Source: a virus (lineage: Duplodnaviria > Caudoviricetes). Taken from it: 24,723 nt of DNA. This document shows, piece by piece, positions 1-24,723 of this stretch. Within the stretch, counting starts at the first letter, position 1; the number at the start of each line of letters is the position of its first letter. A program made the position numbers and the translations under genes. The notes under the pieces were generated by a model. That model was not told the origin of the DNA. It ran no database searches and was given only the letters and a program-made list of their open reading frames with translations. Location of the stretch: positions 1-24,723 of IMG/VR virus record IMGVR_UViG_3300011423_000138; one strand, written 5' to 3'.

Positions 1-361
1 ACATTGGATTATTAATTCCAATTAAATCGCACGTTATACTAAGACTTCCGGCACATATATAATGTGGCTTATCTAATTCTAATGGCAACTTAATTGCAGT
101 AACTGCATTTATAGCATTTTGAATTACTGATTGCTCATTAGTAACACCATCTCCTTTAGCCCCAAACCAAGATAATTTTACCAATCCACTAAAATTTCTT
201 TTACAATATATTCCTTCGATAGTTTTACAATATATAACATTATCTAATTTACTATCATCCATAACACTTCCATCCCACCACGTAGTTACTACTGTATAAG
301 TAACCCATTCTCCTGTATTACTATCAAGAATATTGTGCAAAACTGTATTTGTCTGTGCCAT
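1..361 (-). CDS. Tailspike/depolymerase-like protein, N-terminal part (runs off the window)
   Basis: Not in the ORF track. Hand translation from ATG 361: MAQTNTVLHNILDSNTGEWVTYTVVTTWWDGSVMDDSKLDNVIYCK...WFGAKGDGVTNEQSVIQNAIN..., open to position 1. FGAKGDG...IQxAI is the N-terminal cap of pectate-lyase-3-type beta-helices. Confidence 0.8.
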   Translation of the reverse strand, partial: MAQTNTVLHNILDSNTGEWVTYTVVTTWWDGSVMDDSKLDNVIYCKTIEGIYCKRNFSGLVKLSWFGAKGDGVTNEQSVIQNAINAVTAIKLPLELDKPHYICAGSLSITCDLIGINNPM

Positions 362-363
362 AG

Positions 364-666
364 TTAAATAAATAAATCGTTAGTAAAAATTACACCAGTT
401 CCTTTCTCAACAAAATCAGCATCTTCAATTCCATTAGCCCACCATCCTTCTCTTACAGTTCCGCCTTCCATATAAAAGTAAGAAACATGACCTTTTCTCA
501 ACTCGTGGTCTGCCATATAAAGTATTACTTCTGCCTTATCATTAAAGACACGAGGAGTAAAAGCGTCTAACGGGTCATAGAACCAACTTCTTCCGTCAGT
601 AGGAACTCCTTGAGCTATGCCAACGGACTTATTAGAAGTCGTAAATAATGAAGGGTCGTATGCCAT
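364..666 (-). CDS. Small tail-associated protein, paralogue of the N-terminal domain of 2087..3208
   Basis: ORF 364..699, with likely start MAYDPS at 666 (avoids overlap with the lyase). Aligns by eye with the fibre protein: NKSVGIAQGVPTDGRSWFYD vs NKAWGVAQSMPLDARSYYYD. Confidence 0.7.
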   Translation of the reverse strand: MAYDPSLFTTSNKSVGIAQGVPTDGRSWFYDPLDAFTPRVFNDKAEVILYMADHELRKGHVSYFYMEGGTVREGWWANGIEDADFVEKGTGVIFTNDLFI

Positions 667-686
667 TTGAAAAAGTTTATTAGTTT

Positions 687-2090
687 TTAGAATGTCCAAG
701 TTACTCCAATTTCAGCTTCTGTGATTGGAACTATCGTTGAAGTTTGAGAATAAATTAATTTTGGAGTTGTATCTAATGCTCTGATTGCTGCCGGACTACT
801 TAATGAAATCCTTTTTACTCCATCTCCATCATCAACCAAGAGTGGGTCTATACTTGTCCAACCAGTTGCATTAAGCAATGAAGCGTCAAGTGCAACAGAA
901 TGATAAAAATTAGAGGCATAGTCGAATATTATTTTATGAGTAATTAAACTATCCAACTTTCTACCAACAGTACTAAATTGAAAAATATTTCCAGTGTAAG
1001 ACACAAAACTTGGGTCGAGAACTCTACCACTGCTTCCGCCATAGTCATAACCAGTTGCTATGAATTGAGTACAATTGGAAAAAGTATTGCTATCCACACG
1101 AATATTCTTAGCAGGCGGAAGTTTAGTTTCATCCGCTTCGTCTAAATAACCGCAACCAGTAGCAAAACTGCCTTCCATAAACACTAATGCAGGAGCAAGA
1201 CCAGAGCCAGTCAATCCTTCAAAGTAATTATTTACTATTTGTTGATTCCCGCCATGCACTTTAACTCCAGCAGCTCCATTAAGGAAAAAGTTATCCCTAA
1301 TTTGAGAATTTGAACAAGCTCTTAAAGTCATAGCTCCAGTAGAATTAATGAAAGTATTGTGCCTAAATGTATTGTAACTACATTTATTAGAAATTACTTC
1401 TTGGTCTGCACTGAAATCTTTAAAAACATTGTCATTAACAGTAGCGTAAACTGGAATACTATTAGTTCCAGCACCACTTCCAATCCTTATATCTTCATTT
1501 CCATTTTTTCCTATTGTGGTACGAAGTCCAAACAAACAATTATCTACTTGATAAAATTTATTTGCTGTTGCTACCATATTAATAACTGGGCCCAAGTCTC
1601 TTTTATTTATGAACTCGCAATGGTCTACTCTATTATATTTTCCTTGCATATTAATCCAATACTTCGGAGAACCAGTTGTTATCAAAGTAGAGTGATTGTA
1701 ATTATCAATTACTGTGTTTGTAAGTCTTGAACCGTCAGAGCCAGAACCAAAAAGTACAACTGCATTATTAGCCAAGTTCCAAGGTCCACTCTGAAATAAA
1801 AGTCCAGATACAATATTGTAGTCTCCGTTTATCTGAATTACAGAACCGCCAGTAAGTATTACACTACCTGGAGTTTGTGCATGAATAGTTATTGGCTGTG
1901 CAGCAGTTCCATTTCCTCTGAAGTTAAGAATCATATTGCCAGTCCAAGTTCCATTCAGCAGAGTTATATCATCTCCTGCCGCCCAAACATTCTGCGATTC
2001 GCTATTAAGCAATGCAACTTGAGTATTGTTGTAGCTATAAGTTGCGGCATTGACATAGATAGGTAGCAATAAAAATAATATCTTTTTCAT
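687..2090 (-). CDS. Polysaccharide lyase family 6 (alginate lyase/chondroitinase B-like beta-helix) with N-terminal signal peptide
   Basis: PL6 motifs GDxIxLxNGTW, GTAAQPITIHAQTPG, RVDHCEF, NGNEDIRIG, EVISNK (catalytic Lys position), TLR (catalytic Arg position) and NNYFEGL. N-terminus MKKILFLLLPIYVNA|AT. Confidence 0.85.
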   Translation of the reverse strand: MKKILFLLLPIYVNAATYSYNNTQVALLNSESQNVWAAGDDITLLNGTWTGNMILNFRGNGTAAQPITIHAQTPGSVILTGGSVIQINGDYNIVSGLLFQSGPWNLANNAVVLFGSGSDGSRLTNTVIDNYNHSTLITTGSPKYWINMQGKYNRVDHCEFINKRDLGPVINMVATANKFYQVDNCLFGLRTTIGKNGNEDIRIGSGAGTNSIPVYATVNDNVFKDFSADQEVISNKCSYNTFRHNTFINSTGAMTLRACSNSQIRDNFFLNGAAGVKVHGGNQQIVNNYFEGLTGSGLAPALVFMEGSFATGCGYLDEADETKLPPAKNIRVDSNTFSNCTQFIATGYDYGGSSGRVLDPSFVSYTGNIFQFSTVGRKLDSLITHKIIFDYASNFYHSVALDASLLNATGWTSIDPLLVDDGDGVKRISLSSPAAIRALDTTPKLIYSQTSTIVPITEAEIGVTWTF

Positions 2091-3208
2091 GGCATTAAAT
2101 ATTCTATTTGAAGTGTTAAAGTGTTTGAACTCGTAGATGAAAATGTAGCAGATAAATAAATTGTAGTTAAATCTGCATTTAATCTAACATACGAAGTGAT
2201 TCCAGTTCCTGAAGAAGTAACTCCATTAGCTGTCTGTCCAATCCCTCTATACAAATAAGCGCCTGTAGAACTAAACCCTGACGGCACTTTTGCTGTAGGG
2301 CAATCAGAAGGCAAATCTAATGTAACTCCAGTAACAGCAGTACCAGCCGTTCCGTACTTTAGATGCACAATAATAAAAACTCGTTTACCCGCTCTGCTCC
2401 ATTGATAAGTATTTGTTTCTGTTCCACTTGGCGCTGTTGTTGCTGTCCATGTAATTGTCCCTGCATAAGTTTGTTCTGGAGCATCGTAATTAGTACCGCC
2501 GCCTGAAGCAACAACCTCATCTACGTAAGCTCTAACACTACTTGCCGTATCTGTCAATTGACAAATAGTTGCATAATCTACCGCTTTCCAATTTTCATTA
2601 GTAAATCCGCCAACAAGCCTATAAGCAGAATCTCTTTCGCTAACATAAACCTGCATCCCCAACTTTCGAGTTTGAATTGAATCTCTATCCCTTACTCTAT
2701 CAACACTCTGAAAATCGTTTATCTTAAATGTCTTGTAATCGTAACCAGCTATTGTCTTAAAGTTATATCTTATTGTATCTGGAACAACTATATTGACTAT
2801 TCCTGCATTAATCATCTTCTGTATTACAGCGGAATTACTATCTCTGGAATTAGTTGTTCTCGCTCCATACCAAACTGCATTAAATCCATCTACATCTTTT
2901 GGAATCAAGTCTCCATCTTTTATTCCACTACGATAAGAATATTCATAAACAACTCCAAGTGGGTCTCTGATGAATACTGGAAAATTACCTTTTCGAGTTA
3001 TCGTATCTCTAAAATAAAGTACAGCTTCTGCAACACTCGCAAACGGTCTGTACCTAAATGCAATATCATCATAGTAATAACTACGAGCATCAAGTGGCAT
3101 TGATTGAGCCACTCCCCATGCCTTATTTATTGGAGTGTGCTTAACTGGAGTATATTGCGCATGAACGAAGAAAGGCATTATCCACAAAAGAAAAAATATG
3201 TATTTCAT
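2087..3208 (-). CDS. Mosaic tail fibre/receptor-binding-like protein with apparent signal peptide
   Basis: Likely start MKYIFF at 3208 (TAATG overlap with the upstream stop). Modules: domain shared with 364..666, WYGA...IQKMIN cap-like motif, RKLGMQVYV...YRLVGG..NENW module, GGG linker, and a Thr/Ser-rich C-terminal beta domain (YQWSRAGKRVFIIVHL...LDLP). Confidence 0.65.
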   Translation of the reverse strand: MKYIFFLLWIMPFFVHAQYTPVKHTPINKAWGVAQSMPLDARSYYYDDIAFRYRPFASVAEAVLYFRDTITRKGNFPVFIRDPLGVVYEYSYRSGIKDGDLIPKDVDGFNAVWYGARTTNSRDSNSAVIQKMINAGIVNIVVPDTIRYNFKTIAGYDYKTFKINDFQSVDRVRDRDSIQTRKLGMQVYVSERDSAYRLVGGFTNENWKAVDYATICQLTDTASSVRAYVDEVVASGGGTNYDAPEQTYAGTITWTATTAPSGTETNTYQWSRAGKRVFIIVHLKYGTAGTAVTGVTLDLPSDCPTAKVPSGFSSTGAYLYRGIGQTANGVTSSGTGITSYVRLNADLTTIYLSATFSSTSSNTLTLQIEYLMP

Positions 3209-6200
3209 TATGAGTATTTTATATTCTGATTGTTTGCCTCGAATACTGGTATTACGCGAGTGTAAGTATACTTGAATCCGCCTACTGCATATGTAGCGTA
3301 AAACACTTGGTCTGGAATAACTCCATAATTCCAAATAGAATTAAACCACTTGTTCTTTTCGTTAAAGTTTACAGGATACCTTAAAGCTAAATGCTTTCCA
3401 ACTGAAGCTGGTGTATAATCAAGATTAAAAGGTTCTTTGTTAGACAATGTTGCACTTTTCTGAAAAACAAAATCATCTATATTAGCTTCTGTAAATGGAG
3501 TATCACTCCATCCCCAAGACACAATTCCCATAGGACTCGCATAAGGTTTGAACTCGGAGAAAGCATATCCAGCCTGATTTTCTTTCAGTGTGAAGTCCAT
3601 AGAATAATAGTACATTGGATAGCCTGCAATCTTCTCTACTGGTTCAACTCTGGCATCTTTACTTATGACGTATTTAACTCCCTGAATTGCCAAATCGTCT
3701 AAAAGTATTGTATTGCAGATTTTCAAGTAAAGCCAATCTGGAATACCAGTTCCATTACCAAATAAAACTGTTCTTTTCTTTGTGGCAAGGCTGCGAAGAT
3801 TATCAAAATCACCTATCTCGTCTTCGTTAATTAAAGTATCTATGCTACCAACCCATTTTTCAACCAATCCTTCTACTCTGATTTGACTCCTAAAACCATT
3901 GCTGAAAACAGTTCCGGGCTTATTCTTTAGACTTCCGCCGTCAATTAAAATAGTTCCATAATGTTTTTCTTTAACAGAAACCATTTCAGAGATAGCGGCT
4001 ACCAAATCATCTACAAATAAAACGAAGTAATAATCTCCTTCGCCTAATAAAGAGAAATCAATAACCACTTGTTTTAATACTTCAGGGGACGTAACTGGAG
4101 AAGGTGTAACATTTGCATAAGTATAAGTGGATATAACTGTGCCACACGAATCAAAAACTAAAAGCCTAACTTCCTTTTCAATTGCGAAATTAGTTATTAC
4201 TTGGTCTGTTATAATTTCAGAAAGCTGAATCTTTTGAACGTACTGTGGATTGTTCACCCATTGCTCATTTCTATTAGCAAACCAATCCTCATGAAGTTCT
4301 GGCGCTTCCTGTTCGCTGTCATACTTGACCATGTGGAGAGTGTTATAATCACTCCTGTAAATTGAGTCTCCCATAATAGTAAATGTTACTCCAGGATTAG
4401 ATAATTTCATTAAGTTCGCAAGCGGCGTCTGCGTTGAAACAAGTAAACTCCATTTTTGCACATTGCGAGAAACATCTTCGACTGACATTTTTCCTATCGG
4501 CAAACAATGAATGTCAAGCCCTTGATACTTGAATTTCACTAAACCGCCGCTTGAGAATTTAGCAACAGTATCCGCAAAGAAAAAAGGCGTTTCAACGGTG
4601 CAGTGAAAAATATAAGGATAGAACAAAGAACTGTCTGGATAGTCTGCAAGTTTGACGTCTGTGTTTTCCGCTGTTCTGACTCCGCCGATTGTTACTGCAA
4701 ATCCCGGATTCTTGTCGCCAGTTTCAAACTTCAATACAGTATCAGGTTGTTGATAGAATATTGACTTCCAGTATGGCATCCGAGTTAACAGATTTCTTTT
4801 TGGAGTAAGCAATGTATTGAAAACAGAATTATCTATGACAGCTTCAACAGATGTATAAGCCGGTCTGTTTAACTTGTATCCTTGTATAGTTACCGGAACT
4901 GCATCAATGAACACGCTCGTAGAAATAGTATGATTGCCATTTGGAATTGGAGCTAACGGAGTTCCGTCTGTCTTATTAACCGGAACTACCTGAAAAGTCC
5001 ACGCTCCGTTTATATCAGAAGTTGTTGTTCCAAGTGGCACATCTTCGTAATAATCAAGATACAATTTAACTACAGTACTTGGTTTAGCTACACCTTTTAA
5101 TAACGGAGTGTTATCTTGTATATGGAATCCTTCTGGAAATGAAGTTATCAATGGCAGATTAACCCAAGCCTGAACATTGAAAGATACTCCATAACTCGCT
5201 ATACCAATGAAATTAAGACCTTCTGGAAGTATTGGTGATTGATGACTCCATCTACAGTTTCCATCTCCTGTTACTATTACTGACGAAGTTCCATTTATAT
5301 TCAAAGTTGCAGTTTGCCCAGTTTCAAGAAAGCCTCTTATCAATGGTTTGTTATCATAAAGATAATCTCCGCTATGAATGTTCTCGATACTTGGCGGAGT
5401 TACCGCATCCATTATAGTTACCGTTCTTGACGTAACAACTCCAGTTAAATCAGAGAACGTCATTTCAATAGTGTGTATGCCAGAGTTAACGTCTTCTTGA
5501 AATGGAGACAGCGCAGTAATTACATTGTAAGCAAAAACTCCATTTGCATCAGAAGTTCCAGTACCATCTAAAACTCCATCTGCATAAACATTGAAAGCTG
5601 TGCTTGGTTGGCACACTCCTCTCATTACTGGCTTGTCATTGTTTATAATATCGTTCTGGAAAGGATAGTATATTATTGGAGCTAACGGTGAGTTGTTAAC
5701 TTCTATTATAATGAAATTGTTTACTAATGTTTGCGTAGTAATTTTTTGATTAGAAATATCTACCATAAAAACAGTATCATCACCAGAGTTATCTTCTGAA
5801 GATTCTTGCTGGTAATCCATCCTGATAAACTCCATTCCATAACAATCCTTGCGATAAGGGGAAACAAGTGAAAGCTTATTCTTAACATTGTATTGCAGTA
5901 TTGAAAAAGTATTTAGTCCATTGAACTCGAATCTTCCGCTCGCGTGTCTGTAATCCTGCTTGTTCATGTTCAACTCAATCTCATTGCACAAATATTCAAA
6001 AGCATCCTCGACTTCAACATCTTTTACTTCTCCAATATCAAACAGGTTTGTACTTGGGTCGTATATAACTGGCACTTGCTCTATTGAAATTATCTTACCA
6101 TCTATCTTGAAAGCAATAAATTTATCAACATCATACGCTTTAAACCAATCCTTGAACGAAGTCTTAATTTGCGAATTTGAAGAATTTCTTATGGCATCAC

Positions 6201-7416
6201 CGCAAGTTAATACTATGTTTGGGTTAGCTTCAAAATAAGCAGAATTAACTACGAATTGATTGTGAGACGCTCTGCCAACAACTTCCCTTAAAACATCAAG
6301 TGGTCTCTTGCAATAAACAATAGTAGAATCAGCTTTTGTATCAGCAGTTACAACTATGTTAGATATATGCGGAATGAAGTGAATATCTACATCTCCCCAA
6401 TTTGCACTTTCTGGAATTATAAATAAACCAAAAGAACGCCCTGCTATGGCTGAAACTTCTCCATCAATATTTACTGTATATGTTTGCCATACACCTTCTT
6501 CTTTAGTAACAAGAAAATTAAGTACTAATGGATACATATTTCCAAGATTGTCCATAAGCCATATACCTACTTCACGAGATTCGCTCGAAGTACCTGTTAC
6601 ACTTTCTACCATCCAATCAAAAGTATATTGTCCTCTAATCTTGAAAGTCATAGCTCGAGTTGTCTTAATGAAATTCAAGATTTGCGGAAACTTTATTGCC
6701 CATTCACTTGGAGTTTGGTCTTGTTGCTCATTGTAATGGAATCCAAGATTTTGAGTTATAATTCCAAAAGAATCACCGTCTACATTTATAACATTAAGCG
6801 GCATAGTAAAAAACCTAAGCACGTCATTTACTATTGAAGGAATCGGAGACGGATTGACAAACTCCGAAGCCGTTGGCTGATAAGTAAATTTGCCTCTTAA
6901 TGTAATTCCATCAAAGACAACTGGAATTGTCTTTGTGTCTTGCGCATTACAGTTGATAGCGTACTTCACATCATCGTTCTGACTAAGTATTCCCCAAGCC
7001 GAATTATCCATAACTGGAACAGAGTAACCAGTTACCCTATCTCTTGTTTGCGCCAAATCAAATCTTCCGTAATAGTACACTTCAAAAACCATTGTGTAAG
7101 GATTGAAACGTTCTATTCTAAAATACATTTCTCCGGCATAACCTTTTCCAGTATATTTTAGATAACGAATAATATCCGCTCCATCTCCCACAAAGAGAAA
7201 ATCCATCATTAACGCTCTAACTCCGCTGAAATAGTTTTTATTCGTTCCGAAAGAAAGTTGCATCTCTTTCAGATTAGACGGATTCATTTCGAGCGGCTTC
7301 TTTGTTGCGCCAACAGAAACTACTACCTGCCCCATGTTGTTGTACACAGAAGAATAATACTCGCCAGCTTTGTTGAGTAAAAAACAGTACCATTCACGAG
7401 GCAAAGTTCTATCCAT
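3208..7416 (-). CDS. Large tail tip/hub structural protein with three inserted Ig-like repeats
   Basis: 1402 aa, directly after the tape measure. Three repeats of type DxKPxxRG...VxVYxD...GTxTSDxNGxW/F at ~4890-5690. Confidence 0.75.
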   Translation of the reverse strand: MDRTLPREWYCFLLNKAGEYYSSVYNNMGQVVVSVGATKKPLEMNPSNLKEMQLSFGTNKNYFSGVRALMMDFLFVGDGADIIRYLKYTGKGYAGEMYFRIERFNPYTMVFEVYYYGRFDLAQTRDRVTGYSVPVMDNSAWGILSQNDDVKYAINCNAQDTKTIPVVFDGITLRGKFTYQPTASEFVNPSPIPSIVNDVLRFFTMPLNVINVDGDSFGIITQNLGFHYNEQQDQTPSEWAIKFPQILNFIKTTRAMTFKIRGQYTFDWMVESVTGTSSESREVGIWLMDNLGNMYPLVLNFLVTKEEGVWQTYTVNIDGEVSAIAGRSFGLFIIPESANWGDVDIHFIPHISNIVVTADTKADSTIVYCKRPLDVLREVVGRASHNQFVVNSAYFEANPNIVLTCGDAIRNSSNSQIKTSFKDWFKAYDVDKFIAFKIDGKIISIEQVPVIYDPSTNLFDIGEVKDVEVEDAFEYLCNEIELNMNKQDYRHASGRFEFNGLNTFSILQYNVKNKLSLVSPYRKDCYGMEFIRMDYQQESSEDNSGDDTVFMVDISNQKITTQTLVNNFIIIEVNNSPLAPIIYYPFQNDIINNDKPVMRGVCQPSTAFNVYADGVLDGTGTSDANGVFAYNVITALSPFQEDVNSGIHTIEMTFSDLTGVVTSRTVTIMDAVTPPSIENIHSGDYLYDNKPLIRGFLETGQTATLNINGTSSVIVTGDGNCRWSHQSPILPEGLNFIGIASYGVSFNVQAWVNLPLITSFPEGFHIQDNTPLLKGVAKPSTVVKLYLDYYEDVPLGTTTSDINGAWTFQVVPVNKTDGTPLAPIPNGNHTISTSVFIDAVPVTIQGYKLNRPAYTSVEAVIDNSVFNTLLTPKRNLLTRMPYWKSIFYQQPDTVLKFETGDKNPGFAVTIGGVRTAENTDVKLADYPDSSLFYPYIFHCTVETPFFFADTVAKFSSGGLVKFKYQGLDIHCLPIGKMSVEDVSRNVQKWSLLVSTQTPLANLMKLSNPGVTFTIMGDSIYRSDYNTLHMVKYDSEQEAPELHEDWFANRNEQWVNNPQYVQKIQLSEIITDQVITNFAIEKEVRLLVFDSCGTVISTYTYANVTPSPVTSPEVLKQVVIDFSLLGEGDYYFVLFVDDLVAAISEMVSVKEKHYGTILIDGGSLKNKPGTVFSNGFRSQIRVEGLVEKWVGSIDTLINEDEIGDFDNLRSLATKKRTVLFGNGTGIPDWLYLKICNTILLDDLAIQGVKYVISKDARVEPVEKIAGYPMYYYSMDFTLKENQAGYAFSEFKPYASPMGIVSWGWSDTPFTEANIDDFVFQKSATLSNKEPFNLDYTPASVGKHLALRYPVNFNEKNKWFNSIWNYGVIPDQVFYATYAVGGFKYTYTRVIPVFEANNQNIKYS

Positions 7417-10400
7417 GAATTATTCTATTTGCGTATAACTGCTTAGATATATCAATGTTAATTTTTGGCTTGAAGATATTCTTGATTTCCCTTTTGGACT
7501 TTTGAATTTGCTTTCCCAAATACATTGTCTGCGCCCAAGAGTCGTTTTGCTTTTCAGGAAACGAAGGTATCTTGTAAAGTGGAATCAACTCTGTTCCTGC
7601 CGGTAAGTGTTTGATAGTCGGCTTATCTGCAATCCAACTTCTTCCATCAGGCTGCTTAACAAATTCAAGACCAGCCTCACCAAAAAGCGCATCTCCGCCC
7701 TTATGAATACCGCCTTGCGCATAAGCAGGAATCTTGGTAGCAAGTGCCGTTGCTAATTCTATTGCGCCCATAGCTCCTACTGCAATAGCTAATCCAATAC
7801 CAGCTCCTGGAACTTTGAGTGCATTAACTACTGCAACAGCAGTACCTGAAATGATTTGAGCAATAGCGACTTCTTTATCAAAGACAGCTTGGTCATGTTT
7901 AAGTTTCCTTATTTTACGAGCAGCTTCTTCTTCCATCGCCATCTTCTGAGCGTTCAACTGAACTTCATACGCATTTTTTTCTTTTGCGGAAATCGTAGAA
8001 CGTTCAATAGCTTCAAGTTCAAGGTCTAATGCTCTTTGGCGAGCTTCACTTTCTTCTTCAATCTGCTCCATGCGAGCATCAAACGCTTGGTCAGTAAGAT
8101 CTTTAATCATATTAAGACCATCTTCAGCGAGTTGGGCATAAGCAGCATTTCTCTGTTTAATGTAATCTTCATGCTGTTTATCTAAATCAATGCTTCCGGC
8201 ATTTAGATCTTGTTGTTCTTTTAGTTGGTCTTTAGATAATTGCTTTCCAGAATCAATACGAAGTTTCCTTGCTTTTTCGTAATTAGCTCTTGCTCCTTCG
8301 AGATTGCCACGAGATCGAGAACCAGGAGCCATAAATGCAGAAACGGTAGCACCAGTTAATTTATTCTGCGCTTCTTGCTCGAGACCTTGCAACCTTGTCA
8401 GCTCTTCTTTATCATCAACAACTCTTGCAGCATTTATTTCGTTGCGATTCTTTATCTCGATTTTCTTTAGATTTTCCTGATATTCCTTAAACGATATTTC
8501 CTTATTTGCATATTGTTGATTTAGTTTAAGTAATTCCTGTGTTGCTTCATCTTCCTGAATTGACTCGTTCAAATCAGCTTGTTGCTTAACCAAATCAACT
8601 TGTTTATTAAACCAAGATACAGCAATATCATAAGACTGTTTACGGATATCGTTCTCGACGTCAGCATCATTAGCTTTCCTCTGTGCATCAAGCTGTCTCT
8701 TTTTGAGTATAAATTGCTCTGCTGGCAATGTATCTTTAGCAACCTGTAAATCCTTGTCGTATTGCTGTTTATTTGCCTCTCTTCTTGCTGCAATATATTT
8801 AGTCAATCCTTCAATTCTATCTTCATACGAATTTTCCTCGTTTTCATACACCTTCTTTTGTGTAAGTTGAGTAACACGAATTTCGGCTTCGTTAGCCAAG
8901 AATATCATTTCTGTTCTCTTCAGATAAAAATCTCTAATTACAGTTGCCGTTTTCTTTGCCCTGTTTTTCTCTATTGTTGCACTTGTTTCTGCATACGTAT
9001 TTTCTGCTTCAATTAGTTCTGCATGAGTAGCATTTGCGTTAGTGATTACGTACTGATACTTTGCATCTGCCATTGCATTTTCTTGTTCAGCTATCGCACT
9101 CAACGCATTAATCCTTTCTTCCTCTGACGACAACTGATTATCAAGAATCATTTCGCTTGCGGTCATCGCCGTCTTTATATTTTTCTCTGCATTGCTTAAT
9201 ATTATCTTTCTCTCTTCTTCAGAATAATATTTTTGACGTTTCAATCCTTCTTCTTGTGTTGCAGTATTTGCTGCAATTTGAGCAACTAACGCACCAGATA
9301 TATCATCATACCTCTTTTTTGCGGCAGAGGTTTGGTTATCAAATACTTCAAGCTCTTTATTTAAAAAATCAAGTGTTGCTTCTATACCGGCTACTTCGCC
9401 AGCTTTCTTAACAGCGGTTGTTGCAATACCTTGAATTTGAAGTGGCTCTGCTTGTTTTTTCTTTAATGCTTCGTTGGTTTTTAATATTTTTTCTGTTATT
9501 ACCAATCTTTGATTTGAGGCAGAAAGAATTTGAGTATTTAACTTGGCGGCTTCTTCATACGTAGCTCCTAAATCTTGAACAGTTGCATCAGCGGCTTCTT
9601 TTTTAGCTTTGTTAAGATTATCAATAGCTTCTTTTTGTTGTTCATAACTTGCTCCTTGAGATTGAATAAGTTTCAATTGATTTTCATAATACAAGACATT
9701 GAGTTTATCACTTTGGCTAAGTGCATCAGCTTGGTCTGATATAGCATTGTTATAAGCATTAGTTGCTTCAGTCAATCTATTTTGGTACTCAATAGCTTTT
9801 TCCATCTTGGTACTAAAAAGTCCAAGAGCCTCTGCTGCTTTTGTAATAGCCTCAAATGCGAGATTAAATATACCAGCCATACCTAAACCTGGAAGTATAT
9901 ATGCAAGATTACGAACAATGCTAAGATTTTCAGATAACGCTTTACCCATTTCTTTCATACCGCCACCAGAGCCAGCTTTCCGTATAGACTCTTCAACCTG
10001 ATTAACGGCAGTATTAGCTTCCCTTAATTGTGCAGACAATCCTTCTTTGACAGATTTCGGGTCTTTATTAAGAATAGATTCAGCCAAAGCTGCTTCTAAA
10101 TCTTTTACACTTTGTTTAAGTTTTTTGAACGAACTGTCATTTTCGGCTATCTTTTTACCATTATTAATATGAGCTTGAGTGTTTTTAGTAGTAGCTGATG
10201 TATTAGCATTAATAGCGTTAGTTGCGTCTTTAGCAGATTTTGAAGTACCAGAAAGCGCTGTATTTGCGATTTTAGTTTTCTTGCCCATATCATCCATTGC
10301 AAGACTTAATTTAGCTACACTCGATTGCAAACCAGACAGCGCTCCTTGCTGTTCTTTAATAGAAGCAGTAAGTTGCTGCAACCCAGATATGTCAATAGGA

Positions 10401-10525
10401 GATATTTTTACATTCTCGTATTTTTTGAGATTGGCGTGCAAATCTTCAACTATTTTCAATACTCGTTTGGCTTGAGCGTCAAGCTCCTGTTCATTAAAAC
10501 CAACCGACAATAGATTTTCTGCCAT
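7409..10525 (-). CDS. Tape measure protein
   Basis: 1038 aa, Ala/Glu/Lys-rich helical, hydrophobic Gly/Ala stretches, C-terminal YAQGG...GEAGLE motif, position after the tail genes. Confidence 0.9.
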   Translation of the reverse strand: MAENLLSVGFNEQELDAQAKRVLKIVEDLHANLKKYENVKISPIDISGLQQLTASIKEQQGALSGLQSSVAKLSLAMDDMGKKTKIANTALSGTSKSAKDATNAINANTSATTKNTQAHINNGKKIAENDSSFKKLKQSVKDLEAALAESILNKDPKSVKEGLSAQLREANTAVNQVEESIRKAGSGGGMKEMGKALSENLSIVRNLAYILPGLGMAGIFNLAFEAITKAAEALGLFSTKMEKAIEYQNRLTEATNAYNNAISDQADALSQSDKLNVLYYENQLKLIQSQGASYEQQKEAIDNLNKAKKEAADATVQDLGATYEEAAKLNTQILSASNQRLVITEKILKTNEALKKKQAEPLQIQGIATTAVKKAGEVAGIEATLDFLNKELEVFDNQTSAAKKRYDDISGALVAQIAANTATQEEGLKRQKYYSEEERKIILSNAEKNIKTAMTASEMILDNQLSSEEERINALSAIAEQENAMADAKYQYVITNANATHAELIEAENTYAETSATIEKNRAKKTATVIRDFYLKRTEMIFLANEAEIRVTQLTQKKVYENEENSYEDRIEGLTKYIAARREANKQQYDKDLQVAKDTLPAEQFILKKRQLDAQRKANDADVENDIRKQSYDIAVSWFNKQVDLVKQQADLNESIQEDEATQELLKLNQQYANKEISFKEYQENLKKIEIKNRNEINAARVVDDKEELTRLQGLEQEAQNKLTGATVSAFMAPGSRSRGNLEGARANYEKARKLRIDSGKQLSKDQLKEQQDLNAGSIDLDKQHEDYIKQRNAAYAQLAEDGLNMIKDLTDQAFDARMEQIEEESEARQRALDLELEAIERSTISAKEKNAYEVQLNAQKMAMEEEAARKIRKLKHDQAVFDKEVAIAQIISGTAVAVVNALKVPGAGIGLAIAVGAMGAIELATALATKIPAYAQGGIHKGGDALFGEAGLEFVKQPDGRSWIADKPTIKHLPAGTELIPLYKIPSFPEKQNDSWAQTMYLGKQIQKSKREIKNIFKPKINIDISKQLYANRIIHG

Positions 10526-10526
10526 A

Positions 10527-11114
10527 TTATCTTGTTTTAAGTCTTTCAGCCGTTAATCTCGTTGTTTCATCTTGAACTTGTTTAATCATTAAAGCGAGTT
10601 CTTCAACAGTTGTTTTTTCTCTATCAATTCTGTATCCCTCTTTGTTAAAAGAATTAAGCATCCTTATAAAGTCGTGGCGAGATTGAATTTCAGGCTTATC
10701 TTCTTTTTTAGCATCACGAAGTTGTGTAAACTCGAATTCTTTTCTACGCAATTCAAGTTCCTTCGTTCTTGTCATACTCGAAATCCTATTCATTTGAGCA
10801 ATGAATTTCTTTTCATCTCCTTCCCATTTTATTTTGTGTCCGATATTCTCAAACACTTCGAATCCTTCAATATATGGGACTTTAAAATGTTCCAAAAATA
10901 TCAATTGCGCCCAAACTAAAACTTTCGAAGTATATATTCTATTTTTTAAATAGTTTATATAAGTGAACAGCTCAAATTCTTTTGAATTGTAAAGTCCGGT
11001 GAGGTCTATGTATTCCGAATAGACAATATCAAAATCTTCCTTAGTTAAGTTAGTGAAATCATGATTAAACCAACATTGCATGAAGATTTCTATATTTACT
11101 TTTTCGCATTTCAT
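10527..11114 (-). CDS. Hypothetical protein, possible tail assembly chaperone
   Basis: ORF 10527..11168, likely start MKCEK at 11114. Helical protein immediately upstream of the tape measure; function inferred from position only. Confidence 0.5.
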   Translation of the reverse strand: MKCEKVNIEIFMQCWFNHDFTNLTKEDFDIVYSEYIDLTGLYNSKEFELFTYINYLKNRIYTSKVLVWAQLIFLEHFKVPYIEGFEVFENIGHKIKWEGDEKKFIAQMNRISSMTRTKELELRRKEFEFTQLRDAKKEDKPEIQSRHDFIRMLNSFNKEGYRIDREKTTVEELALMIKQVQDETTRLTAERLKTR

Positions 11115-11148
11115 AGAACAGCCTTTACCACAAAAGAAAAATACCAAA

Positions 11149-11622
11149 TCACTTTTCGAAGAGTTCATCTATCGTATTCTGTAAGTCCGGCGCTATTTTA
11201 TTCTGAAATAAAAACCGCTCTGATTCAGGACTAAGTTCGATAATGTCAGGTCCACTCCTTCCTTTAATAATCTCAATTAATGGAGAGCGACTCCTGATTT
11301 CAAATTCGCCATTATCGTAAACAAAGACATATAAAGAGCGATAGAAGTTTCCAGTCATAAAATTGGTTACATGACTTATAATAGAAGCAAGTCCGCCCAT
11401 TTTACTTTTCTTCAATATAGTATTAGGAGCATAATGTGTTCTGGTTTCTCCCTTCCACGTTAAGTACACAGGCTCTCCGTTACCATCAAATCCTCTCGCT
11501 AATTGATTCTGAACCATCTTTACTATTTCGGCTCTTTCGATAGTAATTTCCTTTTTCATTTCCTGTTTAGCAAGAAATCCTTTTAGCCTCTTTTCTACCA
11601 TTTCAAACCCCTTGAATGACAT
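11149..11622 (-). CDS. Putative tail completion/virion morphogenesis protein (HK97 gp10-like)
   Basis: Likely start MSFKG at 11622, because the longer ORF crosses a terminator. Contains a TGNFYRS motif and an N-terminal helix typical of this family. Confidence 0.55.
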   Translation of the reverse strand: MSFKGFEMVEKRLKGFLAKQEMKKEITIERAEIVKMVQNQLARGFDGNGEPVYLTWKGETRTHYAPNTILKKSKMGGLASIISHVTNFMTGNFYRSLYVFVYDNGEFEIRSRSPLIEIIKGRSGPDIIELSPESERFLFQNKIAPDLQNTIDELFEK

Positions 11623-11643
11623 GGCATAAATTTTAGAAACTTT

Positions 11644-11675
11644 AAAAAGAGCGTACCGCATTTCTGGGTACGCTC
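11644..11675 (-). terminator. Intrinsic terminator after the major tail gene
   Basis: Minus strand GAGCGTACC-N9-GGTACGCTC followed by TTTTT. Confidence 0.8.
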
Positions 11676-11702
11676 CCAATTTAAAAACAGGCAAAAGCAA
11701 AA

Positions 11703-12632
11703 CTATGGAACAGCGACAGTAACAGGCGAAATTTCAACTCCGTAAATGTCTCCAGTTGCCAAAGAAGAAGGAATCGGAGCTTCAACTGTGTAACTCGTAG
11801 CCGCAGTGAATGTACCAGTAAGTTCTATATTAGAACCAACTACGGCAGCGGTAACAGGAACATCAACTCCAGTTGTTGCGTTTGTAACTACAATTCCAGG
11901 AGTTAAAGCAACGAGGTCAGCTCCGTACTCGCCAGTTACATCATCCATGCAACACTCGTCTACCAAACCAACAATCAACTTGGTAATAGTATGAGGACCT
12001 ACATCTGTAAAAGTAAGATCAAGAAGACCCATCAAATCCAGAAGTGGAGCTGCATCGTTCAGCATAACTGCATTGTCTACAAAATAATCAGGCATATAAC
12101 CTATCTGGAAATAGGACTTTGCCGGATTCTTCAGGTCGGACATATCTATCGCAGGAGCGAACAGAGAAGCTTTCAGACCGCCGTAAGTTCCGTCATGGTT
12201 GTCTTTACACACAAGGTTTCCCTTGATGTCTACTTCCATGACTCTCAAATCGGCATTGTTGAAGCTCTTCAGAACCTTGGCAAAGCAGAGTCCACCGTCT
12301 GTAGTCGAAAACAGTTTTGCGTACTGGGTATAAGAAACGAAAATGATTTCTCCGTTGTCAAGGGTAACTGTGTTGTCAGTTCCCTTCGTGTTTACTATCC
12401 CGCTTATTGGAATCTGATTCCCGAACAGCGGATAAACCTTGTCAGGCGCATCTGCGTGTACCCACTCGGTAAAGGCGGAGAGAATATCCGGATTGTTTAA
12501 GTCAGCAAGTGTGAACTTGAACTTTTTATCGCAGATAATCAACATAGCCGTTGCCGCAGGAAACAAGTTAGAACCAGTGCCTGTGTTTTTTATTTGTGAG
12601 CTTGAAGTACAAGCTCTTATTACTGCACTCAT
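11703..12632 (-). CDS. Major tail (tube) protein
   Basis: 309 aa, beta-rich, placed between head-tail genes and the tape measure, followed by a terminator. Thr/Val-rich C-terminal extension may be Ig-like. Confidence 0.7.
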   Translation of the reverse strand: MSAVIRACTSSSQIKNTGTGSNLFPAATAMLIICDKKFKFTLADLNNPDILSAFTEWVHADAPDKVYPLFGNQIPISGIVNTKGTDNTVTLDNGEIIFVSYTQYAKLFSTTDGGLCFAKVLKSFNNADLRVMEVDIKGNLVCKDNHDGTYGGLKASLFAPAIDMSDLKNPAKSYFQIGYMPDYFVDNAVMLNDAAPLLDLMGLLDLTFTDVGPHTITKLIVGLVDECCMDDVTGEYGADLVALTPGIVVTNATTGVDVPVTAAVVGSNIELTGTFTAATSYTVEAPIPSSLATGDIYGVEISPVTVAVP

Positions 12633-13145
12633 TTAACAATATTTTGTCGAGTTAATTAAAAATTGTACGTTATCCAAGTTAATGCAATCTACGAAGTCAT
12701 TGATACCACTTATAGGAGAAGCTCCCATTACGTCTACCTTTGTGTGAACAATAGAGTTAGGGTCTTTAGAACTCATGTGATGGTCTTTAGCGAAGTTTGA
12801 CAAGAATGTCTCGTAAACAGGATAGAGAATCGGCTTGAAAGTTTTCTGATAGCGAACCATTGGCTCGTCATCTGAATTAGTTAATGTAGCAATCGTAATT
12901 CTACGAAGTGTAACATCAGCGTAAAGACCAGTTTCACCACGTCTCTCGATAAAAGGCATATAGAGCGCAAGCAATACATACTTCATACCCTTGAGTGAAA
13001 CGCTTTCGTCTTTATCTTTCAAGTTTTTGACAATATCAAGAAAATCACCATAGACATAGTTGATATGAATACCAAGTTCTTCGGCAGTATGCAATGCTGC
13101 ATCTCCTATAATGTCTACGATAAAAACGCTGTCTTGCTTTTTCAT
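12633..13145 (-). CDS. Putative tail terminator/head-tail joining protein
   Basis: 170 aa, position and size only. Confidence 0.5.
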   Translation of the reverse strand: MKKQDSVFIVDIIGDAALHTAEELGIHINYVYGDFLDIVKNLKDKDESVSLKGMKYVLLALYMPFIERRGETGLYADVTLRRITIATLTNSDDEPMVRYQKTFKPILYPVYETFLSNFAKDHHMSSKDPNSIVHTKVDVMGASPISGINDFVDCINLDNVQFLINSTKYC

Positions 13146-13654
13146 TAGATGTCAAACTCATTTATAACCCTGAACTGCCAAAGATTAACATTGCTCCATT
13201 CTGGATAATCAACTTTGTTGACTTCCATGAAAGTACAGAACTCCGTTACCTGATGAGAGAACATATTCCACACCTCAGTCATTTTTAGTGAAATCGGCAT
13301 TACTTCGGTAGCATCTCCCTTAGCTCTTACTGTTCCAACCCCACTATTCCAGACGTGCTTGTCTTTTAGCCACCATGTATAAACATAGTAAGCAATCAGA
13401 CTTCCATCTACGGTAGGTGATATGGCGTAAACAAGTCCACGCCATTCTTTAGTGCCACTTACCAAATCAGTAAAACGTCTTTCTGACGGGTCGTCTTTGT
13501 AAGCCTTATAGAGTTCATACCCAAGAAGTTTCAAAAGCAATTCCTCTTCATATTTTGCTATGAAAAGTTCAAGACTTTCAGCAACCTCTGGTTTTGAAGT
13601 ATTTGGAATGTTTATCTCTCCAACAAAAAAAGTAGTATCAATTAGATTAGGCAT
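13145..13654 (-). CDS. Putative head-tail adaptor/connector
   Basis: 169 aa helical protein following the capsid gene; translationally coupled to the next gene. Confidence 0.55.
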   Translation of the reverse strand: MPNLIDTTFFVGEINIPNTSKPEVAESLELFIAKYEEELLLKLLGYELYKAYKDDPSERRFTDLVSGTKEWRGLVYAISPTVDGSLIAYYVYTWWLKDKHVWNSGVGTVRAKGDATEVMPISLKMTEVWNMFSHQVTEFCTFMEVNKVDYPEWSNVNLWQFRVINEFDI

Positions 13655-13671
13655 TGCATCAACTTTATTAG

Positions 13672-13869
13672 TTATTCATCATCTTCAGGAGCTTCGTAAC
13701 CTTCCGGCTCTTCTTCTGTGGCAAACCCTTTTGATATAAGGTGCTTTGCCATATCGGGATGAGCCTTAAAAGCTTTTCCTTGCTCGTGATGCTTGTTTAT
13801 TTCAGTAGGAAACAGGGTTACGAACTGTTCTTTATAGTTCGCAAGTGTTACCTTTTTTTCTTTTGCCAT
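13672..13869 (-). CDS. Small hypothetical protein after the capsid gene
   Basis: 65 aa with AxHLIxKGxA motif and acidic tail, typical of small genes that follow MCP. Confidence 0.65.
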   Translation of the reverse strand: MAKEKKVTLANYKEQFVTLFPTEINKHHEQGKAFKAHPDMAKHLISKGFATEEEPEGYEAPEDDE

Positions 13870-13910
13870 TGCTATATTTTTTGAAAGTTACGAAATAAAA
13901 GTTTTGAAGA

Positions 13911-15278
13911 TTAAGGAATGACTGGCGTTTCAATAGCAGCAAGAACATTGGCGAAACTGTCATAGACAAAAGCGCCAGTGTATGCGTCATTGAAGAACTG
14001 GTGAATCGCCATCTCACCCAAGTACGTAATCAAGTTCTTGGTAAAGTCGTCATTCTCCCATCCGAAAGTGATGAACAAAGGTTTGAAAATCAGGACTCTG
14101 TAGTACCGCAGGAATCCCGCAAGGAAAAATCCTACCGGAATTGAAGGGTCTTCGATAACACGAGCACCGGAGATTGACTTGCCATCAGCGGATACAAAAC
14201 TCGGCAACATATAGACTCCGCTATCTGTCGCTTTTGCCATATCCATGTTTGCAGAGTCAACCGGATTAATCAGGATAGTTATGTCTCCCTGAATGTTACC
14301 ATTTCTCAACTGGGCAATGGCTGCTCTCAAAGCATCCATGTAAGTTGGATTGGAAGTCGAGATTCCAGTTTGCGTGTACGCTACAGAAAGATTTGTGATA
14401 CCAGTTGGCTCTGTAGCTGAACCAACATTTGTAACGAGTGCAGAATTGAGCTTGATAAGAATTTGGTAGCGAATTTCATCTTTGATGAGTGTCTCCATTC
14501 CCTTCACATCCCACAGAAGTTCGACAGCAACCTTATCGGTAGCGGCGATTTTCTTGTAGTTGGAAATGTTAGTATCCAACTGGAAAGAAATGGCAGGTTT
14601 CAAAACTCCAGGTCCTACGAAGCCGGCAGCTCCCTGAACGTTTGTCTTATTCACCCATCCGTAAGCGGGTTGGTCTGTAGAACCTTTTGTGAGCATATCC
14701 CAGAAAGTAGGCTGTGGGCGAACTGGGTCATTGATAGTTGACTCGTAGAAAGGAACAGGAATAACACTTCCGGCAGTGTAAGTGTTTGCAGGTAACATCG
14801 GAACATTTGCAACTCTTATTTCAAGAGCTTCGAGATTCATTTTCTTTTTGTTCCTGATACCATCCAAAGACTCTTTGTTGTCTTTCTGCCATTTTTCAAT
14901 CTGACCACGAAGCGTCAGTTCCCTTCCATTTGAACCGGCAGCGCGAGTTTCGAGTTCAATCATCTTCGCATCAATAGCGGCAAAACGAGCAATGACTCCT
15001 GTCTTGTCATCGCACAAAGAACGAACATTCTCCACAGGGAATTTCTTCCATGCTTCAGACATTGTTTCAAACTCTTTGTACAGAGCGTCATTTTTCAGTT
15101 CAGCTTTTGCAGCGGCACGAACCTCAACGAGAAGCTGTTTTTTCGCTTCTTCATCATCTTTATCACTTCCACCACCGCCTTCTGCGAAACGAGCGTGTCT
15201 TATCGCAGGGTGTCTTTTGCTGACAAAGGGAACAAACTTTTTCTGATTTCCACAAAAGGAAATATATTCTCTTTTCAT
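13911..15278 (-). CDS. Major capsid protein, HK97 fold, with N-terminal scaffold (delta) region
   Basis: Coiled-coil N-terminus, then AGSVIP, A.FV.PG..KP, KKIAA...V..ELL.D, EPTGI, INP.D, F.KNL motifs. ATGA overlap with the protease gene. Confidence 0.92.
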   Translation of the reverse strand: MKREYISFCGNQKKFVPFVSKRHPAIRHARFAEGGGGSDKDDEEAKKQLLVEVRAAAKAELKNDALYKEFETMSEAWKKFPVENVRSLCDDKTGVIARFAAIDAKMIELETRAAGSNGRELTLRGQIEKWQKDNKESLDGIRNKKKMNLEALEIRVANVPMLPANTYTAGSVIPVPFYESTINDPVRPQPTFWDMLTKGSTDQPAYGWVNKTNVQGAAGFVGPGVLKPAISFQLDTNISNYKKIAATDKVAVELLWDVKGMETLIKDEIRYQILIKLNSALVTNVGSATEPTGITNLSVAYTQTGISTSNPTYMDALRAAIAQLRNGNIQGDITILINPVDSANMDMAKATDSGVYMLPSFVSADGKSISGARVIEDPSIPVGFFLAGFLRYYRVLIFKPLFITFGWENDDFTKNLITYLGEMAIHQFFNDAYTGAFVYDSFANVLAAIETPVIP

Positions 15279-16030
15279 TTTTTAAAATTTTGAAGTAAGT
15301 AATTATAATCAACGACCTTACTCGGCTTCCTTTCATTGAGTGTCGTTCCACGTTGGTTAGACGGCTCTGTTTCCAGAAGTGATTTGTGTCGAGCAAATAG
15401 TGTTCGGGCTTCGAGTTGGTCTTTGCGCGGGAGACATTTAATAAACGCTTCCATCTCTTCGTTTAAATCTTCCAACGCATCTGTCTTGTCCTGCTTGTTA
15501 CGCAGAGCATGAGTGAAAGGGTCTGCTGCCATAGAAACTGGGCTTATCTCGTACAGCTCCATTTCCATTATAATAAGACTATCGTTCTTCTCATCGTACT
15601 CCATTTTGTCCCACACAAAATTGAATCCAATTGAGAAGTTATCGACAGTCTTATTACGAAGGTGAACAAGCATCTTATCTGCGTAGTCCACTTCGTCAAA
15701 AGGCGTACTACGGAAATACAATCCGCCATCGTCCTCTTCCAGCCTTTCAAATAAAGCCAGAGGCTCTCTCGTATTGTGGAAGTTGAACATCTTAATTGGC
15801 ATCTTGGCGTTGCTTTTAGGACCTCGCTCATTAATGCTTTTAGTGGCGCAACCTTTCATAAAGACTTCACCGTAGTCATTCTTGTTACCCCACGTAACTC
15901 CATAACCTGCCACTATACGGTTATCAAAGTCGCTAACGATGCCTTCAAGTTGAACATCAGTTGCTCTTGAATAACTAATCGGAGCTGCTCTTTTCTTCAG
16001 TTCCGCAATCTTTGGGTGAAGTGTCTTCAT
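15275..16030 (-). CDS. HK97-family prohead protease
   Basis: VAGYG, D.YGEVF.KG, FNFHN (His), FSIGF (Ser) and LYEISPV motifs. Confidence 0.93.
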   Translation of the reverse strand: MKTLHPKIAELKKRAAPISYSRATDVQLEGIVSDFDNRIVAGYGVTWGNKNDYGEVFMKGCATKSINERGPKSNAKMPIKMFNFHNTREPLALFERLEEDDGGLYFRSTPFDEVDYADKMLVHLRNKTVDNFSIGFNFVWDKMEYDEKNDSLIIMEMELYEISPVSMAADPFTHALRNKQDKTDALEDLNEEMEAFIKCLPRKDQLEARTLFARHKSLLETEPSNQRGTTLNERKPSKVVDYNYLLQNFKK

Positions 16031-16212
16031 TATAATGAATTTTGTTCTCGTTGTCTGCGTTCAAATTCAAGTTTCTGTTCAATCTCTAATTCTTTTTGAT
16101 ACTGTTGATGAATAAGCATATTCTCTTTCCGCTCATTTTCAATCAACCTTTCTCTTATTGTCTTTTGCAAAAGCCACAATTTTGTTTCTCCATCAATCCA
16201 TTTATCTTTCAT
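16030..16212 (-). CDS. Small hypothetical protein (cassette 3, 60 aa, charged coiled coil)
   Basis: Start MKDKW directly after the repeated AGCAAAACACATGAT leader; stop overlaps the protease ATG. Confidence 0.6.
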   Translation of the reverse strand: MKDKWIDGETKLWLLQKTIRERLIENERKENMLIHQQYQKELEIEQKLEFERRQREQNSL

Positions 16213-16225
16213 ATCATGTGTTTTG

Positions 16226-16405
16226 CTATATGTTATATCGTTCACCCGCCATAGCATTCTCAACCATTCTTTTATCTGCAATCATGGTTTTGAGATAATT
16301 AACCTGCGATGCTACGTAGTCATCAATCAAAGCCATAACGTGAGGTAAATCCCTACTACTGTGCAGATATAACGTTAAAGCATTTTCAAGTTCGTATCTG
16401 TTCAT
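16226..16405 (-). CDS. Small hypothetical protein (cassette 2, 59 aa)
   Basis: Start MNRYE directly after the repeated leader; its stop lies at the edge of the next repeat copy. Confidence 0.6.
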   Translation of the reverse strand: MNRYELENALTLYLHSSRDLPHVMALIDDYVASQVNYLKTMIADKRMVENAMAGERYNI

Positions 16406-16421
16406 ATTATGTGTTTTGCTG

Positions 16422-16568
16422 TTACCAGCCGCCCAATTCAACTATTCTGTTATGTAATGCTGAAATATAAAAACCAAAACAATCACAAGAATATCTGCCC
16501 CATAGTTGCTGACACTTTTCATATTCTTGTAACAACTCTTGCTTTGTTGCTTTTTCAATATCTATCAT
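16422..16568 (-). CDS. Small hypothetical protein (cassette 1, 48 aa)
   Basis: Hand translation MIDIEKATKQELLQEYEKCQQLWGRYSCDCFGFYISALHNRIVELGGW*. ATG lies inside the repeat and the stop overlaps the next repeat copy. Confidence 0.55.
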   Translation of the reverse strand: MIDIEKATKQELLQEYEKCQQLWGRYSCDCFGFYISALHNRIVELGGW

Positions 16569-16657
16569 GTGTTTTGCTGTTTAAAGAAGGCGGTTTGTTT
16601 TTGACGGCTGTATCTCATCCGCCGCGATTTCTGCTTTAACGCTTACTTCTTGCCTTC

Positions 16658-18013
16658 TTAATTATTTACATTTGGGTCAACTGGCTCTGGAGCTGCAACT
16701 TCTACTTTAGGCGCAGTATAATAAACATCTCCATCTTCAACGGTATCATATTCAAGCGCCTGAAGGTATTGATTTTTAGTAATAAGCCCTGACTTATATT
16801 GAAGGTCTAATGCTTCAGTTCTATATTTCAAACTTTGACCAGCAGCCATAACTGCATCTTGCAGAACAGCTACATCACCATAATAGCAGGTAACATTAGT
16901 CTCAAAATAAGTAGTATATTTAAGCATATCGCGCTTATTCTCTGGAATCGTAACGTTGTTCAGTAGCCAACGTTCAGATGAAGTACGATTTTCATAGGTA
17001 GCATTTTTACCGCTCATAAGTTCGGCAGGATAAGCATAACGGTCTGCTATCATATCTATGCCTTGTCTTATTGTGTTTTTCAAATCCAATTCAACAGCCG
17101 AGAAACTCATTGGATTCCACTTTAAACCATGACGAGTTACAACGTACTGCCATTGCGACAAAGACAAACCGTACATCTGCAAATCATCCTGAATCTCTTT
17201 TTTCTCTTTTGGATTTAAAGGAACATAACCGGCAACTGGGTCTTTTCCTGAATCTTGACTTATAAAACCAAGTGGACCTTTCTTGCGAAGTAATACATTG
17301 TCTGCTTCCATAGCAGCCATTATATTAGATATAGCCCATTCAAGTCCGGCTATTTTAGAAAGCGGTAATCCCATCTCATCAACTGCATTCATGTAGCCAT
17401 CTCTAACAATGAATATTTTACTCGAAGGAATAACTATATCATCTGCATCCATCCAAGACATATCCATGACCCACTCTTTAATTGGATTTGGGCTACGAAT
17501 TAGTGAAAATTTTTCGTTTTTCATAGGTGTTAGCAACAACGGGTTCAAGTTCCAAAAAAAAGTAGCTGTCTTATCAAGCGAAGATGGCATCTCCATAATA
17601 TAAACAGGGCAGTAACCATATACTTTCTTGTATATCATTTGCTGCCCACGAAACTCGTACCAATCTTGCATAGGGTTTGGGTTGAGTAATCTCTTTTTAA
17701 CGGCTTTGCCATAACGAGATGTATCGTAATCGTAGTCGTCTTGCAGTATCTCGACAACTCCGTTTAAATCAGCGTTAGTCTGTCTGTCAATAACTGAAGC
17801 CAAAGGTGAGCAGTAAAGATATGCCCAGTACTGCATCTGTTTGTTTTGTAGATTCTTCCACATTGGAGAATTACCTGTCAAGATAACGTCTCCTTCGCCA
17901 TTATAAGGAATGAAGCCTACATTCGTGTTAGGTATAGCAGTTGCCATACTTCCGAAGATGTTATTAATCGGACTTGTCAAACTTATCATTCCGCCTTCGT
18001 ACTGGTTGCGCAT
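16658..18013 (-). CDS. Portal protein (HK97-like)
   Basis: LLNPNPMQ...F......K.VYG, GLPLS, GPLGFI, IADRYAYPAEL, NATYEN motifs. An alternative start at 17989 gives an ATGA overlap with the upstream ORF. Confidence 0.9.
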   Translation of the reverse strand: MRNQYEGGMISLTSPINNIFGSMATAIPNTNVGFIPYNGEGDVILTGNSPMWKNLQNKQMQYWAYLYCSPLASVIDRQTNADLNGVVEILQDDYDYDTSRYGKAVKKRLLNPNPMQDWYEFRGQQMIYKKVYGYCPVYIMEMPSSLDKTATFFWNLNPLLLTPMKNEKFSLIRSPNPIKEWVMDMSWMDADDIVIPSSKIFIVRDGYMNAVDEMGLPLSKIAGLEWAISNIMAAMEADNVLLRKKGPLGFISQDSGKDPVAGYVPLNPKEKKEIQDDLQMYGLSLSQWQYVVTRHGLKWNPMSFSAVELDLKNTIRQGIDMIADRYAYPAELMSGKNATYENRTSSERWLLNNVTIPENKRDMLKYTTYFETNVTCYYGDVAVLQDAVMAAGQSLKYRTEALDLQYKSGLITKNQYLQALEYDTVEDGDVYYTAPKVEVAAPEPVDPNVNN

Positions 18014-18186
18014 GAAAAATCAAGTTTGCGTAGTATCGCTACTACTTCGTTATTAATTTTCATTATAACTACATCATCAAATGTTAGAACTTCATCACAG
18101 ATACAAAATAGAGAATCTCCATACCAACGTCTCCTGTAAACTTGGAATATTATCTTTGGTTTCTCTGGAAGTTTCTGATTATCCAC
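17986..18186 (-). CDS. Hypothetical protein (66 aa)
   Basis: GTG start within the CCACAAAAG motif; stop overlaps the alternative portal ATG. Confidence 0.45.
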   Translation of the reverse strand: MDNQKLPEKPKIIFQVYRRRWYGDSLFCICDEVLTFDDVVIMKINNEVVAILRKLDFSCATSTKAE

Positions 18187-18275
18187 AAAAGAAAAAATTG
18201 GTTGGATTGATTAGAAAAAGCAACATAGTGTCTCCAGATAGCCGTACCCGTAACAGGTGGAATATAAGAAGAACA

Positions 18276-18443
18276 CTATGTGCCGTTTATAGGTAGAATT
18301 ATACTCAATAACATTATTATAGCTACAACTATAACGAATCCAGTCAATATCTGTTTCCATAGTCTCGGAAGTGGCATATACCAAACCAATCCAAGACATA
18401 GTGCGATTATTAACAGAAATACGAGTAGATTAGTTGGGTTCAT
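18276..18443 (-). CDS. Small two-transmembrane-helix protein (55 aa)
   Basis: Not in the ORF track. MNPTNLLVFLLIIALCLGLVWYMPLPRLWKQILTGFVIVVAIIMLLSIILPINGT*, overlapping the end of the upstream gene. Confidence 0.7.
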   Translation of the reverse strand: MNPTNLLVFLLIIALCLGLVWYMPLPRLWKQILTGFVIVVAIIMLLSIILPINGT

Positions 18444-19539
18444 TTTTTCTGTATAAGTGGTTATATAAAGCTAATGTCGCAGGACTGAGCGTCTGCTTTA
18501 TGTTGCCCTCGCTTCCTGGCAATTCAACTAATCCATCCAGATATCCAAGTCCGGCATTAAGAGTTGGTATCAGATTCTCATATCCGCCCATCTGATTCTC
18601 CGAAGCTGTTTGGTTGTAAATTCTGCTACCGTATTTTAACTTCATGTAAATATAGTGCATCTGAAGTTGCCACATTCTGCCAGTAACAGGAATCCAGTGC
18701 TGTCCATTCTCGCTTTCTGGAACTCTTAAGCCATTGTTTCCCAAGACGCATCTGCTACGATACTTTTCTGCCATATAGTTACCAATCTCGTATGAAGTTT
18801 CATTCTCGTGAAAAGTTGGGTCTACCATGTGCTGATACTCTGTGAGTGGAATCCCTATGTTGGTACGAGCAAAGCAATCCATAATGTCTATACTGCGATA
18901 TATAGCGGCGAGTATGTTTTCTGAAGTTGCGCCTGCTGTAATGTACTGACGAAGTCTGGTCTGCGAGTCTCCACTATTACCTATACCAAAAATCATAGGC
19001 TCTCCAGTACCTGGCGCGGTAGCCGTTACCGTAACCTCACTCAATAGAGGCTCGTCGTCAAACTCTGCCGAGATTGCTTGCATGAGTTGCTCCCAATAAT
19101 CCAAGTACATTGAAGTCCAGAACATTGGGCAATAATCAGAAGCGTGCTCAAAACCAGGAGTAGTCTCATATCCGCCTTTTTCTAACGGGAATTTCCCTAC
19201 TGCGGTCATCAACCAATCTGGAGCAAAAGCGCCTGGAACAATACGAATCTTGAAGTGAGGAATGATGCCATGCTGAGCCTGCATCTTCCTTCCCCAAGCA
19301 AACATATCACGAAAGATACCGAACTCAAATCTGTTTTCGGCAACCCAAATATGCTTCATGTAAACTCTGATAACAATACTATTGACATGGCGGTAAAAGT
19401 TCAAGTCTGGGTTGTCCATGTTCTGCATCCACTCGTGTTGTCTTAAACAAAGTCCCTGAAGCGGAGGTTTTGCGTTACTCGGAGGTGTCGGCTCTTCAGG
19501 ACACCCTATGCGAAGTTCTATAATTTGTCTTGGTATCAT
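18430..19539 (-). CDS. Glycoside hydrolase-like TIM-barrel protein (clan GH-A, GH42-like)
   Basis: Pattern IVIRV..K.IW..E.RFEF, IRIVPG..APDWL, P.FW...Y...W......I...FD..P.L..V.V.......GEP resembles GH42-type N-terminal barrels. Pro-rich linker near the N-terminus. Confidence 0.55.
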   Translation of the reverse strand: MIPRQIIELRIGCPEEPTPPSNAKPPLQGLCLRQHEWMQNMDNPDLNFYRHVNSIVIRVYMKHIWVAENRFEFGIFRDMFAWGRKMQAQHGIIPHFKIRIVPGAFAPDWLMTAVGKFPLEKGGYETTPGFEHASDYCPMFWTSMYLDYWEQLMQAISAEFDDEPLLSEVTVTATAPGTGEPMIFGIGNSGDSQTRLRQYITAGATSENILAAIYRSIDIMDCFARTNIGIPLTEYQHMVDPTFHENETSYEIGNYMAEKYRSRCVLGNNGLRVPESENGQHWIPVTGRMWQLQMHYIYMKLKYGSRIYNQTASENQMGGYENLIPTLNAGLGYLDGLVELPGSEGNIKQTLSPATLALYNHLYRKNEPN

Positions 19540-19687
19540 AGTTTAAATTTAACAGCATTTCCACAAAAAGAAAAATGTTCGGTCTGGCTAAGGGAATGTT
19601 TTCAACTAATCCGCTGCTGCCTCATAGTTCCTTTCGCTCTTCGACGAACATTTTGAATCTTTCTTCATATGCTTAGGTTTTAATTTA

Positions 19688-20806
19688 TTACGTTCTGTAA
19701 TAGTGGGTGTATGCTCCATACCTTATCGCATCTAACAGGTGATTGTGTCCATCTAACGGCTTGTTAGTAGGATTGCCCATCTCGTCAACCACCCAAATGT
19801 ACTTACTCAATTCGTCTTTTATATCCCTGCCCTGATAATACACATTGTACTCTTTGAGTTTTTCAATCCCAGCCTTAACCGACCCATCTCCTTTCTTTGC
19901 GGCAACAGCTCTCACATCGAGTTGCTTGAGTTGTTTAATCATGTGAGGGTCGTGCTCGCAGTAAACTACACTGTTGTCATCGTACCCATTCGCTACGAGT
20001 AACTCGGTAATCCTTTTAGCCGTCATCGCGCCAGTCTTGTAAGCTAACTCTTCGACATATAAATCGCAATGCTTCTTCAGCTCCATCTTCACTATCGCGG
20101 TAGGGTCATTCGTATAGCCAAAGTCCATAGCGAAGAACGGCTCTTCGAATGGCAGCTCACTTGCTACTTCCCAATCAGGGAAGATTAAACCTACTACATT
20201 TCCGGTTATCCCTCTCGCGTAAACCTTCCACAGCTCTGGATCTTTGATTCCCTCGATATCTGCGTGCTGCCGATCACTAAGAAAGGGGTTGTGTTCATGC
20301 CAAGACCTAAAAAACACAGTGCCTGGTTCGTCTTTCACTTTTTCGTGCGCCCAGAACTTGATAGTAGGGTTGTAGTCAATAATGCTCGTTTCCGACCTCG
20401 AATCTAACTGCCACCACGTCATGTAGTCAAAGGTATTAGCTTCGTTGATAAACAGAATATCCCTCTTAGGACCTCGCGCATCAAACTCCGTCTCGTAGGT
20501 TTTAAACTCCAGAACAGAACCCGAATTAAACAGTGTAACGTGATCACTCTTGCGGTGCTGCTTGATCGCTCCCGAAAACGTAGGCAACACATATCTCTCG
20601 AAATCCCGCATTGCACCTGCTCTCAGGTGCGGGAATGATTTAGAAGTTACTGTGATCGTTTTTACCTGCTCAGAAGCTATCACCGCGAGTGCGCCTAATA
20701 TATTCACCGTCTTGCCGCTGTACTGACCACCCTGATGAATGATGCGTCTCGCGTTTTTTGATCTTACTAGATCGAGAGTTTCTTCGAAAATCACCGATGT
20801 TTTCAT
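19688..20806 (-). CDS. terL: Terminase large subunit (PBSX/SPP1-like)
   Basis: Walker A QGGQYSGKT, Walker B ILFINEA, DYNP, nuclease DFGYTNDPT and D..NH..DA.RY. Likely start MKTS at 20806. Confidence 0.95.
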   Translation of the reverse strand: MKTSVIFEETLDLVRSKNARRIIHQGGQYSGKTVNILGALAVIASEQVKTITVTSKSFPHLRAGAMRDFERYVLPTFSGAIKQHRKSDHVTLFNSGSVLEFKTYETEFDARGPKRDILFINEANTFDYMTWWQLDSRSETSIIDYNPTIKFWAHEKVKDEPGTVFFRSWHEHNPFLSDRQHADIEGIKDPELWKVYARGITGNVVGLIFPDWEVASELPFEEPFFAMDFGYTNDPTAIVKMELKKHCDLYVEELAYKTGAMTAKRITELLVANGYDDNSVVYCEHDPHMIKQLKQLDVRAVAAKKGDGSVKAGIEKLKEYNVYYQGRDIKDELSKYIWVVDEMGNPTNKPLDGHNHLLDAIRYGAYTHYYRT

Positions 20807-20808
20807 AT

Positions 20809-20840
20809 CAAAGATATAACGAATAAATGAGATAACCAAA
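20809..20840 (-). promoter_or_regulatory. Bacteroidota-type housekeeping promoter for terL
   Basis: TTTG (20840-20837), 20 nt spacer, TATCTTTG (20816-20809), matching the -33/-7 consensus; only 2 nt before the ATG. Confidence 0.65.
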
Positions 20841-20950
20841 TAAAGTTTTCAACAGGTCGAAAGTTGAGGAAACAACTGTGGGGGGAACAAGGGCGACAGC
20901 AAAAATTTTAACTTTTTTTTAACAAGTTAAAATTAACTTAAACTTTAGTT

Positions 20951-20982
20951 AAAAAGCTAAGCTGCCGATTTGACAGCTTAGC
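20951..20982 (-). terminator. Intrinsic terminator closing the island transcription unit
   Basis: GCTAAGCTG-N9-CAGCTTAGC then TTTTT on the minus strand, 8 nt after the stop of the 276 aa gene. Confidence 0.8.
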
Positions 20983-20990
20983 GTTAAGCG

Positions 20991-21821
20991 TTAAGCGCTC
21001 AGCTTATAGCTCCCATCAGCTTGCTTAATGAATCCGTTGTCGCTGATAACGGTACGGGCTGTACCATTAAGCGTGCTATAATCATATGAATTCGACTCCT
21101 TTTTATAAGTCGGATATTTAGCAAGCATTTGCTCAAACGTTAAGCCAGCTATTAAATCAGCGTATATTTCAAAGCGCTTGCTGCCAACTTTTTCCGGGTT
21201 GCTGCCATCGCTAAGCTGAGCGGCTAAGCTTTGAGCGCCCGATGTTTGAGCGGCTAAGCTTTTGCCCGTTACACCAGCTTTAATATGTAAAGCTGGTTTA
21301 CCAAACAATTGCAAAAATGAGCTTTTGAGCGTATCCGTTGGCAGCTTAGCGGCTTCAATTAAAGCGTTAAGCTTGTCCATGCTTAATTCAAGCTTATCAC
21401 ATAAATCATATTTAGCTGTATTCAAGCTCATTTCAAGCTCCCGGCTTAAATCCAGCTCAGCAAGCTTTTTATCAAAAGCTTCAAGCTCAGCGCTCGCTAT
21501 CGTAACAGCTTGTACGGTAGCTATAACAGCAGCATTTTTGTAATCAAATTTCGCAGCAAGCATAGCTTCCGTATGAGCTTTATGAGCTTCGAAAAGCTTA
21601 GCTTCAAGCTCAGCTTTTATAGCTTCATTAGCTTCATTTTCAACTTTTTGAGCTTCCAATATCGGGAGCATAAAAGCGGGGATAACTTTTTCAGCTTCCG
21701 GCTGAGCTTCCGGCTGAGCTTCGCCGCTCCCGTTCGTAGCTTGCGGCTCGTTAGCTGGTAAATTTGTTTCGTTCGTTGTTTGCTCATTTGTTGGCTGAGC
21801 TACCGTTTTAACATTTGCCAT
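20991..21821 (-). CDS. Hypothetical 276 aa protein (disordered N-terminus, Ala/Glu/Lys/Leu helical core, small C-terminal domain)
   Basis: Long ORF with an A-rich leader (TTTAAAAATTATG), its own -7 box and terminator. No family recognised. Confidence 0.85.
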   Translation of the reverse strand: MANVKTVAQPTNEQTTNETNLPANEPQATNGSGEAQPEAQPEAEKVIPAFMLPILEAQKVENEANEAIKAELEAKLFEAHKAHTEAMLAAKFDYKNAAVIATVQAVTIASAELEAFDKKLAELDLSRELEMSLNTAKYDLCDKLELSMDKLNALIEAAKLPTDTLKSSFLQLFGKPALHIKAGVTGKSLAAQTSGAQSLAAQLSDGSNPEKVGSKRFEIYADLIAGLTFEQMLAKYPTYKKESNSYDYSTLNGTARTVISDNGFIKQADGSYKLSA

Positions 21822-21854
21822 AATTTTTAAATTTGATCGTTTAATAATGAGCTA

Positions 21855-21900
21855 CAAATGTAGCTATTTTGTTTTGAATAAAAAAGTTAAAATTTGTTAA
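21855..21900 (-). promoter_or_regulatory. Putative promoter of the 276 aa gene
   Basis: TACATTTG -7 box (21862-21855) inside the inverted repeat AGCTACA-aa-TGTAGCT; upstream TTAAC-N5-TTAAC; no clear TTTG at -33. Confidence 0.6.
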
Positions 21901-21915
21901 CAATTGAATTAAGCT

Positions 21916-21993
21916 TTAAGCTTTGTAAAAGCTCAACTTTTGCAGCATTACACAAGCTATATTTTCACGCTCATAATTTGTGTTTTTTGCCAT
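21916..21993 (-). CDS. Possible 25 aa peptide
   Basis: MAKNTNYERENIACVMLQKLSFYKA*, A-rich leader, 10 nt after the preceding stop. Confidence 0.35.
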   Translation of the reverse strand: MAKNTNYERENIACVMLQKLSFYKA

Positions 21994-22003
21994 GTTTTTT
22001 TGT

Positions 22004-22177
22004 TTAAATATTTGACGTTAATATAATACGCTTAGCTTTAAGCTTAGCGCTTTTTTTGTTTGCTATATGCTGAGCTTTGCGCTCGTTTATTTGCTTGCTT
22101 ATTATTGCTATAAAGCCAGCTATAAAAGCTGAGCTTAAAGCAAATGCAATAATATCGGTAATTAATTGAGCGCTCAT
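22004..22177 (-). CDS. Small membrane protein (57 aa, one TM helix plus basic tail)
   Basis: Not in the ORF track. MSAQLITDIIAFALSSAFIAGFIAIISKQINERKAQHIANKKSAKLKAKRIILTSNI*, starting 1 nt after the upstream stop. Confidence 0.65.
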   Translation of the reverse strand: MSAQLITDIIAFALSSAFIAGFIAIISKQINERKAQHIANKKSAKLKAKRIILTSNI

Positions 22178-22178
22178 T

Positions 22179-22376
22179 TTAAAAGTTTTTTATATCGGTG
22201 ATCAAATTTTTTATAGCTACATAGCTAAGCGCTAAGCTATTAAATAAGCCAATAACAACGTACGTGTAAAGCTCATAATTAATACATTCGTAGCTGAGCT
22301 TATAGCTTATAGCTATTATTCCGATAAACGGAATATAAGCTACGAACGGGAGCAATTTTTTAAGCATTTTTTTCAT
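22179..22376 (-). CDS. Small membrane protein (65 aa, two hydrophobic segments)
   Basis: Likely start MKKMLKK at 22376; hydrophobic segments LLPFVAYIPFIGIIAI and YVVIGLFNSLALSYVAI. Confidence 0.65.
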   Translation of the reverse strand: MKKMLKKLLPFVAYIPFIGIIAISYKLSYECINYELYTYVVIGLFNSLALSYVAIKNLITDIKNF

Positions 22377-22400
22377 GTGTGTATTTTTAAATTTGAAACA

Positions 22401-22435
22401 CAAAGCTAAGCAGCCAATCGTTAACGAGATGTTAA
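22401..22435 (-). promoter_or_regulatory. Putative promoter of the small-membrane-protein operon
   Basis: TAGCTTTG -7 box (22408-22401) with upstream TTAAC-N6-TTAAC (22435-22420). Confidence 0.55.
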
Positions 22436-23170
22436 AGCCACATATATTTGTTTCTATAATATATGCTCAGCTTTGAGCTATCGGCTAAGCTCAATATATA
22501 AATAACCGAGCGCGCGCGTATAAGCTTTTAAGCTCAAATGAGCAAAAATTCGAGCTTAAAATGAGCTTAACTTTTGGACCGAAACCTTAAAACGGGCTTA
22601 ACAGCAAGCTCAGCTTATAGCGGTATCAAAAGTTAGCTGAGCGGCTTAAATGAGCTAAAAATGCCCATTTTGACGTTAATTAAATTTAACTTAAAGCCAG
22701 CCGGTAAATTTCATTTAACATAATATACATTATAAGCTTTTTGCTCATTTTTGAGCTTTAAGCCGCTGAAAGTCAAGCTGTTAGCTACTTAACATAATTC
22801 GTTTTTATTGGACACCTTAAAATCCGCTTAATTAACATATCGTTAACATTTTATTCCAAAAATTTTTTGTACCTTGCCTATAATTTTTGCCATGCTCAAA
22901 TTCTTAGCATTTAGCTAAAATATTTGGTATGTTAAAGCTAAGCAATTTAGCCAAAAAACAGCCCGCTCAGCTCATATAATAAAATATTCTAATGTATATT
23001 GGAAGCATGGTTTAAGCTCAAATTTTGCTCAAAGCTCAGCTTAAAGCACATATATAAATAATCTAAATATGAAGCCGCTCCCGCTCATTAAGCTGTCATT
23101 CTGTCAGGTATGCTTAGCCAGCTATTGGCTTAAAGCAGCTACCATGCTAAGCCAGCTATTAGGCATTGCA

Positions 23171-23254
23171 CAGTACCAGTGGATGCCTAGTACTAGGCGA
23201 GACCCAGTACCAGGTCAAGCCAAGATCCATGCCAAACCTAGATCTAGGTGAGAC
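23171..23254. repeat. Twin 14 bp perfect palindromes, each followed by GAGAC
   Basis: GCCTAGTACTAGGC (23185-23198) and ACCTAGATCTAGGT (23236-23249). The first is flanked by the direct repeat CAGTACCAG (23171-23179, 23205-23213). Confidence 0.9.
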
Positions 23255-23339
23255 ACACATCCGCCGAAATTTCCAGATTTACCTTTCGGGTTTTTACTTC
23301 TGAGATTTCCACAAAAAGAAAAATGCCAAAAGTCGTTTT

Positions 23340-23822
23340 CTAAATAGTCGTTTCTGATTTCTCGAATTCCGAATTTGAGAGTTTCGGCATATCGTCTGGC
23401 TTGATCACCTCTATGTGCACAGTTGTAGCTCCATTTCCGCCATCAACATCTCTTCCAAGATCAAGCTTCCTGATACTCATGTTCGCGTTGAAGATTCCGA
23501 CCATTGCGTACTCAAAGTTCTGCGCGTAGATCACCTGCAATATCTTCTGGGCAACCAGGTGGTAATCTCCAGCAGCTGAGTTCCTGGCAATGTCATTAAT
23601 GTACTGAACTGTGATACCGCAGTGCAGACATAGCGCAGGTAGATTAAACGGTCTCGGGTACTGCGTAGCAACAACTGCACCAGTCTGCTTGATTACCTCT
23701 TCCTTGTAGATCGGATTAGCCTCGCACCACATGAAGTACTCGAGAGCGTCATTCCATAAATCTTCTGGGCGATTCCCTGAGGATCTCGCCTTCACCATCC
23801 AGTGATTAACTGTGTTGTCCAT
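23340..23822 (-). CDS. terS: Terminase small subunit (P22 gp3-like DNA packaging protein)
   Basis: PEDLW..A.EYF.WCE.NP, RPF....LCL.CGI, A.VG.FNAN...R.L.L motifs. Confidence 0.88.
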   Translation of the reverse strand: MDNTVNHWMVKARSSGNRPEDLWNDALEYFMWCEANPIYKEEVIKQTGAVVATQYPRPFNLPALCLHCGITVQYINDIARNSAAGDYHLVAQKILQVIYAQNFEYAMVGIFNANMSIRKLDLGRDVDGGNGATTVHIEVIKPDDMPKLSNSEFEKSETTI

Positions 23823-24168
23823 AGTAGGTGTTTATTAGGTTCTGAAAATCATCCAATGTTCTTACGATAGCAAAGTGCCATCCGCACTCCATTCCGAGTT
23901 TAGCAAACTCCTCCTGTTCGGCGCTCAATTTGCCGTTGCCGACCTTGAACTCAATCCATACGATAGGCTTACGTATAAGAAACGCATCCCAAGTACCCTT
24001 GACGATGCCAGTGGTCTTATTGAGTGCGCCCATCCTCATGCCCATCACTCCCTTCATATCGGTTTCATTCTTTACTCTTCGGAACTTTCCGCGATGATCT
24101 CGCATGGTGTTCTGAAACCAGATAGTGCATTCTGCTTGGAGCTGAATCTCGCTTATTTGCTTCTCCAT
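23806..24168 (-). CDS. VRR-NUC domain nuclease
   Basis: E..LQ..C..WF, G...G..D, IEFK...GKLS.EQ..F motifs (PD-(D/E)XK). Confidence 0.88.
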   Translation of the reverse strand: MEKQISEIQLQAECTIWFQNTMRDHRGKFRRVKNETDMKGVMGMRMGALNKTTGIVKGTWDAFLIRKPIVWIEFKVGNGKLSAEQEEFAKLGMECGWHFAIVRTLDDFQNLINTYYGQHS

Positions 24169-24347
24169 ATTACTGCGTATTTGTTTATTAGATCCTGTGA
24201 TACCTTAAAGCGCCTTCTTGTGTTGATTTTATTCAGTTTCTCGATTATTTCTGTTGATTCCTCCAAAGAAATTGTGTATTTCTCCCCAATTTCTGCGAAA
24301 TATAGAAGCTTCTCGAGTATAGATTTAACATCTGTAGTATGTTTCAT
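24153..24347 (-). CDS. Hypothetical protein (64 aa)
   Basis: Co-oriented ORF overlapping the VRR-NUC start. Confidence 0.5.
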   Translation of the reverse strand: MKHTTDVKSILEKLLYFAEIGEKYTISLEESTEIIEKLNKINTRRRFKVSQDLINKYAVIWRSK

Positions 24348-24704
24348 GTAACGTATTGATTATCAATGAGATATAAATATTACGTCGTTTTTTAGCGTCT
24401 TACATATAACACATTGATTCTCAATAATTTGCAAATATTGGGCATTTCTGAAAGTTGTGGGTTAATTTTACAGCTACTTTTGACGCAACTCGCTGATTAT
24501 CAATGCTTTAGATGAAAAGGTTGTGGGTTGTTCCTAATTATTTATTATAGCGCTGCTGTATATATACATAATAACACATAGTATATTCTAATATATGTAG
24601 TATCTATTAGAAATCTCATATTTTTGGGTTTAATGCTTGCTATATATAATATTACATACAACCCTAAACTTTTACACCTAACACAATGAGTATCAATACG
24701 TTAC
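24348..24704. repeat. Four copies of a quasi-palindromic motif AAC-N4-TGAKTMTCAAT in an AT-rich non-coding region
   Basis: Copies start at 24348, 24406, 24485 and 24678. The outer two form a perfect 13 bp inverted repeat (GTAACGTATTGAT / ATCAATACGTTAC). Confidence 0.8.
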
Positions 24705-24723
24705 GAATTTTTGGTATGAAAAA

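What the first reader, a model, noticed from the sequence alone, without database searches (positions are those of the whole stretch)
20895..23160. A 2.3 kb island written in a restricted DNA vocabulary: AG is almost always AGC, and AGA/AGG are purged
Seen: about 88 AGCT sites in ~2.2 kb (one per ~25 bp; base composition predicts under ten). No AGA/TCT in 20833-22426, where dozens are expected and they are abundant elsewhere in the window. Only one AGG/CCT in 20895-22580, and AGT mostly as AAGTT. The bias affects both strands, coding and non-coding DNA alike, and ends abruptly at ~23160. The island splits terS from terL and has its own host-type promoters and terminator. Inference: this is the genome end, long terminal repeat or first-injected DNA (compare the T5 first-step-transfer and SPO1 terminal regions), under motif-level selection. 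Options: (a) it avoids a context-specific phage DNA modification so host RNA polymerase can read it (7-deazaguanine insertion is context-specific in some phages); (b) it evades a host defence with a very short target (DarT toxins modify TCT/TNTC-type motifs in ssDNA) until a counter-defence is made; (c) AGCT is a dense binding, methylation or decoy array. I know no described system with this signature.
Basis: partly seen in the sequence, partly recalled or inferred. Interest (0 to 1): 0.92.

Follow-up and report, generated by a model that had tools for sequence, protein, structure and literature searches.

The report
Phage region rewritten in private dialects
In a family of uncultured phages one sharply bounded 2-kb gene cassette over-uses a different short DNA word in each lineage (here nine in ten AG are followed by C, in genes and spacers alike), likely because a biased, local DNA-copying process rewrites the stretch beside a predicted genome end or origin.

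Summary
There are 88 AGCT against 9 expected, and no AGA/TCT over 1.6 kb against 68 expected. The best-fit segment is 20950-23160, between terS and terL of a Bacteroidota-type phage. It is a family trait: 10 lineages carry a 1.7-2.7 kb cassette upstream of terL, each over-using a different word (AGCT, CAGCC, ACTAGCGTTAG, AGTAC, CGCG, CCAAAGCAG) that resets synonymous codons of the cassette's long gene. All share loss of AGA/TCT; AG/CT is the most or second-most flank-distorted core in 9 of 10. AGCT itself is not conserved. Avoidance alone cannot give the excess (20±3 expected in the gene, 38 seen). A one-parameter AG[A/G/T]-to-AGC conversion model is the best of 128 such rules. Exact 17- and 19-nt inverted copies between different genes point to local templated copying. 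Contig depth steps up about threefold at the terL-side border in other runs, a weak hint of a packaging end or origin. Best reading (0.45): biased local re-synthesis, a by-product drive. Close rival (0.3): selection for a bound or methylated word plus purge of near-cognates, which fits slightly better with two parameters. No enzyme is shown.

The parts
20950..23160 (.). Dialect island: AG followed by C on both strands, AGA/AGG/AGT purged
   Evidence: change-point fits; counts
20991..21821 (-). 276-aa island gene: predicted disordered N-terminus, long coiled-coil hairpin and a C-terminal helix-turn-helix-plus-hairpin domain; homolog in 6 close lineages at 24-43% identity; function unknown
   Evidence: no Pfam or PHROG family, no PDB fold match at E<=0.001, Atlas wHTH-type rows TM 0.50-0.57, under the naming bar
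22004..22177 (-). 57-aa hydrophobic ORF; short hydrophobic ORFs sit at the same place in relatives
22179..22403 (-). 74-aa hydrophobic ORF, 51% identical to its homolog in L002
22404..23160 (.). Non-coding leader with the same bias (AGA+TCT observed/expected 0.22, below all 32 background windows)
20956..20982 (-). Intrinsic-terminator-like hairpin (11 pairs plus T run) built from dialect words; relatives have hairpins of other sequence here
21855..21862 (-). Bacteroidota -7 element (TAnnTTTG) upstream of the 276-aa gene; a second at 22401-22408 upstream of the 74-aa ORF; no -33 element found for either
   Evidence: consensus from PMC6847099
21726..21742 (.). Exact 17-nt inverted copy shared with 22337-22353 (two different genes), bounded by GCT/AGC words
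21606..21624 (.). Exact 19-nt inverted copy shared with 22118-22136 (two different genes)
20845..20900 (-). terL-side border motif conserved in position across the family; the depth step and, in relatives, a strain-swap breakpoint fall here
20809..20840 (-). Full Bacteroidota-type promoter (TTTG, 20 nt, TATCTTTG) in front of terL, outside the island; same site in L003, L004, L005, L008
19688..20839 (-). Terminase large subunit (flank)
   Evidence: phrog_2 E 1e-25, PF17288
23340..23822 (-). Terminase small subunit, P22 gp3-like (flank)
   Evidence: phrog_606 E 5e-23, PF16677
23187..23247 (.). Cluster of 4 of the window's 5 CTAG sites just outside the terS-side border

Best explanation
The island is a small gene cassette that is likely re-synthesised by a biased, template-switching DNA synthesis step confined to the stretch beside a predicted packaging end or origin, which in this lineage would turn AG-A/G/T into AG-C and copy short tracts between AGC/GCT sites. 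Shown: the bias, its sharp borders, its presence in 10 lineages with different words, the shared AG/CT core, copied tracts, and reading frames and terminator kept intact. Inferred: that the terL-side border is a DNA end or origin (depth hint, swap breakpoint, DnaA-like boxes in relatives); that the words come from mutation or repair bias rather than selection; and that the agent is the family's AEP primase-polymerase/helicase (primases start 5'-AG on 3'-TC) or a methyl-directed patch repair. On this view the words are a by-product, as proposed for cyanobacterial HIP words, but local.
For: (1) AG is kept at 1.18 times expectation while its 3' neighbour becomes C. A one-parameter conversion model gives 4-mer deviance 587-709, against about 2100 (null), 1486-1672 (avoid only), 955-1025 (select AGC) and 1203-1250 (select AGCT), and it also predicts low ACC, high CGC and AGCG above AGCC. 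AG>C is the best of 128 single rules (-65% deviance; next -42%). (2) Exact copies of 15 nt or more lying 60 nt or more apart: 4 vs 0.5 in 5-mer-preserving shuffles (0 of 100 reach), two of them inverted between different genes. Repeated 12-mers exceed 4-mer-preserving shuffles in 11 of 11 islands (z 5-26). L024 and L025 differ by unit copy number and by multi-base changes at word sites. (3) Words do not follow kinship: 4-mer profiles correlate 0.64 for window vs L004 (terL 70%) but 0.34 vs L002 (terL 88%). (4) The L002 island ignores its genome's CTAG purge, 18 vs 0.3. (5) Border: depth step in X2 and X3 (all 6 right bins above all 24 left bins). L005 and L007 differ at 64 columns, all in the first 590 of 3490. 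DnaA-like boxes lie upstream of terL in 13 of 17 family loci. (6) 4 of the 4 related replication modules scanned carry a PriCT-2/VapE primase-helicase, and no polymerase A or B family hit appeared among 113 ORFs. Primases start 5'-AG: PMC5934617 and PMC10250227, passages.
Against: A two-parameter selection model (avoid AG-A/G/T and favour AGC) fits slightly better (deviance 489-562). In relatives a single rule explains only 13-28% of the deviance, and an AG or CT rule is best in 4 of 11. The information sits 3' of AG in the window but mainly 5' of it in L002, L005, L018, L025 and L026, so a fixed primer extension is not general. My neutral template-switch simulations never purged AGA (observed/expected 0.71-1.20 in 28 runs). 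There is no clear hypermutation in the L024/L025 pair (4-fold sites differ 0.15 in the island gene vs 0-0.13 in 11 conserved genes; an upstream gene differs 0.35), and the L005/L007 differences are ordinary transitions. Depth comes from low-cover contigs, continues past the island's other border, and could be a mosaic strain. This phage's own replication genes lie outside the window, and it has no perfect DnaA-like box at the border.
Confidence: 0.45

Rival explanations
1. Selection for a functional word: a phage or host protein (the island's own helix-turn-helix protein, TerS or a methyltransferase) binds or marks AGC/GCT densely along the end-proximal DNA, while near-cognate AG words are harmful and purged; protein and word would co-drift in each lineage.
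For: Best numerical fit for the window, with two parameters. The AG/CT core is singled out in 9 of 10 islands. The island gene ends in a confident HTH-like model (pLDDT 91). Relatives carry different methyltransferases: C5 in G003, Dam-family in G004, N6/N4 in G008, phrog_757 in L002 and G008. L005 and L037 share both a C-terminal type and CGCG.
Against: Window, L001, L002 and L004 share the predicted recognition helix (LNGT-R-VI) and, for three of them, TerS at 76-77% identity, yet use different words. L002 and G008 share phrog_757 but not words (4-mer correlation -0.06). Close strains lose words at synonymous sites (CG 46 vs 38). AGCT spacing peaks at 5, 7 and 12 nt, not at one helical turn.
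Confidence: 0.3
2. Avoidance of a short-motif host defence that sees the end-proximal DNA most (PAM-dependent spacer uptake from free ends, a DarT-type ssDNA toxin), with tolerated words then spread by ordinary slippage.
For: AGA/TCT is down in 10 of 10 islands and TCTC/GAGA in 10 of 10, in leaders and genes and on both strands. Avoidance plus copying reproduces low entropy and arbitrary winners such as CGCG at 7-8 times. Localised motif avoidance in first-injected DNA is known for type I R-M (PMC12455610, abstract).
Against: It leaves AG at 0.23-0.42 and AGC at 2.1 times or less (8 runs), vs 1.18 and 5.9 seen. Protein-fixed avoidance gives 20±3 AGCT vs 38. TTT is up in 10 of 10 and TTTC and TGTC are mixed, against the DarT motifs read in PMC7003065. 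CTAG is tolerated in the L002 island. One study found no spacer excess at cos ends (PMC13575424, passage).
Confidence: 0.15
3. The cassette avoids a context-specific phage hypermodification so that host RNA polymerase can read it.
For: AG-centred, lineage-specific gaps would suit relaxed-specificity modifiers, and relatives swap methyltransferases.
Against: PF01702 (TGT) matched 0 of 5 related records, 3 of them at least 90% complete (DpdA may be too distant for this model). No queuosine-pathway or glycosyltransferase hit among 113 ORFs. The terL promoter lies in ordinary sequence. It gives no reason for the excess.
Confidence: 0.06
4. Foreign DNA from a donor with this bias, or an assembly artefact.
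For: Strains swap the island at its border.
Against: Contigs of other runs match the island and bridge both borders. The L002-type island was assembled near-identically in 5 records. Orthologous island genes carry different biases, so one donor cannot explain them. No relative was found in GTDB genomes by the terL patterns.
Confidence: 0.04

Closest known systems
Cyanobacterial highly iterated palindromes (HIP1 and alternative HIPs; Elhai 2015, PMC4390886, passages and first part of section 3.4 read)
   Same: One short word far above expectation, different words in different lineages, coding DNA rewritten; a methyl-directed repair ratchet is proposed in which the word is a by-product.
   Different: HIPs are genome-wide at about one per kb; here about 40 AGCT per kb within 2.2 kb and none beyond. 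The attractor is the 3-mer AGC, not a palindrome, and some lineages use oriented non-palindromic units. No matching methyltransferase is shown.
Restriction-site-free first-injected regions (Autographiviridae leading region, PMC12455610, abstract read; T5 first-step-transfer DNA and T7 early region recalled)
   Same: Sharply local motif bias in a variable, end-proximal cassette of small genes.
   Different: Those lose long R-M sites only. Here 3-mers are purged, another word is gained 6-11 times, and a genome-avoided palindrome (CTAG) is abundant in one island.
Polymerase mutation footprint next to the ColE1 origin (Allen 2011, PMC3167613, abstract read)
   Same: A different, less faithful polymerase can leave a kilobase-scale footprint beside an origin.
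   Different: That is an engineered error-prone Pol I with a gradual decline; here natural, two sharp borders, word-level and lineage-specific.
Terminal short-repeat arrays (T7 SRL/SRR heptamers, T5 injection-stop region; recalled, no call)
   Same: Short repeated words near a packaging terminus.
   Different: Those are short non-coding arrays; here the words run through three genes and a terminator over 2 kb.

Membership tests
HIP-type word drive | Word over-represented across the whole genome | tested here: not met
   confined to one segment in the window and in 10 of 11 records with an island; AGCT 1.15 times outside
HIP-type word drive | Different lineages fix different words | tested here: met
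HIP-type word drive | Palindromic word | tested here: inconclusive
   AGCT, CGCG and AGTACT are palindromes; (CAGC)n and CCAAAGCAG are oriented
HIP-type word drive | Resident methyltransferase whose site matches the word | not testable with these tools
   relatives have methyltransferases of unknown specificity; this phage's gene and its host are not held
R-M-site-free first-injected region | Region lies at the end that enters first | tested here: inconclusive
   depth step at one border only, from contigs; direction of entry unknown
R-M-site-free first-injected region | Stronger loss of the sites the genome already avoids, no gain of words | tested here: not met
   CTAG 18 vs 0.3 in L002, CGCG 4 vs 0.3 in L025; L018 and L025 lack CTAG (0 vs about 5); AGC gain beyond avoidance
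DarT-target avoidance | Loss of TNTC, or of TCT and TTT | tested here: not met
   TCT and TCTC down 10 of 10, but TTT up 10 of 10, TTTC up 5 of 10, TGTC up 3 of 10 (motifs from PMC7003065)
7-deazaguanine-modified phage | DpdA/TGT and preQ0 pathway genes | tested here: not met
   relatives only: PF01702 0 of 5, none among 113 ORFs; this phage's other half is not held
Long direct terminal repeat (T5/SPO1 type) | Doubled read depth bounded on both sides by the repeat ends | tested here: inconclusive
   rise at about 20.8 kb, no fall at 23.16 kb or up to 24.7 kb; no raw reads
Binding-site array for the island's own HTH protein | Recognition helix changes with the word | tested here: not met
   near-identical predicted helix in 4 lineages with 4 different words; binding itself not testable

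The most novel reading that the evidence does not exclude
A phage family writes its end- or origin-proximal cassette with a dedicated low-fidelity primase-polymerase whose AG-anchored errors and template switches impose a heritable, lineage-specific dialect on the DNA, overriding codon choice and restriction-site avoidance: a natural, region-limited sequence drive that records which enzyme made the DNA and may diversify the early genes.
Probability: 0.3. Interest if true: 0.9.

Novelty: categorically new. Interest (0 to 1): 0.74.

Why it matters
Short-word bias in phage genomes is usually read as genome-wide avoidance of host defences. Here it is local, it includes gain as well as loss, it differs between phages whose terminase and portal proteins are about 90% identical, and it rewrites codons. 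Either an unrecognised biased synthesis or repair step acts on about 2 kb next to a terminus or origin, or an unknown protein or defence reads AG/CT contexts there. Ten natural replicates with different words make the two directly testable, and they bear on the open question of whether HIP-type words are selected or by-products. The signature could also mark termini or origins in metagenomic phage contigs.

Tried and rejected
Island protein as a query found nothing in viral contigs by its own patterns or in 50,697 phage records; a profile search gave 10 unnamed proteins. The wider search over 1.84 billion representatives could not be run, and the wide VIA fold search had not finished, so remote homology of this protein is open. 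No cultured close relative: terL 37% or less, capsid about 28% to Flavobacterium phages. No RNA holder was listed, so expression is untested. Rfam gave one chance hit. Sigma-70 scan was at chance level. Neutral template-switch simulations (28 runs) did not purge AGA. Avoidance-plus-copying runs without a G+C restraint mostly drifted to extreme composition and were set aside (20 copying runs). Excess stacking stability in 10 of 10 islands looked like an annealing signature, but simulated AG avoidance gives the same value, so it was dropped as independent evidence. A fixed primer starting at AG was rejected as a general rule. The TTTGGTTA at the border, which I recalled as the NrS-1 priming site, is the -33 part of the terL promoter. 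A UV or APOBEC-type C-to-T signature (recalled) was rejected because CC is not lowered and TCA and TCG are little changed. A Chi array was not supported: no word is common to the lineages. The search for a contig with this phage's own primase found none. Records for L029, L031, L045 and L049 were not held whole. Four look-ups of earlier findings returned nothing and a fifth one unrelated item. Rows left out of the 10-island counts: duplicate records and near-identical strains (L006, L007, L023, L024, L027-L036, L043-L046, L048, L050, L051; L029 stood in for L001), L037 (partial, used where 11 is stated), and loci with too little or no island sequence (L009, L019-L022, L038-L042, L047, L049, L052).
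Full report
1. The observation. There are 88 AGCT in 20895-23160 against 9.1 at the rate of the rest of the window; no AGA/TCT in 20833-22426 against 67.8; one AGG/CCT in 20895-22580 against 30; and 13 of 18 AGT/ACT sites are AAGTT/AACTT. On both strands 279 of 309 AG are followed by C. Change-point fits for the purge and for the excess give the same segment, 20950 to 23155-23160. The bias acts on DNA, not on codons: in the 276-aa gene no GAN or GGN codon follows an A-ending codon, against 38 and 12 after other endings. One contig of a run that may be this DNA's source spans 17000-24723 with no difference. Contigs of other runs bridge the left border (X4, 20810-21039) and the right border (X2, 22994-23360; X3, 22968-23253).

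2. The setting. The window is part of a tailed phage: terS 23340-23822, terL 19688-20839, then portal, protease and HK97-type capsid, all on the minus strand. A promoter of the Bacteroidota type (TTTG, 20 nt, TAnnTTTG; consensus in PMC6847099, passages) precedes terL at 20816, outside the island. The best capsid hits are Flavobacterium phages at 28%; no cultured phage is close. No relative was found in GTDB genomes by the terL patterns. The island holds a leader, two short hydrophobic ORFs, a 276-aa ORF and a terminator. The long ORF is predicted as a coiled-coil hairpin plus a helix-turn-helix-and-hairpin domain, with no family or fold match and only 10 unnamed homologs.

3. It is a family trait with private words. 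TerL searches gave 9 and 18 viral loci and 25 metagenome loci. After removing duplicates I compared 10 islands: window, L001, L002, L003, L004, L005, L008 (terL 69-88%) and L018, L025, L026 (50-58%). Nine have terS located upstream by tblastn; L005 does not. L037 is a partial eleventh. In 10 of 11 records with an island, the window of most predictable sequence is the island (robust z 3.8-14.7; G008 and L025 are strains of one lineage); in G003 it is second (z 3.0). G007, whose terL is 51% identical and which has no such gap, shows no outlier (maximum z 2.9). Each island over-uses other words: (CAGC)n in L004, ACTAGCGTTAG in L002, AGTACT and AAGCA in L003, CGCG in L005 and L037, CCAAAGCAGCC in L025, TGGCA and TGAC in L018. 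Codons of the long island gene follow suit: alanine is GCT in 36 of 43 here, GCA in 37 of 51 in L025, GCG in 13 of 22 in L005. AGC/GCT is lowered in L001 and L005, so AGCT is not the conserved thing.

4. What is shared. Against its own genome, AGA/TCT is lower in 10 of 10 islands (log2 -0.2 to -3.9), TCTC/GAGA in 10 of 10 and GAG/CTC in 9 of 10. The leader's AGA+TCT ratio is below every background window in 7 of the 7 records tested. With proteins fixed, the island gene lies below all other genes tested in 8 of 10, one of these having a single comparator. Of ten dinucleotide cores, AG/CT has the most or second-most distorted flanks in 9 of 10 (4e-6 if lineages were independent, which they are not fully). 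The restricted side differs: 3' of AG here (1.66 bits at +1, 0.02 at -1), mainly 5' in L002, L005, L018, L025 and L026.

5. Avoidance is not enough. Keeping the protein and forbidding AG[A/G/T] gives 20±3 AGCT and 74±6 AGC+GCT (maxima 28-29 and 88-89 in 300 draws at the two strongest penalties) against 38 and 120 seen. Simulated avoidance plus copying leaves AG at 0.23-0.42 and AGC at 2.1 times or less (8 runs); the island has 1.18 and 5.9. DarT motifs fit badly: EPEC DarT takes TCT or TTT and the Thermus enzyme TNTC (PMC7003065, passages), but TTT is raised in 10 of 10 islands and TTTC and TGTC are mixed. Restriction-site avoidance is not tighter everywhere: the L002 island has 18 CTAG against 0.3, although L018 and L025 have none against about 5. 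No TGT-family gene was found in 5 related records and no queuosine-pathway or glycosyltransferase hit among the 113 ORFs submitted, a non-structural subset of those of 70 aa or more. This phage's own replication half is not held.

6. Conversion and copying. A model in which AG[A/G/T] is turned into AGC on either strand at 10-20 times the background mutation rate reproduces AG 1.13-1.21, AGC 4.9-5.7 and AGCT 7.6-9.5, along with low ACC and high CGC. Its deviance is 587-709, against about 2100 for the null and 955-1672 for the one-parameter selection models; it misses on AGCA (4.1-4.5 vs 2.5) and TGC. A two-parameter model that penalises AG[A/G/T] and rewards AGC does a little better (489-562), so the fit does not decide between drive and selection. 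Among 128 single context rules AG>C wins clearly here (-65%). In relatives the best rule removes 13-28%, as do the best rules in some background windows (up to 32%), and an AG or CT rule is best in 4 of 11. Copying is seen directly in the sequence. A 17-nt and a 19-nt stretch each occur twice, inverted, in different island genes, both bounded by AGC/GCT words. Distant exact pairs of 15 nt or more number 4 against 0.5 (0 of 100 shuffles reach). This excess is clear in 6 of 11 islands and not in L004, L005, L008, L018 or L026. L024 and L025 differ in the number of 9-nt units and by multi-base changes at word sites. Neutral copying alone did not purge AGA in 28 toy runs.

7. Why here. In runs X2 and X3 summed contig depth averages 1.2 over 24 bins left of 20760 and 4.4-4.5 over the 6 bins to the right, every right bin above every left bin; X4 shows a weaker step and X6 has too little cover to tell. 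The tool warns that contig depth is a poor measure. Depth does not fall at 23160, and a second strain sharing only this arm would look the same, so this is a hint. Strains L005 and L007 differ at 64 columns, all before the border, and are identical over the next 2.9 kb; L006 shows the same pattern. A DnaA-like box (consensus recalled) lies within 900 bp upstream of terL in 13 of 17 family loci, not in this one. So the border is likely a packaging end or an origin; I cannot tell which, nor which end enters first.

8. Mechanism. I commit to biased local re-synthesis (0.45). The stretch beside the end or origin would be made or repaired by a step with AG-anchored errors and short template switches, words acting as landing sites, while selection keeps the frames and the terminator. 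The candidate agent is the family's primase-polymerase/helicase, found in all 4 related replication modules scanned, with no polymerase A or B hit. Human PrimPol and E. coli DnaG start on 3'-GTC and PrimPol makes an AG dimer (PMC5934617, PMC10250227, passages). A polymerase can leave a footprint of more than a kilobase beside an origin (PMC3167613, abstract). A methyl-directed ratchet as proposed for HIP words (PMC4390886) is the other candidate. Against it: no clear rate excess in L024 vs L025, and ordinary transitions between L005 and L007. The main rival is selection for a bound or methylated word with purge of near-cognates (0.3). It fits the numbers, but four lineages with a near-identical predicted recognition helix use four different words.

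9. Novelty. Ten full-text searches found local avoidance of long R-M sites (PMC12455610, abstract), genome-wide HIP words and an engineered polymerase footprint, but no local, lineage-specific word rewriting in a phage. The library lacks most subscription journals and I opened no supplements, so absence from print is not shown. The feature fails a defining test of each known kind tried. I rate the phenomenon as new in kind, with the caveat that its cause may reduce to known enzymes. Interest 0.74.

Noticed in passing
window 23187-23247: Four of the window's five CTAG sites and two GATC sit in 100 bp just outside the terS-side border, although both words are purged elsewhere.
   Followed up: partly
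window 19560 and 23305 region; L004, L008 and others: A recurring TTTTCTTTTGTGGA-type motif precedes many genes in the close relatives (11 copies in G002, 12 in G003, none in G008 by the pattern used); it may be a late promoter or regulator site.
   Followed up: no
L001, L004, L005, L018, L019, L025, L026, L037, L040-L042, L047, L052, upstream of terL: DnaA-like boxes next to the terL promoter in 13 of 17 family loci: an origin or replication-gated late transcription.
   Followed up: partly
window 687-2090: 467-aa gene with a chondroitinase B (PF14592) domain, likely a tail depolymerase; G008 has a pectate-lyase-type protein in its tail region.
   Followed up: no
window 18430-19539; L004:11251-12957: A variable gene sits between terL and portal: 369 aa with no family here (59% identical in L002), 568 aa with a weak glycoside hydrolase 42 hit in L004; L002 also has a phrog_757 methyltransferase there.
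   Followed up: no
L015:10201-11106 and L015:11544-12422: Exonuclease (phrog_5715) next to a conserved 292-aa unknown (phrog_3657) whose nearest named Atlas clusters are Rad52/RecT/Sak annealases at scores of only 0.76-0.78; possibly an unrecognised annealase.
   Followed up: partly
L019 1-50 (G006) and L006 1-150: Two contigs begin at or just inside the terL-side island border, and G006 (42 kb) has no terS hit, suggesting assemblies break at this border.
   Followed up: partly
L005, L008, L025, L026, L019 near the border: A GGGGAAAAAATTCCCC-type hairpin recurs at the island's terL-side end in both clades.
   Followed up: no
L021 1-114 vs L022 4535-4648: The start of L021 is an inverted copy of the end of the gene before terL; assembly artefact or inversion.
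   Followed up: no
L040 upstream of terL: A third type of island: a coiled-coil gene followed by a short hydrophobic ORF, with milder bias.
   Followed up: no
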